DNA from: a virus
Direction: 5' to 3' (one strand)
Length of the DNA stretch: 11,244 nucleotides
Virus genome (UHGV): UHGV-0101776
Part shown: positions 1 through 11,244 of the stretch, piece after piece
Layout of the letters: every line of letters starts with the position of its first letter
How positions within the stretch are numbered: the stretch's first letter is position 1
The notes under the pieces: generated by a model
Told to the model about the DNA's origin: nothing
Database searches by the model: none
The model's input: the letters and a program-made list of their open reading frames with translations, nothing else
Made by a program: the position numbers and the translations under genes

Positions 1-22
1 TAAAGCTGAAAGCTTTCCGGAA

Positions 23-46
23 CCCCCAGCCTAGCTGGGGGTTTTC
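23..46 (+). terminator. Putative rho-independent terminator
   Basis: Perfect 8-bp stem cccccagc/gctggggg with a 3-nt loop (23-41), followed by tttt on the plus strand. Likely ends a plus-strand transcript from outside the window. Confidence 0.45.
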
Positions 47-56
47 TGTGCACAAT

Positions 57-96
57 AAAAAGGCCTGCGATTACCAGCAGGCCTTTATCTTTTTTT
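57..96. terminator. Bidirectional rho-independent terminator at the 3' end of the HNH gene
   Basis: 8-bp stem aggcctgc/gcaggcct (61-84) with an 8-nt loop. It is flanked by an A-run (57-60, a T-run on the minus strand) and by ttatcttttttt (85-96) on the plus strand. The hairpin sits immediately after the minus-strand stop at 85-87. Confidence 0.55.
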
Positions 97-696
97 AACA
101 CGCTTTCGAGTCCTTTTAGATTTTTCCTTAAGATATTCCGCAAGTTTATCCTCATCATTATTAAATTGAGATAAAAGCTCATGCTCGCAATTAAGTGCTT
201 TACTCGCATAAGTTCCATATAGTTTCTTTCTTGCTAGTGCTGCTATGAATGCTGCATCTTCTTTGCTATCGAAATACCCTAACGATATTGTCTTATTTTT
301 ATAACCAACATAAGACTTCCACCTGCCAGTTGTCTTATCCCAAGACACTCCAATCGCACCGGATGTGTTTAACCTATTCCCTACAATGTTTCTTGCATTC
401 TGCTCCTCTGTTGCCAGTCTTAGATTTGAAATCCTATTGTCAAGTCTGTTCCCATTTACATGATCAATAAACTTAGGAGGCCATTTTTTGTATACATAGA
501 ACCAAGCAAGTCTATGCGCATAATACAAAACATTATTTATGCTAATGCATATATAACCACCACTAACACCTCCAGCAATACTACCTTTTACTCTTACTAC
601 TGAATTTGTTTTTAGCCATTTAAATATTCCTGTTTCTGAGTCATATGATAATGTTGACAGAAGCTCATCGTGATCAATTAGTTTTTTTATTCGCAT
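85..696 (-). CDS. HNH homing endonuclease with AP2-type DNA-binding domain
   Basis: 203-aa ORF. HNH motif IDHVNGNRLDNRISNLRLATEEQNARN, followed by an AP2-like segment GVSWDKTTGRWKSYVGYKNKTISLGYFDSKEDAAFIAALARKKLYG. Visibly AT-rich compared with the adjacent helicase gene. No obvious SD before the ATG at 696. Confidence 0.8.
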   Translation of the reverse strand: MRIKKLIDHDELLSTLSYDSETGIFKWLKTNSVVRVKGSIAGGVSGGYICISINNVLYYAHRLAWFYVYKKWPPKFIDHVNGNRLDNRISNLRLATEEQNARNIVGNRLNTSGAIGVSWDKTTGRWKSYVGYKNKTISLGYFDSKEDAAFIAALARKKLYGTYASKALNCEHELLSQFNNDEDKLAEYLKEKSKRTRKRVKKR

Positions 697-778
697 AAAG
701 AATATACTTAATAATATATACAGTAAGAACCATTAGTAACGATAACCCTGCTATCAGCTCAGTGATGTAGATGGTCAT
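674..778 (-). CDS. Small hydrophobic peptide (34 aa), possibly translationally coupled to the helicase
   Basis: The ATG overlaps the helicase TGA stop (TGATG) and is preceded by a strong SD, AAAGGAGG, 7 nt upstream. Product MTIYITELIAGLSLLMVLTVYIIKYILYANKKTN has a single predicted TM helix. Overlaps the HNH start by 23 nt. Below the ORF-track size cutoff. Confidence 0.3.
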   Translation of the reverse strand: MTIYITELIAGLSLLMVLTVYIIKYILYANKKTN

Positions 779-2214
779 CAGAATCCTCCTTTCTTCTTGG
801 ATTGCGGTTCCTCGCGTTCACGGCGGCGCATTTCAGCGGACTGTTGGTCTGTGTCATAAATAGCGCCATTTGCCTGAATGCAATACACCGTGCCGGTATT
901 GCCATGACGATTGAGACGAAGGATTAGTTCGGTTTCACCAGGTGGAACACTGTCATCAAAAGCACCTTCACGATGGATCCCCACCCAATAATCGCAATCC
1001 TGTTCAATCTGCCCTGTATCTCGTGAGTCACTTGGTAATGGGCGTTTATTGGTTCTGCTTTCCAGTGCGCGGTTAAGCTGCGTCAGAAGCACAACAACGC
1101 AATCAAGCTCTTTGGCAAGGTTCTTCAGTCCTTTGGTGATCATGCCGTAAGCAAGGTCGTTGCGATCGGCCTTCTCAGCAGTCATTAGTGTCAGGTAATC
1201 GACCAGAATCATGCCAACACATCCTTTTTCTCGCTTGATTCGACGACTTTCGCTGACGATTTGAGCCAGAGATAATCCCGGCGTGTCGTCGATGTAAAGC
1301 AGGTCGATTTCACTCAAGCGATTGGCTGTTTCGATCGCCCTGTTGAAGTCACCATCGTAATCACCCTGATAGCCGTCATCAGCGTCATTTGTCGCCGGAA
1401 GGTAAAAAATATTCGGGTTAACACCTGACTTCTGTCCTACCAGTTTTTCCAGTATCTGGTCACCGGGCATTTCAAGGCTGAACATCAGAGCGGGCTTTTT
1501 CTCATGCACTGCGCAGTTGATTGCCATCTGGCTGTATAGCGTCGTTTTCCCCATCTTAGGGCGAGCGCCAATGACAAACAGAGAGCCTTTCACCAGACCT
1601 TTCGGTGACAGCATCCTGTCCAGCGATGGGATCCCTGTGCTCATTCCTCGTTGTTCGCCTGACGGGTCAAATCGCTTCTCAAGGTCGCTAACCCAGTCTT
1701 CCATGACCTCACCAAATGAGCGAAGGCCGCGACGCGATCCGGTTTTTGCATGGTCTGTCAGTTGCGTAAAAATCGCCTGAATAGCTTCGTACTTCTGCGT
1801 CGCAGTCATTCCGTTGCGGGAATAGAGCAATTCCGTCGCTTCAGTCATGCGGTTGATGGCGTAGCGTTCCATTGCGGTTTCACGAACCTGCATTGCATAG
1901 GCAACGATGTTTGCTGCGCTTGGCGTGTTCTTTGCGATCTCAGCGATATAAGCAAAACCGCCAACAGACGCCGTTAACGATTTACGCTCCAGTTCATCGA
2001 AAAGCGTCAGGCCATCTACTGGCTTTTGCTCCCGGTGCATTCTGGTTATTTCTTCGAAAAGGATTTTGTGTGGTCGGCTGTAAAATGAATCAGGCTTCAG
2101 CATCGCCAGAACTTTCTGGACGCGCTCACTGCTGTCATCATCCAGAAGCAATCCACCAATCACCGCCTGCTCTGCCTCGATGCTATGGGGCGGCGCATAA
2201 AAATTATCGGTCAT
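778..2214 (-). CDS. DnaB-family replicative DNA helicase (phage P22 gene 12-type)
   Basis: Walker A GARPKMGKTTL, Walker B-like ILVDYLTLM and the DnaB-like LLTQLNR motif. The ATG at 2214 overlaps the upstream initiator stop (ATGACCGATAA) with GAGG upstream. The ORF track's longer form starts at a GTG at 2229; the ATG is preferred. Confidence 0.88.
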   Translation of the reverse strand: MTDNFYAPPHSIEAEQAVIGGLLLDDDSSERVQKVLAMLKPDSFYSRPHKILFEEITRMHREQKPVDGLTLFDELERKSLTASVGGFAYIAEIAKNTPSAANIVAYAMQVRETAMERYAINRMTEATELLYSRNGMTATQKYEAIQAIFTQLTDHAKTGSRRGLRSFGEVMEDWVSDLEKRFDPSGEQRGMSTGIPSLDRMLSPKGLVKGSLFVIGARPKMGKTTLYSQMAINCAVHEKKPALMFSLEMPGDQILEKLVGQKSGVNPNIFYLPATNDADDGYQGDYDGDFNRAIETANRLSEIDLLYIDDTPGLSLAQIVSESRRIKREKGCVGMILVDYLTLMTAEKADRNDLAYGMITKGLKNLAKELDCVVVLLTQLNRALESRTNKRPLPSDSRDTGQIEQDCDYWVGIHREGAFDDSVPPGETELILRLNRHGNTGTVYCIQANGAIYDTDQQSAEMRRREREEPQSKKKGGF

Positions 2215-3094
2215 CGTGTTCACCCTCACGAACTTTCAGGTAGGTATTATCGTTAAGCAGGAAATCAAATCCCTTTTTGTGCCAGACGGTTCCGCGTTGA
2301 TGGTTTGGGCGCTCTTCGAACATCCATCGGCAATTTTCGCCAACGTAGCTCAAATAATTTCTCCAGTCCTGCATCGTGAACCCATGCCCGTCAAGTTGGC
2401 GTGTTATTACTCCGGCTTTGCGCCAGAACGTTCGGATCTGGTTTTTACGCTTGTCATTCAGTGCGCGGATTCTTGGCGCTTCAGGAAGGATTTCGTGGTA
2501 AGCATCGACAACATCCTGACAGCTGACGGAAGGTTTTTTCTTGTCAGACTTTTTGTCTGCTGTGGCACTCTCTAATACGTCAGTATTAGAGATATTATTT
2601 ATATTATTGTTTATGGACAACCGTTGGACAACCGTTGGACAATCTCCGCTGAGAGCCGCGCCATTACTGGTGTTTGCGTTGGACAACCGTTGGACAACCG
2701 TTGGACAATTTTTTGCCTGAAAATCGTCATATTTAACGATTGTAAACAGGCTAAATTTCTTCCCCATCGAGCAAATATTAAGCATCCCTTTCGACTCAAA
2801 AGTCCGTAATAAGCTCCGAACTTTGTTGTCGGGGATGAATGTTTCTCTGACCAGCGACGGGCGTCCAGTTATCATCTGACCGCGATCAACAGTTATCGGC
2901 CCGATATCCGTATTGACGACAGTAGATTCGTGATTAGCCTTGAGGATTAAGTGAAGCCAAAGATGTACTGCCTGAGAGTCCTTATAGAGCCTGCTGTCCA
3001 TAAACTGGCGGTGTATAGAGACATACCCCATACTGGATGCCTCCTGATGTTGTACAGGGTTATGCCTGTAATCAGCTAACTTAACGACGCCCAT
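2204..3094 (-). CDS. Phage replication initiator (lambda O-like role), origin embedded in the gene
   Basis: 296-aa ORF directly upstream of, and overlapping, the helicase gene. Strong SD AGGAG 6 nt before the ATG at 3094. Iteron repeats lie inside the central part of the gene (translated as the repeated CPTVVQRLS), the same arrangement as lambda O/ori. Conserved-looking C-terminal domain (TFWRKAG...GTVWHKKGFDFLLNDNTYLKV). Confidence 0.75.
   Translation of the reverse strand: MGVVKLADYRHNPVQHQEASSMGYVSIHRQFMDSRLYKDSQAVHLWLHLILKANHESTVVNTDIGPITVDRGQMITGRPSLVRETFIPDNKVRSLLRTFESKGMLNICSMGKKFSLFTIVKYDDFQAKNCPTVVQRLSNANTSNGAALSGDCPTVVQRLSINNNINNISNTDVLESATADKKSDKKKPSVSCQDVVDAYHEILPEAPRIRALNDKRKNQIRTFWRKAGVITRQLDGHGFTMQDWRNYLSYVGENCRWMFEERPNHQRGTVWHKKGFDFLLNDNTYLKVREGEHDDR
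2585..2708. repeat. Replication-origin iterons plus adjacent AT-rich region
   Basis: Six copies of GGACAA at 11-bp spacing (unit GGACAACCGTT) in two clusters of three, 2615-2642 and 2681-2708. The clusters are 66 bp apart (6 x 11), so all copies are in helical phase. An AT-rich stretch at 2585-2614 flanks them on the side downstream in gene orientation. Confidence 0.75.
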
Positions 3095-3242
3095 GCTTCA
3101 CTCCTGCTTTGGCTAGTCTGTAAACACCAACAAGGCGCTCTGCGAACGCCCTGTTATTTGCTGCGGCTACCACTAATCCCTCAGGTGAATCAGGGTGTCG
3201 AATCTCTTCTTTTTCCTGGTATTTCTTACGACGTTTTGTCAT
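3078..3242 (-). CDS. Small basic hypothetical protein (54 aa) between cII and the initiator gene
   Basis: ATG at 3242 preceded by AGGAG (spacing 6). Product MTKRRKKYQEKEEIRHPDSPEGLVVAAANNRAFAERLVGVYRLAKAGVKHGRR. The stop overlaps the initiator start by 17 nt. Not in the ORF track (under 60 aa). Confidence 0.4.
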
Positions 3243-3253
3243 AATTACTCCTG

Positions 3254-3330
3254 TGGATTGATCCAGTAATTCCCTCAGAATTGCATATCAATTTGCTTAG
3301 AGTCCCCGGCGGCCACCGGGGATTTTTTCT
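3254..3330 (+). ncRNA. oop: oop-like antisense RNA overlapping the cII 3' end, with intrinsic terminator
   Basis: The segment gatccagtaat...cctcagaa... ends in the hairpin ccccgg-cggcca-ccgggg plus attttttcttt (3305-3330). It closely resembles my recollection of lambda oop RNA in sequence, length (about 77 nt) and position antisense to the cII 3' end. CATAAT at 3240-3245 is a candidate -10 for Po. Confidence 0.6.
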
Positions 3331-3571
3331 TTGTGATTCCATCAAGCGCATACTTAAAAGCCCTACTAATCGGACTGATGTCTGATGCCATTCCGAAAGC
3401 ACACAAGACTGAAGCAATAAATCTCCAGTCCGTTCTGCTTATCTTCGATTCATGACAGCCAATCATCTTTGCCAGACCGCGCTGGGTAAGCGTTGACAGG
3501 TTGATGAGTAAATCTGTTTCTGCGCGATCAACGTCACGCTGGGATAGTTTGCTGTAACTTGTTTGTTCCAT
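3275..3571 (-). CDS. cII: CII-like transcriptional activator
   Basis: 98 aa, with clear similarity to lambda CII in the HTH and C-terminal parts (...KISRTDW...KKKSPVAAGDSKQIDMQF versus lambda ...QISRWKRDW...KKRPAATERSEQIQMEF). Sits immediately downstream of cro and nutR. Confidence 0.85.
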   Translation of the reverse strand: MEQTSYSKLSQRDVDRAETDLLINLSTLTQRGLAKMIGCHESKISRTDWRFIASVLCAFGMASDISPISRAFKYALDGITKKKSPVAAGDSKQIDMQF

Positions 3572-3585
3572 TTCTTATGATTTCC
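3549..3585 (+). promoter_or_regulatory. Candidate PRE establishment promoter with CII-binding repeat
   Basis: TTGC-N6-TTGT at 3549-3562 on the plus strand, inside cII codons 3-7. This is the same position as the TTGC-N6-TTGC CII site of lambda PRE. A TATGAT -10-like hexamer lies at 3577-3582. Orientation would drive transcription antisense through cro into cI. Confidence 0.5.
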
Positions 3586-3656
3586 AATAGTGAATAGCTA
3601 GTTGAAAGGTATGCGTGGAAACGCATATGGCCTTGGTTGGTCAGATATTCTGGGAT

Positions 3657-3702
3657 TCGCTTTTCAGCGACGTAGGACGAATGTCCGTTGTTACAAAGAG
3701 CG
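3657..3702 (-). promoter_or_regulatory. nutR-like site (boxA plus boxB hairpin)
   Basis: On the minus-strand transcript just after the cro stop: boxA-like CGCTCTTTG (reverse complement of 3694-3702), then after about 23 nt the hairpin UCGCU-GAAA-AGCGA (reverse complement of 3657-3670), a 5-bp stem with a GNRA-type loop like lambda boxB. Confidence 0.5.
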
Positions 3703-3709
3703 GGGTTAC

Positions 3710-3943
3710 TTATGCTGCTGATGCTCTACGCGATACGAACACCAGATTTTCCTTTTTCACAGGTTTATAACCCGTGAAATTACGAGTGGCTTCTTCGATT
3801 GCATTCGCTTTATCTGGGGAAGCTCTTCGAAACCCATATGCAATCTGATCAAGATAGCCAACTGAAGTATTCGCTAATGCGGCGAGTCGCTTCCATTCCT
3901 CACTAGAAGCCTCTTTTCGCCAGCGTAGTAGTTCATTACTCAT
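3710..3943 (-). CDS. cro: Cro-like HTH repressor
   Basis: 77-aa ORF divergent from cI across the operator region, first gene of the operon containing cII. GGAGG SD 6 nt before the ATG. HTH-like segment WKRLAALANTSVGYLDQIAYG. Confidence 0.7.
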   Translation of the reverse strand: MSNELLRWRKEASSEEWKRLAALANTSVGYLDQIAYGFRRASPDKANAIEEATRNFTGYKPVKKENLVFVSRRASAA

Positions 3944-4056
3944 TAGTGCCTCCGTTTATCACACAGAGCAACTTTACCATTTTGATAAATAAACTGCAAT
4001 GGAGATTTATCAAAATGCGTATTTATCCATTTGCTAAATAGAGGGAGAATCGTGGG
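3944..4056. promoter_or_regulatory. OR operator region with divergent promoters (PR toward cro, PRM toward cI)
   Basis: Three ATTTATC-containing operator-like sites: reverse complement of 3973-3989 (TTTATCAAAATGGTAAA), 4006-4022 (TTTATCAAAATGCGTAT) and 4022-4038 (TTTATCCATTTGCTAAA). Candidate PR on the minus strand: -35 TTGCAG (reverse complement of 3994-3999), 17-bp spacer, -10 TAAAGT (reverse complement of 3971-3976). PRM was not confidently placed. Confidence 0.7.
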
Positions 4057-4761
4057 ATGGAAAACAAAGATATTCGCAAATCGAATCTGGCGTTTTTGCT
4101 AGATGAGCATAAAAAAATCGCGGGTAACACTAATGCAAGCTTTGCCGATAAGCTTGGAGTTAGCCCTTCTCAACTCACGCAAGTCTCCGGTGAAAAAAGC
4201 ACTCGAAACATAGGGGATAAACTAGCAAGAAAATTCGAAGCCGCACTTGGGTTACCTAATGGGTGGCTTGATTTGGTACATGATGTAACACCAATTGCAT
4301 CATGCTCAGATTCTTTAACTTTTGTCGGTCAGGTAAGAAAAGGGTTAGTGCGCGTGGTTGGTGAGGCAATTCTTGGTGTTGATGGTGCCATCGAGATGAC
4401 CGAAGAGCGCGATGGGTGGCTCAAGATTTATAGCGATGATCCAGATGCCTTTGGTCTTCGTGTGAAAGGAGACAGCATGTGGCCTAGAATAAAATCAGGA
4501 GAATATGTACTCATTGAGCCTAACACCAAAGTATTCCCGGGGGATGAGGTGTTTGTCAGAACCGTTGAAGGACACAACATGATCAAGATTCTTGGCTATG
4601 ACAGAGATGGAGAATACCAATTTACAAGCATCAACCAGGACCACAGGCCAATAACGTTACCTTATCATCAAGTAGCAAAGGTGGAGTATGTGGCTGGTAT
4701 TCTGAAGCAATCTCGTCATCTGGATGACATCGAGGCAAGGGAGTGGCTGAAAAGTTTGTGA
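4057..4761 (+). CDS. cI: CI-type prophage repressor (N-terminal HTH, C-terminal S24/LexA-like autopeptidase)
   Basis: 234 aa. N-terminal HTH region; C-terminal domain with the GDSMWP serine motif typical of LexA/CI self-cleaving repressors. SD GAGGGAG upstream. Divergent from cro. Confidence 0.88.
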   Translation: MENKDIRKSNLAFLLDEHKKIAGNTNASFADKLGVSPSQLTQVSGEKSTRNIGDKLARKFEAALGLPNGWLDLVHDVTPIASCSDSLTFVGQVRKGLVRVVGEAILGVDGAIEMTEERDGWLKIYSDDPDAFGLRVKGDSMWPRIKSGEYVLIEPNTKVFPGDEVFVRTVEGHNMIKILGYDRDGEYQFTSINQDHRPITLPYHQVAKVEYVAGILKQSRHLDDIEAREWLKSL

Positions 4762-4884
4762 CTTCAAGTACGCGACAAGCCCCGTCCTTCAGGGCGTGGA
4801 GGATGTCAAAATAACTTTAAATAACACACCACCAACATTTAACACATTGAATTAAAAAACCTACAATATTTGATGAGAGGCGTT

Positions 4885-5205
4885 ATGGAACCGGTCAAAA
4901 TTAAACCATCTGTGGATTATATTGAAACCTATGCGGACTTCGCTAGTTTTGCTCCACTACCGGGAGCGGAAAAAAATCTCATTTGTATACATTTTATCGC
5001 AAACAAGTCAATACCTGCGGTACTATCCCAAAATGATATACCAGATCAACCAGGTAGAGCGAATATGCAGATAGGCTCTGTAAATGAACTCAATCAGCAA
5101 TGCACTGTGATAATGCCAATGGCACAACTAAAGGCTCTTCAAGAGAATATAGTTCTTCTTTTCGAACAATTAGAGGCACAAAACTCTAATGGAGCGAAGT
5201 CGTAA
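4885..5205 (+). CDS. Hypothetical protein A of a two-gene moron in the rexA/rexB-equivalent slot
   Basis: ORF-track ORF 4870..5205. Preferred start is the ATG at 4885, with GAGG 5 nt upstream (alternative ATG at 4873). 107 aa with no recognisable motif. AT-rich. The stop overlaps the next start (TAATG). Confidence 0.5.
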   Translation: MEPVKIKPSVDYIETYADFASFAPLPGAEKNLICIHFIANKSIPAVLSQNDIPDQPGRANMQIGSVNELNQQCTVIMPMAQLKALQENIVLLFEQLEAQNSNGAKS

Positions 5206-5888
5206 TGCAACAACCGGAAGAAGTAGGTGATTTAACTATTACTTACAAAACATCAAGTATTGTTAAACCACTGCAAGTTTCCCTGAATAACGTTAATACT
5301 CGCGATTTCATGATGTTCATGGAAACAGCAAAAGGTAATCTGTTTTCTACGCCTATTTCCTCTTATTCACCAAAAAACATGGTGGATGATGCGACCAATT
5401 CCCAGCTAACTGCTACAATCGTAGATAAAGGAGGGGTTGCCGATTGTAAAGGACAATCTAATGTTATCCCACCGTACGAGGAAACTCCTATACAGGGAAC
5501 CGCAATGTCCGATTTGAGCAGAAACGAAATACAGGCACTTCTGAAGGCAAATAAAGCTGAAGTGGATGCAGTGGCCTCAAAAATGCAGGCTGATATGGCC
5601 AAATGGCGTGAACTAATGGCTTCAGATATAAAGGAGATGAAGCATTTAGTTGTTACTCAGCACGAACAAATCAACAGTCGTCTGGACATACAATCGAGTA
5701 GAATTGAGAGTGCCCTTGACTCCCAATCAAAAAAGATCGATGCAGCTCTTTCTGTTCAAGAGGCAAAGTTAGAAGGTAAGCTTAGTGATGTTAAGCTTGA
5801 TATAATCAAATGGGCCCTTGGCTTGCCAGCATTAGCATTTACTGTATATAAAATCTACGGATTGCTCTCTGGAGTCTCAACCCCCTAA
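5205..5888 (+). CDS. Hypothetical membrane-anchored coiled-coil protein B of the two-gene moron
   Basis: 227 aa. N-terminal globular part, a central heptad-like coiled-coil region (about residues 110-200) and a C-terminal hydrophobic helix IIKWALGLPALAFTVYKIYGLLSGV. Start overlaps the stop of protein A. Followed by an intrinsic terminator. Confidence 0.6.
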   Translation: MQQPEEVGDLTITYKTSSIVKPLQVSLNNVNTRDFMMFMETAKGNLFSTPISSYSPKNMVDDATNSQLTATIVDKGGVADCKGQSNVIPPYEETPIQGTAMSDLSRNEIQALLKANKAEVDAVASKMQADMAKWRELMASDIKEMKHLVVTQHEQINSRLDIQSSRIESALDSQSKKIDAALSVQEAKLEGKLSDVKLDIIKWALGLPALAFTVYKIYGLLSGVSTP

Positions 5889-5893
5889 TACAC

Positions 5894-5920
5894 ACCCGGC
5901 CTCAGTGCCGGGTTTTCTTT
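5894..5920 (+). terminator. Rho-independent terminator ending the cI-moron transcription unit
   Basis: Hairpin acccggc-ctcagt-gccgggt followed by tttcttt, immediately after the protein B stop and before OL. Confidence 0.7.
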
Positions 5921-6046
5921 GCCTCACGATCCCCACACCTAATAACACCATAACCAATTGTATTTGTTGAAAAATAAACAGATACAACTCACTAAAACGC
6001 GCAATTCTGATCCCCCTCAAGTCTCTTTATTCCTTCTGATAAATTC

Positions 6047-6145
6047 CTGCAATCAAATAAAAAACCATAATAATCAACAGGATATTTGAAAACTAAAACA
6101 ATTTATCATTTTGCTATTGCCATTAATTTATCATTTCGATAAAGT
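6047..6145 (+). promoter_or_regulatory. OL operator region with candidate PL promoter
   Basis: ATTTATC-containing operator-like sites at 6047-6054 (inverted), 6101-6116 (ATTTATCATTTTGCTA, near-identical to the OR site at 4021-4036) and the palindrome TTTATCATTTCGATAAA at 6127-6143. Candidate PL: -35 TTGCCA (6117-6122), 17-bp spacer, -10 TAAAGT (6140-6145). This is the same architecture as the candidate PR. Confidence 0.7.
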
Positions 6146-6191
6146 TAACTCATCAGCAGGACGCTGTAAGCCAAACGGAACAGACTGGCAG

Positions 6192-6237
6192 GCTCTTTAA
6201 ACAACGTCGAACACTCGACTACGTGGCTGAAAAGCCA
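6192..6237 (+). promoter_or_regulatory. nutL-like site (boxA plus boxB hairpin)
   Basis: boxA-like GCTCTTTAA at 6192-6200 and, about 23 nt downstream, the hairpin UGGCU-GAAA-AGCCA (6224-6237). The architecture and boxA-boxB spacing match the nutR candidate. Confidence 0.55.
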
Positions 6238-6260
6238 GATCACCCAACCACATAAGCTGT

Positions 6261-6313
6261 GGGATGCAATGCCGAAGCAACTCTCTCAGGAGTAGCTTCG
6301 GGATTGCATCGCC
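6261..6313 (+). promoter_or_regulatory. Long imperfect hairpin in the N leader (candidate RNase III processing or translation-control element)
   Basis: Arms gggatgcaatgccgaagc (6261-6278) and gcttcgggattgcatcgcc (6295-6313) pair over about 17 bp with one mismatch and one bulge, enclosing a 16-nt loop. Located between nutL and the N SD (GGGAGG at 6325-6330). Confidence 0.45.
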
Positions 6314-6335
6314 AGAGTTTATTCGGGAGGAATCC

Positions 6336-6608
6336 ATGTCCAGAAAAACAGAATTTAAAGGAACCGCAGCTTCTCGCCGTAGAGAGCGTCGCGCAAATCT
6401 GCAAAGTCAGGAGGCGATCAGCTCCGACAAGCTACACAGGCCAACCCCTTCACGAGTGGTCTTGCAATGCAAGCGCAAACCAGCAATGAGAGCAGAAGTG
6501 ATAACTCTGACAACGTTGACCAGAAAATATGAAGGTTCAACTTGTCTTCCGAACGTAGCTCTTTACGCGGCAGGCTACCGGAAATCAAAACAACTGACGG
6601 CGAGATGA
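6336..6608 (+). CDS. N: N-like transcription antitermination protein
   Basis: 90 aa. N-terminal arginine-rich motif ASRRRERRANLQ, matching the RRRERRA of the lambda N ARM. Positioned downstream of PL/nutL with a leader of about 185 nt. The ORF-track frame 6264..6608 extends upstream; the ATG at 6336 has the SD. Confidence 0.7.
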   Translation: MSRKTEFKGTAASRRRERRANLQSQEAISSDKLHRPTPSRVVLQCKRKPAMRAEVITLTTLTRKYEGSTCLPNVALYAAGYRKSKQLTAR

Positions 6609-6624
6609 TAAATTCATTTGCTAA

Positions 6625-7206
6625 TTACTTGTTTTTGCCATGCTTATCCTGAGCGATAAGTTCATCCATAAGGCTGTCTGCCTTCCCGGCAAACCGAATG
6701 TAGCACTCATTTCTATAGCGTTCCGGGATAACAAAACGGTCGATTTCAGGATATCCAGTAGCAGAAGGTATCCGAATAAGAAGCCCTTTTTCGAGCAATG
6801 AGATTGCTTCAGGGCTTCCCTTTTCTGTCTTTAGCTGGTTATTCGCGGCTACAGCGAATGCCAAATACGCTCTTTCTCCAAGAGTTAACGAATCAAACAA
6901 ATCTTGCACATATTTTTCTTCTTTAGATTTGCGCTTCTGAGCAGCGGATACCTCAATTCTTTCAGTCACAGCGTGATAAGCGGAATTAACAACACCGTTA
7001 AGCACATAGCTAACGCAGAACAACAGGATGTAATACATCCAATAATAAGGAAGGATTTCTGGATTATGCAGGTTTATCCATTCTTTTACGCTTACCGGCA
7101 TAACAATAATCAATATGATCAGGATGATTAGCATATGAATCAACTGTTTAAGTGTCATTCCTTGCAGGAAAAAATGCATTAGTTCCTGCCACCATGAGTT
7201 GTTCAT
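6625..7206 (-). CDS. sieB: Superinfection exclusion protein B (SieB-like) membrane protein
   Basis: 193 aa with two N-terminal hydrophobic helices (LIHMLIILIILIIVMPV, YYWMYYILLFCVSYVL). Transcribed opposite to N, in the same relative position as lambda sieB. Identity is from recollection of the family. Confidence 0.65.
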   Translation of the reverse strand: MNNSWWQELMHFFLQGMTLKQLIHMLIILIILIIVMPVSVKEWINLHNPEILPYYWMYYILLFCVSYVLNGVVNSAYHAVTERIEVSAAQKRKSKEEKYVQDLFDSLTLGERAYLAFAVAANNQLKTEKGSPEAISLLEKGLLIRIPSATGYPEIDRFVIPERYRNECYIRFAGKADSLMDELIAQDKHGKNK

Positions 7207-7349
7207 CGGCGTTTCTCTTTTGCTCTCTGTAGGGGTGAATAGAGTTTATCCGATTTCTCGCTGTAGGGGTACACGAGAACCACCGAGCCTGATGTGGTTA
7301 AAAGACAGGCACAATCTTTACTACCGCAATCCACTATTTAAGGTGATAT

Positions 7350-7436
7350 ATGGAAGAAGAATTTGAAGAGTTCGAAGAGCATCCTCAGGATGTGATGGAA
7401 CAATACCAGGACTATCCGTATGACTACGACTATTGA
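7350..7436 (+). CDS. Small acidic ORF (28 aa)
   Basis: Product MEEEFEEFEEHPQDVMEQYQDYPYDYDY. SD-like AAGGTGA 6 nt upstream. Overlaps the ral start by 17 nt. Possibly equivalent to the small ORF annotated near ral in lambda (uncertain). Confidence 0.4.
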   Translation: MEEEFEEFEEHPQDVMEQYQDYPYDYDY

Positions 7437-7620
7437 TAAAAATCAATGGTGTGGACAATTCAAGCGATGCAATGGATGCAAGCTGCAATCGGAATGCATG
7501 GTTAAGCCTGAAGAAATGTTTCCTGTAATGGAAGATGGGAAATATGTCGATAAATGGGCAATACGAACGACGGCAATGATTGCCAGAGAACTTGGTAAAC
7601 AGAACAACAAGGCTGCCTAA
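7420..7620 (+). CDS. ral: Ral-like restriction alleviation protein
   Basis: 66 aa, MTTTIDKNQWCGQFKRCNGCKLQSECMVKPEEMFPVMEDGKYVDKWAIRTTAMIARELGKQNNKAA. Matches my recollection of lambda Ral in length and sequence. Sits in the PL operon between N/sieB and cIII. Confidence 0.6.
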   Translation: MTTTIDKNQWCGQFKRCNGCKLQSECMVKPEEMFPVMEDGKYVDKWAIRTTAMIARELGKQNNKAA

Positions 7621-7756
7621 TGGTGGCCTTTATTTTTGGCATAAACAACAGAATAAACACTGCACTGTGTATTCATTCCAACGAGTGAATACACGGAGCA
7701 ATGTCGCTCGTAACTAAACAGGAGCCGACTTGTTCTGATTATTGGAAATCTTCTTT

Positions 7757-7782
7757 GCCCTCCAATGTGAGGGCTTTTTTAT
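7757..7782 (+). terminator. Rho-independent terminator between ral and cIII
   Basis: Hairpin gccctc-caatgt-gagggc followed by ttttttat. Genes downstream would need N-mediated antitermination. Confidence 0.7.
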
Positions 7783-7842
7783 ATGCATACCAATAACGCT
7801 TCATTCGAGGCGTTTTCGTTATGTATAAATAAGGAGCACACC

Positions 7843-7983
7843 ATGCAATATGCCATTGCAGGGTGGCCTGTTGCTGGCTGCCCTTCCGAATCTTTACTTG
7901 AACGAATCACACGTAAATTACGTGATGGATGGAAACGCCTTATCGACATACTTAATCAGCCAGGAGTTCCCAAAAATGGATAA
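7843..7983 (+). CDS. cIII: CIII (inhibitor of FtsH-mediated CII degradation)
   Basis: 46 aa, MQYAIAGWPVAGCPSESLLERITRKLRDGWKRLIDILNQPGVPKNG. Essentially identical to my recollection of lambda CIII over this length, but lacking the last 8 residues. AAGGAG SD 6 nt upstream. The ORF-track ORF 7783..7983 includes a spurious N-terminal extension. Confidence 0.85.
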   Translation: MQYAIAGWPVAGCPSESLLERITRKLRDGWKRLIDILNQPGVPKNG

Positions 7984-8089
7984 AACACTTATGGCTATCC
8001 AGACTAAATTCACTATCGCCACTTTTATTGGCGATGAAAAGATGTTTCGTGAAGCCGTAGAAGCCTACAGAAAATGGAGGTCAAAATGA
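7976..8089 (+). CDS. Small protein overlapping the cIII 3' end, Kil-like by position
   Basis: 37 aa, MDKTLMAIQTKFTIATFIGDEKMFREAVEAYRKWRSK. The start overlaps the cIII stop, as lambda kil does. The sequence resembles my uncertain recollection of the lambda Kil N-terminus. Confidence 0.4.
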   Translation: MDKTLMAIQTKFTIATFIGDEKMFREAVEAYRKWRSK

Positions 8090-8274
8090 TTCCGGTAGAA
8101 CTGGCGAAAACTCCAGAGTTAAGTCGATTAAAAAGAGAATATCACATTGCTGAGGCTCGTTACTGGCGTAAAGCGGGAGATAAATCAAAGAAACAACTTT
8201 GTTTATGGCAGGCGCAAAGAGAGCGCATGAATGAGCGCGAATTTCTTTCCTGCCCATCCGAATTACCATTCTGA
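8086..8274 (+). CDS. Hypothetical protein (62 aa)
   Basis: ORF-track ORF 8074..8274. The ATG at 8086 is preceded by GGAGG; the alternative start at 8074 has no SD. No recognisable motif. Confidence 0.45.
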   Translation: MIPVELAKTPELSRLKREYHIAEARYWRKAGDKSKKQLCLWQAQRERMNEREFLSCPSELPF

Positions 8275-8282
8275 GGCAAATT

Positions 8283-8963
8283 ATGGGAACTGCGACATTA
8301 ATACTCGGTGAATCTGGCACCGGAAAATCAACCAGCATGAGAAATATCAATCCAGAGGAAGCAATACTTATAAAACCAATAGGCAAGCCGCTACCATTTA
8401 AATCAAAAGACTGGCTTGCATGGGATGCCAGAGCAAAAAAAGGAACCGTAGTTACCACTGACAAATGGGACGTAATAGTTGCTGCAATTAAGCGTGCTCA
8501 CGAATACGGAAAAAGAATCGTTATTGTTGATGACTTCCAGTATGTGATGAGCAATGAGTTTATGCGCCGCTCAGAAGAAAAATCGTTTGATAAATTTACT
8601 GAGATAGGCCGCCACGCATGGGAGGTGATTAAGGCTGCACAGGATGCACCTGATGACCTGAGAGTCTATTTTCTTGCACATACCGAAGAAACCCCTATGG
8701 GGCGCGTGAAAATGAAAACTATCGGCAAAATGCTGGACGAGAAAATCACTGTCGAAGGCATGTTTACTATAGTTCTTCGCACTCTTACCCGCGATGACCA
8801 GTTCTTTTTCACCACGAAAAACAACGGTGCAGACACTGTCAAATCCCCAATGGGAATGTTTGATTCCAATGAGATTGATAACGATCTCTCTTTCGTCGAT
8901 GCCACTGTTTGTGATTACTACGGCATCAATAATGTTCATCAAATTAAGGAAAACGCCGCATGA
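8283..8963 (+). CDS. P-loop NTPase, possibly a Sak4-like core-only RecA-type recombination ATPase
   Basis: 226 aa. Walker A GESGTGKST at residues 9-17 and Walker B-like RIVIVDDFQ. Size and motif layout are typical of phage AAA_24/Sak4-type ATPases. GAGG SD upstream. Confidence 0.75.
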   Translation: MGTATLILGESGTGKSTSMRNINPEEAILIKPIGKPLPFKSKDWLAWDARAKKGTVVTTDKWDVIVAAIKRAHEYGKRIVIVDDFQYVMSNEFMRRSEEKSFDKFTEIGRHAWEVIKAAQDAPDDLRVYFLAHTEETPMGRVKMKTIGKMLDEKITVEGMFTIVLRTLTRDDQFFFTTKNNGADTVKSPMGMFDSNEIDNDLSFVDATVCDYYGINNVHQIKENAA

Positions 8964-9547
8964 GCAACGTGATTTTTACTTATAACGAAGAAGCAGCACT
9001 GACCGCAGGGCAAGGTGGTTTTATTAACGAAACTGGCGCCCATATCATTACCATTACTGAAGCAGAACTAAAGCAATCAGAAAAAGGAGCCAAATTTATT
9101 GAGTTTTCTGGAGAATCCGACGACGGCCGTAAAATCCAATATCTTAGCGTCTGTGTTCAGAAAAATGACGGAACGGAAAACAAATTTGGCGCAAATGTCG
9201 TTCACGCCATGATGGGGTGTGCCGGGATTGGACAATTAACGCAGCATATGGTTTCCGCCAGTAAATTTGTTGCACCTGAATTTCATGGAAAGAAAATCGG
9301 GTTAGTGCTCCAGAAAGTATTAACCACAAACAAAAAGACTGGCGCAGACAGCTACCAGATGGAAATACGCATCCCGTTTATTGCACAAACAGGTCAAACC
9401 CTTAAAGAAAAGGCAGAAGGCAAGCAACCAGAAACTATCGCCGACATGGTTGCCAGCCTCAAAGATAAAGACAATCGCTCTAAAAACGTAAGCCAGAATC
9501 ATGCAGATGATTATGGTTACAGCCAGAACGATTACCCTGCTTTCTGA
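8960..9547 (+). CDS. Hypothetical protein, possibly the ssDNA-binding partner of the ATPase
   Basis: 195 aa. Start overlaps the ATPase stop (ATGA). C-terminal acidic/aromatic tail ...HADDYGYSQNDYPAF resembles SSB-type partner-interaction tails. Assignment is by inference only. Confidence 0.6.
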   Translation: MSNVIFTYNEEAALTAGQGGFINETGAHIITITEAELKQSEKGAKFIEFSGESDDGRKIQYLSVCVQKNDGTENKFGANVVHAMMGCAGIGQLTQHMVSASKFVAPEFHGKKIGLVLQKVLTTNKKTGADSYQMEIRIPFIAQTGQTLKEKAEGKQPETIADMVASLKDKDNRSKNVSQNHADDYGYSQNDYPAF

Positions 9548-9570
9548 TTACTGAAAATAAGGCTCCCATT

Positions 9571-9867
9571 ATGCCAGCGCCTCTGTATGGTGCGGATGAC
9601 CCGCGCAACTGCTCCGGTAGCTCCAAGGCGGAGGTGCTGGAGAATATCAAAAACAATTTCGACGCGTTTCTTGCTCTGACACCAGAAACAAAAGCAGAAC
9701 GGATGTACCGACGCGATATACAACTCGCGCTAAAACAGGAGAAGGACCGAACAAACGAAACAGCAATGAGACCGTTGCGAAAAGCGACAATAGACAAATT
9801 CCCTGAATATATCGACCCGCGCCTGCGTAATTACCGCTCACGCTATGGCGCTATCAGTAATGACTGA
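9571..9867 (+). CDS. Hypothetical protein (98 aa)
   Basis: Intact ORF co-oriented in the PL operon. AAGG upstream of the ATG. No recognisable motif. Confidence 0.5.
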
Positions 9868-9877
9868 GGAATTTACC

Positions 9878-10042
9878 ATGAGAGGACTTGCATACAATCC
9901 CGGCATTCTTCCGGCAGAAATGATTATTCGCCAACGCGTAAAGCCAATGCCATCGAGAGAGGAATTGCTTAAGAGAAATTCTTTTCCGTCAGTGAATCAA
10001 AACAAATATCTGAATGCGATGTTGCGGAGTGGGAAGAAATGA
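9878..10042 (+). CDS. Hypothetical small protein (54 aa)
   Basis: ATG at 9878 preceded by GAGGA (spacing 7). The ORF-track ORF 9845..10042 starts upstream without an SD. Stop overlaps the next start (ATGA). Confidence 0.4.
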
Positions 10043-10578
10043 AACAAATGTCACTAATTGAGATGGATGGATTCCTGAAAGGTAAATGCATCCCAAGCGA
10101 TTTAAAGGTTAACGAAACAAACGCTGAATATCTGGTGCGTAAATTTGCTGAAGCGGAGGCCAAGTGCGCGGCGCTGGCGGCGGAGAGTGCGCTGGCTCGT
10201 AAGGCAGTTCAGGCATTCTGCGATGTTGTTGGCGACAACACCGAGGTTATCTGTGAGGCGGTTGGGAGAGATGGCGTTCTGGTTATTTTGGAGGCCATGA
10301 AGGCAACAGGAAATATGCCAGCCACCGATGCTTTCCTGGCTGAAGTGAAGACTGAAGCACGCAAGGAGGGCGCTTACTTTGTGGCGAACAGAATGCTGGC
10401 TGCCTGGGAAGCTGGTTTTATTGATGATACTGCGAAGAACGCCGCGGATATTGCCCGGATGATTCTTACCTCTACTGAGTTTATGGCTAATGCGCCGGAA
10501 GGCGATTTTGACCGCTCATTCTCTGATGGCGTTCTCGAAGATATCGCCGCCCAGCTTCGCAAAGGAGGCAACCAGTGA
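10039..10578 (+). CDS. Hypothetical protein (179 aa)
   Basis: Intact ORF whose start overlaps the previous stop. Ala-rich, with a predicted helical N-terminal region. No recognisable motif. Confidence 0.6.
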
Positions 10579-11244
10579 GCAACATTAACTATCAGGTACT
10601 GCGTGAGGCGGCAGAGAAAGCAACTAAAGGAAGCTACATCGTAGGGCATACATCTGTTAACCAGCACGGCAATTTAACAGGAGTTTTTGTTTGCCAAAAA
10701 TGGAAAGGAGAACCCGGTGGCGTGATTGCAGAATGTCATGTTAACTGCCTGATTGAAACAGATGCTCAGGCTTATGCAAACGCTGAATTCATAGCAGAGG
10801 CTAACCCGGCTACCGTGCTGGCACTACTGGATGAACGGGAAAGAAACCAGCAATACATCAAATCCCGCAACCAGGAGAACGAGGATATTGCGCTAACGGT
10901 AGGGAAGCTGCGCGTTGAGCTGGAAGGCAAAGACAGCAAAATAGCCAATCTTACCGCCGAACGCGATGCTCTTCGTGAAGGTGAGATGGGCGACGCTAGG
11001 CATAGCAACACACGGGCCGCAGCTGATATCTACTTCCAACTGGTCGAGGAGTGCGAAATTCCTGCTGGCGGTTCTCTGGTCGAGTACGTTGACGATATGC
11101 GCGAGAAGCTGGAAGCCGCAGAGAGGCGCATAGCAGAACTGGAAGCACGGGAAATAAAACCAGCCAAAGGCGAAGTTCTTGTCGTTGTATCTGGTTTTAC
11201 TGGTTGCGGAAAAAGCGCCATTGCCGGGGAAATAGAAATCGCGA
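10575..11244 (+). CDS. Ead/Ea22-like protein, 5' partial (runs off the window end), GTG start
   Basis: GTG at 10575 overlaps the upstream TGA (GTGA) and is preceded by AGGAGG (spacing 6). The frame is open to the end of the window, so the ORF track (apparently ATG/TTG starts only) missed it. The translation [28 protein letters not shown]... continues into a coiled-coil-like region, recalling Ead/Ea22-family prophage proteins. Confidence 0.5.
   Translation, partial: MSNINYQVLREAAEKATKGSYIVGHTSVNQHGNLTGVFVCQKWKGEPGGVIAECHVNCLIETDAQAYANAEFIAEANPATVLALLDERERNQQYIKSRNQENEDIALTVGKLRVELEGKDSKIANLTAERDALREGEMGDARHSNTRAAADIYFQLVEECEIPAGGSLVEYVDDMREKLEAAERRIAELEAREIKPAKGEVLVVVSGFTGCGKSAIAGEIEIA

Follow-up and report, generated by a model that had tools for sequence, protein, structure and literature searches.

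The combination of an HNH with an AP2 domain is, according to the passage of PMC10448857 that cites Magnani et al. 2004, a recognised homing-endonuclease architecture, and genes of this type sit at genetic-exchange boundaries in other phages (PMC10448857). The IPA-HNH genes of ICP1 (PMC10448857), for instance, are free-standing and AT-rich, lie at such a boundary, and encode proteins with an N-terminal HNH and a C-terminal AP2 domain. I-HmuI of Bacillus phage SPO1 (PDB 1U3E) is an intron-encoded HNH nicking enzyme with DNA-binding modules other than AP2.

HK022 (AF069308) has the layout of the locus described here, gene P being followed by a 34-amino-acid (aa) open reading frame (ORF; gene 56), a 203-aa ORF (gene 57), and the terminator tR2. 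The GenBank record of HK022 labels genes 56 and 57 ‘hypothetical protein’; in several Stx phages, the GenBank annotation is ‘HNH endonuclease’ or ‘homing endonuclease’. The cassette is of an ordinary, known HNH-AP2 architecture and is already in GenBank (HK022 genes 56/57). No paper on this cassette or its protein was found in the literature searched, the original HK022/HK97 genome paper lying outside that search.

Here, we analyse 11,244 nucleotides (nt) of the virus genome UHGV-0101776, a stretch that we refer to as the window. Positions 54–2300 are 98.6% identical to HK022 genes 54–57, and over the insert alone the identity is 99.1%. HK022 has gene 58 downstream of tR2; the window has an IS200C-type element end right after tR2 instead. 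A preliminary description, made from the sequence alone, had read the locus as an AT-rich HNH homing-endonuclease moron inserted next to the replicative helicase gene. We put at roughly 70% the probability that window positions 85–746 (Table 1) are a minimal free-standing homing-endonuclease cassette of the HNH-AP2 type, encoding a predicted nuclease and inserted in ninA at the foot of tR2.

Table 1. Features of the nuclease locus in window coordinates (SD, Shine-Dalgarno sequence; CDS, coding sequence).
Feature	Position	Strand	Remarks
IS200C-type element end	1–53		own hairpin at 24–46
tR2 rho-independent terminator	54–86	-	hairpin 59–86; coding-strand T-run 54–61
Junction microhomology AGG (CCT on the + strand)	82–84	-	second copy at 747–749
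AT-rich insert, 662 nt	85–746	-	50-nt leader plus HNH-AP2 CDS including stop
HNH_3 + AP2 endonuclease CDS	85–696	-	203 aa; Pfam and PHROG matches
AP2 domain	about 214–357	-	within CDS 85–696
HNH_3 domain	about 391–525	-	within CDS 85–696
Chimeric ninA' ORF, 34 aa	674–778	-	10 ninA codons plus 24 insert codons; PHROG 5907, Sf6/P22 alignment
Insert leader, AT-rich, 50 nt	697–746	-	without SD or promoter-like site; 100% conserved among copies
ninA 5' part, 29 nt (upstream homology flank)	750–778	-	carries A>G at 751
DnaB-like replicative helicase (HK022 gene P type)	778–2229	-	Pfam DnaB and DnaB_C; 98.6% identical to HK022
SD of ninA', AAAGGAGG	785–792	-	inside the 3' end of the helicase gene

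That the 203-aa ORF is an HNH/AP2-type endonuclease gene, as had been claimed, is borne out by its matches to HNH_3 (Pfam PF13392; 57.8 bits against a cut-off of 24.8, with all 46 profile positions covered), to AP2 (Pfam PF00847; E = 1e-7, 32.6 bits, 0.7 below the gathering score of 33.3), and to PHROG 99, ‘HNH endonuclease’ (E = 3e-72). Its HNH_3 domain is canonical, whereas the ICP1 IPA-HNH proteins are too divergent for that profile; the cassette also differs from the ICP1 genes in residing in a temperate lambdoid phage. The protein retains all 23 family-invariant residues, and the positions of the beta-beta-alpha-metal motif that are invariant in 21 homologues (D78-H79, N87, N91, N100, and N103) are all present; the catalytic His/Asn motif is intact. 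The protein also ends in a Lys/Arg-rich helix (about residues 165–203), which is absent from 20 homologues. In an AlphaFold model of the protein (pLDDT 86), the top Foldseek matches are the AP2 domains of TEM1 and WRI1; the WRI1 AP2 domain is also a PDB sequence match (E = 1.5e-3). I-HmuI ranks third (probability 1.00 over 109 columns, with a weak E of 1.6e-2 and a TM-score of 0.34–0.39), aligning with the N-terminal half of the model at 19% identity with the His/Asn motif conserved. Foldseek E-values for the model are weak, about 1.5e-2. We infer for the protein both nuclease activity and a target site.

HK022/HK97-type phages use an HNH protein together with their terminase, and on this general ground the protein might be packaging-associated, i.e. 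a terminase helper in DNA cleavage like HK97 gp74. [quoted passage not shown]

The gene had been described as far lower in GC than the adjacent helicase gene, and this holds: GC content is 33.8% in the insert versus 50.6% in the helicase gene, GC3 is 25% versus 53%, and the insert is the lowest-GC 662-nt stretch of the 11.2-kb window, the next lowest having 37.5%. Comparison with insert-free relatives, which the preliminary description had suggested for finding the boundaries, defines a sharp insert. It is missing at the same site in Sf6, lambda, P22, phage 21, an Stx1 phage, and SF11; the gene, absent from close relatives, has indeed been inserted and is not an ancestral, syntenic part of the locus. 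The sequence is ..TAAC AGG CCTGC at empty sites and ..TAGC AGG GTTATC ... GATAA AGG CCTGC at filled ones, and the junctions are the same at seven empty sites and in every fetched copy with its ninA' side uninterrupted by an insertion sequence (IS). Position 751 is A in 7/7 empty sites and G in every filled copy with retrieved junction sequence; the A>G change is linked to the element.

Judged from these alignments, the insert lies within the 27-codon non-essential gene ninA, precisely at the base of the tR2 hairpin on its 5' side, with the TAA stop codon of the HNH gene (85–87) abutting the tR2 stem. Homology among otherwise unrelated contexts starts exactly at the ninA ATG, and the two flanks of the insert (750–778 and 54–84) are halves of the 83-bp lambdoid ninA/tR2 boundary sequence (bsq6 in Sf6). 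Unlike intact bsq6, the element here is interrupted by the 662 nt, and ninA loses its 17 C-terminal codons from the reading frame. Transposon-like ends were also considered, and the only candidates, the 3-nt AGG repeat and a 5-nt TTATC/GATAA inverted match, are not convincing.

Bracketing of the gene by terminators, a further point of the preliminary description, did not hold up: both hairpins lie 3' of the HNH stop, tR2 predates the insert, the hairpin at 24–46 belongs to the IS200C-type end, and a terminator scan finds none between the helicase and HNH genes. The same scan detects tR2 on both strands (z = -4.6 for the RNA fold of positions 1–110). The tR2 sequence is identical in insert-free Sf6, where its annotations are ‘terminator tR2’ and ‘bsq6 boundary sequence’; it is pre-existing phage sequence that serves as the downstream homology flank of the insert. 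A promoter scan gives no coding-strand sigma-70-like promoter for the HNH gene, promoter-like matches being antisense only. In HK97/HK022-type phages, the term moron denotes a cassette of promoter, gene, and terminator. The present cassette resembles a moron in being additional DNA, atypical in composition, that separates genes adjacent to each other in relatives, and to that extent the label applies, but it has neither a promoter nor a terminator of its own, tR2 being borrowed, and is therefore not a classical moron.

The supposed link to the helicase holds only in that the HNH gene lies directly downstream of it here. There is no association, as six upstream modules carry the cassette: HK022-type P, a P22-type helicase, a toprim primase-helicase, lambda ren, an ORF B62-type gene, and a DnaC-loader with a winged helix-turn-helix (wHTH) gene. 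The helicase gene was accordingly rejected as target or partner, one of these six modules being without any helicase. Nor is a target site in the helicase region, as had been suggested, borne out: because ninA/tR2 alone is shared by every context, a target site, if any, should lie there, and the helicase gene is an incidental neighbour outside the mobile unit. The 30 loci with intact flanks represent six upstream and eight downstream contexts, and the exact 662-nt haplotype of the window alone occurs in four upstream and at least three downstream contexts. The history of the cassette is thus incongruent with that of its flanks, which points to horizontal spread.

At least 1882 of 5426 E. coli genomes carry an intact ninA/tR2, as do 373 of 395 matching phage records. 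The cassette is found, at 98–100% identity, in 126 E. coli genomes at 138 places (counted as the best place per record only, and inflated by IS-split copies), filling about 5% of E. coli ninA/tR2 sites. It was not found in Salmonella phages, although the ninA/tR2 site is present there, and a search for relatives outside E. coli among GTDB species representatives gave one E. coli contig and two AP2-only matches. With one chimera excepted, the next protein relatives are less than 50% identical, a gap that fits a young, horizontally spreading element; for the 3' half of the chimeric gene of locus L011, no parent was matched in phages or complete E. coli genomes. The ORF is intact in 9/9 translated full-length non-chimeric copies, and the 12 polymorphic sites of the CDS (six synonymous, six non-synonymous) hint, in a small sample, at purifying selection. 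Certain copies are split by frameshifts and others are disrupted by IS, as expected of the decay phase of a homing cycle.

Such a distribution also bears on whether the nuclease has been domesticated as a weapon or accessory that benefits the phage (e.g. by excluding lambdoid rivals or satellites with an uninterrupted site), spread of the gene being secondary. The gene lies in the early operon, the window also carries SieB and anti-RecBCD competition genes, there is a weak PADLOC ‘HEase’ match, and homing-endonuclease-related domains have been co-opted in phage-satellite conflicts (PMC10448857). The cassette is, however, dispensable in about 95% of related phages and has no defence-system partner genes, and the proposal overlaps homing mechanistically, marker exclusion and homing being two outcomes of one cut. 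We consider a primary role of this kind improbable.

The 34-aa ORF in which the HNH gene begins, a ‘hydrophobic ORF’ in the preliminary description, is a truncated ninA (ninA'). PHROG 5907 matches its residues 1–12, it was aligned to Sf6 gene 45 and P22 ninA, and the ninA homology is limited to the first 10 codons, which are as in P22, Sf6, and phage 21 save for a few substitutions. The preliminary description correctly placed the SD-less HNH ATG inside an ORF with a strong SD and an overlap with the helicase stop. The start codon of ninA' lies 7 nt past AAAGGAGG and overlaps the helicase TGA by one base (TGATG), and the ORF extends 23 nt past the HNH ATG, its own TGA coming 20 nt after that ATG; the HNH ATG is in the +1 frame relative to ninA', and the 25 nt 5' of it, GTATATATTATTAAGTATATTCTTT, contain no SD-like purine run. 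This layout had been taken for an unusual translational arrangement; it is real, but its origin is simple, namely truncation of ninA by the insertion. Because the ORF is a ninA start fused to the insert leader, its SD and its stop/start overlap are ancestral ninA features. Both an SD and overlap with the upstream stop are standard in the nin region (PMC8022706), and SD-like GGAG/GGGG motifs also lie 5' of ninA' in the five other upstream contexts.

Translation of the HNH gene may be coupled to that of ninA', and expression of the gene is unproven, given a start codon without an SD and a leader without significant RNA structure. The fold of positions 640–800 is no stabler than that of shuffled sequence (z = +0.8), which speaks against a hairpin that hides the start of the HNH gene in the manner of T4 mobE or I-TevI. 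A frameshift fusion of NinA' and HNH at the A7 run in the ninA'/HNH overlap (682–688) was likewise set aside, HNH lying in the +1 frame and a stop closing the -1 frame.

A gene without an SD and a promoter of its own could be a passive passenger, i.e. an inactive or barely expressed relic moved by homologous module exchange at ninA/tR2, with no nuclease-driven homing. The empty boundary is near-identical in lambda, P22, Sf6, phage 21, and Stx phages despite unrelated flanks, boundary shuffling alone could put one cassette into many contexts, and both the split and IS-disrupted copies and the small share of filled sites would fit. What speaks for a homing cassette instead is the intact catalytic motif, the intact ORF of all nine translated full-length non-chimeric copies, the over-representation of synonymous changes relative to neutral expectation (again in a small sample), and the occurrence of an identical haplotype with differing modules on both sides: passive exchange would need crossovers within about 30 nt on one side and 45 nt on the other, for which break-stimulated repair is the easier explanation. 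We therefore regard passive carriage as rather unlikely.

On the homing-cassette reading, the HNH gene, for want of its own promoter, would depend on pR and be read together with the replication genes as far as tR2; it would accordingly stay off while the prophage is repressed and be turned on early once infection or induction has occurred. The ninA SD and ATG, coupled to the stop of the upstream gene, would serve as the loading site for ribosomes; those translating ninA' would pass the HNH ATG, halt 20 nt further on, and either feed the SD-less start by termination-reinitiation or throttle it. The enzyme would then nick or cut intact ninA/tR2 in co-infecting or co-resident lambdoid genomes, and repair templated by the filled allele would introduce the cassette by means of conserved flanks of only about 30 nt and 45 nt. 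Flanks of this length can suffice for phage single-strand annealing recombinases. We tentatively suggest, as a possibility well short of an even chance, that the ninA/tR2 boundary is the homing site, that breaks there drive reassortment of replication versus nin/late modules, and that the cassette has hijacked the ninA loading site, reinitiation across the 23-nt overlap keeping the SD-less nuclease safely low.

For reading such loci, the small ‘hydrophobic ORF’ is best taken as truncated ninA, the terminator as tR2, and the helicase gene as incidental. If the nuclease is active on intact ninA/tR2, temperate lambdoid and Stx phages would offer a concrete case of a homing endonuclease, placed exactly at a mosaic junction recognised for a long time, and a selfish nuclease would be tied to the exchange of modules among phages with Shiga toxin genes. 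Cutting at the boundary, if it occurs, would account mechanistically for one of the classic mosaic junctions in lambdoid phages.

The HNH-AP2 gene occupies a site whose ancestral form is preserved in relatives. Window positions 54-2300 are 98.6% identical to genes 54-57 of phage HK022, and in many other relatives (including Sf6, HK629, HK75, mEp235, and Stx phages) the flanks match but approximately 665 nt between them are missing. Read across the junction, such an empty site is ATGACCATCTACAT.ACTGAGCTAATAAC-AGG-CCTGCTGGTAATCGCAGGCCTTTTTATTTGGGGG, a 27-codon ninA gene that encloses the tR2 hairpin. The Sf6 record places gene 45 (NinA-like), terminator tR2, and a 'bsq6 boundary sequence' on this stretch, and the P22 and phage 21 records annotate it as ninA or Orf26. 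The comparison with insert-free relatives proposed in the preliminary description therefore defines the boundaries of a 662-nt insert, with the first 29 nt of ninA and an AGG on one side and a second AGG and the hairpin on the other. The final triplet of the insert is the HNH stop codon (TAA, 85-87), which adjoins the terminator stem; the opposite end is a 50-nt leader. A single A>G difference at window position 751, located 2 nt ahead of the junction AGG, marks all filled copies with a retrieved junction and none of seven empty sites. Since the insert interrupts ninA at this point, the 34-aa ORF (ninA') begins with ninA codons 1-10 and continues in the same frame through 24 codons of insert sequence, and its match to PHROG 5907 is limited to residues 1-12.

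Features of the window and of the comparison loci (L-numbered loci in their own coordinates)
Feature	Position	Strand	Remark
O-like initiator	2204-3094	-	
DnaB-like helicase	778-2229	-	
34-aa ORF (ninA')	674-778	-	
Insert (cassette)	85-746	-	
Insert leader, 50 nt	697-746	-	
HNH-AP2 ORF, 203 aa	85-696	-	
A7 run	682-688	-	
tR2 hairpin	57-86	-	downstream of HNH gene
IS200C-type element end	1-53		perfect hairpin at 24-46
AT-rich ORF pair	4870-5888	+	
Lambda_thermo	7830-7888	+	88.5 bits
IS insertion, L007	3193-3194		window equivalent ~731-747
IS insertion, L008	3194-3195		window equivalent ~731-747
IS insertion, L009	3172-3173		window equivalent ~731-747
B62 ORF, L004	1557-1826		
IS200C-type end, L006	1495-1560		E. 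coli CFT073
Chimeric HNH-AP2 gene, L011	5918-6516		protein P0004

The window comes from a mosaic lambdoid prophage and corresponds to its early region; the genes of the HNH locus discussed here all lie on the minus strand. The description of the HNH gene as an insertion of deviant composition is borne out both by the relatives lacking it (e.g. Sf6) and by its GC content, which is much lower than that of the helicase (33.8% for the insert vs 50.6%; GC3, 25% vs 53%); the insert is the lowest-GC 662-nt stretch of the window. Elsewhere in the window, two AT-rich ORFs directly downstream of the CI-like repressor occupy the position of lambda rexAB. The first (111 aa) has no family match, and the second (227 aa) matches PHROG 14825 (function unknown) and, weakly, a CCDC90-like coiled coil; the two are candidates for an accessory or defence pair expressed by the prophage. 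The sole Rfam match at gathering threshold within the window is Lambda_thermo, the cIII thermoregulator element.

The HNH ATG is preceded by 25 AT-rich nt with no Shine-Dalgarno (SD) sequence and, as first described, lies inside the 34-aa ORF. The start of ninA' is preceded at 7 nt by the SD AAAGGAGG and shares one base with the helicase stop (TGATG); its own stop falls 20 nt past the HNH ATG, which is in the +1 frame. The layout proposed as an unusual translational arrangement is present and has a simple origin: both the SD and the stop overlap are inherited from ancestral ninA, and nin regions as a rule have overlaps of the ATGA type (PMC8022706). No RNA structure sequestering the HNH start was detectable. 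The A7 run lies in the 23-nt overlap of the two ORFs, where slippage is conceivable.

A terminator scan found no terminator-like site in the helicase-HNH interval, and both hairpins (tR2 and that of the IS200C-type element) lie downstream of the HNH gene, contrary to the proposed bracketing by terminators. The coding strand has no promoter-like site, and the cassette, judged by promoter and terminator, is not a moron in the classical sense. The IS200C-type element is inserted directly after the tR2 T-run (junction 53/54), the window beginning inside its end. The same end adjoins the T-run of an unrelated terminator hairpin in E. coli CFT073, which suggests that the element prefers the 3' side of intrinsic terminators. 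Its short end occurs at many places per E. coli genome, and a query including it matched as many as 34 places within a single genome.

The 203-aa protein matches HNH_3 (Pfam; 57.8 bits vs a cut-off of 24.8), AP2 (E 1e-7; 32.6 bits, slightly below the 33.3 cut-off), and PHROG 99 'HNH endonuclease' (E 3e-72), placing it in the HNH_3 family with an HNH-AP2 architecture. Alignment with 20 homologues shows all invariant residues kept, the HNH-motif residues D78-H79, N91, and N100 among them. The best PDB matches of its AlphaFold model (pLDDT 86) are AP2 domains and the HNH homing endonuclease I-HmuI, with weak E-values. A Lys/Arg-rich predicted helix (KEKSKRTRKRVKKR; residues ~165-203, window 85-200) ends the protein and is absent from all 20 aligned homologues; its A-rich codons supply a plus-strand T-run after the tR2 hairpin, so that the terminator looks bidirectional, at filled sites only. 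Outside the cluster of 98-100% identity, the nearest proteins are <50% identical, except one chimera at 62%.

A 665-nt cassette query matched 138 places in 126 of 5426 complete E. coli genomes (98-100% identity) and approximately 19 phage records, those of HK022 and of several Stx1/Stx2 phages, some of them labelled 'homing endonuclease'. For the intact 84-bp ninA/tR2 the corresponding figures are at least 1882 genomes and 373 of 395 matching phage records; from the two counts, approximately 5% of sites are filled. Junctions are the same in 30 further IMG/VR copies and in annotated examples, except for three kinds of IS-interrupted copy. When 30 loci with intact flanks were clustered by the 300 nt on either side, six upstream contexts (HK022-type P, P22-type helicase, toprim primase-helicase, lambda ren, an ORF B62-type gene, and a DnaC-loader plus wHTH module) and eight downstream contexts emerged. 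Nine cassette haplotypes were distinguished; the one in the window is shared, without a change, by four upstream and at least three downstream contexts. Different contexts are homologous from precisely the ninA ATG to ~12 nt past the tR2 T-run. The cassette is therefore tied to ninA/tR2 and not, as first supposed, to the helicase. In Stx1/Stx2 phages, the B62 ORF (89 aa) is found after the helicase stop and before the ninA ATG; this junction thus hosts more than one kind of insertion.

Decaying copies are either split by frameshifts or IS-interrupted. In different prophages, three insertion sequences of distinct types, IS2-like (IS3 family), ISEc8 (IS66 family), and IS1203/IS629, have landed independently within the 50 nt separating the start of ninA' from the HNH ATG; IMG/VR contigs (L044, L040, and L043) show the ISEc8 and IS1203 junctions again. 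This clustering reflects one of two things: an AT-rich hotspot for IS insertion, or selection that would free the nuclease gene from upstream expression. A chimeric HNH-AP2 gene (L011) shares ninA', the leader, and the first ~60 codons with the cassette; beyond the conserved HRLAWF motif, it continues as another HNH-AP2 gene of higher GC, which leads directly into rusA, the locus lacking tR2 and the intervening nin genes. No donor of this 3' half turned up among the phage or E. coli collections.

The comparisons agree with a free-standing homing endonuclease gene: a precise, compact insert of deviant composition, placed at a site that thousands of related genomes conserve, with an intact catalytic motif, a sporadic distribution, identical copies in unrelated contexts, and decaying copies, is, at the level of sequence, the signature of such a gene. 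HNH plus AP2 is a recognised homing-endonuclease architecture, located at genetic-exchange boundaries in other phages (PMC10448857). The pR transcript, shared with the replication genes, would carry the HNH gene and end at tR2, and the gene would consequently be silent in the lysogen. Ribosomes loading at the ninA SD (all six upstream contexts have an SD-like motif ahead of ninA') would feed or throttle HNH translation, terminating 20 nt past its ATG. The predicted enzyme would cleave or nick the intact ninA/tR2 of other lambdoid genomes, and repair via the ~30-nt and ~45-nt flanks would follow. The main rival is passive carriage: the boundary sequence, filled or empty, serves as a recombination junction, so that the cassette could be moved by the ordinary shuffling of modules. 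The sequence data fit both readings; intact ORFs and a weak surplus of synonymous changes (6 of 12 polymorphic sites) favour an active gene, if only mildly.

HK022 genes 56 and 57, both 'hypothetical' in GenBank, have essentially the same sequence as ninA' and the HNH gene of the window. RefSeq and several Stx-phage records annotate the latter as an HNH or homing endonuclease. A literature search, which did not cover the original HK022 genome paper, found no paper describing the insertion of the cassette in ninA/tR2 or its activity. The cassette is best read as a putative homing-endonuclease gene of the known HNH-AP2 type. On a more far-reaching and less likely reading, it would home into a classical lambdoid mosaic junction and also stimulate exchange there.

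What the first reader, a model, noticed from the sequence alone, without database searches (positions are those of the whole stretch)
2585..2708. Origin-type iteron array inside the initiator gene: six in-phase GGACAA repeats in two triplets
The unit GGACAACCGTT occurs three times at 2615-2642 and three times at 2681-2708. The clusters are exactly 66 bp apart, so all six GGACAA cores share an 11-bp phase (one DNA face), and an AT-rich stretch flanks them. This mirrors lambda ori inside the O gene, but with a different repeat unit and a two-cluster layout. The repeats are also translated as a repeated CPTVVQRLS segment.
Basis: partly seen in the sequence, partly recalled or inferred. Interest (0 to 1): 0.5.

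Follow-up and report, generated by a model that had tools for sequence, protein, structure and literature searches.

The report
Known phage replication origin inside initiator gene
The six in-phase 11-bp repeats are real and are almost certainly the replication origin of this lambda-like prophage, lying inside its own initiator gene, but databases and the literature already list this element as a putative origin, so the finding is correct and ordinary.

Summary
Two identical 30-mers (2614-2643 and 2680-2709) lie 66 bp apart. Each carries three TGTCCAACGG-type units (gene strand) at 11-bp spacing. They sit in the linker-coding part of a 296-aa O-like initiator gene (2204-3094, minus strand), next to a 21-bp AT-rich stretch (5% GC) and a perfect 10-bp-arm palindrome.

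The origin reading is well supported. Fourteen homologues, down to 39% protein identity, keep the spacing 11,11,44,11,11, the AT-rich stretch and the palindrome. The unit sequence changes together with the initiator's N-terminal winged-helix domain. Synonymous sites are frozen inside the units. The three units of a cluster are read in three different frames.

It is not new. The Sf6 GenBank record annotates exactly this 96-bp stretch (94/96 identical) as a putative origin. HK620 and phage L carry equivalent annotations, and the phage L paper describes six 11-bp repeats.

One refinement: the DNA-binding domain shows no sequence similarity to lambda O. It is homologous to the Bacillus phage SPP1 origin-binding protein gp38 (G38P), whose proven origin oriL also has 11-bp direct repeats plus an AT-rich region inside its own gene. 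No experiment on this iteron type was found.

The parts
2204..3094 (-). O-like replication initiator gene (296 aa) that contains the origin
   Evidence: ORF and translation. PHROG 345 'replication initiation O-like', E 6e-85. 99% identical to Sf6 gene 43 and to the O genes of HK75, HK106 and mEp234.
2714..3037 (-). Coding region of the N-terminal winged-helix DNA-binding domain (aa 20-127), the presumed iteron reader
   Evidence: AlphaFold model with pLDDT 88 and pTM 0.80, showing helix-turn-helix plus a beta-hairpin wing. Weak fold matches (E 6e-3 or worse), mostly to winged-helix DNA binders but mixed with ribosomal proteins. Homologous to the SPP1 gp38 N-terminus: BLASTP 8e-13 and hhalign probability 96.7%. 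Its sequence changes together with the iteron type.
2680..2709 (-). Iteron cluster 1 (first in gene direction). Gene-strand units are TGTCCAACGGT, TGTCCAACGGT and TGTCCAACGca (the third runs on to 2675). Encodes CPTVVQRLS, aa 130-138.
   Evidence: Lies inside the rep_origin feature of Sf6.
2644..2679 (-). Spacer between the clusters. Its sequence varies among homologues but its length is fixed: 33 nt from the end of unit 3 to the start of unit 4.
   Evidence: The 44-nt start-to-start gap is kept in 14 of 14 homologues while the spacer sequence diverges.
2614..2643 (-). Iteron cluster 2. Gene-strand units are TGTCCAACGGT, TGTCCAACGGT and TGTCCAtaaac. Encodes CPTVVQRLS, aa 152-160.
2593..2613 (-). 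AT-rich stretch (gene strand TAAACAATAATATAAATAATA, 5% GC), the presumed DNA-unwinding element
   Evidence: An AT-rich stretch of 12-24 nt is present at this position in all 14 homologues. Lambda and SPP1 have one at the equivalent place.
2569..2592 (.). Perfect palindrome TCTCTAATAC-nnnn-GTATTAGAGA (10-bp arms, 4-nt centre). Its centre lies 33 nt from the last iteron core.
   Evidence: In the 11 distinct homologue sequences aligned, 8 of 10 arm pairs show changes on both sides and none shows a one-sided change; 95.5% of cells pair, against 29-46% in shifted controls. Lambda ori has an equivalent palindrome with 12-bp arms and a 4-nt centre. It is terminator-like on the + strand.
2207..2533 (-). 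Coding region of the C-terminal domain (aa 188-296), the presumed contact for the phage helicase
   Evidence: AlphaFold pLDDT 74-91 for aa 190-290. This C-terminal type occurs with a DnaB-type helicase gene downstream. Homologues with a lambda-O-type C-terminus have a lambda-P loader instead.
778..2214 (-). Phage DnaB-family replicative helicase gene, overlapping the end of the initiator gene; there is no separate loader gene
   Evidence: TIGR03600 phage_DnaB, E 1e-175. Pfam DnaB and DnaB_C. Start position taken from Sf6 gene 44.

Best explanation
The array is the replication origin of a lambdoid (Sf6/HK75/phage L-type) replication module. It is embedded in the part of the initiator gene that codes for a disordered linker.

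Proposed mechanism, all steps inferred:
1. The initiator's N-terminal winged-helix domain binds the six 11-bp direct repeats (TGTCCAACGGn on the gene strand), which lie in two triplets 66 bp apart.
2. Roughly in-phase, head-to-tail binding builds a nucleoprotein complex that distorts the DNA and melts the adjacent AT-rich stretch of about 21 bp.
3. The C-terminal domain brings in the phage's own DnaB-type helicase, encoded immediately downstream, without a lambda-P-type loader.
4. The conserved palindrome beyond the AT-rich stretch belongs to the same module. Its role is unknown.

Shown here by computation: the anatomy, nucleotide-level selection on the units, change of the unit sequence together with the N-terminal domain, fixed spacing, the domain architecture, and the pairing of C-terminal type with partner gene. 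Inferred only: binding, melting and helicase recruitment.
For: 1. Prior annotation. The Sf6 rep_origin maps to window 2614-2709 with 94/96 identity. HK620 and phage L have equivalent features. The phage L paper reports six 11-bp repeats, TGTCCAACGGA, as the 'likely origin' (PMC8022706).

2. Conserved layout. Fourteen homologues with 39-100% protein identity all show 11,11,44,11,11 spacing, then an AT-rich stretch, then a palindrome.

3. Unit type tracks the N-terminal domain. There are five unit types: TGTCCAAC, AATCCAA, rGCCAAC, TTACCAGC and GTGCCAAC. Each goes with its own N-terminal domain sequence, and the differences concentrate at the start of the predicted recognition helix, aa 85-93. 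HK022 has a different N-terminus and different iterons, yet its palindrome and downstream coding sequence are identical to the window's in the stretch shown, and its C-terminal domain protein is identical.

4. Selection acts on the DNA. The three units of a cluster are read in three frames (C-P-T-V / V-Q-R / L-S). Among codons whose amino acid is invariant, 11 of 13 are identical inside the units against 16 of 78 outside (Fisher p = 1.4e-5).

5. Homology to a proven system. The N-terminal domain is homologous to SPP1 gp38. SPP1 oriL lies in gene 38 and has 11-bp direct repeats plus an AT-rich region. It is bound by gp38 and supports replication in vitro (PMC6316719).

6. Lambda ori has the same iterons, AT-rich stretch and palindrome.

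7. The iteron-coded residues fall in a stretch of low-confidence, probably disordered, structure (pLDDT below 30).
Against: - I found no experiment on this iteron type: no binding assay, origin mapping or ori-plasmid test. All existing annotations say 'putative' or 'likely'.
- Natural variants carry one, two or three clusters, and the one-cluster form occurs in prophages that look complete. The two-triplet geometry therefore may not be strictly required.
- At 10.5 bp per turn the two clusters are not on the same face of the helix.
- The 14 homologues are not independent lineages.
Confidence: 0.85

Rival explanations
1. The repeats are initiator-binding sites, but their main role is not origin firing. 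They might serve for autoregulation, titration of the initiator, handcuffing, or as a fork barrier that triggers the switch to rolling-circle replication, as proposed for gp38 bound at SPP1 oriR. In that case the true start site would lie elsewhere.
For: In SPP1 the same initiator binds a second repeat region, oriR, which is proposed to stall forks (PMC6316719). The number of clusters varies from one to three in nature, which would be easier to tolerate for a modulatory site.
Against: An AT-rich stretch adjoins the repeats in 14 of 14 homologues, matching proven origins in lambda and SPP1 oriL. No second copy of the units exists in the 11.2-kb window. Genetic data cited for phage L place origin specificity within the replication region (PMC8022706).
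Confidence: 0.07
2. The repeat is only a protein-level tandem duplication (a 22-aa repeat in a low-complexity linker) produced by slippage, with no function as DNA.
For: The 66-bp module varies in copy number by exact in-frame steps, giving proteins of 274, 296 and 318 aa. The region codes for a stretch predicted to be disordered.
Against: Within a cluster the 11-bp unit is read in three different frames, so the protein has no 11-bp-equivalent repeat. Synonymous sites are frozen inside the units. The 11-bp period and the 66-bp distance persist while the amino-acid sequence of the segment changes completely, for example CPTVVQRLS against NPKEIQGKS against VPADYQQIT.
Confidence: 0.03
3. The units are sites for a different protein, such as host DnaA or another phage regulator, or they are four dyad-symmetric CAACNGTTG sites bound by dimers as in lambda.
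For: Unit junctions in this window form the near-palindrome CAACGGTTG. One DnaA-box-like match with one mismatch lies at 2611-2619.
Against: The unit sequence changes with the phage-encoded N-terminal domain among phages of closely related enterobacterial hosts, which argues against a conserved host factor. DnaA-box matches are not enriched (34 found, 25.6 expected). Natural variants TGTCCAACGGA and TGTCCAACGGG break the dyad but keep the direct repeat.
Confidence: 0.03

Closest known systems
Putative origins annotated in Shigella phage Sf6 (AF547987, rep_origin 28385-28480), coliphage HK620 (AF335538) and Salmonella phage L (MW013503; PMC8022706)
   Same: Sf6 carries the same element: 94/96 identical, with the same coordinates once mapped. 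Phage L has six 11-bp TGTCCAACGGA-type repeats in gene 18. HK620 has the same 96-bp two-cluster layout.
   Different: HK620 and HK022 use a different unit (TTACCAGCArA) with a different N-terminal domain. All of these annotations are predictions, not experiments.
Bacillus phage SPP1 oriL and the replisome organizer gp38 (G38P)
   Same: The N-terminal DNA-binding domains are homologous (BLASTP 8e-13, hhalign 96.7%). The origin lies inside the initiator's own gene, just after the N-domain coding region, and consists of 11-bp direct repeats followed by an AT-rich region. A DnaB-family phage helicase is encoded downstream. Binding and in-vitro replication have been demonstrated for SPP1 (PMC6316719).
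   Different: SPP1 has four or five contiguous repeats rather than 3 + 3. It has a separate helicase loader, gp39, between the initiator and helicase genes. Its C-terminal domain is different (Phg_2220_C in the SPP1-like homologue of phage 279BB001). It also has a second origin, oriR.
Phage lambda ori and the O protein
   Same: The origin lies in the middle of the initiator gene in the pR operon. The layout is the same: repeats, then an AT-rich stretch of about 40 bp, then a palindrome with a 4-nt centre (PMC3349717). The logic of an N-terminal DNA-binding domain and a C-terminal partner-binding domain is shared. Some homologues of the window protein carry a lambda-O-type C-terminus paired with a lambda-P loader.
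   Different: Lambda has four 18-bp iterons with internal dyad symmetry, not six 11-bp direct repeats. There is no detectable sequence similarity between the proteins, and Pfam Phage_rep_O matches lambda O but not this protein. Lambda recruits host DnaB through P, whereas here the phage encodes its own DnaB-type helicase.
Phage P22 gene 18 origin and gene 12 helicase
   Same: The module type is the same: an initiator containing its origin, followed by a DnaB-type helicase and no loader. The genome position is also the same (PMC8022706).
   Different: P22 gene 18 is reported to contain four repeats of about 20 bp of a different sequence, and its protein is only about 25% identical to the phage L homologue (PMC8022706). 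I did not examine P22 here.
Staphylococcal phage replisome organizers (80alpha ORF20 type)
   Same: The N-terminal domain is homologous (tblastn 6e-8). The gene of phage KO45 contains about nine tandem 11-bp repeats (AACATCAAAAC) followed by an AT-rich stretch. The literature expects the origin to lie inside this gene (PMC5499656).
   Different: The repeats are contiguous rather than in two clusters. The C-terminus is DnaD/DnaB_2-like. In 80alpha the partner is a DnaC-like loader (ORF21), and that phage encodes no helicase of its own (PMC5499656).

Membership tests
Sf6/HK620/phage L-type annotated intragenic origin | Sequence identity to an annotated rep_origin feature | tested here: met
   Window 2614-2709 against Sf6 28385-28480: 94/96 identical with the same boundaries.
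Sf6/HK620/phage L-type annotated intragenic origin | Six 11-bp units in two triplets inside the O-like (gene 18-like) gene, followed by a DnaB-type helicase gene | tested here: met
   Matches the description of phage L in PMC8022706.
Lambda-type origin (ori-lambda architecture) | Repeats inside the initiator gene, between the DNA-binding and partner-binding domains | tested here: met
   Units encode aa 130-160. The N-terminal domain model covers aa 18-128 and the confident C-terminal domain covers aa 188-290.
Lambda-type origin (ori-lambda architecture) | An AT-rich unwinding stretch and then a palindrome immediately downstream of the repeats | tested here: met
   Window. Lambda.
Lambda-type origin (ori-lambda architecture) | Iterons of about 18 bp with internal dyad symmetry | tested here: not met
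   The units are 11-bp direct repeats. The junction near-dyad CAACGGTTG is broken in natural variants. Lambda's iterons do show the dyads.
Lambda-type origin (ori-lambda architecture) | Initiator belongs to the lambda O family (Pfam PF04492, Phage_rep_O) | tested here: not met
   No Pfam hit for the window protein, while lambda O scores 5.7e-36. BLASTP and hhalign find no similarity.
Lambda-type origin (ori-lambda architecture) | Initiator binds the repeats and the fragment supports replication | not testable with these tools
   Needs EMSA or footprinting and an ori-plasmid assay.
SPP1 gp38 (G38P) / oriL-type origin | N-terminal origin-binding domain homologous to gp38 | tested here: met
   BLASTP 8e-13 over aa 20-127. 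hhalign probability 96.7%, E 3.9e-10.
SPP1 gp38 (G38P) / oriL-type origin | 11-bp direct repeats plus an AT-rich region inside the initiator gene, just after the N-domain coding region | tested here: met
   SPP1. Window.
SPP1 gp38 (G38P) / oriL-type origin | A separate small helicase loader (gp39) between the initiator and helicase genes | tested here: not met
   The initiator and helicase genes overlap by 11 nt, with no gene between them. SPP1 has gene 39.
SPP1 gp38 (G38P) / oriL-type origin | A second copy of the repeats elsewhere in the genome (oriR) | tested here: inconclusive
   There is no further copy in the 11.2-kb window. The rest of the phage genome is not in the window.

The most novel reading that the evidence does not exclude
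The perfectly co-varying palindrome is an unrecognised functional component shared by lambda-O-type and gp38-type origins. It has 9-11-bp arms, and its centre lies 33 nt (three unit lengths) from the last iteron in 10 of 14 homologues; lambda ori has an equivalent. It could be a helicase-loading or hairpin-extrusion site, or a terminator that shields the origin from antisense transcription. In addition, the natural variants with one, two or three clusters may tune initiation strength.
Probability: 0.25. Interest if true: 0.4.

Novelty: already known. Interest (0 to 1): 0.15.

Why it matters
Little is at stake for discovery. The element is the expected origin of a very common enterobacterial prophage replication module: more than 380 relatives in IMG/VR and 1,606 related proteins. 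It is already annotated as a putative origin.

Its practical value is for annotation. Phage origins of this initiator family can be recognised by a simple rule that holds from SPP1 to lambdoid phages: 11-bp direct repeats immediately after the N-terminal winged-helix coding region, then an AT-rich stretch, then, in the enterobacterial homologues and in lambda, a palindrome.

The five matched pairs of N-terminal domain and iteron type are a ready-made natural data set for studying how winged-helix initiators change DNA specificity.

Tried and rejected
- Dyad reading (four CAACNGTTG sites as in lambda): rejected, because natural variants at unit position 11 (T to A or G) destroy the dyad but keep the direct repeat.
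- Cross-pairing of the two clusters seen in the single-strand DNA fold: a by-product of that same near-dyad, and not conserved.
- DnaA boxes: no enrichment.
- Promoter-like hits on the iterons (TGGACA...GACAAT, 9 of 12): consensus noise from the repeat itself.
- Pfam and NCBIfam give no family for the initiator. A PDB sequence search gives only chance hits.
- A full-text search for the unit sequence returned only unrelated primer matches among the papers listed.
- The search for related loci in viral contigs returned only relatives that are 99-100% identical, which are useless for covariation. Diversity came from genome contigs and tblastn on phage records.
- The first AlphaFold run on a shallow alignment failed for the N-terminal domain. 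A 47-sequence alignment fixed this.
- Searches for isolated phages with one or three clusters: all 12 listed top phage records have two clusters. The list is not exhaustive.

Full report
**Observation**

On the + strand, 2614-2643 and 2680-2709 are identical 30-mers (TGGACAACCGTTGGACAACCGTTGGACAAT), giving unit spacings of 11, 11, 44, 11, 11. The exact 11-mer TGGACAACCGT occurs four times. The GGACAA core occurs six times here and three more times in the rest of the 11.2-kb window. An exact 30-mer duplicate is not a chance event: about 5e-11 are expected. The third unit of each cluster is partial. GC falls to 0.20 at 2580-2619, and a perfect palindrome with 10-bp arms lies at 2569-2592. The strict 'one face' statement holds only at 11.0 bp per turn. 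At 10.5 bp per turn the two clusters are about 103 degrees apart.

**Context**

The array lies in a minus-strand ORF, 2204-3094 (296 aa). This ORF belongs to PHROG 345, 'replication initiation O-like'. It overlaps the start of a phage DnaB-family helicase gene (TIGR03600, E 1e-175).

Other genes place the window in the early region of a lambdoid, P22-like mosaic prophage, drawn in reverse orientation:
- CII, a Cro-like repressor, a CI-type repressor and SieB.
- N, Ral, Kil and Abc2.

Read on the gene strand, the units are TGTCCAACGGT, TGTCCAACGGT, TGTCCAACGca, a 33-nt spacer, then TGTCCAACGGT, TGTCCAACGGT, TGTCCAtaaac. They are followed by TAAACAATAATATAAATAATA and the palindrome.

**Already annotated**

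- The gene is 99.1% identical to Sf6 gene 43. The Sf6 GenBank record carries a rep_origin feature described as 'putative; repeat region reminiscent of the phage lambda origin; similar to phage HK620'. Its coordinates map exactly onto window 2614-2709, with 94/96 identity.
- HK620 has a two-piece rep_origin of the same 96-bp span. Phage L has a 'putative origin of replication' feature.
- I found no report of binding or origin-function experiments for this iteron type.

**Comparative test**

I collected 13 homologous loci with 39-96% protein identity, from genome contigs and phage records.

- *Layout.* All of them, like the window, show six units with spacing 11,11,44,11,11, starting in the same codon phase. 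An AT-rich stretch of 12-24 nt and a perfect 9-11-bp-arm palindrome follow.
- *Spacer.* Its sequence diverges freely but its length never changes. The AT-rich stretch, by contrast, does vary in length.
- *Unit types.* The unit differs by lineage. TGTCCAACGGn occurs in the window, phage L and five others. AATCCAAnGGA occurs in two. rGCCAACGAAA occurs in one. TTACCAGCArA occurs in HK022, and HK620's annotated origin carries it too. rTGCCAACArA occurs in three. A CC dinucleotide at unit positions 4-5 is invariant, and A follows it in all but one unit.
- *Change together with the protein.* Each unit type goes with its own N-terminal domain sequence, and the differences concentrate at aa 85-93. HK022 has a different N-terminus and different iterons, yet its palindrome and downstream coding sequence are identical to the window's in the stretch shown, and its C-terminal domain protein is identical. 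This places a mosaic joint at or near the end of the iteron array.

**Selection acts on the DNA**

Because 11 is not a multiple of 3, the three units of a cluster are read in three frames (C-P-T-V, V-Q-R, L-S). The protein 'repeat' exists only because the whole cluster is duplicated. Among six TGTCCAAC-type sequences, 11 of 13 codons with an invariant amino acid inside the units are identical at the nucleotide level. Outside the units the figure is 16 of 78 (Fisher p = 1.4e-5).

**The palindrome**

In the 11 distinct sequences aligned, 8 of 10 arm pairs show changes on both sides and none shows a one-sided change. Pairing is 95.5%, against 29-46% when the partner columns are shifted. The complete absence of G-T intermediates fits a DNA-level dyad better than an RNA hairpin; this is inference. 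Lambda ori has the equivalent palindrome, with 12-bp arms and a 4-nt centre, directly after its AT-rich region. On the strand antisense to the gene, the palindrome plus its T-rich tail looks like a terminator. Its role is open.

**The protein**

A first AlphaFold run gave a confident C-terminal domain (aa 190-290) and very low confidence for aa 111-180, which include the iteron-coded residues 130-160. With a 47-sequence alignment, the N-terminal domain (aa 18-128) folds with pLDDT 88 and pTM 0.80 as a winged helix. The recognition helix is at about aa 89-101 and the wing at aa 105-119. Fold matches are weak (E 6e-3 or worse). They are mostly generic winged-helix DNA binders (TubR, CodY, MarR and CRP families) plus a plasmid-type initiator, mixed with ribosomal proteins.

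The protein shows no similarity to lambda O by BLASTP, by hhalign or by Pfam Phage_rep_O. Its N-terminal domain is homologous to that of SPP1 gp38: BLASTP 8e-13, and hhalign probability 96.7% with E 4e-10. SPP1 gene 38 contains four or five 11-bp direct repeats (GAAACGACAGA type) followed by an AT-rich run. This is oriL, which gp38 binds and which supports reconstituted theta replication (PMC6316719). A staphylococcal phage homologue carries about nine tandem 11-bp repeats plus an AT-rich stretch at the same place. The literature likewise expects the origin of 80alpha to lie in its gp38 homologue, and calls lambda O 'unrelated' (PMC5499656).

**The C-terminal domain follows the partner gene**

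Homologues with a lambda-O-type C-terminus (L090, L097) are followed by a lambda-P loader (Pfam 5e-65; annotation). Those with the window's C-terminal type are followed by a DnaB-type helicase. One exception is L091, whose C-terminus is divergent yet is still followed by a DnaB-type helicase. The N-domain-plus-iteron unit and the C-domain-plus-partner unit therefore look like separately exchangeable modules.

**Copy-number variants**

Homologous proteins of 274, 296 and 318 aa differ by exact 22-aa steps. At the DNA level these have one, two or three clusters, that is 3, 6 or 9 units. All 80 IMG/VR relatives retrieved have two clusters, though that set was selected with a two-cluster query. 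All 12 listed isolated phages also have two. One-cluster forms occur both in a Shigella prophage carrying an IS4 insertion and in prophages that look complete. One triplet may therefore be enough; this is untested.

**Mechanism**

- Winged-helix N-domains bind the 11-bp units head to tail.
- The assembled complex stresses the adjacent AT-rich stretch.
- The C-terminal domain recruits the phage DnaB-type helicase.

All three steps are inferred from the anatomy and from homology to SPP1 gp38/oriL and analogy to lambda O/ori. I put confidence that this is the origin at about 0.85.

**Rivals**

- *Binding sites with a mainly regulatory or fork-barrier role* (0.07). This is weakened by the AT-rich stretch that always accompanies the repeats.
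- *A purely protein-level repeat* (0.03). The three-frame reading and the frozen synonymous sites argue against it.
- *Sites for host DnaA, or lambda-style dyads* (0.03). The change of unit type with the phage domain, the lack of DnaA-box enrichment and the dyad-breaking variants argue against it.

**Verdict**

This analysis adds the comparative support, the link to SPP1 gp38 rather than lambda O, the co-varying palindrome and the cluster copy-number variants.

Noticed in passing
window 2569-2592; also L084-L097 and lambda L092 1163-1190: A perfect palindrome after the AT-rich stretch is kept in every homologue through strictly two-sided (Watson-Crick) changes. Its centre lies 33 nt from the last iteron in 10 of 14 homologues. 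Lambda ori has an equivalent. On the strand antisense to the gene it looks like a terminator. Its function is unknown.
   Followed up: partly
L098/L099 2501-3457; L100/L101 2501-3325; L105/L106 10001-10825: Natural variants of the initiator gene carry three clusters (318 aa) or one cluster (274 aa), through exact 66-bp gain or loss. One-cluster forms occur in a Shigella prophage carrying an IS4 insertion and also in prophages that look complete.
   Followed up: partly
L103 1527-1646 (Staphylococcus phage KO45); L104 2939-3030 (SPP1 gene 38): Distant Gram-positive homologues of the N-terminal domain also have tandem 11-bp repeats followed by an AT-rich run at the same position in the gene: about nine AACATCAAAAC units in KO45 and four or five GAAACGACAGA units in SPP1 oriL.
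   Followed up: partly
L090 1471-3083 (Dryocola sp.); L097 838-2217 (Erwinia phage 59): These initiators are hybrids. A gp38-like N-terminal domain with 11-bp iterons is fused to a lambda-O-type C-terminus, and a lambda-P helicase loader follows instead of a DnaB-type helicase. This shows modular exchange at the origin.
   Followed up: partly
window 85-696 (-): A 203-aa ORF with HNH_3 and AP2 domains (weak PADLOC 'homing endonuclease' hit) sits just downstream of the helicase gene, where relatives have ninA/tR2. It is probably an inserted homing-endonuclease-like gene.
   Followed up: no
window 4870-5205 (+) and 5205-5888 (+): Two ORFs of unknown function (111 aa and 227 aa; phrog_14825; no PADLOC hit) lie directly downstream of the CI repressor gene. 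Lambdoid prophages often carry exclusion or defence genes at this position.
   Followed up: no
window 7830-7888 (+): Rfam Lambda_thermo (cIII thermoregulator RNA element), 88.5 bits, E 5e-21. It overlaps the 5' end of the Kil-containing ORF 7850-8089.
   Followed up: no
L106 10815-13280: In one E. coli prophage the DnaB-type helicase gene downstream of the one-cluster initiator encodes 821 aa instead of about 478. This could be an intein or an insertion.
   Followed up: no
window 3081-3242 (-): A conserved 53-aa ORF (phrog_1331; homologue of P22 orf48 and HK97 gp53) overlaps the start of the initiator gene by 14 nt. An equivalent small ORF directly upstream of the initiator gene is annotated in the Sf6, HK620, phage L, HK022, Klebsiella-phage and Yersinia-phage records. 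Its function is unknown.
   Followed up: no

What the first reader, a model, noticed from the sequence alone, without database searches (positions are those of the whole stretch)
3078..3242. Unannotated small basic ORF between cII and the initiator, overlapping the oop promoter region
A 54-aa ORF with a strong AGGAG SD occupies a gap that is only about 30 bp in lambda. Its N-terminus is strongly basic (MTKRRKKYQEKEE) and its stop overlaps the initiator start, so it would be co-translated in the PR operon. The candidate oop promoter lies within it on the opposite strand.
Basis: seen in the sequence. Interest (0 to 1): 0.4.

Follow-up and report, generated by a model that had tools for sequence, protein, structure and literature searches.

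The report
Known small phage gene before replication initiator
The small open reading frame is a real, conserved gene (identical to phage HK97 gene 53) that many lambda-like phages carry just ahead of their DNA-replication initiator; it is already annotated in hundreds of genomes, but nobody knows what its protein does.

Summary
The ORF exists at window 3081..3242 on the minus strand. It is 53 aa, not 54, with an AGGAG Shine-Dalgarno (SD) 5 nt before the ATG, and its last 14 nt overlap the initiator start. It is not unannotated. The protein is 100% identical to HK97 gp53 (PHROG 1331). It is called "hypothetical protein" in 97 phage records and in 561 of 5,426 complete E. coli genomes. Hayes et al. 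2012 already described the cII-oop-"orf"-O-P layout.

It is a real protein gene. dN/dS is 0.15 in frame against 1.6 and 2.7 in the shifted frames, and the ORF is intact in 217 of 218 loci.

Its start codon lies inside the extended -10 (TGTCATAAT) of the oop promoter. This is the same translation start that lambda uses for O itself.

The ORF always travels with the first ~10 codons of the initiator (MGVVKLADY...), whatever the rest of the initiator or the upstream CII-type regulator is. An unrelated 48-aa basic protein (P22 orf48, DUF2740) fills the same slot in other phages.

In my sample both small ORFs occur only in replication modules that bring their own helicase, never with lambda P. Function remains unknown. 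The most likely role is a small basic helical protein, translationally coupled to the initiator and acting with it. Ordinary, already known, low to moderate interest.

The parts
3081..3242 (-). 53-aa ORF, HK97 gp53 family (PHROG 1331): a small basic protein.
   Evidence: E 1.4e-37, full length; 100% identical to HK97 Gp53. dN/dS is 0.15 in frame against 1.6 and 2.7 in the shifted frames.
3248..3252 (-). Shine-Dalgarno AGGAG of the small ORF, 5 nt before the ATG.
   Evidence: A GGAG- or GAGG-type SD is kept in divergent loci.
3235..3267 (.). 33-bp conserved joint shared by lambdoid phages (ACTGGATCAATCCACAGGAGTAATTATGACAAA on the minus strand). It holds the 5' end of oop, the SD, the ATG and the pO -10.
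   Evidence: Alignment with lambda and P22. Described in PMC3349717. Position. Matches of Stx1a phages to the window begin exactly at 3235.
3237..3245 (+). pO-type extended -10 promoter element TGTCATAAT. The CAT is the complement of the small ORF's start codon.
   Evidence: An antisense -10-like hexamer lies over the start codon in 121 of 122 distinct contexts. The simple two-hexamer scan did not call it because the -35 is weak.
3253..3332 (+). oop-like antisense RNA (about 77-80 nt), antisense to the 3' end of cII. Terminator hairpin at 3299-3326 plus a T-run.
   Evidence: Terminator. The fold has two hairpins, -31.2 kcal/mol, z = -4.2. HK629 annotates the homologous stretch as 'similar to lambda oop RNA'. 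The +1 position is inferred by alignment to lambda and was not measured.
3081..3094 (-). 14-nt overlap between the end of the small ORF (..HGRR*) and the start of the initiator (MGVVK..).
   Evidence: The same -14 overlap occurs in 206 of 217 loci.
3101..3105 (-). The initiator's own SD, AGGAG, inside the small ORF (codons K-A-G-V-K).
3065..3094 (-). First 10 codons of the initiator (MGVVKLADYR). They always travel with the small ORF and form the right end of the cassette.
   Evidence: Initiator N-termini listed. HK97 and Stx phage DNA matches to the window start at 3064 (query position 165 of window:2900-3600).
2204..3094 (-). Replication initiator (O-like, Sf6 gp43 type, 296 aa) with origin iterons inside it at 2603-2720.
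   Evidence: PHROG 345, E 6e-85. Iterons.
3275..3571 (-). cII gene, the upstream neighbour.
   Evidence: Pfam Phage_CII, E 2e-31.
3129..3155 (-). 12-bp hairpin in the mRNA sense strand inside the ORF (codons N30-V38).
   Evidence: Selection for the structure is not established.

Best explanation
This is the HK97 gene 53 homologue. It is a genuine early gene of the PR operon encoding a 6-kDa, strongly basic protein with a disordered Lys/Arg-rich N-terminus followed by two helices.

It is translated from the same ribosome-binding site and ATG that lambda uses for O. That site is embedded in the -10 of the antisense oop promoter and abuts the 5' end of oop. The ORF ends 14 nt inside the replication initiator gene, so ribosomes finishing it are delivered onto the initiator start (translational coupling).

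The ORF plus the first ~10 initiator codons (about 3064-3267) form a portable cassette bounded by two recombination joints. This cassette sits in front of several different initiator bodies and behind several different CII-type regulators.

Shown: it is a protein-coding gene under purifying selection; its position, overlap and promoter overlap are conserved; it belongs to the replication module rather than to the cII module.

Inferred: the coupling itself, and that the protein acts with the initiator or the phage-encoded helicase, by binding nucleic acid or the initiator, rather than in the lysis-lysogeny decision.
For: Identity:
- PHROG 1331, E 1.4e-37 over 53 of 53 positions.
- 100% identical to HK97 Gp53.

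Coding:
- Nei-Gojobori dN/dS is 0.15 over 75 distinct DNA sequences, against 1.64 and 2.71 in the two shifted frames.
- It is still 0.15 after removing loci that had been selected for identity.
- All three parts of the ORF are constrained: 0.18, 0.12 and 0.30.
- Indels are in-frame, and 217 of 218 loci keep a 52-59 aa ORF.
- Two clades show 8 and 16 polymorphic nucleotide sites with no amino-acid change.

Position:
- The -14 overlap with an initiator is found in 206 of 217 loci. Distant members overlap by -26 and -4.
- The initiator N-terminus is MGVVKLADY-like in nearly all, in front of HK97 gp54-type (PF04492), Sf6 gp43-type and lambda-O-like chimeric bodies.
- The epsilon34 paper notes that lambda O similarity begins at residue 17 (PMC2629481).

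Upstream neighbour varies: CII, YdaT or KilAC.

Shared start with lambda O.

Antisense promoter plus terminator: kept in 116 of 122 distinct contexts, including non-homologous upstream genes.

Positional analogue: DUF2740 / P22 orf48 sits in the same slot with an -8 overlap, has pI 10.4, is also under purifying selection (dN/dS 0.25) and is also two-helix.

Helicase association: 202 of 206 informative gp53 loci are followed by a DnaB-like helicase, 3 by a primase-helicase and 1 is a deletion. None has lambda P. Loci where lambda O starts directly at the joint have lambda P in 38 of 40.

Structure: residues 1-20 have no secondary structure and low confidence, helices at 21-29 and 31-49, mean pLDDT 68.
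Against: - I found no direct evidence of expression (no ribosome profiling, proteomics or mutant data).
- The initiator has its own strong SD (AGGAG, 6-nt spacer) and no stable structure sequesters it. Coupling is therefore plausible but not required.
- No homologue with a known function or structure exists.
- The AlphaFold model has only moderate confidence.
- The helicase association is confounded by module linkage and rests on few independent lineages.
- One locus (L194) carries a copy truncated to 22 aa, so the protein may be dispensable in at least some prophages.
Confidence: 0.6

Rival explanations
1. The ORF is only a translational leader. What matters is that ribosomes run from the conserved lambda-O-type start site to the initiator start. 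The peptide itself has no function.
For: - Stop-start overlap occurs in every locus: -14, -26 or -4.
- An unrelated ORF (DUF2740) does the same with a -8 overlap.
- Lambda dispenses with any small ORF.
Against: - Amino-acid sequence is under purifying selection along the whole length, including the middle, which overlaps neither the promoter nor the initiator (dN/dS 0.12; 0.15 overall).
- Length is kept at 52-59 aa.
- The initiator has its own strong SD.
Confidence: 0.12
2. The protein belongs to the lysis-lysogeny circuit, for example by modulating CII or oop, rather than to replication.
For: It lies immediately after a CII-type regulator. Its start is inside the oop-type promoter in 121 of 122 distinct contexts.
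Against: - The upstream regulator changes family (CII, YdaT, KilAC). The ORF stays welded, by a 14-nt overlap, to an initiator with a fixed N-terminus.
- Lambda, 434-type and Stx phages with the same cII/oop but lambda O-P lack it.
- Casjens and colleagues group the homologue (epsilon34 gene 49) with the replication region.
Confidence: 0.13
3. It is a host-directed or anti-defence small protein that merely rides in the early operon.
For: It is small, basic and narrowly distributed: only 26 clusters at 50% identity among 1.84 billion representatives, all from enterobacterial prophages. No housekeeping homologues were found.
Against: - It has no promoter or terminator of its own.
- It is never found elsewhere in the genome. 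It is always overlapped with the initiator, and the initiator's first codons always travel with it.
- I did not scan it against the PADLOC library.
Confidence: 0.1
4. It is not a gene. The open frame is a by-product of conserved cis elements: the oop promoter, the initiator SD and an RNA hairpin.
For: The promoter covers the first codons, the SD and overlap cover the last ~12 codons, and a hairpin lies in the middle.
Against: - Substitutions concentrate at synonymous sites in this frame only.
- Conservative replacements and in-frame indels occur.
- Column composition alone explains the hairpin pairing: 87.7% paired against 85.6% in shuffles.
Confidence: 0.03

Closest known systems
HK97 gene 53 product (Gp53) and its homologues, PHROG 1331. 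Examples: HK022/HK75 'gp53', ES18 gp58, epsilon34 gene 49, and hypothetical proteins of Stx phages and HK/mEp phages.
   Same: The amino-acid sequence is identical to HK97 Gp53. Length, position between cII and the initiator, and the 14-nt overlap are all the same.
   Different: Nothing of substance differs. Here it precedes an Sf6 gp43-type initiator (296 aa) rather than the HK97 gp54 type.
P22 orf48 / Pfam DUF2740 (PF10872), PHROG 1913
   Same: - Same slot, with the same conserved start region inside the oop promoter.
- Stop overlaps the initiator start (-8).
- Similar size (48 aa) and charge (pI 10.4).
- Predicted two-helix protein under purifying selection.
- Found in front of related initiators and self-encoded helicases.
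   Different: There is no detectable sequence relationship: hhalign probability 0.6% and no Pfam hit for the window protein. It travels with a different initiator N-terminus (MSN...). Its helices start at residue 7, not after a 20-residue N-terminal stretch without predicted structure as in the window protein.
Lambda O translation start and the oop/pO region
   Same: The SD, the ATG and the first 11 nt of coding sequence (ATGACAAA..), the pO -10, the oop body and the terminator are all homologous. The cII-to-ATG spacing is 32 nt in both.
   Different: In lambda this ATG opens the 299-aa initiator itself. Here it opens a 53-aa ORF with no similarity to O beyond Met-Thr.

Membership tests
HK97 gp53 family (PHROG 1331) | Full-length sequence match to the family profile. 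| tested here: met
   E 1.4e-37, residues 1-53 on profile positions 1-53 of 53. 100% identity to HK97 Gp53 by tblastn.
HK97 gp53 family (PHROG 1331) | Located between a CII-type regulator and the replication initiator, with its stop overlapping the initiator start. | tested here: met
   Window layout. The same layout occurs in 206 of 217 loci with a -14 overlap, and in HK97, HK75 and HK629.
HK97 gp53 family (PHROG 1331) | Expressed as a protein. | not testable with these tools
   Only indirect evidence: dN/dS 0.15. No expression data were found.
DUF2740 (PF10872; P22 orf48) | Sequence match to the Pfam model or family profile. | tested here: not met
   No Pfam hit at E <= 0.1. Profile-profile probability 0.6%.
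DUF2740 (PF10872; P22 orf48) | Same genomic slot and same start region. | tested here: met
   This makes it a positional analogue, not a family member.
Lambda O / Phage_rep_O N-terminus (remnant hypothesis) | Protein similarity to lambda O beyond the shared start. | tested here: not met
   DNA similarity to lambda ends 11 nt after the ATG. No Phage_rep_O hit for the 53-aa protein.
oop antisense RNA / pO promoter (the feature said to overlap the ORF) | Homology to lambda oop, an intrinsic terminator inside the 3' end of cII, and a -10 at the O-type start codon. | tested here: met
   Alignment to lambda, terminator at 3299-3326, fold z = -4.2, TGTCATAAT at 3237-3245. No Rfam family matched the stretch at E <= 1. 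The transcript start was not measured.

The most novel reading that the evidence does not exclude
gp53 and the unrelated DUF2740 protein may be interchangeable small basic cofactors that lambdoid replication modules need when the phage brings its own helicase (DnaB-like or primase-helicase). They could help the initiator recruit or load that helicase, or chaperone the initiator through its conserved N-terminal peptide. This would explain why the small ORF is welded to the initiator's first codons and is absent from lambda O-P modules, which borrow host DnaB through P.
Probability: 0.2. Interest if true: 0.55.

Novelty: already known. Interest (0 to 1): 0.27.

Why it matters
As a finding it is ordinary: a known, widely annotated hypothetical gene. 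It has some value because the gene sits in one of the best-studied regulatory regions in biology and is common; the ORF with its flanks covers at least 80% of the query in 561 of 5,426 complete E. coli genomes, including Shiga-toxin phages. It is still functionally blank. If the small protein is a replication cofactor, or sets the initiator level through coupling to the oop-controlled start site, it would be a missing part of P22/HK97-type phage replication. It would also be a possible handle on Stx-prophage replication.

Tried and rejected
- **Homology to anything characterised.** Nothing found in Pfam and NCBIfam, PDB by profile, Foldseek against PDB and BFVD with the AF2 model, or an exhaustive profile search of 1.84 billion representatives. 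That last search gave only 26 clusters, all short. Two long hits with 8 stretches each were judged spurious.
- **Remote homology between gp53 and P22 orf48/DUF2740.** An eye alignment (R..AE...L...G) looked tempting, but hhalign gives probability 0.6%, so I rejected it.
- **Remnant of the lambda O N-terminus.** Rejected.
- **Rfam.** No match at E <= 1 covers the oop stretch.
- **Simple promoter scan.** It does not call pO because the -35 is weak. I rely instead on the alignment to lambda and the TG-extended -10.
- **Hairpin inside the ORF.** Pairing is high but almost fully explained by column composition. A codon-resampling control favours structure but ignores relatedness. Left as inconclusive.
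- **Gene-fusion evidence.** Only one natural gp53-initiator fusion was seen (L295). No fusions appear among the database hits, so it may be an assembly error.
- **Synonymous-only variation among the 80 IMG/VR loci.** Discarded as circular, because those loci had been ranked by protein identity.
- **Literature searches.** No functional or expression data for gp53, orf48 or DUF2740.

Full report
**1. Observation.**
The window is a mosaic lambdoid (pro)phage early region read in reverse. On the minus strand it carries, in order:
- a Cro-position transcriptional regulator (3710..3943; PHROG 35, 'transcriptional repressor');
- cII (3275..3571);
- the small ORF (3081..3242);
- an O-like initiator (2204..3094) with origin iterons inside it;
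- a DnaB-like helicase (778..2229).

The CI repressor (4057..4761) is on the plus strand. No single phage record covers more than half of the window.

AGGAG lies 5 nt before the ATG. The last 14 nt overlap the initiator start. The protein is 6.1 kDa with pI 10.7.

An ORF of this size is not unusual by chance, since the window has 78 ORFs of 40 aa or more. The case rests on the evidence below.

**2. It is already known and annotated.**
- The peptide matches PHROG 1331 end to end (E 1.4e-37).
- It is 100% identical to HK97 Gp53.
- tblastn finds it in 97 phage records of Escherichia, Salmonella, Shigella, Enterobacter, Cronobacter and Erwinia phages, nearly always annotated 'hypothetical protein'.
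- In RefSeq, 561 of 5,426 complete E. coli genomes carry at least 80% of the ORF plus flanks, annotated the same way.
- Hayes et al. [quoted passage not shown] They name P22 orf48 and the HK97 gp53 homologue and state that lambda 'is naturally missing' this ORF. They also define the 33-bp conserved sequence at the oop 5' end and pO.
- The epsilon34 genome paper groups the homologue (gene 49) with the replication region (PMC2629481).

I found no paper reporting a function or expression data.

**3. It is a real protein-coding gene.**
I collected 218 loci holding a relative: 12 from species-representative genomes, about 200 from IMG/VR, and 3 through exact-protein look-ups.

- 217 keep an intact ORF of 52-59 aa, and indels are in-frame.
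- Over 75 distinct DNA sequences, Nei-Gojobori dN/dS is 0.149 in the annotated frame, against 1.64 and 2.71 in the shifted frames.
- Leaving out the loci that had been ranked by protein identity gives 0.154.
- Constraint holds in the promoter-overlapping first 12 codons (0.18), the middle (0.12) and the initiator-overlapping end (0.30, with depressed dS as expected for dual coding).
- One antisense frame also scores low (0.23), which is expected when third codon positions coincide. No ORF of 40 aa or more is open on that strand.

The family is very narrow. There are 26 clusters at 50% identity among 1.84 billion representatives, all short proteins. The named sources are nearly all Enterobacterales, and the few other labels look like contaminated assemblies.

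**4. Anatomy of the 5' end.**
Alignment with lambda and P22 shows that the oop body, the SD, the ATG and the next eight bases are homologous. The ATG that opens O in lambda opens the small ORF here.

- The spacer from the cII stop to the ATG is 32 nt in both.
- On the plus strand, TGTCATAAT (3237-3245) is an extended -10 whose CAT is the start codon.
- Using the lambda oop start as I recall it from the literature (38675), the oop-like RNA would start near 3253, one base from the SD.
- It would end at the terminator at 3299-3326. It folds into two hairpins with z = -4.2.

This arrangement is general. An antisense -10-like hexamer (CATAAT, CATACT, TATAAT, TAGAAT or TAAAAT) lies over or next to the start codon in 121 of 122 distinct contexts. 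An antisense hairpin plus T-run lies 64-128 nt beyond in 117 of them. This includes loci where the upstream gene is not a CII homologue. I ran no chance control on the -10 count, and AT-rich SD-ATG spacers inflate it.

**5. Anatomy of the 3' end and the cassette.**
In 206 of 217 loci the initiator starts 14 nt before the small ORF's stop. Distant members overlap by 26 and 4 nt.

The initiators that follow fall into at least these body types:
- HK97 gp54-like, Phage_rep_O (PF04492);
- Sf6 gp43-like, 296 aa, as in the window;
- a lambda-O-like DNA-binding domain with a different C-terminus;
- an HTH_36/DnaD_N type.

Nearly all begin with MGVVKLADY or a close variant. HK97 and Stx-phage DNA similarity to the window stops at 3064, ten codons into the initiator. 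Stx1a-phage similarity coming from the other side starts at 3235, the edge of the 33-bp joint.

So the small ORF plus the initiator's first ten codons (about 3064-3267) behave as one exchangeable cassette. The upstream neighbour varies: lambda-type CII (at least 144 of 204 loci with a called upstream ORF), YdaT-like (32 loci, PF06254) or KilAC/ANT. The ORF is thus tied to the replication module, not to a particular CII.

**6. A non-homologous twin.**
I scanned IMG/VR for 28 nt of the joint. Of the 119 loci read, four were cut off by the contig end. In the rest the ATG opens:
- a gp53-type ORF in 44;
- lambda-type O directly in about 41;
- P22 orf48/DUF2740 in 27;
- something else in 3.

DUF2740 is 48 aa with pI 10.4 and overlaps the initiator by 8 nt. 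It travels with 'MSN...' initiator N-termini. It has dN/dS 0.25 (n = 8 distinct sequences) and is predicted as two helices with pLDDT 80. It is not detectably related to gp53 (hhalign probability 0.6%). The same initiator body and primase-helicase occur behind either cassette (L181 and L190).

**7. Association with helicase type.**
- Of 206 gp53 loci with enough downstream sequence, 202 are followed (after the initiator) by a DnaB-like helicase, 3 by a 626-aa primase-helicase, and 1 is a deletion. None has lambda P.
- Of 23 informative DUF2740 loci, 16 have the DnaB-like helicase. Of the other 7 I read one (L190), which has the same primase-helicase.
- Loci where lambda O starts directly at the joint have lambda P in 38 of 40.

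This is suggestive. It is confounded by linkage between the initiator C-terminus and its partner, and it rests on few independent lineages.

**8. The protein.**
AlphaFold2 with a 25-sequence alignment gives no secondary structure and low confidence for the basic residues 1-20, and helices at 21-29 and 31-49. Mean pLDDT is 68 and pTM 0.37. Residues invariant in the 25-sequence alignment (window numbering) are Q9, E12, P20, G22, L23, V24, A27, F33, A34, R36, G39, A44, R52 and R53. No fold or sequence match to any solved or predicted viral structure was found.

**9. Most likely mechanism.**
- Shown: it is a conserved protein gene. Its start is shared with lambda O and overlapped by the oop-type promoter. 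It overlaps the initiator and co-inherits with the initiator's N-terminus.
- Inferred: ribosomes terminating at 3081-3083 re-initiate at or facilitate the initiator start at 3094. This would make initiator synthesis partly dependent on the oop-adjacent start site.
- Also inferred: the basic helical product works with the initiator or helicase.
- The initiator's own strong SD (3101-3105), and the lack of a structure sequestering it, mean that coupling is not obligatory.
- Rivals are: leader-only, lysogeny-circuit factor, host-directed factor, and non-gene. They are weighed in the rival section. The substitution pattern disposes of the last and weakens the first.

**10. Verdict.**
- Novelty: already known as an uncharacterised family.
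- Interest is low to moderate. It rests mainly on the cassette behaviour, the unrelated twin and the helicase association, which together make a testable hypothesis about P22/HK97-type replication modules.

Noticed in passing
window 3129-3155 (minus-strand RNA sense): A 12-bp hairpin (AACAGGGCGUUC GCA GAGCGCCUUGUU, about -17 kcal/mol) lies inside the ORF over codons N30-V38. Its G-U pairs fit the mRNA sense strand only. The Ala32 wobble base in the stem is nearly always G, while the Ala34 wobble base in the loop is free. One G-C to C-G swap was seen. Codon-resampled controls fold worse (-4.5 against -9.6 kcal/mol). However, column composition alone explains the pairing (87.7% against 85.6%), so selection for the structure is unproven.
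   Followed up: partly
L295 (IMG/VR 3300012248_000001), gene starting at 1501: This is a single natural in-frame fusion. The first 44 residues of a gp53 relative are joined through 6 residues to the full initiator (329 aa). No other fusion appears among the database hits, so it may be an assembly error.
   Followed up: partly
L194 (IMG/VR locus): A gp53 copy truncated to 22 aa, with the initiator starting 78 nt after the premature stop. It is the only broken copy seen.
   Followed up: no
window 3065-3094 (minus strand) and related loci: The first ~9 residues of the initiator (MGVVKLADY) are conserved across initiators whose remaining sequence differs. This includes chimeras whose residues from about 17 onwards are lambda-O-like (L158, L181). 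P22-type initiators behind DUF2740 instead start with MSN....
   Followed up: partly
related loci L001-L295: The small ORF (gp53 or DUF2740) co-occurs only with phage-encoded helicases (DnaB-like, or a 626-aa primase-helicase) and never with lambda P. Loci where lambda O starts directly at the joint have lambda P.
   Followed up: partly
window 3251-3266: CTGTGGATTGATCCAG is a CTG-N10-CAG palindrome at the predicted oop start, inside the 33-bp conserved joint. From memory it resembles a LexA-box outline. This was not tested.
   Followed up: no
window 2603-2720: Two clusters of three 11-bp direct repeats (TGGACAACCGT), 66 bp apart, lie inside the initiator gene. They are presumably the origin iterons.
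   Followed up: partly
window 7830-7888 (+): A full-length match to Rfam Lambda_thermo, the cIII thermoregulator element (88.5 bits, E 5e-21).
   Followed up: no
window 1-43 (-): A partial match, cut off by the window end, to Rfam STnc490 Hfq-binding sRNA (47 bits, below the gathering score of 56).
   Followed up: no
window 85-696 (-): A 203-aa HNH_3 + AP2 domain protein, a homing-endonuclease-like gene, lies directly downstream of the DnaB-like helicase.
   Followed up: no
L005 (P22 NC_002371) 32349-32495: RefSeq and PHROG 1913 label P22 orf48 (DUF2740) as 'tail protein'. Given its place between c1 and gene 18 in the replication module, this is very likely a mis-annotation.
   Followed up: no
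L011 2432-2467 (-), L013 2428-2523 (-): oop-like antisense units occur even where the upstream gene is not lambda CII. In L011 the upstream gene is YdaT-like. In L013 it is a different 112-aa protein. Each unit has a promoter over the small-ORF start and a terminator just inside or after the upstream gene. L013 has a near-consensus promoter, TTGAAT-16-TATAAT.
   Followed up: partly

Follow-up and report, generated by a model that had tools for sequence, protein, structure and literature searches.

Can antisense control of cII be conserved in a lambdoid phage whose immunity module is not that of lambda? OOP has been known since the 1970s, and the question arises here from a sequence-only reading of the window (the whole 11,244-nt stretch analysed, from the virus genome UHGV-0101776), which described an oop-like plus-strand unit over the 3' end of cII and held that cI, cro and the operators differ from those of lambda. 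The window comprises the early region of a lambdoid (pro)phage of mosaic composition and reads in reverse relative to the lambda map as usually drawn. Each phage record leaves at least half of it uncovered, the best partial matches being mEp506, HK629, HK620 and Stx1a phages. The pR operon lies on the minus strand, with a cro-like gene (3710-3943), cII (3275-3571), an O-like initiator gene (2204-3094) and a DnaB-like helicase gene (778-2229), just downstream of which an HNH/AP2 endonuclease gene (85-696, minus strand) is likely a homing-endonuclease-type insertion, also found in SH2026Stx1. Between oop and O lies ORF53 (3081-3242, minus strand; 53 codons, beginning MTKRRKKYQEKEE), an HK97 gp53-like frame (phrog_1331) with no Pfam match, which overlaps the start of O by 14 nt and carries the upstream region of pO in its 5' end. 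ORF53 is absent from lambda and present in HK97, HK629, SH2026Stx1 and many prophages. Inside the O-like gene we find two perfect tandem arrays of the 11-nt unit TGGACAACCGT (2614-2642 and 2677-2708), presumably the origin iterons, unlike the 18-bp iterons of lambda.

The pL operon, on the plus strand, holds a cI-like repressor gene (4057-4761), an N-like antiterminator gene (6264-6608) and the genes for Kil, Sak4 and SSB. The lambda cIII thermoregulator is found on the same strand at 7830-7888 with an Rfam score of 88.5 bits; the cIII 5' region is thus nearly identical to that of lambda despite the different immunity genes. In the spacer between cro and cII, a boxB-like hairpin, CGCTGAAAAGCG (3665-3685, minus strand), was spotted by eye only; it would be consistent with a nutR site at which the N-like antiterminator acts.

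The unit opposite cII and its lambda counterpart

A BLAST search with positions 3200-3345 against 2.3 Gb of phage records aligned 3235-3336 to lambda 38592-38693 with 77.5% identity (E = 1e-13), and given this E value the resemblance of the unit to lambda is not due to chance. Both motifs that had been quoted as shared with lambda oop are found, GATCCAGTAAT at 3260-3270 and CCTCAGAA at 3273-3280. The sequence-only reading had also proposed an alignment to lambda oop; made against the reverse complement of NC_001416 38574-38729, it is ungapped between units of equal length, with 56 of 77 positions identical and 21 substitutions. Homology sets in abruptly at TTTGTCATAAT and runs on through the terminator. 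The boundaries were set by the lambda start at 38675 (pO-oop-tO occupying 38675-38599 in lambda), which places the unit at 3253-3329 on the plus strand. Of the interval 3254-3330 given earlier, the length of 77 nt stands but the position does not, the start by homology being G3253 and the end about 3329.

The unit has the place of lambda OOP between cII and the replication genes, its orientation, its 77 nt, its 55-nt overlap with cII (PMC3349717), its TGtCATAAT 7 nt before the start and its 5' hairpin followed by a G+C-rich terminator with T6. It differs from lambda in the outer stem of hairpin I, which is shifted by 4 nt, in two swapped terminator pairs, in the region upstream of -15, which is unrelated, in the 53-codon frame that precedes O, and in a CII protein of only 33% identity. 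Sequence, position, length, orientation and the two-hairpin architecture all match lambda pO-oop-tO and support the identification of 3253-3329 as an OOP homolog. We consider it very probable that a mosaic lambdoid (pro)phage has its oop gene here, in the allele of the Stx phages 933W and H-19B, and that this gene acts by the cII-antisense mechanism proposed below.

The closest named relatives are consistent with this assignment. Over pO -10-oop-tO, the Stx/lambdoid phages 933W, H-19B, BP-4795 and Stx2 phage I are identical to the window at 96 of 97 positions (99%) and carry the same cII type; the window carries the same OOP allele as these phages. In these four O follows oop directly, whereas in the window, HK629, SH2026Stx1 and HK97-like phages ORF53 sits between the two, and for this reason the upstream region of pO differs from that of 933W-type phages.

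The unit also contains the 33-bp core ACTGGATCaATCcACAGGAGTaATTATGaCAAA, at 3235-3267, which is the '33 bp high homology region' defined by Hayes et al. 2012 (PMC3349717). This core is nearly invariant and comprises the -10 element of pO together with the start of oop and its first 14 nt; the opposite strand of the core holds the Shine-Dalgarno sequence and the ATG of the next gene. An alternative to a functional oop has to be weighed at this point, namely that the segment is conserved as an ATG with its Shine-Dalgarno sequence, as the C-terminal tail of cII and as a recombination patch, pO being silent and no functional RNA being made. In its favour, mosaic breakpoints flank the core on both sides, some phages matching the window to the left only and others to the right only. 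Furthermore, the -10 hexamer overlaps the ATG of ORF53 on the other strand, and for CATAAT and ACTCCT conservation is confounded, since CAT is that start codon and ACTCCT the Shine-Dalgarno complement of the downstream gene. The structure of the RNA and the upstream contexts of its homologs bear on the same alternative.

Hairpins and allele classes

The plus-strand unit had been said to end in a G+C-rich hairpin plus T-run over the cII 3' end, and such a structure is indeed present within the 55-nt overlap. The intrinsic terminator tO (3299-3328, plus strand) pairs 3299-3309 with 3316-3326 around the loop CGGCCA and ends in a T-run (T6) at 3323-3328; its hairpin, AGAGTCCCCGG/CCGGGGATTTT (3299-3326), has 11 pairs, six of them G-C, and a folding energy of -17.6 kcal/mol (z = -3.1). 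A terminator scan returned it as the sole plus-strand terminator-like site within 2900-4100. The number of terminator-like sites (2, versus 1.1 +/- 1.2 in shuffles) is not significant by itself, and the case therefore rests on homology, fold energy and covariation.

The whole RNA is predicted to form two hairpins, with an energy of -28.1 kcal/mol (z = -3.4) and a centroid identical to the minimum-free-energy structure; lambda oop, folded for comparison, gives -28.5 kcal/mol (z = -4.3). The strand complementary to OOP folds no better than shuffles (z = -1.4), and this advantage of the plus strand argues against a segment conserved for its minus-strand coding and initiation signals. Stem-loop I (3253-3296, plus strand) consists of an outer stem pairing 3253-3262 with 3287-3296 and an inner stem pairing 3266-3272 with 3278-3284.

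An exact-pattern scan of IMG/VR with a 22-nt core, TGTCATAATNACTCCTGTNGAT, found at least 120 loci. Among the 122 core-bearing loci compared from this listing, three classes can be distinguished by the sequence 3' of the core: class A, the lambda cII type, with RNAs of 77-80 nt; class B, the type of the window, with 77 nt; and class C, the P22 c1 type, with 63-64 nt. Over the first ~18 nt the OOP sequence barely varies between classes; identity from class to class amounts to only 73%, and beyond the first ~14 nt class C is unrelated to the other two. The downstream sequences fall into 36 distinct variants among the matches listed, and each of them has a 5' hairpin, then a G+C-rich hairpin with a T-run at the end. 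Within class C, sub-classes achieve this with wholly different stems (GCCUCGAAGAA.../...UUCUUCGGGGC versus GCCUCAAAACUG.../...CAGUCUUGAGGC). The retention of a plus-strand hairpin and T-run in all three cII/c1 classes, with an unrelated sequence in the P22 class, speaks further against a mere relic.

Class C includes characterised RNAs. P22 oop, which is antisense to c1, and OOP-BTP1 share with the window the 33-bp core (-10, start and first ~14 nt) and a layout in which a small ORF separates oop from the O-like gene and CCTGGT stands equally far upstream of the -10. They differ in that the P22-class RNA is 63 nt long, has a terminator stem of another sequence and is unrelated in its 3' two-thirds, since c1 has a different 3' end. 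The 63-nt P22 oop RNA has been seen by RNA-seq and is identical to the class C sequence (PMC13397905), and OOP-BTP1 has been detected in the Salmonella transcriptome (PMC7067206).

Hairpin I is formed in a different register in each of the two classes with a cII target. In class B, GGAUUGAU pairs with AUCAAUUU, with 10/10 pairs in nine of ten class B variants; in the lambda class, GAUCCAG pairs with CUGGAU, in a register 4 nt off. Each class is fully or almost fully paired in its own register only, and a single hairpin I structure common to both was rejected because the registers differ. The invariant 5' end of OOP holds two alternative arms, (G/U)UGAU and GAUCCAG, and the cII allele class supplies the matching 3' arm.

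The terminator, by contrast with hairpin I, can be aligned between the two classes. Across an alignment of all 23 distinct sequences of classes A and B, 98.9% of the cells of the 12-pair terminator helix are paired, a figure that drops to at most 62% once the 3' partners are displaced by 1-3 columns. From the lambda class to class B, both partners are exchanged in pairs 51-73 and 52-72 (C-G to U-A and G-C to C-G), so that terminator pairing survives two double, compensatory changes. These changes count against the conservation of the segment as a start codon, protein tail or recombination patch.

The putative promoter pO and its upstream contexts

The hexamer CATAAT at 3240-3245 (plus strand) had been proposed as the -10 element, and it aligns exactly with the lambda pO -10, which identifies it as the putative -10 of pO. 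With TG at 3237-3238 it would form an extended -10 (TGtCATAAT, 3237-3245), standing 7 nt before the inferred OOP start, as in lambda. A second IMG/VR scan with a pattern that omits the promoter, GATCCAGTAATNNCCTCAGAA, found CATAAT at the same place in 120 of 120 cases and TG at -15/-14 in 119 of 120, among the matches listed. In lambda, mutations of the pO -10 (38683 A to T; 38683-38687) abolish oop expression (PMC5869508; PMC3985674).

Upstream of the -10 the situation is different. Homology to lambda breaks at 3228-3235 (plus strand), and to the left of ~3235 the window resembles ORF53-type phages and is unrelated to lambda, because ORF53 and not O follows. The upstream sequence of lambda pO, which reaches into O, is thereby absent from the window; in lambda, pO shows almost no activity as a 45-bp fragment and needs 94 bp, extending into gene O (PMC5869508). 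Additionally, no consensus sigma-70 promoter was called in 2900-4100, pO falling below the 9-of-12 rule of the scan because its -35 is weak (or atypical), and support for the promoter therefore comes from homology only. Both the missing upstream activating sequence and the lack of a consensus call favour a silent pO.

The homologs in other contexts point the other way. Four upstream contexts occur among them, of which three (the ORF53 type, the P22 orf48 type and a third type) keep CCTGG(T/A) 18-19 nt before CATAAT. In the window the candidate -35 region is CCTGGTA at 3215-3221 (plus strand), 18 nt before CATAAT, and in the P22 context, represented by P22 locus L163 (around 680-690), CCTGGT is spaced from the -10 in the same way. 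It is possible that the motif serves as a non-canonical -35 or as a regulatory site. Homology between ORF53 and P22 orf48 was considered as the source of the shared CCTGGT, and BLASTP detects no similarity between the two, which for such very short proteins is weak evidence. CCTGG(T/A) is also a Dcm (CCWGG) site, and lambda carries TTGAGT there. Since the 63-nt P22 oop RNA was sequenced (PMC13397905), the promoter of the P22 context is active in vivo, and by analogy pO is probably active in the ORF53 context of the window as well. That P22 and BTP1 homologs are transcribed from behind non-lambda upstream regions, and that the P22 context has the CCTGGT of the window, add to the structural arguments above, and we regard a silent relic or junction as very unlikely.

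The oop start itself is covered by a palindrome-like site of the form CTG-N10-CAG, CTGTGGATTGATCCAG (3251-3266), a candidate weak LexA box. It is the best LexA-like site of the window, with 14 of 20 consensus positions versus 10 of 20 for the next best, and its lambda homolog is CTGTTGATAGATCCAG. A LexA site within lambda oop-pO has been mentioned (PMC5869508). We infer from the sequence that this site corresponds to CTGTTGATAGATCCAG, and hence to CTGTGGATTGATCCAG in the window. Overlapping the LexA-like site is TGTGGATTG (3252-3260), whose complement, CAATCCACA, matches the DnaA box consensus, which we take to be TTATCCACA, at 7 of 9 positions. In lambda, DnaA sites have been reported downstream of pO.

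The shifted registers of hairpin I and the CCTGG(T/A) that unrelated downstream genes keep at a fixed distance from the -10 point towards a broader view, in which OOP would be selected, irrespective of the coding sequences that it overlaps, as a unit of promoter and structured RNA, its alleles representing specificity classes. We put this forward tentatively, as a rather doubtful generalisation. On such a view, the class-specific 3' parts of OOP could decide which cII messages of co-resident prophages are silenced in polylysogens, e.g., EHEC.

cII as the target and the expected consequences for lysogeny

The target of the unit is a true cII homolog: the minus-strand gene at 3275-3571 matches Pfam Phage_CII (E = 2e-31) and phrog_191, and its product is 33% identical to lambda CII. 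OOP overlaps its last 18 codons and stop codon (55 nt, 3275-3329) and is perfectly complementary to the pR transcript over these last 55 nt of cII and the 22-nt spacer between cII and ORF53. Codon-aligned nucleotide identity between cII and its lambda counterpart is 69% (37/54) in the 18 codons under oop versus 44% (98/222) elsewhere, and third-position identity 61% (11/18) versus 32% (24/74). Conservation under oop could derive partly from the C-terminal tail of cII or from a recombination junction.

The immunity genes do diverge from lambda, as the sequence-only reading had it. The cI protein has only its S24 peptidase part in common with lambda cI, cro has no detectable similarity to lambda cro, and no lambda OR1-like site occurs in the window at up to 3 mismatches. 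Given this divergence of cI, cro and the operators, it is correct that oop has been kept next to a different immunity module. By homology, antisense control of cII would be conserved in the phage of the window. The cro-cI intergenic region (3973-4040) has inverted repeats of its own, CATTTTGATAAAT/ATTTATCAAAATG, and two 19-nt copies, all of them candidate operators for an immunity type other than that of lambda. On the plus strand within the 5' end of cII, TTGC-N6-TTGT (3549-3562) occurs where the HK629 record annotates a CII-binding site and is likely the -35 region of pRE; if so, the circuit from CII through pRE to cI would be intact.

The mechanism that we propose would run as follows. RNA polymerase would start at G3253 from pO, using the extended -10 TGtCATAAT, and transcribe against the pR operon as far as tO (3299-3328), yielding a 77-nt RNA with two hairpins. 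This RNA would pair with the pR transcript over the end of cII and the adjoining spacer, and the duplex of OOP and cII mRNA would be cut by RNase III, as in lambda, with less CII as the outcome. Less CII would mean less pRE-driven synthesis of repressor, and lytic growth would be favoured. In addition, pO transcription, being convergent, may lessen the read-through from pR that reaches ORF53, O and the DnaB-like replication gene. The homology, position, predicted structure and terminator covariation of the unit are observed in the window and its homologs. Transcription of OOP, cleavage by RNase III and the effect on lysogeny are expected in this phage on the model of lambda, P22 and BTP1.

Control of cII by OOP as an antisense RNA, dependent on RNase III, has been documented in lambda only (PMC5869508, PMC3985674, PMC12197685). 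Krinke and Wulff (1987, 1990) and Krinke et al. (1991), as they are cited in PMC5869508, PMC3985674 and PMC2327240, describe a duplex of OOP and the pR transcript that is cut by RNase III, upon which CII falls and lytic growth is favoured. The physiological weight of OOP is nevertheless debated, since its role in the removal of CII after SOS induction of lambda is minor, if any (PMC2327240). A scenario in which SOS-induced OOP removes CII after UV was set aside in view of the same report.

Is the RNA or its promoter the element that matters? In lambda, transcription from pO hinders that from the convergent pR, with consequences for replication: when pO is mutated (pO-), more transcription reads through from pR and both phage and plasmid replicate less well, effects that a change in oop RNA stability does not have (PMC3985674). 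The pO of the window likewise faces pR just upstream of ORF53, O with its iterons (2614-2708) and the DnaB-like gene, and the key element could accordingly be the convergent promoter, throttling pR transcription into the replication genes and origin and setting the initiation of replication, with cII antisense as a secondary matter. Such a promoter leaves unexplained the two hairpins, the 77-nt length and the exact cII overlap kept across classes. Moreover, OOP supplied from pO-oop-tO plasmids abolishes CII complementation and activity in lambda (PMC5869508), and promoter and antisense roles are not mutually exclusive. We thus hold it unlikely that promoter interference is the principal function, and retain antisense control of cII as the preferred reading.

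A further possibility concerns the target. The pO-oop-tO unit is 100% identical to several E. coli chromosomes (prophages), and a match to it is found in 1088 of 5426 complete E. coli genomes, roughly one-fifth, many of which hold up to 4 matching copies. The principal targets of OOP might consequently lie in trans, among host mRNAs or the cII messages of other lambdoid prophages in the same cell, and not in its own cII; plasmid-made lambda OOP did clear the plaques of lambda-imm21 and lambda/P22 hybrids (PMC3349717), and the first ~18 nt are near-invariant from class to class. The low identity across classes argues against this, and no host target of OOP is reported in the literature consulted. 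Since complementarity to the cis target is perfect over 77 nt, cis action is the default, and a mainly trans-acting OOP appears very unlikely.

The OOP of the window is real but ordinary, homologs in Stx, HK97-like and P22-like phages being already published and partly annotated. Hayes et al. 2012 used the 33-bp core to map oop in ~20 lambdoid phages, including 933W, H-19B and BP-4795, and pointed out that a small orf separates oop from the O-like gene (PMC3349717); reviews list OOP for 'lambda and Stx phages' (PMC5488031, PMC12197685), and oop, or its promoter and terminator, is annotated at the homologous place in the GenBank entries for HK629 and P22. Rfam 15, in contrast with these records, has no OOP family: neither the window, searched at the gathering threshold and at permissive E-values, nor the lambda oop control gave a meaningful hit, and the weak hits obtained (His_leader, ctRNA_p42d and others; E ~1) match the terminator hairpin by chance. 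RefSeq annotation is empty at oop for this reason, and automatic pipelines leave OOP unannotated in about one-fifth of complete E. coli genomes, where the matching regions bear no label other than 'CII family regulator' or 'hypothetical protein'. This gap in annotation would be closed by a covariance model that draws on all three classes. In Stx phages, OOP bears on the decision between lysis and lysogeny, and thus indirectly on toxin release.

Follow-up and report, generated by a model that had tools for sequence, protein, structure and literature searches.

The 11,244-nt stretch of viral DNA analyzed here (UHGV genome UHGV-0101776; hereafter the window) carries, across the start of its cII gene, what is very probably the pRE promoter of a mosaic lambda-like prophage, orthologous to the pRE of phage lambda. 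The window represents a mosaic lambda-like (pro)phage that is inverted with respect to the usual lambda map, and positions 3549–3585 of its plus strand read TTGCTGTAACTTGTTTGTTCCATTTCTTATGATTTCC, which divides into TTGC TGTAAC TTGT TTGTTC CAT TTCT TATGAT TTCC. A sequence-only reading of this DNA had described a TTGC-N6-TTGT repeat followed by TATGAT inside the 5' end of cII, and the sequence was found to read exactly so. The same reading had given the repeat the codon positions found in lambda, with seven of the eight repeat bases conserved; both statements were borne out by an ungapped alignment with lambda anchored on the cII start codon. The pRE layout that it proposed, antisense to cro and pointing toward cI, agrees with the gene order, the strands, the offsets in lambda and the annotation of relatives.

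All elements of the candidate promoter lie on the plus strand. The promoter-distal CII tetrad, TTGC (3549–3552), stands in the register of positions −39 to −36 of lambda pRE and is invariant in 49 of 49 variants of the comparative set described below. The 6-nt spacer between the tetrads, TGTAAC (3553–3558), occupies the position of the −35 hexamer and is poor in that role, agreeing with TTGACA at two of six bases. The promoter-proximal tetrad, TTGT (3559–3562), corresponds to TTGC in lambda and phage 21; its final T, at position 3562, pairs with the first base of cII codon 4, which is therefore ACA (Thr) as opposed to GCA (Ala). The complement of the cII start codon, CAT, is found at 3569–3571, followed by the −10 hexamer TATGAT (3576–3581), which begins 13 nt past the proximal tetrad in the place of the lambda hexamer AAGTAT and matches TATAAT at five of six bases. 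The three bases before the hexamer (3573–3575) are TCT, so that a TGn extended −10 is absent, and the TTCC after it corresponds, on the other strand, to the cII ribosome-binding site. Expressed relative to cII, on its antisense strand, the CII site spans ATG+9 to ATG+22 and the −10 spans ATG−5 to ATG−10, with one tetrad covering codon 4 and the first base of codon 5, and the other covering the second and third bases of codon 7 and the first two bases of codon 8. Transcription is predicted to start at 3586–3589, a placement based on the register with the lambda pRE start, which we take to be 17 nt upstream of the cII ATG. A simple scan of 3000–4200 detected no consensus sigma-70 promoter, which is consistent with the need for an activator.

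The gene encoding the presumptive activator is the one in which the site lies. The window cII (3275–3571, minus strand), whose codons 4–8 encode the site, specifies a 98-aa protein that matches the Pfam family Phage_CII (PF05269, E = 2e-31) and shares 33% identity with lambda CII in BLASTP (E = 4e-9). The recognition helix motif S-x-I-S-R is common to the two proteins, with S42, I44, S45 and R46 invariant. A single-sequence search of the window CII against solved structures returned no match at E ≤ 0.001, and the assignment as a CII homolog thus rests on Pfam and on the BLASTP relationship to lambda CII. Next to cII lies cro (3710–3943, minus strand), an ORF that is annotated as Cro in phages 94–96% identical in DNA, and beyond it cI (4057–4761, plus strand), which contains a Peptidase_S24 domain and is annotated as CI in near-identical phages. 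The cI gene begins 476 nt downstream of the −10 hexamer on the same strand as the promoter, and the scan of 3000–4200 found no plus-strand terminator-like site between the two; the sole such site in this interval, at 3299–3326, lies upstream of the promoter.

That terminator hairpin belongs to a possible oop-like antisense RNA (3253–3333, plus strand) which overlaps the 3' end of cII and can be aligned both with lambda oop and with the part of phage HK629 that its record labels oop-like. Both sides of its stem differ from lambda with pairing retained, and a T-run follows. Rfam searches matched no oop family, and nothing at the pRE site. A 53-aa ORF (3081–3242, minus strand) is located between cII and the O-like gene, its start overlapping the would-be oop promoter region; it has no Pfam match, and the HK629 record carries a similar ORF at this place, annotated as similar to HK97 gp53. 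On the other side of cII, an apparent nutR site is located just after cro on the minus strand, with boxA CGCTCTTTG at 3702–3694 and boxB TCGCT-GAAAA-AGCGA at 3670–3657. The boxB loop, GAAAA, is that of lambda, and the nutR offsets equal those annotated in HK106. The hairpin GGTATGCGTGGAAACGCATATGG at 3609–3633, between nutR and cII, possibly belongs to the counterpart of the lambda tR1 terminator region; lambda has a different hairpin, GTATGCAAATAAATGCATAC, at the same position.

The remainder of the window is likewise of lambda-like character. An ORF at 778–2229 (minus strand) is named as a DnaB-like helicase, following the HK629 and HK620 records, and is followed by an O-like replication gene (2204–3094, minus strand). 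The latter contains 11-nt iterons, TGGACAACCGT, spaced 11 nt apart in two clusters (2614–2643 and 2680–2709), which are presumably the replication origin. The N gene (6264–6608, plus strand) was identified by its N_peptide match (E = 1e-32), and a cIII thermoregulator was identified downstream of N at 7830–7888 (plus strand; Rfam Lambda_thermo, RF01804, 88.5 bits). The DNA of the cII-cro-cI segment is 94–96% identical to that of many Escherichia phages, among them mEp506, BP-4795 and numerous Stx1 and Stx2 converting phages. For the window as a whole the best records cover only about half of the length, a pattern typical of lambdoid mosaicism.

The bare CII motif is not rarer in the window than expected by chance. 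TTGC-N6-TTGY matches once in the 11.2-kb window, with 1.59 matches expected, and at least one match was present in 168 of 200 shuffles of the window; with one mismatch allowed, TTGC-N6-TTGC matches 13 times, with 16.7 expected. These frequencies, and the location of the site within coding sequence, are what would be expected if the repeat had arisen by chance, or as a consequence of coding constraint at the CII N terminus, and no promoter existed here. We consider this very improbable. The site is the only TTGC-N6-TTGY in the window, it is placed at exactly the offset found in lambda, and it is conserved at the DNA level among relatives, which together argue that it is non-random. The composite TTGC-N6-TTG-N15-A-N3-T, which adds A2 and T6 of the −10 at the right spacing, has one match in the window where 0.21 is expected.

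Conservation was assessed in 93 sequences of the window's cII type, drawn from viral contigs, bacterial genomes, HK106 and phage 21, which comprise 49 distinct variants over the interval −40 to +150. A scan of one genome per species yielded 10 loci and supplied the divergent Tatumella and Symbiopectobacterium alleles. In all 49 variants the tetrad bases CAA and GCAA (sense strand; 4 + 3 bases) are unchanged, and the proximal tetrad has C or T as its last base. All six spacer bases vary, as do all six that separate the proximal tetrad from the ATG. The encoded peptide is correspondingly variable at codons 2–7, the N terminus being MEQTSYSK, MERTSYSK, MAQASYSK, MDNASNSK, MEHAKTRK or MEHANNSK while the tetrads remain constant in the DNA. 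When the window peptide was recoded with random synonymous codons, the site was kept with p = 0.014 (uniform codon choice) to 0.023 (window codon usage), i.e., in ~1.4–2.3% of cases, and the tetrads are thus conserved across the 49 variants beyond what the coding sequence needs.

The conserved pattern extends into the non-coding part of the region. The −10 hexamers of the relatives include TAAGAT, TACTAT, TATGAT, TAATTT, TAATAT and TTAAAT, in which T1 and T6 never change; of the 49 variants, only one lacks A2. Conservation of T1, A2 and T6 outside the coding sequence is the signature of a −10 element, and it too weighs against chance or coding constraint as the origin of the repeat. The same architecture was observed at a different codon position in Pseudomonas phage PMG1 (D3-like), where TTGC-N6-TTGC-N13-TTTAAT is found on the antisense strand of cII 33 nt into the gene (380–393 of the extracted locus). 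The PMG1 arrangement suggests that the pRE layout reaches well beyond the enterobacterial lambda-like phages.

The conserved bases could instead serve the cII mRNA, as part of its translation initiation region or as a downstream box, with no antisense promoter involved. The site does overlap codons 4–8, and the hexamer shares bases with the stretch that separates the ribosome-binding site from the ATG; moreover, going by the title of a 1984 paper by Place et al., mutations in the lambda CII binding site reportedly also affect cII translation. What is conserved, however, is a CII repeat with 10-nt periodicity accompanied by T1, A2 and T6 of a −10 element, and this pattern is not that of a generally purine-rich or unstructured stretch. 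In PMG1, where 33 nt separate it from the start codon, the pattern is distant from the initiation region. A translational role accounts for neither the CII repeat nor the PMG1 arrangement. We therefore hold a role in the cII mRNA in place of the promoter to be highly unlikely; the two roles are not mutually exclusive.

The proximal tetrad TTGT departs from the TTGC of lambda, and its distribution was followed in other phages. TTGC is present at this position in lambda, phage 21 and the Tatumella and Symbiopectobacterium prophages, and TTGA in Salmonella phage S9-5 and a Klebsiella phage. TTGC-N6-TTGT was found at the same offset as in the window in all 80 sampled P22 c1-type loci (five distinct variants), followed in each by N13 and a hexamer; P22 itself has TTGC GAGTGC TTGT at ATG+9. 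In the corresponding scan with lambda CII, all 80 loci obtained had one and the same sequence at the site, and the scan is thus uninformative on variation. TTGCN6TTGC/T sites have been accepted for the predicted PRE and PaQ promoters of phage epsilon34 (PMC2629481), and TTGCN6TTGT has been given as the site for C1 in a P22-like phage (PMC12111858). Taken together, these sequences point to a family pattern of TTGC-N6-TTGN-N13-(−10), into which the window fits, and TTGT is a normal and widespread form of the CII site, with no defect implied. Phage 21, with TTGC at its site, has a CII that does not differ from the window CII anywhere in the helix-turn-helix region, so the difference between TTGT and TTGC comes without a matching change in the recognition helix.

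The P22-type cII genes of HK630 and Cronobacter phage ENT47670 have TTGC-N6-TTGT at ATG+9, which is the lambda register, and also contain a second, perfect TTGC-N6-TTGC located 33 nt into the gene (416–429 of the extracted loci). It is this ATG+33 repeat that is annotated as the CII site in the HK630 record; it was rejected as a functional site since no plausible −10 is found at the 13-nt spacing.

The hexamer and the proximal tetrad of the window also bear on a reading in which the cI promoter works largely without CII or is activated by it only weakly, with TATGAT supporting basal antisense transcription and TTGT weakening CII binding. The window −10 matches the consensus at five of six positions, compared with three of six in lambda, one tetrad departs from TTGC, and a derivative of lambda pRE with a consensus −10 is CII-independent (PMC2613000). 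That derivative still needs TGn (PMC2613000), though, and the window has TCT in its place; further, the −35 position matches at only two of six bases, and no promoter was called in this region by the simple scan. That both tetrads are strictly conserved argues for selection on activator binding, and TTGT is used by the whole P22 c1-type clade. We regard a largely CII-independent or weakly activated promoter as improbable, and favor an ordinary CII-dependent pRE; given the good −10, some activity in the absence of CII is conceivable.

Among the promoters compared, TGn tends to accompany hexamers lacking T at −12 (lambda, P22, S9-5, Klebsiella) and tends to be missing next to those beginning with TA (window, HK106, Tatumella punctata). 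The association of TGn with the base at −12 gave a Fisher p = 0.089 over 15 distinct pRE variants, a value not corrected for their relatedness; at most, these sequences hint that TGn and the −10 hexamer compensate for each other. It is conceivable, if rather unlikely, that the window pRE is a differently tuned variant, with weaker CII binding and a −10 that is stronger for RNA polymerase. If this were so, the CII threshold for lysogeny would be shifted relative to lambda and phage 21. Evolution would then have tuned lambda-like phages through two features, the last base of the proximal tetrad and the way in which TGn is traded against the −10 hexamer.

By homology with lambda, the window pRE would be expected to bind CII, to depend on it and to start transcription at the predicted position. 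In lambda, CII translated from pR transcripts binds two tetrads that flank the −35 position (PMC4651098 and established knowledge). In the window, cII would be transcribed on the minus strand from pR after infection, and its product would bind the direct repeat TTGC-N6-TTGT at 3549–3562, which brackets the very poor −35. Bound CII would then help RNA polymerase to use the −10 TATGAT at 3576–3581, and transcription, starting near 3586–3589 on the plus strand, would run antisense through the nutR region and cro, across oR and into cI (4057–4761). The pRE transcript would thereby supply the first burst of repressor and oppose the expression of cro. Our search of the literature turned up neither a mapped start site nor an assay of CII dependence for the window's cII type, and no experimental mapping of pRE in 933W-type phages.

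On this reading the prophage retains the textbook lambda establishment circuit, in which CII acts at pRE to yield cI and anti-cro RNA. In itself this matters little past correct annotation. Comparison of the alleles could show how lambda-like phages set promoter strength and hence the frequency of lysogeny, and it takes in Shiga-toxin phages with near-identical cII regions; the picture is small, and testable.

The lambda pRE (NC_001416) reads TTGC GTTTGT TTGC ACGAAC CAT ATGT AAGTAT TTCC, with ACGAACCATATGT between the proximal tetrad and the hexamer where the window has TTGTTCCATTTCT. In an ungapped comparison anchored on the CAT, the two promoters are in register at the tetrads, the 6-nt spacer, the N13 to the hexamer and the TTCC. 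Both have a direct repeat around a poor −35, a −10 located 4 nt upstream of the cII start codon, a direction antisense through cro into cI, and a CII-family gene in the same place. They differ in the proximal tetrad (TTGT in the window, TTGC in lambda) and in the −10 region, which is TCT plus TATGAT (5/6) in the window and TGT plus AAGTAT (3/6) in lambda; lambda pRE requires its TGn extended −10, which adjoins the weak AAGTAT (PMC2613000). TGn does not, however, define the pRE class. The proteins differ too: at 33% identity, the BLASTP alignment of the window CII with lambda CII begins only at residue 16 of the window protein, and MAFFT places a 4-residue gap in the lambda CII N terminus. Because the N-terminal 15 residues, in which the site is encoded, cannot be aligned with lambda and the MAFFT alignment needs a gap, the shared register belongs to the DNA and does not stem from homology of the proteins.

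Closer counterparts are found in other lambdoid phages. The CII of HK106 (EF120461) is 93.9% identical to that of the window and its site is the identical TTGC TGTAAC TTGT, the −10 differing as TAAGAT in place of TATGAT. The HK106 record annotates a putative pRE with a −10, a −35 and a 'CII binding site at pRE', which correspond to window positions 3576–3581, 3553–3558 and 3549–3562, respectively. In the RefSeq record of HK629 (NC_019711), a 'putative coliphage lambda cII binding site' is placed at an offset identical to that in the window; all of these HK106 and HK629 annotations are marked putative. HK629 and phage 21 share the cII type of the window and differ from it in having a perfect TTGC-N6-TTGC and TGT TAATTT. 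Among the Stx phages, the CII of the EDL933 Stx phage is 96.9% identical to that of the window, and a paper whose subject is host acid-resistance genes and not pRE function (PMC4651098) describes the CII repeat of phi24B as differing by one nucleotide and occupying the lambda locations.

The P22 c1-type phages share with the window the TTGC-N6-TTGT at the same offset, the ACA (Thr) codon 4 and the N13 to the −10, and differ in that most P22-type alleles have TGn together with a weak −10 (AAGTAT or GAACAT). BLASTP returned no alignment between the window CII and P22 C1, so the shared TTGT and Thr-4 are not explained by close relatedness of the proteins. The P22 site has been quoted as TTTCN6TTGT (PMC12111858), which differs from the P22 record as read here. 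With the annotations of HK106 and HK629 and the published descriptions of such sites, the feature in the window is already known both in kind and in its specific form.

What the first reader, a model, noticed from the sequence alone, without database searches (positions are those of the whole stretch)
3657..6237. Paired nutR/nutL sites with GNRA-tetraloop boxB and unusually long boxA-boxB spacing
Both nut candidates (nutR 3657-3702 on the minus strand, nutL 6192-6237 on the plus strand) share the same architecture: a boxA-like CGCTCTTT(G/A), about 22-23 nt of spacer, then a 5-bp stem closed by a GAAA tetraloop. Lambda has a GAAAA pentaloop and a spacer of about 8 nt. Two independent sites agreeing on this layout argues that it is functional and co-adapted to the ARM of the N-like protein at 6336-6608.
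Basis: partly seen in the sequence, partly recalled or inferred. Interest (0 to 1): 0.5.

Follow-up and report, generated by a model that had tools for sequence, protein, structure and literature searches.

The report
Phage N antitermination sites with tetraloop boxB
These are the two RNA sites (nutL and nutR) where a lambda-like prophage's N protein loads onto RNA polymerase to read through terminators; they are ordinary in kind, but comparison of about 400 related loci indicates that one base in the hairpin loop matches the site to the RNA-binding tip of its own N protein.

Summary
Both sites exist at the stated coordinates, and the composite motif occurs exactly twice against 0 expected by chance.

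The window is a lambdoid immunity region. Its cI is 99% identical to phage H-19B cI. Its N gene is a different, 90-aa allele of the VT2-Sakai type.

The "long spacer" is not unstructured. Part of it extends boxA into an rrn-like GCUCUUU..ACAA. The rest is a small hairpin plus a conserved UACG linker. This two-hairpin layout is already known and has been tested experimentally in H-19B.

What differs here is the boxB loop. It is a true GNRA tetraloop (GAAA), where H-19B and P22 have GACAA and lambda has GAAAA.

Across about 400 related loci the loop type always matches the N arginine-rich motif (ARM):
- 77/77 and 85/85 when loci are seeded by the nutR sequence.
- Both alleles occur in each of four unrelated immunity families.
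- Two reciprocal ARM/body chimeras follow the ARM.
- Eight other genera show the same pairing.

No mismatches were found. One natural hybrid pairs this N with lambda's nutR.

Verdict: genuine nut sites and a new loop variant of a known kind, very common in E. coli (14% of complete genomes). Binding specificity is inferred, not shown.

The parts
3657..3702 (-). nutR, whole site: boxA, spacer hairpin, UACG linker, boxB
   Evidence: It is 97% identical over about 400 nt to the H-19B cro-nutR-cII leader. The identical site is present in 72 related loci.
3688..3702 (-). nutR boxA, extended rrn-like form: CGCUCUUUGUAACAA
   Evidence: Read. Compared with rrn boxA and spacer in PMC2724277. Positions 3694 and 3692, with 3687 just 3' of this range, differ between N-allele groups.
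3675..3686 (-). nutR spacer hairpin: GGAC-AUUC-GUCC
   Evidence: -5.2 kcal/mol, z = -3.85. Covariation across 43 unique sites (helix 1: compensatory changes at 5 of 5 pairs).
3657..3670 (-). nutR boxB: UCGCU GAAA AGCGA (5-bp stem, GNRA tetraloop at 3665-3662)
   Evidence: -6.5 kcal/mol. The loop indel column is the only column perfectly associated with N type in 135 loci.
6191..6237 (+). nutL, whole site: boxA, spacer hairpin, UACG linker, boxB
   Evidence: A 60-mer containing this site (window 6186-6245) is found in 762 of 5426 complete E. coli genomes.
6191..6204 (+). nutL boxA, extended form: GGCUCUUUAAACAA
   Evidence: PMC2724277.
6206..6219 (+). nutL spacer hairpin: GUCGA-ACAC-UCGAC
   Evidence: -5.7 kcal/mol, z = -2.95.
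6224..6237 (+). nutL boxB: UGGCU GAAA AGCCA (GNRA tetraloop at 6229-6232)
   Evidence: -7.1 kcal/mol. Present in 79 of 80 loci that carry the 90-aa N.
6336..6608 (+). N antiterminator gene, 90 aa. ARM: GTAASRRRERRANLQSQEA
   Evidence: Pfam PF25694 at E = 1.6e-32. 42% identical to H-19B N, with a different ARM. Family alignment A1.
6117..6145 (+). pL-like promoter (TTGCCA-17-TAAAGT) with operator-like repeats at 6100-6141
   Evidence: families D1, I1.
3971..3999 (-). pR-like promoter (TTGCAG-17-TAAAGT) with operator-like repeats at 3971-4036
   Evidence: Read. It is an inverted copy of the pL region (I1). It fell below the threshold of the scan.
3710..3943 (-). cro (H-19B type), the gene just upstream of nutR
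   Evidence: Differs by one residue from H-19B cro, which is annotated as cro in AF034975.
3275..3571 (-). cII, the first gene whose expression would depend on read-through after nutR
   Evidence: Pfam Phage_CII at E = 2e-31.

Best explanation
The two elements are the nutL and nutR sites of a lambdoid prophage that combines H-19B-type immunity (cI and cro) with a VT2-Sakai-type N gene.

Proposed mechanism:
1. Transcripts from pL and pR carry the nut RNA.
2. Its rrn-like boxA recruits NusB/NusE.
3. The boxB hairpin, a canonical GNRA tetraloop (GAAA) closed by a U-A pair, is bound by the lambda-like arginine-rich motif of the 90-aa N (..SRRRERRANLQSQ..).
4. With NusA and NusG, the complex makes RNA polymerase read through the terminators ahead of cII-O-P and of the genes beyond N.

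The extra length between boxA and boxB is a small hairpin plus a conserved UACG linker. This is the two-hairpin nut framework already described for H-19B.

The loop is the specificity element. On the same framework, N proteins with an H-19B/P22-like ARM (RRRERLKAKALA..) use GACAA, and N proteins with the RRRxRRAxLQ ARM use GNRA. A single loop base, together with an ARM swap, re-pairs N with its sites.

Shown: sequence, folds, context, homology to an experimentally studied nutR, covariation, and a perfect ARM-loop association.
Inferred: binding, specificity and Nus-factor use.
For: [quoted passage not shown]

Not chance.

Structure. In one search, on 43 unique sites, 95.6% of cells pair, 8 of 10 pairs show compensatory changes, and the covariation score is 0.637 against 0.125 in shuffles (0 of 500 shuffles reach it). 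Slid controls score at most 0.087. My detector did not require the spacer helix, yet it pairs in 91% of cells and varies on both sides at 5 of 5 pairs.

ARM-loop matching:
- nutL: 79/80 and 79/80.
- nutR: 74/75 and 73/73.
- Four unrelated cro families each occur with both N alleles, and the loop follows N.
- Chimera P0055 (window-type ARM on an H-19B body and H-19B-type leader) has GAAA at both sites. Chimera P0025 (H-19B-like ARM on the 90-aa body, window-type boxA) has GACAA at both sites.
- The nutR of L162 and of L102 are identical except for one C in the loop, and they pair with different ARMs.
- Ten species-representative genomes, nine from eight other genera (Citrobacter, Atlantibacter, Enterobacter, Erwinia, Pantoea, Kluyvera, Mixta, Sodalis) plus an unnamed Enterobacteriaceae genome, all have GNRA at both sites. 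Atlantibacter has GCAA at both.
- Reverse sampling seeded by the nutR sequence gives 77/77 and 85/85 with no cross-pairing.
- P22-like and 21-like ARMs in the same protein family carry their own cognate boxBs.
Against: No binding or antitermination data exist for this allele.

Within loci that share H-19B-type immunity, the nutR differences lie in a haplotype block of about 760 bp (window 4425-3687). About 20 SNPs in that block are all perfectly associated with N type. In that subgroup, linkage alone could explain the match.

nutL is only about 100 nt from the ARM-coding sequence, so its match carries little weight on its own.

The IMG/VR loci are dominated by E. coli prophages and are not phylogenetically independent. 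The number of independent ARM/loop switches is small, perhaps 5-10.

My detector required the boxB stem to pair, so its 100% pairing is partly by construction.

The natural hybrid L040 (this N with lambda's GAAAA nutR) shows the ARM may not be strictly tetraloop-specific.

As I recall Neely & Friedman 2000 (text not held), deleting the H-19B spacer dyad has little effect. The hairpin may therefore be tolerated rather than needed.
Confidence: 0.8

Rival explanations
1. These are real nut sites, but GAAA versus GACAA is historical baggage rather than a specificity determinant. Both ARM types bind both loops adequately. The association reflects linkage, with immunity cassettes swapped between conserved flanks that carry N/nutL on one side and nutR/cII on the other.
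For: The haplotype block within H-19B-type immunity is perfectly associated with N type. nutL is adjacent to N. L040 shows this N coexisting with a lambda pentaloop nutR. From memory, unverified here: lambda and P22 N peptides cross-bind each other's boxB to some degree in vitro, and lambda N peptide binds a GAAA-tetraloop boxB.
Against: There were no mismatches among about 160 loci with both elements, in both sampling directions. The cII side is identical in both groups, and immunity regions are shared, so homologous exchange should generate mismatches. The L162 and L102 nutR differ only by the loop C yet pair with different ARMs. The reciprocal chimeras follow the ARM, not the N body, the boxA type or the leader type. 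Atlantibacter has GCAA at both of its sites.
Confidence: 0.15
2. The long, structured spacer is the key functional novelty. On this view the spacer hairpin is an obligatory docking site, for example for NusA or for blocking Rho loading, and it replaces the lambda-type single-stranded spacer. Its co-adaptation with N would then matter more than the boxB loop.
For: The hairpin is conserved by covariation across genera, with invariant flanks ACAA(C/U)G and (C)UACG. In H-19B nutR, NusA and Rho both footprint on the spacer (PMC3526286).
Against: The hairpin's stem and loop sequences vary freely (AUUC, ACAC, CGGA, GAAUAU and others), which does not fit sequence-specific recognition. The same hairpin (GGACAUUCGUCC) serves both ARM types. 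Recalled from Neely & Friedman 2000, not verified here: deleting the dyad has little effect, while breaking one arm inactivates the site through misfolding. N proteins of the same family with P22-like or 21-like ARMs work from short unstructured spacers.
Confidence: 0.2
3. The hairpins are chance or unrelated structures, such as terminator remnants or translational operators, and are not N-utilisation sites.
For: None specific. The simple terminator scan flags the nutL spacer stem on the opposite strand (6219-6206).
Against: The composite motif occurs twice against 0 expected. Both sites are in the canonical positions. nutR is homologous to the experimentally studied H-19B nutR. The architecture is conserved, with covariation, across eight other genera.
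Confidence: 0.02

Closest known systems
Phage H-19B N / NUT system (Neely & Friedman 2000, Mol Microbiol 38:1074; Sen laboratory work, e.g. PMC3526286)
   Same: The immunity region is the same (cI 99% identical). The nutR framework is the same: an identical spacer hairpin GGACAUUCGUCC, the UACG linker, the boxB stem UCGCU/AGCGA and the downstream leader. Both have two hairpins per nut site. The N proteins share the FKG..RRRER start, the HRPT motif and the C-terminal CLPNVALYAAGYRKSKQLTAR.
   Different: The boxB loop is GAAA (4 nt) where H-19B has GACAA (5 nt). The ARM is RRRERRANLQSQ where H-19B has RRRERLKAKALANGVLAR, which is 7 residues longer. N is 90 aa rather than 127 aa, and 42% identical. 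Both window sites have a near-consensus boxA, whereas H-19B nutL has none and H-19B nutR has GCUAUUUU.
Phage lambda N / boxB (GNRA-like pentaloop)
   Same: The ARM is lambda-like: lambda QTRRRERRAEKQAQW against window ASRRRERRANLQSQE. Both have a 5-bp stem with a U-A closing pair, and a loop that begins GAA and ends in A. Gene order and site positions are the same. A natural hybrid (L040) pairs this N with lambda's own nutR.
   Different: The loop has four bases, so there is no extruded fourth base. Glu stands where lambda has Trp18. The spacer is 23-24 nt with a hairpin, against 8-9 unstructured nt in lambda. boxA has the rrn-type CUUUA.
Phage P22 N (gp24) / boxB GACAA and phage 21 N / boxB
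   Same: They belong to the same mosaic N family: proteins with P22-like and 21-like ARMs share the window N's C-terminus. The principle of one ARM type per boxB type is the same.
   Different: P22-type sites have GACAA loops and short spacers of about 8-10 nt without a hairpin. Phage-21-type sites have a larger, different boxB.
E. coli rrn antitermination leader (boxA)
   Same: The boxA of both window sites resembles rrn UGCUCUUUA followed by ACAA.
   Different: rrn antitermination needs no N and no boxB. In the window, boxA is followed by two hairpins.

Membership tests
Lambdoid N/nut processive antitermination | Small N protein with an N-terminal arginine-rich motif | tested here: met
   Pfam PF25694 N_peptide at E = 1.6e-32, covering residues 1-90. 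The ARM is aligned with family members in A1.
Lambdoid N/nut processive antitermination | One nut site between pL and N, and one between cro and cII | tested here: met
   Gene map, pL-like promoter, pR-like promoter. nutR starts 8 nt after the cro stop codon. nutL ends 98 nt before the N start.
Lambdoid N/nut processive antitermination | boxA (CGCUCUU(U)A) 5' of boxB on the transcript | tested here: met
   CGCUCUUUG and GGCUCUUUA. Consensus taken from PMC2724277.
Lambdoid N/nut processive antitermination | boxB hairpin with a purine-rich GNRA-like loop, supported by covariation | tested here: met
   In one search, helix 2 has 3 of 5 pairs with compensatory changes, but my detector required the stem to pair.
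Lambdoid N/nut processive antitermination | N binds boxB and, with Nus factors, suppresses downstream terminators | not testable with these tools
   Needs RNA-binding and read-through assays.
Lambda-type nut (strict sense) | 5-nt loop GAAAA/GAAGA with an extruded fourth base, and an 8-9 nt unstructured spacer | tested here: not met
   The loop is 4 nt and the spacer is 23-24 nt with a hairpin. Lambda values from PMC2724277.
H-19B-type two-hairpin NUT | [quoted passage not shown] | tested here: met
   The nutR hairpin is identical to that of H-19B.
H-19B-type two-hairpin NUT | boxB loop GACAA paired with the H-19B ARM (RRRERLKAKALA..) | tested here: not met
   The loop is GAAA and the ARM is RRRERRANLQSQ.
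H-19B-type two-hairpin NUT | Independence from boxA, NusB and S10 (as recalled from Neely & Friedman 2000) | not testable with these tools
   Both window sites keep a near-consensus boxA, unlike H-19B nutL. This hints at boxA use, but it is only a hint.
P22-type nut | GACAA pentaloop and a short spacer | tested here: not met
   P22-type sites are shown.

The most novel reading that the evidence does not exclude
A large natural class of N antiterminators uses a canonical four-base GNRA tetraloop boxB, with no extruded loop base. In lambda and P22 an extruded base is part of the recognised surface. In lambda, as I recall it, that base is needed for NusA-dependent complex assembly rather than for N binding. 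If so, this class must assemble the N-NusA-RNA complex differently, perhaps using the adjacent spacer hairpin and the rrn-grade boxA. A one-base loop indel together with an ARM swap would then act as a natural orthogonality switch, keeping co-resident Stx and other lambdoid prophages from trans-activating one another.
Probability: 0.3. Interest if true: 0.55.

Novelty: new variant of a known kind. Interest (0 to 1): 0.4.

Why it matters
N/boxB is a textbook model of peptide-RNA recognition and a widely used tethering tool.

This finding adds a natural fourth specificity class, a true GNRA tetraloop with a lambda-like ARM that lacks the Trp. It sits on the same nut framework as the H-19B class and differs from it by a single loop base.

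That gives a clean, testable pair for two questions: how an ARM tells a tetraloop from a pentaloop, and whether the extruded base is really needed for Nus-factor assembly.

The allele is in about 14% of complete E. coli genomes, including Stx-converting phages such as VT2-Sakai. N-nut compatibility there affects whether co-resident prophages can cross-activate delayed-early and toxin-linked transcription.

As a genome feature it is otherwise ordinary: expected nut sites in an expected place.

Tried and rejected
- **Rfam:** a scan of 3200-6700 at E <= 1 found no family covering either site, only a chance rliG fragment.
- **Genome scan with A1:** It was repeated with the narrower A2, which by design recovered only RRRERRA-type ARMs.
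- **Regex bug:** the first regex for collecting nut sites missed all tetraloops because of greedy loop matching. Fixed.
- **Alignment problem:** MAFFT pushed the loop-length gap to the 3' end and put the boxB arms out of register. I re-aligned with an N placeholder in the tetraloops.
- **Linkage test within one immunity type:** I hoped this would separate selection from linkage. It instead showed a haplotype block fully associated with N type, so it is reported as a caveat, not as support.
- **Loci without nutR or N:** L045, L047, L334, L343 and L379 turned out to be deleted prophages. L214, L367, L373 and L376 are loci cut off at the contig end. None is informative.
- **Literature:** Neely & Friedman 2000 is not held, and its content is cited from memory only. 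Searches for a described GNRA-tetraloop boxB class or for VT2-Sakai-type nut sites found nothing. This does not prove that nothing has been published. Public records of VT2-Sakai and HK140 annotate N, and at most a "putative boxA".
- **Structure prediction:** not attempted, because ARMs are disordered without RNA.
Full report
**1. What is in the window**

The ORF map and Pfam scan show a lambdoid early region, inverted relative to the usual lambda map:
- DnaB-like helicase, 778-2229 (-)
- O-position gene, 2204-3094 (-)
- cII, 3275-3571 (-), Phage_CII at E = 2e-31
- cro, 3710-3943 (-)
- S24-type cI repressor, 4057-4761 (+)
- two unknown genes in the rex position, 4870-5888 (+)
- an intrinsic-terminator-like site, 5894-5913
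- a pL-like promoter, 6117-6145
- a 90-aa N protein, 6336-6608 (+), Pfam N_peptide at E = 1.6e-32
- sieB, 6625-7206 (-)

Operator-like repeats (ATTTATCAtTTTG) flank both promoters. The pR region (TTGCAG-17-TAAAGT, 3999-3971, minus strand) is an inverted copy of pL.

The cI protein is 232/233 identical to that of Stx1 phage H-19B. The N gene with nutL is the allele found in VT2-Sakai, Stx2 II, 2851, 2G7b and ev017, at 94-97% DNA identity. The window is therefore a mosaic of H-19B immunity and a Sakai-type N.

**2. The observation**

- nutR (minus strand, 3702-3657): CGCUCUUUG-UAACAAC-GGACAUUCGUCC-UACG-UCGCU-GAAA-AGCGA.
- nutL (plus strand, 6191-6237): GGCUCUUUA-AACAAC-GUCGAACACUCGAC-UACG-UGGCU-GAAA-AGCCA.

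The composite motif occurs exactly twice, and never in 200 shuffles. A looser detector also finds only these two sites.

Corrections: the nutL 9-mer starts with G, not C, and the spacers are 23 and 24 nt.

Each site has a 4-5 bp hairpin of its own, with z-scores of -3.9 and -3.0 when folded alone. The first spacer bases extend boxA to the rrn-like GCUCUUU..ACAA (rrn sequences in PMC2724277). No Rfam family covers the sites.

**3. Relation to H-19B**

The H-19B record (AF034975) gives two sites:
- nutR: GCUAUUUUCACAAUGGACAUUCGUCCUACG-UCGCU-GACAA-AGCGA
- nutL..ACAACGAUUCGAAUAUGAAUCUACG-GCGCU-GACAA-AGCGC

Over 400 nt of cro-nutR-cII leader, the window is 97% identical to H-19B. The differences cluster in boxA, plus one missing C in the boxB loop.

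H-19B nutR is experimentally characterised. Muteeb et al. [quoted passage not shown] Neely & Friedman 2000 is cited there, but its text is not held. As I recall it, the paper reported the spacer dyad symmetry, showed that breaking one arm inactivates NUT while deleting the dyad has little effect, and found that H-19B N does not need boxA, NusB or S10.

So the "unusually long spacing" is the known H-19B-type architecture. What is different in the window is the loop (GAAA against GACAA), a good boxA at both sites, and the N protein. N is 42% identical to H-19B N, and its ARM is RRRERRANLQSQ where H-19B has RRRERLKAKALANGVLAR.

**4. Does the loop follow the ARM?**

I collected 80 IMG/VR loci for each N allele.

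nutL:
- 90-aa N goes with UGGCU-GAAA-AGCCA in 79 of 80 loci.
- 127-aa N goes with GCGCU-GACAA-AGCGC in 79 of 80 loci.

nutR lies 1.4-3.7 kb away, across the immunity region:
- 90-aa N goes with GAAA in 74 of 75 loci.
- 127-aa N goes with GACAA in 73 of 73 loci.

Four unrelated cro families each occur with both N alleles, and the loop always follows N. In 135 loci, the loop indel is the only column around nutR that is perfectly associated with N type. A few columns in and next to boxA come close, and cII shows no association.

The N family is mosaic. ARMs of window, H-19B, P22 and phage-21 types are combined with different protein bodies. Two reciprocal chimeras are decisive:
- P0055 has the window-type ARM on an H-19B body with an H-19B-type leader that lacks boxA. 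It has GAAA at both sites.
- P0025 has an H-19B-like ARM on the 90-aa body with window-type boxA. It has GACAA at both sites.

The nutR of L162 and that of L102 are identical except for the loop C, and they pair with different ARMs.

Ten species-representative genomes with RRRERRA-type ARMs all have GNRA tetraloops at both sites. Nine come from other genera: Citrobacter, Atlantibacter, Enterobacter, Erwinia, Pantoea, Kluyvera, Mixta and Sodalis, plus an unnamed Enterobacteriaceae genome. Atlantibacter has GCAA at both of its sites.

Sampling in the reverse direction, seeded by the nutR sequence whatever the N, gave 77/77 and 85/85 with no cross-pairing.

P22-like and 21-like ARMs in the same family carry their own boxB types, with short unstructured spacers. 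The spacer hairpin therefore belongs to the framework shared by H-19B and the window, and the loop belongs to the ARM.

**5. Structure support**

On 43 unique sites (alignment A4):
- 95.6% of cells pair.
- 8 of 10 pairs show compensatory changes.
- The covariation score is 0.637 against 0.125 in shuffles (0 of 500 reach it).
- Slid controls score at most 0.087.

My detector did not require the spacer helix, yet it pairs in 91% of cells and all five of its pairs change on both sides. The boxB stem was required by the detector, so its 100% pairing is partly by construction. Its six different stem sequences still argue for structure.

**6. Caveats**

Within the 30 loci that share H-19B-type immunity, about 20 SNPs from the 5' half of cI through cro to the loop (window 4425-3687) are all perfectly associated with N type. 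In that subgroup the nutR-N match could be simple linkage.

The loci are mostly E. coli prophages and are not independent. The number of independent ARM/loop switches is small.

The one exception, L040, combines this N and a GAAA nutL with lambda's cro and nutR (GCCCU-GAAAA-AGGGC). This fits a lambda-like reader of the GNRA fold, but it also shows the ARM need not be strictly tetraloop-specific.

Nothing here measures binding.

**7. Mechanism and comparison**

The best reading is a standard N/nut antitermination module:
- boxA recruits NusB/NusE.
- The ARM binds boxB.
- NusA and NusG complete the complex.
- Polymerase then reads through the terminators after nutR (towards cII-O-P) and after N.

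The window ARM resembles lambda's (ASRRRERRANLQSQE against QTRRRERRAEKQAQW), with Glu at the Trp18 position. Its loop is what lambda's GAAAA or P22's GACAA would become once the extruded base is removed. PMC12027372 summarises lambda N recognising a GNRNA pentaloop that folds as a GNRA tetraloop with one base extruded.

The class is therefore a new loop/ARM variant on a known framework. It is not a new kind of system.

**8. Verdict**

The sites are very common: a 60-mer containing nutL is in 762 of 5426 complete E. coli genomes. They are unannotated in public records. Interest is moderate, at 0.4.

Noticed in passing
window 6259-6320 (+): A long, nearly perfect hairpin (GGGAUGCAAUGCCGAAGC...GCUUCGGGAUUGCAUC) lies between nutL boxB and the N start codon. 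The segment 6238-6340 folds at -51.3 kcal/mol. Its position recalls the RNase III-processed N-leader stem of lambda, which governs N translation (from memory).
   Followed up: partly
L040 (IMGVR_UViG_2531839234_000006): boxB at 1072-1086 (-), N at 3877-4149: A natural hybrid. It has the 90-aa N (RRRARRA ARM) and a GAAA nutL, together with a lambda-type cro end and lambda's own nutR (CGCTCTTACACATTCCA GCCCT GAAAA AGGGC). This suggests the ARM can use lambda's pentaloop.
   Followed up: partly
L169 (Atlantibacter subterraneus), nutL and nutR: Both sites have GCAA where the other loci have GAAA. The second loop base has changed in step at two sites about 1.7 kb apart, and the loop is still GNRA.
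   Followed up: no
window 6336-6608, N residue 17: The window N has RRRERRA, as lambda does. Nearly all of the 80 closest IMG/VR relatives have RRRARRA, and one has RRRDRRA. Other variants seen with GAAA nutR sites are RRRAHRAELQS, RRRELRA and RRRNRRLHLQP.
   Followed up: partly
window 3650-3710 (-) and 6185-6245 (+): In both sites the minimum-free-energy fold pairs boxA (GCUCUUU) with the boxB loop and 3' arm (AAAAGC). The spacer hairpin is kept in that fold. It is within about 1.5-3 kcal/mol of the two-hairpin fold, so it is a possible alternative NUT structure.
   Followed up: no
window 4425-3687: Among loci with H-19B-type immunity, a block of about 760 bp (5' half of cI, operators, cro, nutR) exists as two haplotypes that segregate perfectly with the N allele. 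Intermediate-frequency SNPs just beyond it (4563-4608) do not.
   Followed up: partly
window 4870-5205 and 5205-5888 (+): Two co-oriented genes occupy the rexA/rexB position between cI and pL. They have no confident Pfam family; the second has a weak sub-threshold coiled-coil hit (CCDC90-like). An intrinsic-terminator-like site follows at 5894-5913. They may be a lysogen-expressed exclusion or defence cassette. This slot is highly variable among relatives: RexA/RexB, DUF1828 and others were seen there.
   Followed up: no
window 3590-3625 (-), downstream of nutR boxB: A conserved small hairpin (AUGCGU-UUCC-ACGCAU) lies between nutR and cII, in the region that is the Rho-dependent tR1 in H-19B. 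It is invariant in all 135 aligned loci.
   Followed up: no
L045, L047, L334, L343, L379: These prophage remnants have lost either cro-nutR-cII-replication genes or N. In L045 and L047 a truncated cro is followed by a Q-like gene. They are examples of decayed lambdoid prophages that keep only one half of the N/nut system.
   Followed up: partly

What the first reader, a model, noticed from the sequence alone, without database searches (positions are those of the whole stretch)
3944..6145. Shared operator/promoter grammar at OR and OL
OR (3944-4056) and OL (6047-6145) each carry three ATTTATC-containing sites, including a near-identical 16-mer in both regions and a clean palindrome TTTATCATTTCGATAAA in OL. 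The candidate PR and PL both read TTGC(A/C)N-17-TAAAGT with an operator inside the spacer. This defines a putative immunity specificity different from lambda.
Basis: seen in the sequence. Interest (0 to 1): 0.4.

Follow-up and report, generated by a model that had tools for sequence, protein, structure and literature searches.

The report
H-19B-type phage immunity operators
The repeated TTTATC…GATAAA motifs are real repressor-binding sites flanking the repressor gene of a lambda-like prophage, but they belong to the immunity type of Shiga-toxin phage H-19B, which was described and annotated years ago, so the finding is correct and ordinary.

Summary
The 17-bp sites TTTATC-N5-GATAAA cluster in the cro/cI gap (OR) and 2.1 kb away upstream of N (OL). 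Both early promoters read TTGCnn-17-TAAAGT, with a site covering the spacer and the first 4 nt of the -10. Small corrections: OR has four sites, not three. The stated OL range holds only two ATTTATC sites. The conserved third OL site is ATAATCAACAGGATATT (6070-6086).

The interpretation (CI/Cro operators, non-lambda specificity) is supported. It is not new. Window 3235-4766 is 95.8% identical to phage H-19B and the CI DNA-binding domain is 100% identical. The same module occurs in BP-4795, ST2-8624, many Stx1a phages and 213 of 5426 complete E. coli genomes. GenBank GQ499358.1 already annotates OR0-OR3 and OL1-OL3, and a 2021 review credits H-19B's four OR sites to Shi & Friedman 2001.

Added here: relatives in Pantoea, Klebsiella and IMG/VR (49-65% identical CI domain) keep the same site geometry. 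The Pantoea and Klebsiella ones use a TTTAGC/GCTAAA variant. Half-site columns are far more conserved than the rest (p=1.3e-5). This supports an OR2 register of 4006-4022 and a probable leaderless PRM. Novelty: already known. Interest: low.

The parts
3710..3943 (-). cro (77 aa), an all-alpha XRE/YdaS-like helix-turn-helix protein
   Evidence: ORF. 75 of 77 residues identical to H-19B Cro. phrog_35, E=5e-7. AlphaFold model with pLDDT 88.7; best fold match is YdaS 8co2, TM 0.68.
3955..3971 (.). OR0, TTTATCACACAGAGCAA: a fourth OR site over the PR start region and cro leader, found only in the H-19B type
   Evidence: 10 of 12 half-site matches. Annotated 'OR0 repressor binding site' in GQ499358.1. 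The left half is conserved in 19 of 20 alleles and the right half varies. Absent in the Pantoea and Klebsiella relatives.
3973..3989 (.). OR1, TTTACCATTTTGATAAA: overlaps the PR spacer and the first 4 nt of its -10
   Evidence: 11 of 12 matches. No half-site column varies among 20 alleles. Conserved as TTTAGC..GCTAAA or TTTATC..GATAAA in relatives. Annotated in GQ499358.1.
3971..3999 (-). PR: -35 TTGCAG (3999-3994), 17-bp spacer, -10 TAAAGT (3976-3971); drives cro, cII and the replication genes
   Evidence: The TTG of the -35 and TAAA(G/C)T of the -10 are conserved in relatives. The start site near 3964 is inferred.
4006..4022 (.). OR2 in the register proposed here, TTTATCAAAATGCGTAT: perfect left half, degenerate right half; centre about -43 from the cI ATG
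   Evidence: The left half changes TTTATC to TTTAGC in the Pantoea and Klebsiella relatives, as their other sites do, and stays TTTATC in L061 and L066/L067. GC(G/A)TAT is conserved. GenBank records place OR2 at 3998-4014 (GQ499358.1) or 4001-4017 (KU238070.1), so the register is unsettled.
4022..4038 (.). OR3, TTTATCCATTTGCTAAA: overlaps the predicted PRM -35 and spacer
   Evidence: 11 of 12 matches to the strict palindrome, 12 of 12 to TTTAKC-N5-GMTAAA. Near invariant in all relatives. Annotated in GQ499358.1.
4022..4050 (+). Predicted PRM: -35 TTTATC, 17 bp, -10 GAGAAT (4045-4050), 6 nt, then the A of the cI ATG at 4057. This implies a leaderless cI mRNA.
   Evidence: Inference only. The same geometry (TTTATC, 17 bp, rArAAT or GAGCAT, 6 nt, ATG) is seen in window, H-19B, Pantoea, Klebsiella Chronis, L061 and L066. 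The start site has not been mapped.
4057..4761 (+). cI repressor (234 aa): H-19B-type DNA-binding domain plus a 933W/H-19B-type S24 autocleavage domain
   Evidence: Peptidase_S24 E=4e-16. Residues 1-93 are 100% identical to the CI of ST2-8624, AU5Stx1 and many Stx1a-phage records and to H-19B CI. Residues 81-233 are 94% identical to 933W CI.
5894..5913 (+). Intrinsic-terminator-like hairpin with a T-run that ends the cI-cargo transcription unit, just upstream of OL
   Evidence: It lies at the start of the 5893-6164 block that is 88% identical to H-19B.
6070..6086 (.). OL3, ATAATCAACAGGATATT: a weak site whose AATC-N5-GAT core is conserved
   Evidence: Aligns with the 'OL3 repressor binding site' of GQ499358.1. 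The AATC-N5-GATATT core is invariant in all H-19B-type OL alleles. Pantoea and Klebsiella have TAAATC-N5-GCTAAA at the same position.
6102..6118 (.). OL2, TTTATCATTTTGCTATT: its last 2 nt overlap the PL -35
   Evidence: Invariant in all H-19B-type alleles and nearly invariant in relatives. Annotated in GQ499358.1.
6127..6143 (.). OL1, the perfect palindrome TTTATCATTTCGATAAA: covers the PL spacer and the first 4 nt of the -10
   Evidence: 12 of 12 matches. Half-sites are invariant while the centre varies (ATTTC, ATTCC, ACTCC, ATTCA) across alleles.
6117..6145 (+). PL: TTGCCA, 17 bp, TAAAGT; drives N and the leftward operon
   Evidence: Conserved as TTGCCA/TTGCTA/TTGACC, 17 bp, TAAA(G/T)T in relatives.
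6194..6219 (+). nutL-like element: boxA-like GCTCTTTAA (6194-6202) followed by the hairpin GTCGA-ACAC-TCGAC (6206-6219)
   Evidence: Read from the sequence. The hairpin appears. Its function is inferred from its position between PL and N.
6336..6608 (+). N antiterminator (90 aa, arginine-rich N-terminus), not the H-19B N type
   Evidence: PF25694, E=1e-32. phrog_271, E=2.5e-25. Only 6543-6608 matches H-19B.
6027..6043 (.). Extra operator-like site TTATTCCTTCTGATAAA; status uncertain
   Evidence: 10 of 12 matches. Present in window-type alleles, but H-19B-type alleles carry a different sequence there.

Best explanation
This is the immunity region of a lambdoid prophage of the H-19B immunity group.

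The operators. CI (4057-4761) and Cro (3710-3943) are helix-turn-helix proteins. They recognise 17-bp pseudo-palindromes TTTA(T/G)C-N5-G(A/C)TAAA. There are four at OR (OR0 3955-3971, OR1 3973-3989, OR2 4006-4022, OR3 4022-4038) and three at OL (OL1 6127-6143, OL2 6102-6118, OL3 6070-6086).

Repression of the early promoters. OR1 and OL1 cover the spacer and the first four bases of the -10 of PR and PL (both TTGCnn-17-TAAAGT). Repressor bound there blocks RNA polymerase and silences cro/cII/replication and N. OR0 adds a block at the PR start.

Control of cI (inferred). OR2 is centred about 43 bp upstream of the cI ATG. That is the position from which lambda CI activates PRM. OR3 overlaps the predicted PRM -35 and spacer and would shut off cI at high repressor levels. 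The predicted PRM (TTTATC-17-GAGAAT-6-ATG) would give a leaderless cI mRNA.

Induction (inferred). Cleavage of CI through its S24 domain, driven by RecA, frees PR and PL.

Shown versus inferred. Shown here: sequence identity to H-19B, non-random clustering of sites, promoter geometry and cross-genus conservation. Inferred: actual binding, site affinities, activation from OR2 and transcription start points.
For: Identity with H-19B:
- Window 3235-4766 is 95.8% identical to H-19B AF034975, and 5893-6164 is 88% identical.
- CI residues 1-93 are 100% identical to the CI of ST2-8624, AU5Stx1 and many Stx1a-phage records, and to H-19B CI.
- The whole CI is 232 of 234 identical to H-19B and Cro is 75 of 77 identical.
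- OR differs from H-19B at 11 of 113 positions. None falls in an OR1-OR3 half-site.

Prior annotation and literature:
- GenBank GQ499358.1, labelled 'immunity region; similar to bacteriophage H19-B', annotates OR0-OR3 and OL1-OL3. All but OR2 fall on the coordinates given here.
- A review states that H-19B has four operator sites in OR, citing Shi & Friedman 2001 (PMC8065619).

Statistics.

Gene context.

Comparative evidence:
- CI-domain relatives at 49-65% identity in Pantoea, Klebsiella phage Chronis and IMG/VR contigs keep OR1-33-OR2-16-OR3 (32 bp from OR1 to OR2 in L061) and OL3-32/33-OL2-25-OL1. Their half-sites are TTTAGC/GCTAAA or TTTATC/GATAAA, and their centres vary.
- 24 of 35 half-site columns are invariant against 10 of 49 other columns (Fisher p=1.3e-5).

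Cro fold: the model is an XRE/YdaS-like helix-turn-helix protein.
Against: - No binding data could be examined. Shi & Friedman 2001 and Tyler et al. 2004 are not in the held library.
- Within the near-identical H-19B-type alleles the conservation contrast is only suggestive: 3 of 35 half-site columns vary against 19 of 78 others (p=0.07).
- The OR2 register is disputed. Two GenBank records place it at 3998-4014 and 4001-4017. In the register used here, OR2 and OR3 share one base pair and their centres are 16 bp apart. That is awkward for two dimers binding at once.
- The right half of OR2 matches the consensus at only 3 of 6 positions.
- Pfam does not recognise the CI N-terminal domain above threshold (HTH_3, E=0.005).
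- The predicted PRM hexamers are weak, and the cI gene also has a Shine-Dalgarno sequence (AGAGGGAG).
Confidence: 0.9

Rival explanations
1. The region defines a new, previously unrecognised immunity specificity, which is what the first reader implied.
For: The operators differ from those of lambda and 933W. The 933W operators are 15 bp with different conserved positions. Pfam and NCBIfam have no model for this Cro.
Against: The CI DNA-binding domain is identical to H-19B's, and the half-sites of OR1-OR3, OL1 and OL2 are the same. At least 33 phage records and 213 E. coli genomes carry the module. The operators are already annotated in GenBank and cited in a review.
Confidence: 0.03
2. The motifs are chance products of AT-rich intergenic DNA, or belong to promoter elements (-10-like TAAA, UP-like A/T tracts), and are not protein-binding operators.
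For: Both regions are AT-rich. TAAA of the outer half-site is part of the -10 at PR and PL. TTTATC also occurs 17 times elsewhere in the window.
Against: Local dinucleotide shuffles almost never give the observed number of sites. Half-sites are conserved and centres vary across genera. In the Pantoea and Klebsiella relatives, most half-sites of both operators change together from TTTATC to TTTAGC. OL3, OR2 and OR3 do not overlap the PR or PL hexamers.
Confidence: 0.02
3. The operators are real, but OR2 lies at 3998-4014 as annotated in GQ499358.1. That gives lambda-like spacings of 25 and 24 bp. The TTTATC at 4006-4011 would then sit off-centre inside that site.
For: The deposited annotation may derive from footprints I could not read. 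It mirrors the 25-bp OL1-OL2 spacing and avoids overlap with OR3. That 17-mer would end 2 nt inside the PR -35, as OL2 does at PL.
Against: AATGGAGATTTATCAAA matches the consensus at about 4 of 12 half-site positions and lacks the G at position 12 that every other site has. Three of its 12 half-site columns vary among H-19B-type alleles. In the Pantoea and Klebsiella relatives the hexamer at 4006-4011 changes to TTTAGC, as their other half-sites do, and GC(G/A)TAT follows it at fixed distance. A second GenBank record uses yet another register.
Confidence: 0.3

Closest known systems
Phage H-19B OR/OL and early promoters (Neely & Friedman 1998; Shi & Friedman 2001), also found in BP-4795, ST2-8624, AU5Stx1, mEp506 and many Stx1a phages
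   Same: The CI DNA-binding domain is identical and Cro is 75 of 77 identical. There are four OR sites and three OL sites at the same positions, with the same half-sites at OR1-OR3, OL1 and OL2. The -10 hexamers of PR and PL are the same.
   Different: OR differs by 11 substitutions. Ten lie in spacers, site centres, the PR -35 (TTGCAG versus TTGCGG) and the cI leader; one is in the OR0 right half. OL3's half-site flank also differs (ATAATC versus AGAATC). Between cI and OL there are two different cargo ORFs, where BP-4795 and ST2-8624 carry other ORFs, one named a HigB-family toxin in the RefSeq annotations. N and nutL are of another type. Replication genes are P22-like (DnaB-type helicase) rather than lambda O/P.
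Bacteriophage lambda OR/OL, CI and Cro switch
   Same: Divergent cI and cro, and 17-bp pseudo-palindromic operators. O1 overlaps the lytic promoter. A site sits about -42/-43 from the cI start. OL lies about 2 kb away in front of N. CI has an S24 autocleavage domain. There is a probable leaderless PRM, and a cII/PRE-like element.
   Different: The operator sequence differs (TTTATC-N5-GATAAA versus TATCACCGC-type). OR has four sites. Centre spacings are 18/33/16 bp at OR and 25/32 bp at OL, against about 24/23 in lambda (from memory). Cro is predicted to be all-alpha and XRE-like, unlike lambda Cro (from memory). The CI C-terminal domain is of the 933W type, which is reported to be non-cooperative.
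Phage 933W repressor and operators (Koudelka and Friedman laboratories)
   Same: CI residues 81-233 are 94% identical, covering the oligomerisation and autocleavage domain. The overall layout of the immunity region is the same.
   Different: The N-terminal domain does not align. The 933W operators are 15 bp with different conserved bases. 933W OL has only two sites.
Unnamed relatives: Klebsiella phage vB_Kpn_Chronis, Pantoea prophages, IMG/VR contigs L061 and L066
   Same: The site geometry at OR and OL is the same, the promoters have the same grammar, and the Cro proteins are homologous.
   Different: The CI domain is only 49-65% identical (Chronis 52%). The half-site is mostly TTTAGC/GCTAAA in the Pantoea and Klebsiella relatives. 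There is no OR0. The Pantoea and Chronis CI proteins have an unrelated C-terminal domain sequence.

Membership tests
H-19B immunity group | CI N-terminal DNA-binding domain identical or nearly identical to H-19B CI | tested here: met
   Residues 1-93 are 100% identical in 34 phage records, including ST2-8624. The full CI is 232 of 234 identical to H-19B.
H-19B immunity group | Cro of the same type | tested here: met
   75 of 77 residues identical to H-19B Cro. The differences are N25K and A48R.
H-19B immunity group | The same operator half-sites at OR0-OR3 and OL1-OL3 | tested here: met
   The half-sites of OR1, OR2, OR3, OL1 and OL2 are identical. There is one substitution in the OR0 right half, and the flank of OL3 differs (ATAATC versus AGAATC). 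The coordinates agree with GQ499358.1 except for the OR2 register.
H-19B immunity group | Functional homoimmunity: an H-19B lysogen excludes this phage and the reverse | not testable with these tools
   This needs plating or reporter assays.
Lambda-type CI/Cro bistable switch | Divergent cI and cro genes separated by a multi-site operator that contains PR and PRM | tested here: met
   PRM is inferred only.
Lambda-type CI/Cro bistable switch | Repressor with a LexA-like S24 autocleavage domain | tested here: met
   PF00717, E=4e-16.
Lambda-type CI/Cro bistable switch | A second operator, OL, that controls PL and N about 2 kb from OR | tested here: met
   
Lambda-type CI/Cro bistable switch | Three sites per operator at about 23-24 bp centre spacing, which support pairwise cooperative binding | tested here: not met
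   OR has four sites with centres 18, 33 and 16 bp apart. OL centres are 25 and 32 bp apart. Cooperativity itself cannot be tested here. The C-terminal domain is shared with 933W CI, which is reported to be non-cooperative.
Lambda-type CI/Cro bistable switch | CI and Cro bind the same sites with opposite preference | not testable with these tools
   This needs footprinting or EMSA.
933W immunity group | 933W-type CI DNA-binding domain and 15-bp operators | tested here: not met
   Only residues 81-233 align with 933W CI. At the DNA level only window 4334-4761 matches. The 933W operators are 15 bp.

The most novel reading that the evidence does not exclude
The geometry is conserved across CI proteins that have unrelated C-terminal domains. 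OR1 lies 33 bp from OR2. OR2 and OR3 share one base pair, with centres 16 bp apart. OL1-OL2 and OL2-OL3 are 25 and 32/33 bp apart. This could define a switch architecture distinct from lambda's. In it, OR2 and OR3 would be occupied on opposite DNA faces or mutually exclusively, so that PRM activation and auto-repression form one competitive unit, and cI would be translated from a leaderless PRM mRNA. If Shi & Friedman 2001 did not already establish this, it would be a modest mechanistic addition covering a widespread Enterobacterales repressor family.
Probability: 0.3. Interest if true: 0.35.

Novelty: already known. Interest (0 to 1): 0.15.

Why it matters
H-19B-type immunity controls induction of many Stx1-converting prophages. 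Recognising the module tells you which phages will be homoimmune with this prophage and how its lytic genes are kept silent. For this window it mainly serves as annotation, because the operators, PR, PL and the immunity type can be labelled by transfer from H-19B. The cross-genus comparison made here gives a sequence-based consensus, TTTA(T/G)C-N5-G(A/C)TAAA. It also provides an argument for resolving the conflicting OR2 annotations in GenBank. Neither result changes current understanding.

Tried and rejected
- One search used a mis-specified promoter pattern (too many N) and found nothing. One search corrected it.
- Shi & Friedman 2001 and Tyler et al. 2004 are not in the held library. The experimental site boundaries for H-19B could therefore not be compared. 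Literature searches gave only secondary statements.
- The scan of GTDB genomes with the CI domain returned only three Pantoea loci. IMG/VR gave 59.
- The within-group conservation test was weak (p=0.07 for OR1-OR3, and p=0.34 when OR0 is included). The cross-genus set was used instead.
- Pfam and NCBIfam give nothing for Cro. For the CI N-terminal domain Pfam gives only a sub-threshold HTH_3.
- The PDB sequence search gave spurious pseudoazurin hits to the CI C-terminal domain and only weak CI and Cro hits.
- The CII-site pattern TTGC-N6-TTGC is not enriched in the window. The single positional match at 3549-3562 is only suggestive.
- PADLOC and NCBIfam gave nothing convincing for the two cargo ORFs.
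- No complete E. coli genome contains the whole window as one block; the best covers 62%. The source genome was not identified.
- The idea that the site at 6027-6043 is the third OL operator was rejected. It is not conserved in H-19B-type alleles, whereas 6070-6086 is.
Full report
**Observation**

The window carries a lambdoid early region.
- On the - strand: a DnaB-type helicase (778-2229), a replication protein (2204-3094), cII (3275-3571) and cro (3710-3943).
- On the + strand: cI (4057-4761, Peptidase_S24 E=4e-16), two cargo ORFs (4870-5205 and 5205-5888), a terminator-like hairpin (5894-5913) and an N antiterminator (6336-6608, PF25694 E=1e-32).
- sieB follows on the - strand (6625-7206).

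- TTTATC occurs 24 times in the window against 8.8 expected.
- The perfect palindrome TTTATCATTTCGATAAA is at 6127-6143.
- In local dinucleotide shuffles of OR, three sites with at least 10 of 12 half-site matches were never reached (0 of 2000). In 6020-6146, two such sites were reached in 3 of 2000 shuffles.
- The shared 16-mer is 14 of 16 identical: 4021-4036 versus 6101-6116.
- TTGC-N19-TAAAGT occurs exactly twice against 0.06 expected. It faces cro at 3999-3971 (- strand) and N at 6117-6145 (+ strand).

Three details need correction.
- OR has a fourth site, OR0 (3955-3971, GTTTATC).
- The stated OL range holds two ATTTATC sites, not three. The third TTTATC is the other arm of the palindrome.
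- O1 covers the first four bases of the -10 as well as the spacer.

**What it is**

- Megablast shows that the cro-OR-cI block is 96-97% identical to Stx phages BP-4795, ST2-8624, AU5Stx1 and many Stx1a phages, and to the lambdoid phage mEp506.
- Direct comparison with phage H-19B (AF034975) gives 95.8% identity over window 3235-4766 and 88% over 5893-6164.
- CI residues 1-93 are 100% identical in 34 phage records. The whole CI is 232 of 234 identical to H-19B and Cro is 75 of 77 identical.
- GenBank GQ499358.1, labelled 'immunity region; similar to bacteriophage H19-B', annotates OR0, OR1, OR2, OR3, OL1, OL2 and OL3 repressor binding sites. In window coordinates these are 3955-3971, 3973-3989, 3998-4014, 4022-4038, 6127-6143, 6102-6118 and 6070-6086.
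- KU238070.1 also annotates oR1-oR3, in a different register.
- A 2021 review states that H-19B has four operator sites in OR, citing Shi & Friedman 2001.
- Chen et al. 2005 cite Neely & Friedman 1998 for H-19B operator sequences.
- The module is common. 213 of 5426 complete E. coli genomes hold at least 80% of cII-cro-OR-cI. 51 IMG/VR contigs encode a 99-100% identical CI domain.

The finding is therefore the H-19B immunity type, correctly recognised from sequence alone but not new.

**Comparative test of the operator model**

CI-domain relatives were found at lower identity.
- 61-63% in three Pantoea genomes.
- 52% in Klebsiella phage Chronis.
- 49-65% in IMG/VR contigs.

These relatives keep the same layout.
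- At OR: OR1, then OR2 33 bp away (32 bp in L061), then OR3 16 bp further. This is followed by 17 bp, an rArAAT or GAGCAT hexamer, 6 nt and the cI ATG.
- At OL: OL3, then OL2 32-33 bp away, then OL1 25 bp further, embedded in TTGCCA-17-TAAA(G/T)T.

The Pantoea and Klebsiella versions mostly use TTTAGC-N5-GCTAAA. L061 and L066 keep TTTATC-N5-GATAAA. The 5-bp centres differ freely.

In an ungapped six-lineage comparison, 24 of 35 half-site columns are invariant against 10 of 49 other columns (Fisher p=1.3e-5).

Among 20 distinct H-19B-type OR alleles, substitutions fall mostly in spacers, site centres and the OR0 right half. The contrast is only suggestive there (p=0.07).

Across the H-19B-type OL alleles, the half-sites of OL1 and OL2 and the AATC-N5-GATATT core of OL3 are invariant. 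The centres vary.

**OR2 register**

The two GenBank records disagree, placing OR2 at 3998-4014 and 4001-4017. I place it at 4006-4022 (TTTATCAAAATGCGTAT) for three reasons.
- The left half is a perfect half-site. It changes to TTTAGC in the Pantoea and Klebsiella relatives, as their other sites do.
- Position 12 is G, as in every other site.
- GC(G/A)TAT is conserved at fixed distance.

The cost of this register is that OR2 and OR3 share one base pair and their centres are 16 bp apart. I rate the annotated alternative at about 0.3.

**Mechanism**

By analogy with lambda, and with H-19B as reviewed:
- CI at OR1 and OL1 occludes the -10 and spacer of PR and PL.
- OR0 sits over the PR start region.
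- OR2 is centred about -43 from the cI ATG, the activating position in lambda.
- OR3 overlaps the predicted PRM -35 and spacer.

The conserved hexamer-6-ATG geometry suggests a leaderless PRM mRNA. This is an inference and has not been mapped.

The CI C-terminal domain (residues 81-233) is 94% identical to 933W CI. Mauro & Koudelka 2011 note that the domain is shared with H-19B and that 933W CI binds non-cooperatively. The non-lambda spacings fit that picture. However, the Pantoea and Chronis relatives keep the same spacings with different C-terminal domains.

The Cro model is confident (pLDDT 88.7). It is an all-alpha XRE/YdaS-like helix-turn-helix protein (best match 8co2, TM 0.68; P22 c2 is also among the matches).

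**Comparison, novelty and verdict**

- Membership in the H-19B immunity group is met on every sequence criterion. Functional homoimmunity cannot be tested here.
- The region works like the lambda switch but fails the lambda spacing and site-number criterion.
- It is not 933W immunity. The N-terminal domain does not align and the 933W operators are 15 bp.
The feature is already known, so interest is low. The residual novelty lies in the family-wide conserved geometry and the OR2/PRM inference, which the unread 2001 paper may already cover.

Noticed in passing
window 4057-4761: cI is a domain mosaic. Residues 81-233 are 94% identical to 933W CI, while the N-terminal DNA-binding domain does not align. 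The DNA-level match to 933W-type phages begins at window 4334. The literature already notes that H-19B and 933W share this domain.
   Followed up: yes
window 4839-5888: Two cargo ORFs occupy the position that rexAB holds in lambda. They are 4870-5205 (no family hit) and 5205-5888 (phrog_14825, with a weak CCDC90-like coiled-coil match). They are preceded by the best sigma-70-like site of the region (TTAACA-17-TACAAT, 4839-4867). H-19B-type phages carry different genes here. There are no defence-system hits in PADLOC.
   Followed up: partly
window 6252-6325: A long, nearly perfect stem-loop lies in the N leader, just upstream of the N Shine-Dalgarno sequence (GGGATGCAATGCCGAAGC...GCTTCGGGATTGCATC). 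The 191-nt leader folds at -75.5 kcal/mol, z=-5.7. It is reminiscent of the RNase III-sensitive hairpin in the lambda N leader (from memory).
   Followed up: partly
window 7830-7888: Rfam Lambda_thermo, the cIII thermoregulator element, matches at 88.5 bits (E=5e-21). It is the only Rfam hit in the window.
   Followed up: no
window 3549-3562: TTGCTGTAACTTGT on the + strand overlaps the cII start codon region. It is a one-mismatch match to the lambda CII site TTGC-N6-TTGC, at the position expected for PRE. The pattern is not enriched in the window overall.
   Followed up: partly
window 6027-6043: An extra operator-like site, TTATTCCTTCTGATAAA (10 of 12), lies 43 bp beyond OL3. H-19B-type alleles instead carry TTTATCCTGTCGAATTC there, with the good half-site on the other side. 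It could be a variable fourth OL site or a chance match.
   Followed up: partly
L001 (KU238070.1) 3376-3441 and L003 (GQ499358.1) 15-98: Two GenBank records of the same phage (ST2-8624) annotate the OR operators in different registers. KU238070.1 is shifted by 2 bp at oR1 and oR3. OR2 is placed at three different positions when this analysis is included.
   Followed up: yes
L044 (IMGVR_UViG_651053023_000003), 116 nt upstream of cI: One IMG/VR allele carries G-to-A at the otherwise invariant position 12 of OR3 (ACTAAA), plus a change in the OR1 centre (ATCTT). These may be operator mutations in a decaying or derepressed prophage.
   Followed up: no
window 1-11244: No complete E. coli genome holds the whole window as one block (best 62% coverage). 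The window joins H-19B immunity to P22-like replication genes, a non-H-19B N, sieB and lambda-like cIII, which is typical lambdoid mosaicism. The mosaic joints fall at 3235, 4766, 5893 and 6164, so the last is just after the PL -10.
   Followed up: partly

Follow-up and report, generated by a model that had tools for sequence, protein, structure and literature searches.

Genes in the interval between the repressor gene cI and the antiterminator gene N are among the few that a silent prophage expresses. Transcribed from the cI promoter, this interval is a documented hotspot for morons and the classic location of rexAB and bstA (PMC8585504; PMC7067206). In phage lambda, rexAB constitutes a lysogen-expressed exclusion system that is co-transcribed with cI, RexB being a reported ion channel (PMC8585504); bstA is a lysogen-expressed Abi gene, also transcribed from the cI promoter (PMC8585504; PMC7067206). 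Location in the cI operon does not in itself imply defence, because lambda lysogens also express the non-defence morons lom and bor (PMC7067206). Here we analyze a pair of genes, hereafter called A and B, that occupies this interval in a stretch of 11,244 nucleotides of the virus genome UHGV-0101776 (the window). What was an anonymous pair of ORFs can now be presented as a defined family, with a core of neck, stalk and anchor that is predicted to be held in the membrane and recurs in the same slot across Enterobacterales.

Genes A and B in the cI-N interval

The interval and its borders contain the following features, all on the plus strand.

4057 to 4761, plus strand: cI-type repressor of the LexA/S24 family (Peptidase_S24, E 4.1e-16; phrog_4, E 7.5e-38), presumed first gene of the lysogenic operon
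4767 to 5893, plus strand: exchangeable cassette, delimited on either side by the points at which homology with phage AU5Stx1 breaks off
4839 to 4867, plus strand: promoter-like sigma-70 site TTAACA-17-TACAAT, close upstream of A (10 of 12 consensus positions)
4870 to 5205, plus strand: longer call of ORF A in the ORF listing, from a TTG start (111 aa)
4885 to 5205, plus strand: gene A, 106 aa from the ATG at 4885 plus stop; soluble, acidic (pI 4.75), orphan family
5205 to 5888, plus strand: gene B, 227 aa; tail-anchored coiled-coil protein as predicted by its AF2 model, distantly DUF1640/CCDC90-like
5894 to 5920, plus strand: intrinsic terminator, with a hairpin at 5894-5913 (7-bp stem with 6 GC pairs) followed by TTTCTTT
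6095 to 6164, plus strand: OL operators and PL, with the palindrome TTTATCATTTCGATAAA read from the sequence; OL1-3 are annotated in the homologous stretch of ST2-8624
6117 to 6145, plus strand: PL-like TTGCCA-17-TAAAGT, from a promoter scan
6336 to 6608, plus strand: N antiterminator, the far border of the slot (PF25694 N_peptide, E 1.6e-32)

The sequence-only reading of this DNA had assigned the pair to a slot equivalent to that of rexAB, which is borne out by the placement of A and B between cI (4057-4761) and the terminator, upstream of OL/PL and N. The limits it gave for the two ORFs (4885-5205 and 5205-5888) and the length of B (227 aa) also stand, but protein A has 106 residues rather than the 107 originally counted. 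Translational coupling, proposed at the same time, agrees with the sequence TAATG at positions 5203-5207, in which the stop codon of A and the start codon of B share one base. The sequence GAGAGG (4875-4880) precedes A and GGAG (5191-5194) precedes B, and the PGAP annotation of E. coli genomes gives the two genes coordinates identical to those of the window ORFs. Because pN is far below pS for A and B in every inter-genus comparison, and the order and length of their ORFs are kept in more than 25 loci, we regard both, on this pattern of substitution, as genuine genes under purifying selection.

The 123-nt gap between cI and A contains no terminator and no significant RNA structure (z -0.08). 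The TTAACA-17-TACAAT site in this gap is the top-scoring sigma-70 site within 3900-6700 and possibly represents a candidate promoter internal to the cassette, by analogy with the position of pLit in lambda; it is a lead only, because the number of such sites in the region is not above shuffled expectation. At the other end, the terminator is also present in H-19B-type phages devoid of the cassette and is the equivalent of lambda tImm, its counterpart being annotated as Timm in HK542. The stretch from 5894 to 6164 has 85-88% identity to the immunity region of H-19B/ST2-8624, which carries annotated OL1-3.

The cassette as an exchangeable moron

The borders of the cassette emerge from the comparison with the Stx1 phage AU5Stx1, in which homology stops at 4766 and restarts at 5894. 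This phage has the same cI (97.5% DNA identity with that of the window) and the same terminator and OL, with 386 bp containing a 47-aa ORF in place of the cassette. A cassette of 100% identity is present in E. coli strain 50579417 behind a cI that differs in its N-terminal domain and a differing cro, the E. coli cassette being linked to the C-terminal domain of cI with a recombination breakpoint around 4334, within the repressor gene. Moreover, the Yersinia pair is found behind two different repressors, and one distant A/B pair lies in another moron site, beside Arc/Ant and tail genes. One and the same cI may thus be followed by the cassette or lack it, and identical copies accompany immunity regions of different type; as these alignments indicate, the cassette behaves as a horizontally exchanged moron, in line with the acquisition suggested earlier from its AT-richness. 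The latter property is real but modest in size: the GC content of A and B together is 0.406 as compared with 0.445 for cI, 0.506 for dnaB and 0.447 for the whole window, and sieB (0.407) and the HNH ORF (0.348) are similar or lower. A moron in the sense of Juhala and Hendrix (PMC3594210) is present in some and absent from others of otherwise homologous phages, as is found here with AU5Stx1; regarding the promoter, terminator and base composition of its own that a moron may have, the cassette shows the promoter-like site with 10 of 12 consensus positions, a terminator common to cassette-less phages and the modest GC difference just given. Of the 5426 complete E. coli genomes, 40 (0.7%) carry the cassette, examples of carriers being the strains 702/18 and 50579417; this rarity, together with the absence of a window-type B from 50,697 phage records, weighs against an interpretation in terms of defence.

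These data bear upon the possibility that the pair regulates the lysis-lysogeny switch or the induction of its own prophage. Lambda RexA and RexB also modulate the lysogenic switch and are reported to help in the lysogenic-to-lytic transition; an analogous regulator might, for example, act at the membrane by tethering or titrating a host protease or a component of the switch. Co-operonic position with cI in nearly all loci and linkage to the cI C-terminal domain in E. coli (breakpoint around 4334) would suit this role, but we consider it very unlikely: the pair also stands behind unrelated repressors, although a partner specific to the switch should vary along with the repressor, it occurs away from cI beside Arc/Ant and tail genes, and AU5Stx1 manages the same cI without it.

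Architecture and pairing of the two proteins

Protein A is predicted to consist of three long beta-strands followed by a C-terminal helix (residues 79-101), a model for which we propose a COMM-like fold and, probably, a dimeric form. Its 106 residues show no sequence-profile match to the COMM domain and no helical N-terminal HN domain. No Pfam match appeared at E <= 1, a profile search of PDB with the A alignment returned nothing meaningful, and Foldseek comparison of the model with BFVD retrieved two uncharacterised phage proteins (E ~2e-3).

The AF2 model of B (pLDDT 72.7) combines a beta-beta-alpha head, a disordered linker and a single helix (residues 103-222) that includes the hydrophobic C-terminus, with the following parts.

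5223 to 5342, plus strand: head, beta-beta-alpha, residues 7-46 (AF2 pLDDT 80-85)
5346 to 5501, plus strand: linker, residues 48-99, variable and predicted to be disordered (pLDDT <50; unconserved in alignments)
5505 to 5615, plus strand: neck motif, residues 101-137, MSDLSRNEIQALLKANKAEVDAVASKMQADMAKWREL, shared as a signature throughout the B superfamily
5799 to 5870, plus strand: C-terminal hydrophobic anchor, residues 199-222, DIIKWALGLPALAFTVYKIYGLLS, after which 5 residues remain

The order of parts read earlier from the sequence, namely globular region, coiled coil and C-terminal transmembrane (TM) anchor, is broadly retained, but the globular head is reduced to about 40 residues and the TM anchor is marginal, since the hydrophobic segment reaches a Kyte-Doolittle maximum of only 1.36 over 19 residues and has lysines within it. 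The neck contains the invariant residues E108, A111, L113, K117, E119, A124 and A132 in proteins of E. coli, Yersinia and Providencia as well as in HK97 gp48 and HK542 c104, and 11 residues of the anchor are invariant among 24 homologues; that neck and anchor are the most conserved parts of B suggests roles beyond tethering. Foldseek comparison of the B model with PDB yielded nothing beyond noise, a foreseeable outcome with one long helix, and the profile search of PDB with the B alignment gave nothing meaningful; no enzymatic, toxin, pore-forming or multi-pass channel domain was found. (Readings of B as XhlA/holin-like or DUF883 [ElaB/YqjD] were dropped, these families being missing from the Pfam scan at E <= 1, as was a spanin reading, for which the same scan had no family and the topology is reversed, spanins having an N-terminal TM segment and a periplasmic coil.)

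The two proteins are inherited together. Each full-length B locus, whether from E. coli, Klebsiella, Yersinia, Providencia or metagenome/IMG-VR contigs, has an A homologue directly upstream (the Providencia partner matches A with an hhalign probability of 94.8%), the pairs follow directly behind an S24 repressor in nearly all loci, and the pairwise distances of A and B are correlated (r = 0.89). Conservation of the pair at the cI-N junction of lambdoid prophages, which had been proposed as a check, is thus found and includes several enterobacterial genera. In 50,697 phage records, tblastn with the A and B of the window produced no match, relatives surfacing only when the divergent family members P0030 and P0020 were used as queries. 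Altogether the small partners of the B core fall into at least three families, namely the A family, a 143/144-aa family (HK542 c105 has 39.9% identity to the partner at locus L010) and a 118-aa CxxC family, and the model phage HK97 also encodes the core. The head of B is present only where the upstream partner belongs to the A family, and is absent from the A-partnered loci L030, L033 and L034 and from HK97; where B is headless, its partner is either a distant A-like protein or one of another kind. We propose that the B core is a conserved effector with swappable small partners. (Homology of A to the B head was ruled out by an hhalign probability of 0.25%, and a reading of the 143-aa partner of headless B as the sum of A and the B head was discarded after comparison.)

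The B protein matches phrog_14825 (E 3.6e-128), a PHROG of no annotated function, and its homologues are named 'CCDC90 family protein' or 'DUF1640 domain-containing protein' by NCBI. The lack of a recognisable motif and the 'undescribed' label of the sequence-only reading hold only in part, B being distantly DUF1640/CCDC90-like and already named accordingly. PF07798, the profile of this family (MCUR1, CCDC90B and prokaryotic members), matches B with 27.5 bits and E 3.4e-6, below the gathering threshold of 33.5, and 24 of the 24 B homologues also below that threshold (best E 7.3e-7); coiled-coil composition can inflate matches of this kind. Residues 106-214 of B align with profile positions 63-167 of 175. 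Members of the family resemble B in having a variable N-terminal head, a stalk and a C-terminal anchor, and B follows the DUF1640-type layout of head, neck, coiled-coil stalk and single C-terminal anchor in its AF2 model, with the marginal hydrophobicity mentioned above. The heads are unrelated, and B may be trimeric. At the start of the stalk, DUF1640 proteins have the beta-layer motif [aliphatic]-A-T-K-[polar]-[DE] (PMC4786415). The nearly invariant K-A-N-K-A-E of B (residues 114-119) fits this motif in its A, K and E positions, with N in place of T and K in place of the aliphatic residue.

The characterised relatives MCUR1 and CCDC90B are scaffolds rather than pores, and DUF1640/CCDC90-like relatives combine a scaffold role with variable heads (PMC4786415). 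By analogy with MCUR1, B might recruit or sequester a host factor through A or through its head, with benefits for the lysogen such as stress tolerance, envelope homeostasis or colonisation. This role in host physiology or lysogenic conversion would accord with the absence of a toxin or nuclease domain and with the precedent of lom and bor, yet it appears unlikely: the family is confined to prophage moron slots, notably the cI-N hotspot, exchange of partners around an unchanging core is a trait rather of arms-race systems, and the analogy with scaffolds is weak because the PF07798 match is sub-threshold.

The predicted topology of B bears also on a sub-variant of the defence reading, which we keep separate from Abi because its phenotype differs in that the cell survives. 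B, at the inner membrane near the injection site and with the help of A, would block the channel formed by ejection or tape-measure proteins, or the DNA itself, resembling by analogy HK97 gp15, P22 SieA and T4 Imm. Such a block of genome entry would be consistent with predicted membrane anchoring and presumed expression in lysogens, and the Pro/Gln-rich tail that follows the TM segment in many B-like relatives (HK97 gp48, Providencia, L015) could reach the periplasm; single-pass exclusion proteins of this type are known (PMC3594210). However, B of the window is predicted to be almost wholly cytoplasmic because only 5 residues follow its anchor, known entry blockers need no soluble partner, and sieB is already present next door in the same prophage. 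We thus hold a block of entry to be decidedly unlikely.

Comparison with Rex, BstA and the pairs of HK97 and HK542

The interpretation we favor, tentatively and with somewhat less than even confidence, sees the cassette as a candidate lysogen-expressed, Rex-like exclusion module of two components, its Abi or exclusion role being a case of guilt by position. Transcription in lysogens would probably occur by read-through from cI (PRM/PRE), possibly also from a promoter of its own, and stop at the tImm-like terminator. B would be a tail-anchored protein of the inner membrane, with a DUF1640-like stalk that extends a small head, borne by a flexible linker, into the cytoplasm; A would be its soluble partner, made in fixed ratio through translational coupling and most likely docking on B. 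Exclusion would be heterotypic, in the manner of Rex, and exerted where the inner membrane faces the cytoplasm. Specificity or sensing would fall to A or to the head of B, and the unvarying part of B, from neck through stalk to anchor, would serve as the shared effector or scaffold in the membrane. Rather doubtful, by comparison, is the broader proposition that the locus represents a new and widespread exclusion/Abi family of prophages in the rexAB slot, in which a constant DUF1640-like, tail-anchored and probably trimeric membrane effector works with interchangeable sensor or adaptor partners (the COMM-like A family, the 143-aa family and the Zn-ribbon-like 118-aa family), with gp49/gp48 of HK97 as a member tractable in the laboratory. 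If true, prokaryotic MCUR1/DUF1640-like proteins would thereby gain their first function, as would a minimal bacterial COMM-like fold; should the cassette play no part in defence, it would still be a conserved, presumably lysogen-specific module, predicted to lie at the membrane, that needs explanation.

The earlier statement that A and B match neither RexA/RexB nor known defence proteins is supported by the searches: neither protein matched the Rex families in Pfam, PHROG, NCBIfam or PADLOC, and A, B and the variant partners gave only weak coiled-coil matches in PADLOC-DB v2.0.0 (HEC-07, E 0.009; LeoA, E 4.6e-5 with a Providencia variant). BstA of the BTP1 prophage shares with the cassette a position directly downstream of cI in lambdoid/P22-like prophages, but it acts as one large protein associated with DNA, comes with the self-immunity element aba and has no detected similarity to A or B. 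RexA and RexB resemble A and B in filling the slot from cI to tImm with two genes, one for a soluble and one for a membrane protein. Rex excludes superinfecting phages with a loss of membrane potential. RexB is polytopic with four TM segments, whereas B is predicted to have a single C-terminal anchor plus a long cytoplasmic coiled coil and is not channel-like; A, with 106 residues, is much shorter than RexA with about 280.

The closest counterparts are gp49/gp48 of HK97 (also in HK225 and Lambdavirus PDP110P1) and c105/c104 of HK542/HK244, two-gene pairs lying between cI and OL. The previous description of the cassette as possibly undescribed thus holds only in part, relatives of the B core occupying the slot in these long-sequenced phages, even if the searchable literature contains no functional study of the HK97 gp48/gp49 or HK542/HK244 pairs, phrog_14825, the WP accessions or DUF1640 in defence. 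The neck motif of B is recognised in HK97 gp48 (hhalign 92.6%, E 4.7e-7; HMM 34.6 bits) and in HK542 c104 (hhalign 97%, E 9.4e-11; HMM 54.4 bits), but their likeness to B of the window does not extend beyond the neck and the first part of the stalk; unlike the latter, gp48 and c104 are without the beta-beta-alpha head and end in a periplasmic tail rich in Pro and Gln. Among the partners, gp49 is weakly A-like (hhalign 32%, E 4.8e-4, 10.5 bits) and c105 belongs to a different family that is not A-like. Both pairs nevertheless share with A/B the slot, the strand and the order of a small protein followed by a tail-anchored coiled coil, and their genes likewise overlap or abut and end at tImm.

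Gene order and signals at the cI-N junction

The window covers the immunity and early region of a lambdoid prophage of E. coli. Its plus strand carries cI, A, B, a terminator, OL/PL (left operator and promoter) and the antiterminator gene N; beyond N come sieB, which is on the minus strand, then ral and genes with recombination and anti-RecBCD roles:

778-2229, minus, DnaB-type helicase
2204-3094, minus, O-like replication gene
3275-3571, minus, cII
3710-3943, minus, cro
4057-4761, plus, cI, S24/LexA-type (Peptidase_S24, E 4e-16)
4885-5205, plus, gene A, 106 codons and stop (111 aa from an alternative upstream TTG at 4870)
5205-5888, plus, gene B, 227 aa
5894-5920, plus, terminator, 7-bp GC-rich hairpin, then TTTCTTT
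6336-6608, plus, N (N_peptide, E 1.6e-32)
6625-7206, minus, sieB (SieB PF14163, E 7e-25; phrog_1301, E 1.5e-122)

The stretch 5894-6164 is 85-88% identical to the immunity region of H-19B/ST2-8624, where OL1-3 are annotated; together with the gene order, this yields exactly the lambda layout cI-rexA-rexB-tImm-OL/PL-N (tImm being the terminator that closes the rexAB slot), in agreement with the sequence-only reading, which had placed a possible exclusion or abortive-infection pair in the rexAB-equivalent slot. The two coupled ORFs that it described between cI and the terminator are also present, except that A has 106 and not 107 residues: the stop of A overlaps the start of B in TAATG, Shine-Dalgarno-like sites precede A (GAGAGG, 4875-4880) and B (GGAG, 5191-5194), and the NCBI pipeline makes the identical two gene calls in all E. 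coli genomes that were inspected. Between cI and A, 123 nt apart, neither a terminator-like site nor RNA structure above the chance level (z = -0.08) is present. A sigma-70-like TTAACA-17-TACAAT in this gap (4839-4867) is the best match of the region, but only a lead because the region has no more matches than the shuffled expectation. The pair sits in the repressor operon, upstream of tImm, and would be expressed in lysogens, given this position, the fact that no terminator intervenes and what has been documented for the slot (PMC7067206, PMC8585504).

The greater AT-richness of the cassette relative to cI and the replication genes, previously noted, is real but modest: its GC is 0.406 versus 0.445 for cI, 0.506 for dnaB and 0.447 for the window, and sieB (0.407) and an HNH-AP2 ORF (0.348) are as low or lower. 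The latter, an HNH_3 and AP2 homing-endonuclease-like ORF of 203 aa (85-696, minus) beside the replication genes, has the lowest GC of the window (GC3 0.255) and is likely a selfish insertion.

Directly behind N lies sieB, so that a known exclusion gene adjoins the candidate cassette in the same prophage; two other prophages (L001, L002) have the same cassette without sieB at that spot. The PL operon holds the antirestriction gene ral (7420-7620, plus; PF11058, E 1.6e-48) and a P22 Abc2-like anti-RecBCD gene (9571-9867, plus; PF11043, E 1.5e-35), and counter-defence genes are therefore found downstream of a candidate defence cassette. Just upstream of N, PGAP annotates a pseudogene ('frameshifted hypothetical protein') over nutL/leader at about 6139-6358 (plus) in genomes with this prophage, probably an artefact over the PL leader.

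Exchange and co-inheritance of the pair

The A-B segment (4767-5893) is a mobile cassette exchanged horizontally among lambdoid prophages. In the Stx1 phage AU5Stx1, whose cI is 97.5% identical to that of the window, homology ends at 4766, 5 nt past the cI stop, and restarts at 5894, exactly at the terminator stem, with 386 bp containing a 47-aa ORF in place of the 1127-bp segment. A-B DNA is present in 40 of 5426 complete E. coli genomes, in each case as one chromosomal copy with at least 99.7% identity. Strain 50579417 and four IMG/VR contigs carry a 100%-identical cassette behind a repressor whose N-terminal DNA-binding domain differs, and together with a different cro, the recombination breakpoint of the 50579417-type arrangement lying inside cI at about 4334, and the same pair is found behind two distinct repressors in Yersinia.

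Relatives of both proteins are few: 34 of B are detectable among 5.8 billion proteins (in Klebsiella, Yersinia, Serratia and Providencia), several bearing the NCBI names 'DUF1640 domain-containing' or 'CCDC90 family' protein, and those of A, all stand-alone and of about 90-116 aa, number 20 by profile search, with 17 representative clusters among 1.84 billion proteins. When ORFs were called in 38 sequences and searched with A and B profiles, an A homologue was found directly upstream of every full-length B (at least 214 aa), overlapping or at most 12 nt away. Nearly all these pairs lie right behind an S24 repressor and ahead of PL-operon genes, which confirms conservation at the cI-N junction across lambdoid prophages. 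The small protein of Providencia is distantly homologous to A (hhalign 94.8%, E 4.9e-8). One distant pair, consisting of P0070 and a B-like protein of 313 aa that shares the neck motif, adjoins Arc/Ant and tail genes, not cI, so A and B travel together independently of cI. In the loci where the distant pair lies away from cI, two proteins come before it, one large and without annotation and one tRNA_anti-like with an OB fold (PF12869, E 1e-9); encoded at L015 667-1395 and 1-572 and at L016 3-1262 and 1345-2076, they may be further morons of the same island.

That a pair encoded in the repressor operon modulates the prophage's own switch is very improbable, since the cassette is independent of repressor type and also occurs away from cI. 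In comparisons between genera, pN of both genes (0.23-0.48) lies well below pS (0.67-0.92, saturated), and the pairwise distances of A and B are correlated (r = 0.89, pairs being non-independent). A and B are real, selected and co-inherited proteins forming a translationally coupled two-gene module.

Predicted architecture of A and B

Protein A, small, soluble and probably oligomeric, has no match in Pfam, PHROGs, NCBIfam, PADLOC or PDB sequences. Its AF2 model (15 sequences, pLDDT 84.6) consists of three long beta-strands with an amphipathic helix at the C-terminus (79-101), a possible likeness to COMM domains, obligate dimers that assemble into rings and whose prokaryotic COMMD-like counterparts have been described only recently, with function not known (PMC13392464). 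Because identity is 5-13%, the fold simple and the HN domain missing, this likeness is a lead on oligomerisation rather than a family assignment. Pro44 is invariant in the family and Cys73 nearly so, usually within H-E-C (Gln-Gln-Cys at residues 71-73 in the window); this region could bind a metal or form a disulphide at the interface of a dimer.

Protein B, modelled with AF2 on a 24-sequence alignment (pLDDT 72.7), has a small beta-beta-alpha head (7-46, pLDDT 80-85), a disordered and unconserved linker (48-99) and a stalk of one helix (103-222, pLDDT above 90 across 110-180), which ends in the hydrophobic segment DIIKWALGLPALAFTVYKIYGLLS with five residues remaining behind. The globular N-terminal part, coiled coil and C-terminal TM anchor proposed earlier are recognisable in the head, long helix and hydrophobic end, although as a TM segment the last is marginal (Kyte-Doolittle maximum 1.36, with lysines inside); in divergent relatives the equivalent position is occupied by a classical TM segment. 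Conservation of this putatively tail-anchored protein is concentrated in its most constrained parts, namely the neck, with motif MSDLSRNEIQALLKANKAEVDAVASKMQADMAKWRE (E108, A111, L113, K117, E119, A124 and A132, which do not vary even in the remotest relatives), and the anchor, with 11 residues invariant in 24 homologues.

Pfam CCDC90-like/DUF1640 matches residues 106-214 (E 3.4e-6) with 27.5 bits, under the gathering threshold of 33.5, and behaves in the same way in 24 of 24 B homologues. DUF1640 comprises prokaryotic and organellar membrane proteins in which the beta-layer motif [aliphatic]-A-T-K-[polar]-[DE] starts the C-terminal stalk (PMC4786415), to which KANKAE of B is a near match. We therefore file B as DUF1640-like and not as a demonstrated member; it is probably a distant relative working in a similar way. 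PHROGs places it in phrog_14825, of unknown function, whereas PADLOC returned only coiled-coil noise and PDB sequence and fold searches nothing. Many B-like proteins extend past the TM in a Pro/Gln-rich periplasmic tail (HK97 gp48, L038 2261-2911; L015 4302-5243; P0030) with a shared patch such as QPTVIYVQQP or PAPIIIQVPTQQP; compared with B of the window, which ends five residues past its anchor, they suggest two sub-architectures, periplasmic tail versus cytoplasmic head.

Swapped partners and candidate function

Searches of phage genomes with divergent B-like queries retrieved HK97, whose gp48 is 40.6% identical to a Providencia B-like protein (E 2e-18), as well as HK225, Lambdavirus PDP110P1, lambda-immunity HK542/HK244 and two Klebsiella phages. 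HK97 has the order cI(gp50)-gp49(88 aa)-gp48(216 aa)-OL-N(gp47) and HK542 the order cI-c105(144 aa)-c104(206 aa)-Timm-OL, which in this phage with the immunity of lambda itself is the position of rexAB. The B profile matches c104 (hhalign 97%, 54.4 bits) and gp48 (92.6%, 34.6 bits) on the neck and early stalk; both have a clear TM and, unlike B of the window, a Pro/Gln-rich periplasmic tail. The likeness of gp49 to A is weak at most (32%, 10.5 bits). Headless B variants (165-191 aa), which lack the beta-beta-alpha domain, have three kinds of upstream partner, the last two with no Pfam or PADLOC match:

distant A-like protein, about 99 aa (hhalign 77%, E 2e-5)
143/144-aa family, L010 4573-5004 and L039 (HK542 c105) 1472-1906 (39.9% identity, E 1.7e-37)
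118-aa CxxC...CxxC family, L035 3008-3364 and L032 2990-3346 (53.8% identity between the two loci)

Since the upstream partners differ, a constant membrane-anchored core is combined with at least three small-partner families, and each time the site is a moron slot of a prophage. A and B probably touch each other, given that they are coupled and strictly adjacent and that the B head was seen only with A-family partners.

We tentatively favour Rex-like heterotypic phage exclusion at the inner membrane, in which the small partner or B head would give specificity and the B core would act as common effector or scaffold, mainly because a constant effector with swappable partners recurs in a defence-rich hotspot. 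The main points against this candidate function are that no toxin, pore or enzyme is recognisable and that characterised DUF1640 proteins are scaffolds. The second point also speaks for a lysogenic-conversion scaffold with no part in defence, which we consider unlikely beside the recurrence in such a hotspot. Another rival reading, superinfection exclusion by a block to entry, is quite unlikely.

As ORFs, A and B were already on record: NCBI annotates both, PHROGs clusters B, and relatives have long been present in the HK97/HK542 sequences. No functional study of any family member was found in the searched literature, nor any match to the 2023 defence-model library. Candidate systems that are defined only by where they lie are common; the cassette, whose activity is putative, is well defined and testable, and it has a tractable relative in a model phage. 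Its protein families and modular architecture are uncharacterised, but the kind of element that it would represent, a moron of two genes expressed by lysogens from the cI-N hotspot, is a known one.

Follow-up and report, generated by a model that had tools for sequence, protein, structure and literature searches.

A 71-nt hairpin in the N leader of a lambdoid phage as a probable short-form counterpart of the lambda RNase III stem-loop

Introduction

Lambdoid phages use N as the first switch of their lytic development. In lambda, RNase III cuts a stem-loop in the N leader, between nutL and the N ribosome-binding site (RBS) (PMC4419217, PMC5725501). Translation of N is repressed by N itself together with Nus factors assembled at nutL, across a stretch of RNA described as highly structured (PMC5725501, where Wilson 1997 and 2002 are cited for the repression); Kameyama 1991 is cited for the lambda stem-loop. 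Cleavage uncouples the nutL complex from N, and N synthesis tracks the cellular level of RNase III (PMC4419217, PMC5725501).

Here we ask whether a long dyad in the N leader of the viral genome UHGV-0101776 is an element of this kind. The window analysed is an 11,244-nt stretch of this genome; an earlier note, made from its letters alone, had pointed to the dyad as a candidate RNase III site controlling N translation. Our literature search, in which older phage work was thinly covered, returned no papers on this hairpin or its cleavage in the window's N family. The N type concerned is carried by many Shiga-toxin (Stx) phages; if RNase III sets N output as it does in lambda, host physiology would feed into prophage induction and, indirectly, into the development of toxin phages.

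The immunity region and the pL transcript

The window represents a lambdoid immunity region, oriented along pL. The minus strand encodes cII (3275-3571) and a cro-sized ORF (3710-3943), and the plus strand encodes a cI-type repressor with an S24 peptidase domain (4057-4761), followed by two more plus-strand ORFs and a terminator-like site (5894-5913). All leader features described below are on the plus strand. A consensus scan identified a pL promoter-like site at 6117-6145 (-35 TTGCCA, 17-nt spacer, -10 TAAAGT), from which transcription would begin at about 6152; the sequence from 6152, ATCAGCAGGACGC, is that of the lambda pL transcript start, and it also begins every other N leader that was fetched.

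The nutL site (6192-6237) was read from the sequence and also seen in folds; it comprises boxA (GCTCTTTAA, 6192-6200), a spacer hairpin (GTCGA/TCGAC, 6206-6219), and boxB (UGGCU-GAAA-AGCCA, 6224-6237), a layout shared by all relatives. The spacer element is a 5-bp hairpin, GTCGA ACAC TCGAC, which separates boxA from boxB; boxB itself may be read as a stem of 5 bp closed by a GAAA loop, as against the five-base loop of lambda. The HK97 and SPN9CC-type leaders are without a recognisable boxA (GCTCTT[TA]A).

The N antitermination gene (6336-6608) encodes a 90-aa protein of the VT2-Sakai/Stx-phage type, residues 1-90 of which match the Pfam family N_peptide (PF25694, E = 1.6e-32). It shares 98-99% of its residues with N from VT2-Sakai and many other Stx phages, and only about 42% with N of the HK97 and P22 types; it resembles lambda N only in the C-terminal 24 residues. 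A Shine-Dalgarno sequence (SD; GGGAGG, 6325-6330) lies 5 nt upstream of the ATG at 6336 and is conserved in relatives. Downstream of N, the minus strand encodes sieB (6625-7206).

The leader hairpin

Folding and the repeat finder together define a hairpin of 30 pairs and 71 nt at 6252-6322, which is the strongest inverted repeat across the 11.2-kb window. The earlier note had claimed a 17-bp imperfect dyad at 6261-6313, and this was confirmed: the repeat finder returned 21-nt arms (6263-6283 and 6290-6310) that are 90% complementary, and 17 pairs lie within 6261-6313 (6261-6262/6312-6313, 6263-6270/6303-6310, and 6272-6278/6295-6301), together with one G.G mismatch (6271.6302), one bulged G (6311), and 16 nt between the arms. 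As an outer limit, 6261-6313 describes the core of the element but not the whole, since the helix runs on via the 6260-6314 pair and 6252-6258/6316-6322. The 16-nt loop of the original description is likewise accurate as the distance between the 17-bp arms, but in the window these 16 nt fold further, into a 5-bp stem with a 4-nt loop. The placement between nutL and the N SD holds, with boxB (6224-6237), hairpin (6252-6322), SD (6325-6330), and ATG (6336) following one another; the hairpin is on the pL transcript, and its 3' end is 2 nt before the SD.

The structure can be divided into a basal helix (6252-6258/6316-6322 and 6260-6262/6312-6314), the one-base bulge G6311 on the 3' strand, a middle helix (6263-6270/6303-6310 and 6272-6278/6295-6301), and an apical stem (6280-6284/6289-6293, loop 6285-6288) that is not kept in most relatives. 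The RNA of 6255-6320 folds at -41.6 kcal/mol, compared with -18.4 +/- 2.9 kcal/mol for 200 dinucleotide shuffles (z = -8.05, 0 of 200 as good), and with more flank the 6252-6322 hairpin folds at -45 to -48 kcal/mol. An alternative pairing of 6272-6284 with 6314-6326 (13 nt at 85%) was considered and rejected as much weaker than the main helix. In a search against Rfam, the hairpin was below the gathering threshold for any family, the best match being at chance level (mir-1467, 19.5 bits vs. a threshold of 90).

The second-best inverted repeat in the window is at 7657-7704 (22-nt arms, 82%, 4-nt loop), downstream of sieB, and is flanked by two terminator-like hairpins with T runs (approximately 7611-7640 and 7757-7782).

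Variants of the leader and the start of N

A total of 196 loci from viral contigs, collected by N protein plus a flanking DNA pattern, yielded 23 distinct versions of the window's leader; an N protein scan with one genome per species gave only 4 loci. Across the 23 versions, the lower 25 pairs of the hairpin are nearly invariant, and 16 of the 30 pairs never vary. Six pairs vary on one side yet stay paired, mostly by A-U to G.U or C-G to U.G changes, and a few single variants break one pair. Only window-like variants have the C6272-G6301 pair and the 5 bp at the apex; the window carries the best-paired version of the hairpin, at -48 kcal/mol compared with -33 to -36 kcal/mol for the Stx-phage versions. 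Covariation within these 23 versions was not significant, with values inside the range of shuffles, the variants differing too little from each other. At a threshold of at least 90% identity, this leader type is present in 764 of 5426 complete E. coli genomes, and the exact version of the window in two.

The same variants bear on whether the region codes for protein, with the dyad incidental to the N-terminus of a 114-aa N that would start from the ATG at 6264-6266, inside the stem. This ATG is in frame with N, the frame is open in 19 of the 23 variants, and N is annotated in this way in several phage records, among them the N CDS of the VT2-Sakai record (AP000363.1). Nevertheless, the frame is broken by a 1-nt deletion in one variant (L002) and by a 2-nt gain plus a stop codon in another (L149), the ATG is GTG in the Shigella 75/02 group, and the codon lacks an SD and is buried in the stem, the only strong SD being that before the ATG at 6336. 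The RefSeq start is at the position equal to 6336, and the Pfam profile is satisfied by 90 aa. We therefore give almost no credence to a coding role for the dyad; the ATG at 6264 is not a real start, and a true N start at 6336, for a protein of 90 aa, is confirmed against those records that start inside the hairpin.

A covarying basal helix across N families

For comparison across N families, the N leaders of lambda, HK97, a P22-like phage, HK629, 1H12, SPN9CC, NM-3, an Enterobacter phage, mEpX2, and an E. albertii prophage were folded. A large stem-loop occurs at the same place in 11 of 11 N leaders of different N families, according to a common plan: transcript start, nut site, and then the large stem-loop, the 3' arm of which stops a few bases before the SD. 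The base of the stem-loop reads AAGCTGTGGGATGCAAT ... ATTGCATCGCCAGAGTTTAT in the window, GAGCTTTGGGATGCGAT ... ATCGCATCACCAAAGTTCAT in SPN9CC, and GGCTTTGGGGTGTGTG ... CACACACCACCAAAGC in lambda; the bases in other N families are alike, and like that of the window. Further leaders were obtained by scanning viral contigs for the conserved transcript start.

From these leaders a gapless alignment (A2) was built, consisting of the 19-nt 5' arm and the 20-nt 3' arm joined by GAAA for 38 distinct leaders, with the reference structure for pair counts drawn from the folds of lambda and the window. In the window, the 5' arm corresponds to 6252-6270, homologous to lambda +79 to +97 (AAGGCUUUGGGGUGUGUGA), and the 3' arm to 6303-6322, which includes the bulge G6311 (A in most relatives and in lambda). 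Pairing is observed in 92% of cells, a percentage inflated by the placement of the 5' arms by complementarity score; these arms always fall on a conserved TTTGG motif, so that the register is not free. Compensatory changes occur at 14 of the 19 pairs. There are 156 double-change cells, compared with 42.8 +/- 6.5 in shuffles (0 of 500 as high), and the covariation score is 0.596, falling to 0.106 or less if partners are shifted by 1-3 columns. From the alignment alone, RNAalifold arrived at 15 of these pairs, and 13 of those carry compensatory changes. In the window, 18 of the 19 A2 columns are paired and the bulge falls at G6311; a frame of the CTTTGG/CCAAAG type with a one-base bulge in the 3' strand is common to the window, lambda, and the other leaders. 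Judged from this alignment, the basal helix of the window is homologous to the basal helix of the lambda N leader and covaries with it.

In the cross-family alignment, G.U cells outnumber A.C cells (34 vs. 10), and the window hairpin folds about 10 kcal/mol better as the plus strand (-45.4 kcal/mol) than as the minus strand (-35.3 kcal/mol). On both grounds, selection acts on the pL RNA (plus strand) and not on the DNA or on the opposite transcript. These results bear directly on the reading that the dyad works at the DNA level, by binding a dimeric protein or by forming a cruciform. A long, near-perfect palindrome near an immunity region might suggest such a role; the sequence changes across leaders while pairing is kept, however, which is the opposite of what a protein-binding palindrome would show, the G.U excess and the strand difference of 10 kcal/mol speak for RNA, and the dyad lies within the transcribed leader, 100 nt past the operators. 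We regard a role as DNA as highly improbable.

Another reading takes the hairpin for an intrinsic terminator or attenuator, which would curb transcription from pL ahead of N. If the stem is counted as 6260-6314 only, it is G+C-rich and followed by GAGUUUAUU, which speaks for this reading. But the U residues at 6318-6320 and 6322 lie within the helix, paired with 6252-6258, and the actual tail is UCGGGAGG; the homologous helices elsewhere are followed by CUAACUGAC or UUCAUCAGG, with no U runs. The terminator scan was silent at the hairpin, although it called both the site at 5894-5913 and a minus-strand site at 6219-6206. Furthermore, N must be made before any N exists for read-through. Termination at this hairpin is thus very unlikely.

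Fit to RNase III determinants

We take the RNase III cuts in the lambda leader to lie between +88 and +89 and between +197 and +198. On A2 these map between columns 10 and 11 and between columns 35 and 36, giving a 2-nt 3' overhang. By homology to these sites, the predicted cuts in the window are between G6262 and G6263 on the 5' strand and, also following the 2-nt stagger rule, between C6313 and A6314 on the 3' strand; cutting there would produce a 2-nt 3' overhang and shorten the leader of the N mRNA to 22 nt. The placement of the proximal boxes on A2 depends on the lambda sites assumed here.

The known preferences of the enzyme can be compared with this placement. A staggered double cut by RNase III leaves a 2-nt 3' overhang, and the pairs between the cuts are preferably G-C in vivo (PMC6212723). 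The central pairs between the predicted cuts are G6261-C6313 and G6262-C6312, and these are G-C in 36 and 38 of the 38 leaders, respectively. For E. coli RNase III, position 2 of the proximal box is A-U or U-A, and G-C or C-G at this position blocks binding (PMC1540722); in the window, position 2 is U6265-A6308 on the upper side and U6258-A6316 on the lower side. Across leaders, only U-A or A-U is found at the corresponding columns 13/30 (38 of 38) and 6/38 (37 of 38), and the neighbouring columns switch freely among G-C, C-G, A-U, and U-A. Position 1, at which G-C is preferred (PMC1540722, PMC3867540), is mostly G-C across the 38 leaders. The idealized E. coli substrate is a two-turn helix that extends for some 11 bp or more to one side of the cut (PMC3867540). 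The window agrees with this, having approximately 11 positions of helix beneath the predicted cut and approximately 22 over it.

The fit is poorer at two points. Position 4 of the proximal box, which adjoins the scissile bond, is expected to be A-U or U-A, and G-C there is a catalytic antideterminant in a model substrate (PMC1540722); position 4 in the window is U6260-A6314 on the lower side and G6263-C6310, nominally an antideterminant, on the upper side, although lambda also has G-C there. At position 3, the lower side of the window has a G.G mismatch.

This pattern, symmetric in the A-U-only columns 13/30 and 6/38, argues both for the lambda cut sites assumed here and for RNase III as the agent of selection. 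The proposal that the dyad is a candidate RNase III site in a lambda-like position is supported, and by more than analogy: the basal helix is homologous to that of lambda and covaries with it across the 38 leaders. These 38 different helices sharing one frame constitute a compact natural test set, and the cross-family alignment makes specific predictions for two sets of pairs, those restricted to A-U and the central G-C pairs, with two pairs in each.

These determinants also weigh on the reading that the hairpin is a structural spacer or tether only, which holds the nutL-bound N-Nus-RNA polymerase beside the N RBS without being cut by RNase III, and which may also stabilise the mRNA. In its favour, the helix places 6243-6249 next to the SD in the predicted fold; the upper position 4 G-C and the lower G.G mismatch are not ideal for cleavage; and a compact structured loop is invoked for repression in lambda (PMC5725501). 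Against this, lambda has the same position 4 G-C yet is cut, and the columns that refuse G-C are exactly the RNase III position-2 columns, a restriction that a mere spacer would not need. An uncut tether deserves consideration but is, in our judgement, unlikely.

Proposed control of N translation

We consider it probable, by homology with lambda, that the hairpin is a short-form counterpart of the lambda N-leader RNase III stem-loop, with cleavage predicted and N tuned as it is there. For the window leader, we infer from this homology that RNase III would cleave, at the sites given above, and would thereby affect N translation. The pL transcript would form the hairpin in the 5' leader of the N mRNA, and host RNase III would bind the helix of about 30 bp and cut both strands of its conserved base in a staggered manner (predicted at 6262/6263 and 6313/6314). 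Once cut, the N message would have lost both nutL and the excised hairpin and would begin 22 nt before the AUG. The nutL-bound N/Nus complex would be separated from the N RBS, so that repression would be lifted and N output would be set by the level of RNase III.

A different route, in which the hairpin directly masks the SD and processing unmasks it, was evaluated from predicted folding energies. In the predicted fold of the unprocessed leader, CCCAACC at 6243-6249, which lies at the foot of the hairpin and is kept in all relatives seen, pairs with four G residues of the SD as an optional, weak extension of the helix. The predicted energy for opening the N initiation region is 7.3 kcal/mol in the unprocessed and 6.6 kcal/mol in the processed leader of the window, 7.5 and 8.2 kcal/mol, respectively, in the VT2-Sakai version, and 8.8 and 5.7 kcal/mol in lambda. 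Direct masking is not supported for this family: processing shifts the opening energy by less than 1 kcal/mol, and in the reverse direction in VT2-Sakai. As the folding energies do not predict masking of the SD, control of translation is, in these models, more likely to operate via separation of nutL from the RBS than via unmasking.

The upper part of the stem-loop

Above the conserved base, N-leader stem-loops are highly mosaic, with 41 to approximately 230 nt between the arms (leaders L084, L214, L240, L247, L248, L260, L318, and others). The same lambda-type N gene is found with differing tops, of 70, 119, 133, 144, 159, and 229 nt, and an apical module, GAATTGCAGC...GATAAGCA, is common to many unrelated N types.

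In one IMG/VR contig (L297, 691-760), the top of the N leader is a tRNA-like element, for which the conserved basal helix (GGUGUGG/CCACACC) serves as the acceptor stem. ARAGORN calls this element as a 70-nt tRNA-Leu(TAG), with a shortened anticodon arm; the Rfam tRNA model picks it up when searched locally (37.1 bits, threshold 29, E = 1.2e-6) but misses it in gathering mode. Such an element could be a handle for processing of the RNase P type, replacing or acting beside RNase III. Two other leaders (L248, approximately 8003-8030, and L261) have T-arm-like sequences, GGTTCGACTCC and GGTTCAAATCC, directly ahead of the 3' basal arm; no tRNA was called in these two leaders by ARAGORN or Rfam, the sole match being weak and tmRNA-like (11 bits). 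ARAGORN called no tRNA in the window.

The stem-loop might be a two-part device, with a conserved RNase III base and a freely exchangeable top that carries differing cargo (from none in the window to approximately 230 nt, with the tRNA-like element of L297 as one example), although we hold this to be quite doubtful. In that case, the part cut out might itself function as a small RNA or offer a handle to another processing enzyme, such as RNase P, and the window would be the minimal natural form, defining what the base alone must do.

Comparison with known systems

The probable RNase III stem-loop of the window is an element of an ordinary, known kind; what it adds is a further N family and a minimal form of 71 nt. 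The closest point of reference is the lambda stem-loop, which is at the same place on the pL transcript and has a homologous basal helix; the one-base bulge in its 3' strand, its two central G-C pairs, and its A-U-only positions all recur in the window. The predicted processed leader is of similar length, at 22 nt in the window vs. 25 nt in lambda (the latter calculated from the lambda cut sites assumed above). The two elements differ in that the window has 71 nt in a single continuous helix, whereas lambda has approximately 120 nt and a branched top; in the window one basal pair is replaced by a G.G mismatch, and the bulge is G rather than the A of lambda. Unlike in lambda, where the opening energy falls from 8.8 to 5.7 kcal/mol, folding predicts no unmasking of the SD on processing in the window. 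The N family and nutL of the window also differ from those of lambda.

The stem-loops of the HK97/H-19B, P22, and SPN9CC types have the same architecture and the same covarying basal helix; SPN9CC is closest to the window in sequence (GAGCTTTGGGATGCGATG ... ATCGCATCACCAAAGTTCAT). The tops in these types are mosaic, 41 to approximately 230 nt in length, and often include GAATTGCAGC...GATAAGCA, whereas the top in the window family is a plain extension of the helix.

Among RNase III substrates outside the N leaders, T7 R1.1, its minimal form, and rncO, the rnc leader, resemble the window in having a helix of two or more turns, with A-U or U-A at position 2 and G-C at position 1; a staggered double cut would likewise be expected in a leader governing the gene that follows it. 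These substrates have no sequence relation to the window, and T7 R1.1 is cut once, in an internal loop, in contrast to the double cut in a regular helix with a bulge that is predicted for the window.

What the first reader, a model, noticed from the sequence alone, without database searches (positions are those of the whole stretch)
8283..9547. Red-type recombination genes replaced by a P-loop ATPase and SSB-like pair
Where lambda carries gam/bet/exo, this region encodes a small Walker A/B ATPase (Sak4-like by size and motif) coupled by ATGA overlap to a 195-aa protein with an SSB-like acidic/aromatic C-terminal tail. This indicates a different recombination or annealing module.
Basis: inference. 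Interest (0 to 1): 0.4.

Follow-up and report, generated by a model that had tools for sequence, protein, structure and literature searches.

The report
HK620-type Sak4–SSB phage recombination module

Summary
ORFs 8283-8963 (226 aa) and 8960-9547 (195 aa) exist and overlap by ATGA. The first has Walker A and B motifs. The second ends in an acidic/aromatic tail. They lie in the early-left operon after N, sieB, ral, cIII and kil, which is the slot where lambda carries gam/bet/exo.

The ATPase matches phrog_2872 "Sak4-like ssDNA annealing protein" (E 5e-108) and passes Pfam AAA_24. The second protein matches phrog_743 "single strand DNA binding protein" (E 5e-66). The DNA is 98.1% identical to HK620 hkaL/hkaK, and the proteins are 224/226 and 192/195 identical. 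Hutinet et al. 2018 showed that this HK620 pair is an ATP-dependent annealase stimulated by its cognate SSB through the SSB's last six residues. Predicted folds agree: a RecA/Rad51 core for the ATPase, and a fold like DUF669 and N4-type phage SSBs for the partner.

Abc2 (anti-RecBCD) fills the Gam-like role, and there is no exonuclease.

Two things differ from HK620. The essential SSB tail carries P194A (NDYPAF instead of NDYPPF), a position that varies across the family. The abc2 allele is a divergent swapped cassette. The pair occurs in 179 of 5,426 complete E. coli genomes. Verdict: already known, low interest.

The parts
8086..8274 (+). hkaM homologue, a small orphan protein that is the first gene of the HK620-type Rec module. 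The ORF can also start at the ATG at 8074. Function unknown.
   Evidence: 61/62 identical to HK620 HkaM. Matches phrog_1723 at 3e-33. PMC5928155 describes it as an orphan of unknown function.
8283..8963 (+). sak4 (hkaL homologue): a 226-aa core-only RecA/Rad51-like, ATP-dependent single-strand annealing protein.
   Evidence: phrog_2872 at 5.3e-108 and Pfam AAA_24 at 30.4 bits against a cut-off of 27. 224/226 identical to HK620 HkaL. The AF2 model (pLDDT 86.5) matches Rad51, Rad51 paralogues, RadA and staphylococcal phage Sak4 8rc5.
8307..8330 (+). Walker A motif GESGTGKS (residues 9-16).
   Evidence: Read from the translation. G9, S11, G12, G14 and K15 are invariant in 43 homologues.
8517..8534 (+). 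Walker B motif IVIVDD (residues 79-84).
   Evidence: Read from the translation. D83 and D84 are invariant.
8960..8963 (+). ATGA start/stop overlap between sak4 and ssb, which suggests translational coupling.
   Evidence: Read directly from the sequence. HK620 has the same arrangement.
8960..9547 (+). ssb (hkaK homologue): a 195-aa atypical phage single-stranded-DNA-binding protein (the 'DUF669'/'SSB-2' type) and the cognate partner of Sak4.
   Evidence: phrog_743 at 5.4e-66. 192/195 identical to HK620 HkaK. The AF2 model (pLDDT 81.5) is beta-rich with a disordered tail from residue 177. Its best matches are DUF669 proteins and N4-like phage SSBs in BFVD (1e-11 to 2e-7), and PrgE and SsbA in the PDB.
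9527..9544 (+). C-terminal hexapeptide NDYPAF of the SSB. It corresponds to NDYPPF in HK620, which is the Sak4-recruiting tail. It carries P194A.
   Evidence: for the substitution. (PMC5928155) for the role of the tail. for variability at the penultimate position.
9571..9867 (+). abc2: an anti-RecBCD protein and the last gene of the module. This is a divergent allele.
   Evidence: Pfam Anti-RecBCD_p2 at 1.5e-35 and phrog_656 at 5e-45. E 3.7e-32 to P22 Abc2, PDB 8b1t. Only 61% identical to HK620 Abc2. The DNA identity trough spans 9551-9850.

Best explanation
The region is the recombination (Rec) module of a mosaic lambdoid, HK620/P22-like enterobacterial prophage or phage. The module is hkaM-sak4-ssb-abc2 and sits in the pL early-left operon.

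The mechanism is transferred from the HK620 proteins, which are 98-99% identical. The phage SSB coats single-stranded DNA. Once it is bound to DNA, its C-terminal tail (NDYPAF here) recruits Sak4, a RecA-core-only ATPase. Sak4 then binds ssDNA and anneals complementary strands in an ATP-dependent way. This gives RecA-independent single-strand annealing and recombineering, and weak crossover recombination. It does not give true strand exchange.

Abc2 binds host RecBCD (the RecC subunit) and redirects it, so the host enzyme supplies end resection and no phage exonuclease is needed.

Shown here: gene presence and order, near-identity to the characterised proteins, conserved motifs and predicted folds. 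Inferred: that the proteins of this window have the same activities, that the ATGA overlap couples their translation, and that the P194A tail variant still works.
For: Family assignment: phrog_2872 Sak4-like at 5.3e-108, phrog_743 SSB at 5.4e-66, abc2 phrog_656 at 5e-45, and Pfam AAA_24 above its gathering score.

Identity to HK620: 98.1% over 1,265 nt to hkaL/hkaK, 224/226 and 192/195 at protein level, with the same gene order as the annotated HK620 genome.

Experimental work on the HK620 pair (PMC5928155): ssDNA binding and annealing need ATP. Recombineering was 15-fold over background with sak4 alone and about 210-fold with sak4+ssb. Deleting the last six SSB residues cost about 10-fold.

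Conservation: Walker A and B residues are invariant and the terminal F of the SSB is conserved.

Folds: the Sak4 model matches Rad51, Rad51 paralogues, RadA, RecA and Sak4 8rc5 (E about 1e-7 to 1e-6, TM about 0.5). The SSB model matches DUF669 and N4-like phage SSBs, and PrgE and SsbA.

The exact Sak4 and SSB sequences are already in public E. coli assemblies, on 265 and 13 contigs respectively.
Against: No function was measured for this window's proteins. The SSB has a substitution, P194A, inside the six-residue tail that the HK620 study found essential, and its effect is untested. The penultimate residue does vary naturally (P, A, D, Q, S, T, L, M). The Abc2 partner is only 61% identical to the HK620 and P22 proteins. 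The SSB gives no hit in the current Pfam library even at E<=10, and its structural similarity to bacterial SSB is weak (E 1e-3 to 1e-2, TM 0.2-0.6). PMC12315714 states that HkaK is not a homologue of bacterial SSB. Whether the element is an active phage cannot be judged from 11 kb.
Confidence: 0.93

Rival explanations
1. The pair works mainly in phage DNA replication, not in general recombination. It would drive recombination-dependent initiation, or the switch from theta to rolling-circle replication and concatemer formation.
For: The introduction of PMC5928155 reports that Sak4 and the phage SSB of staphylococcal phages are needed for growth and for producing genome multimers. PMC12315714 links lambdoid Rec modules to the theta-to-sigma switch. 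The module is co-transcribed early from pL, going by gene order.
Against: This does not exclude the main explanation, because the same annealing biochemistry would underlie it. For HK620-type proteins, only annealing and recombineering have been shown directly. No replication phenotype for HK620 sak4 turned up in the papers read.
Confidence: 0.3
2. The module is present but functionally weakened. The P194A change in the SSB tail would reduce Sak4 recruitment, or the genes would sit in a decaying, cryptic prophage.
For: The tail hexapeptide is essential in HK620. The exact NDYPAF protein is rarer (13 contigs) than the exact Sak4 sequence (265 contigs). No complete E. coli genome matches at least 80% of the window.
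Against: All four module ORFs are intact and full length. The terminal F and the acidic and aromatic residues are retained. Other family members have A, S, T, D or Q at the penultimate position, for example ...FSAF. The flanking immunity and replication genes are intact too.
Confidence: 0.08
3. The 226-aa protein is a generic P-loop NTPase with a function unrelated to recombination, such as an AAA_22/Zot-like or defence-type ATPase, and the neighbouring protein is not an SSB.
For: Weak Pfam matches to AAA_22 (26.3 bits, below the cut-off of 27), AAA_16, ABC_tran and Zot, and a weak PADLOC mad8 P-loop hit. RefSeq names the pair only 'ATP-binding protein' and 'hypothetical protein'.
Against: Those matches cover only the P-loop and score below their cut-offs. 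The full-length match is to the Sak4 PHROG, the protein is 99% identical to a biochemically characterised Sak4, and the predicted fold is RecA/Rad51-like.
Confidence: 0.01

Closest known systems
Phage HK620 HkaL (Sak4) and HkaK (SSB-HK620, 'SSB-2') within the hkaM-sak4-ssb-abc2 Rec module (Hutinet et al. 2018, PMC5928155)
   Same: Same gene order, the same ATGA overlap and the same lengths (226 and 195 aa). 98.1% DNA identity and 99% and 98% protein identity. Same position after cIII and kil in the early-left operon.
   Different: Two substitutions in Sak4 (D43E and A68V, written window to HK620). Three in the SSB (E153V, D163N and A194P, written window to HK620), one of them in the essential tail (NDYPAF against NDYPPF). 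The downstream abc2 is a different allele, 61% identical. The immunity, N and replication regions are unrelated or mosaic.
Lambda Red (Gam, Bet, Exo)
   Same: Same slot in the pL operon downstream of cIII and kil. Same overall job: RecA-independent annealing recombination plus control of RecBCD.
   Different: No homology. Bet is a Rad52-like, ATP-independent annealase, whereas Sak4 is an ATP-dependent RecA-core protein that needs a phage SSB. There is no Exo. Abc2 modifies RecBCD rather than blocking it as Gam does.
P22 arf-erf-abc1-abc2 module
   Same: Four-gene layout ending in abc2. The Abc2 here matches P22 Abc2 (PDB 8b1t) at E 3.7e-32.
   Different: Erf (Rad52-like) is replaced by Sak4, and Abc1 by the SSB. 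According to PMC5928155 neither pair is homologous.
Staphylococcal phage Sak4 (PDB 8rc5, in complex with SaPI2 Stl) and Rad51 paralogues/RadB
   Same: The predicted fold is a core-only RecA/Rad51 ATPase (Foldseek TM about 0.55 to 8rc5, E 8e-7).
   Different: Only about 14% sequence identity. No profile hit to any PDB sequence. Nothing here indicates an interaction with a satellite repressor.
N4 gp45-type and DUF669 phage SSBs, and PrgE of plasmid pCF10
   Same: Best structural matches of the SSB model: BFVD DUF669 proteins and N4-like phage SSBs at E 1e-11 to 2e-7, and PrgE 8s4s at E 1.2e-3 with TMt 0.60.
   Different: Sequence identity is 13-25%. No hit to the current Pfam library or to PDB sequences.

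Membership tests
Sak4 family (core-only RecA single-strand annealing proteins; phrog_2872, Pfam AAA_24) | Full-length match to the family profile | tested here: met
   phrog_2872 at E 5.3e-108, covering residues 1-220 of 226. Pfam AAA_24 at 30.4 bits against a gathering score of 27.
Sak4 family (core-only RecA single-strand annealing proteins; phrog_2872, Pfam AAA_24) | Conserved Walker A and Walker B motifs | tested here: met
   GESGTGKS (9-16) and IVIVDD (79-84). The key residues are invariant in 43 homologues.
Sak4 family (core-only RecA single-strand annealing proteins; phrog_2872, Pfam AAA_24) | RecA/Rad51 core fold without the extra N- or C-terminal DNA-binding domain | tested here: met
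   This rests on a predicted structure only. The AF2 model has pLDDT 86.5. Top Foldseek hits are Rad51, BCDX2/CX3 paralogues, RadA, KaiC, RecA and Sak4 8rc5. The protein is 226 aa, against about 310-350 aa for Rad51 and RecA.
Sak4 family (core-only RecA single-strand annealing proteins; phrog_2872, Pfam AAA_24) | Adjacent cognate phage ssb gene (reported for about 80% of sak4 genes) | tested here: met
   ssb overlaps the sak4 stop codon by ATGA. The 80% figure comes from PMC5928155.
Sak4 family (core-only RecA single-strand annealing proteins; phrog_2872, Pfam AAA_24) | ATP-dependent ssDNA binding and annealing, and recombineering in vivo | not testable with these tools
   Shown for the 99%-identical HK620 protein (PMC5928155). 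Not measured for this sequence.
HK620-type phage SSB (phrog_743; 'DUF669'/'SSB-2') | Match to the family profile | tested here: met
   phrog_743 at E 5.4e-66. 98% identical to HkaK.
HK620-type phage SSB (phrog_743; 'DUF669'/'SSB-2') | Pfam DUF669 domain, as stated in PMC5928155 and in NCBI names | tested here: not met
   hmmscan against the current Pfam-A gives no family even at E<=10, and precomputed Pfam is '-' for all homologues. NCBI still names them DUF669, and the BFVD structural neighbours are DUF669 proteins. So the relationship is visible by fold and by name but not with this HMM.
HK620-type phage SSB (phrog_743; 'DUF669'/'SSB-2') | Acidic/aromatic C-terminal tail ending in F that recruits Sak4 | tested here: met
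   ...DDYGYSQNDYPAF. The terminal F is at least 90% conserved. The tail is disordered in the model (pLDDT below 50 from residue 177). The recruiting function itself was not tested for the P194A variant.
Bacterial-type OB-fold SSB (Pfam SSB, E. coli SSB) | Recognisable homology or OB fold shared with bacterial SSB | tested here: inconclusive
   No sequence hit to Pfam or the PDB. Foldseek gives PrgE at E 1.2e-3 (TMt 0.60), then B. subtilis SsbA at E 1.4e-2 (TM 0.23-0.36). The literature disagrees: 'distant homolog' in PMC5928155 against 'not a homolog' in PMC12315714.
Lambda Red system (Gam/Bet/Exo) | Presence of Bet (RecT/Redbeta), Exo (YqaJ) or Gam homologues | tested here: not met
   None of the ORFs scanned between 7420 and 10578 hits these families in Pfam or PHROGs.
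Abc2 anti-RecBCD (Pfam PF11043) | Full-length match to the Abc2 profile and to P22 Abc2 | tested here: met
   PF11043 at E 1.5e-35 (residues 1-98 against profile positions 1-97). PDB 8b1t at E 3.7e-32.

The most novel reading that the evidence does not exclude
The rare NDYPAF tail (P194A) of this SSB, together with the divergent abc2 allele swapped in directly downstream, could be a co-adapted variant of the HK620 module. It might have altered partner specificity, for example a changed affinity of the SSB tail for Sak4 compared with host SSB-interacting proteins, or escape from a host defence that senses phage SSB or recombinase. My evidence does not exclude this and does not support it. The penultimate tail residue varies freely across the family, and the abc2 swap looks like ordinary lambdoid mosaicism.
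Probability: 0.05. Interest if true: 0.3.

Novelty: already known. Interest (0 to 1): 0.08.

Why it matters
It matters little as a discovery. The module type, its biochemistry and its distribution in lambdoid phages are all published (PMC5928155, PMC12315714).

There are two practical points. First, RefSeq/PGAP still labels these genes 'ATP-binding protein' and 'hypothetical protein' or 'DUF669' in E. coli genomes. The window is therefore a case where an experimentally grounded name (Sak4 annealase / phage SSB) can be transferred with confidence. Second, natural tail variants such as NDYPAF are ready-made probes for the SSB-tail/Sak4 interaction, which has no solved structure yet.

Tried and rejected
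1. Pfam on the SSB-like protein gave no hit even at E<=10. NCBIfam gave nothing meaningful for any of the four module proteins. I therefore relied on PHROGs, direct comparison with HK620 and fold prediction.

2. Profile searches of both families against PDB sequences found nothing significant. Only fold comparison linked them to Rad51, RecA and Sak4, and to SSB-like proteins.

3. PADLOC gave only sub-threshold P-loop matches for Sak4 and nothing for the SSB, so a defence-system reading was rejected.

4. I searched for an identical prophage. No complete E. coli genome covers at least 80% of the window, so the window is a new mosaic combination of known cassettes. This has no bearing on the finding.

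5. I considered that P194A might be a meaningful change. The tail survey shows the penultimate residue is variable, so there is no basis to claim a functional difference.

6. GFP-like beta-barrel Foldseek hits for the SSB model (probability 0.1-0.3, TM about 0.15) were dismissed as noise.

7. The output lists Abc2 and the SSB under one 'cluster 2'. I treated that as a display artefact and used only the per-protein contig counts.

Full report
**What is in the sequence.** The window is the early control region of a lambdoid phage or prophage. On the minus strand lie an HNH/AP2 endonuclease (85-696), a DnaB-like helicase (778-2229), an O-like replication initiator (2204-3094), a CII protein (3275-3571) and a Cro-position repressor (3710-3943). 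On the plus strand lie a CI-type LexA/S24 repressor (4057-4761) and then the early-left operon:
- an N-like antiterminator (6264-6608);
- SieB, on the opposite strand (6625-7206);
- Ral (7420-7620);
- CIII (within 7783-7983);
- Kil (7850-8089);
- a small hkaM-like ORF (8074/8086-8274);
- the two ORFs of the finding (8283-8963 and 8960-9547);
- Abc2 (9571-9867);
- DUF2737 (9845-10042);
- an HK97 gp37-like protein (10039-10578).

The ATGA overlap at 8960-8963 can be read directly. Walker A (GESGTGKS) and Walker B (IVIVDD) are present and invariant across homologues. The second protein ends in the acidic/aromatic tail ...DDYGYSQNDYPAF.

**What it is.** They do not.
- The 226-aa protein matches phrog_2872 'Sak4-like ssDNA annealing protein' over its full length (E 5.3e-108). 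It passes Pfam AAA_24 at 30.4 bits against a gathering score of 27.
- The 195-aa protein matches phrog_743 'single strand DNA binding protein' (E 5.4e-66).
- The 1,265-nt stretch is 98.1% identical to hkaL-hkaK of coliphage HK620. The proteins are 224/226 and 192/195 identical. hkaM upstream is 61/62 identical.
- Gene order is the same as in the annotated HK620 genome: cIII, kil, hkaM, hkaL (Sak4), hkaK (SSB), hkaJ (abc2), DUF2737.

**How it works (established for the HK620 proteins, inferred here).** Hutinet et al. 2018 (PMC5928155) reported the following for HK620.
[quoted passage not shown] It binds ssDNA and anneals complementary strands only with ATP.
- Alone it is a weak recombineering enzyme, about 15-fold over background.
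- Co-expressing the adjacent ssb raises this to about 210-fold, as much as the whole four-gene module.
- The SSB alone does nothing.
- Deleting the SSB's last six residues (NDYPPF) costs about 10-fold and abolishes Sak4 binding to SSB-coated ssDNA.
- The pair does not catalyse strand exchange in vitro and does not depend on RecA.

According to the same paper and to PMC12315714, Abc2 binds RecBCD (the RecC subunit) and redirects it, so no phage exonuclease is needed. At 98-99% identity I transfer this mechanism to the window with high confidence.

**Independent checks made here.** An AlphaFold2 model of the ATPase (43-sequence alignment, pLDDT 86.5) finds Rad51, the human RAD51 paralogue complexes, RadA, DMC1, RecA and KaiC. 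It also finds the solved staphylococcal phage Sak4 (8rc5, TM 0.55). This fits a core-only RecA/Rad51 fold.

The SSB model (pLDDT 81.5) is a beta-rich domain with a disordered tail from residue 177. Its viral neighbours are DUF669 proteins and the annotated SSBs of N4-like phages (E 1e-11 to 2e-7). That reproduces the N4 gp45 link reported in 2018. In the PDB its best matches are the atypical OB-fold SSB-like protein PrgE of pCF10 (E 1.2e-3, TMt 0.60) and then bacterial SsbA/SSB at weak scores.

Whether this SSB is a true homologue of bacterial SSB stays inconclusive. There is no Pfam or PDB sequence hit, and the two papers disagree.

The functional unit is four genes, not two. Abc2 provides the Gam-like function.

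The SSB carries P194A inside the essential hexapeptide (NDYPAF). In 45 aligned homologues, and in a tally of tails from about 130 homologues, the terminal F is nearly invariant. The penultimate residue varies (P, A, D, Q, S, T, L, M), so the change is probably tolerated.

DNA identity to HK620 is 95-100% from 7651 to 9550. It collapses to 53-84% across 9551-9850, which is the abc2 gene, and returns to 100% after 9851. The Abc2 protein is 61% identical to that of HK620, but it is clearly Abc2. This is a cassette swap typical of lambdoid mosaicism.

**How common it is.** The pair is found at 80% coverage or more in 179 of 5,426 complete E. coli genomes, always on the chromosome. It is also found in 66 phage records, including many Stx1a- and Stx2a-converting phages. 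The exact Sak4 protein is on 265 public contigs and the exact SSB variant on 13. No complete E. coli genome matches at least 80% of the whole window, so this combination of cassettes is new but every cassette is known. RefSeq still names the two genes 'ATP-binding protein' and 'hypothetical protein' or 'DUF669'.

**Verdict.** The module is the already characterised HK620-type Sak4-SSB(-Abc2) Rec module, one of the recognised alternative Rec module types of lambdoid phages (PMC12315714). Novelty: already known. Interest: low.

Noticed in passing
window 9551-9850 (abc2, 9571-9867): A sharp mosaic joint. DNA identity to HK620 falls from 95-100% to 53-84% across the abc2 gene only and then returns to 100%. 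The Abc2 protein is 61% identical to those of HK620 and P22, yet the exact sequence occurs on at least 1,000 public contigs.
   Followed up: partly
window 4870-5205 and 5205-5888 (+): A two-gene cassette immediately downstream of cI, in the slot that holds rex or other lysogen-expressed genes in lambdoid phages. The first protein has no family hit. The second is phrog_14825 (unknown function), with a CCDC90-like coiled coil and a hydrophobic C-terminal helix. In the closest E. coli prophage this slot holds a HigB/HigA toxin-antitoxin pair instead. It could be an exclusion or defence gene pair.
   Followed up: partly
window 2603-2720 (inside the O-like gene 2204-3094, - strand): Two clusters of 11-nt tandem repeats (TGGACAACCGT), 66 nt apart, inside the replication initiator gene. 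These are likely origin iterons, as in the lambda O gene and ori.
   Followed up: partly
window 85-696 (-): An HNH_3 plus AP2-domain endonuclease (phrog_99 at 3e-72), homing-endonuclease-like, located just after the DnaB-like helicase gene. GC content is low here (0.35-0.39) compared with the neighbouring 0.49-0.52.
   Followed up: no
window 7783-8089 (+): The Kil ORF can be read as a 79-aa form (7850-8089) that overlaps the cIII ORF in another frame. phrog_2461 'Kil' matches it over residues 1-78, whereas HK620 and RefSeq annotate only the 37-aa C-terminal Kil peptide.
   Followed up: no
window 8960-9547, and E. coli loci: An annotation gap. The experimentally characterised SSB family has no hit in the current Pfam-A (even at E<=10) or in NCBIfam. 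RefSeq calls the pair 'ATP-binding protein' and 'hypothetical protein' or 'DUF669'.
   Followed up: yes
window 6625-7206 (-) and 7420-7620 (+): A SieB superinfection-exclusion gene (Pfam SieB at 7e-25) and a Ral restriction-alleviation gene (Pfam Ral at 1.6e-48) lie between N and cIII, as in lambda.
   Followed up: no
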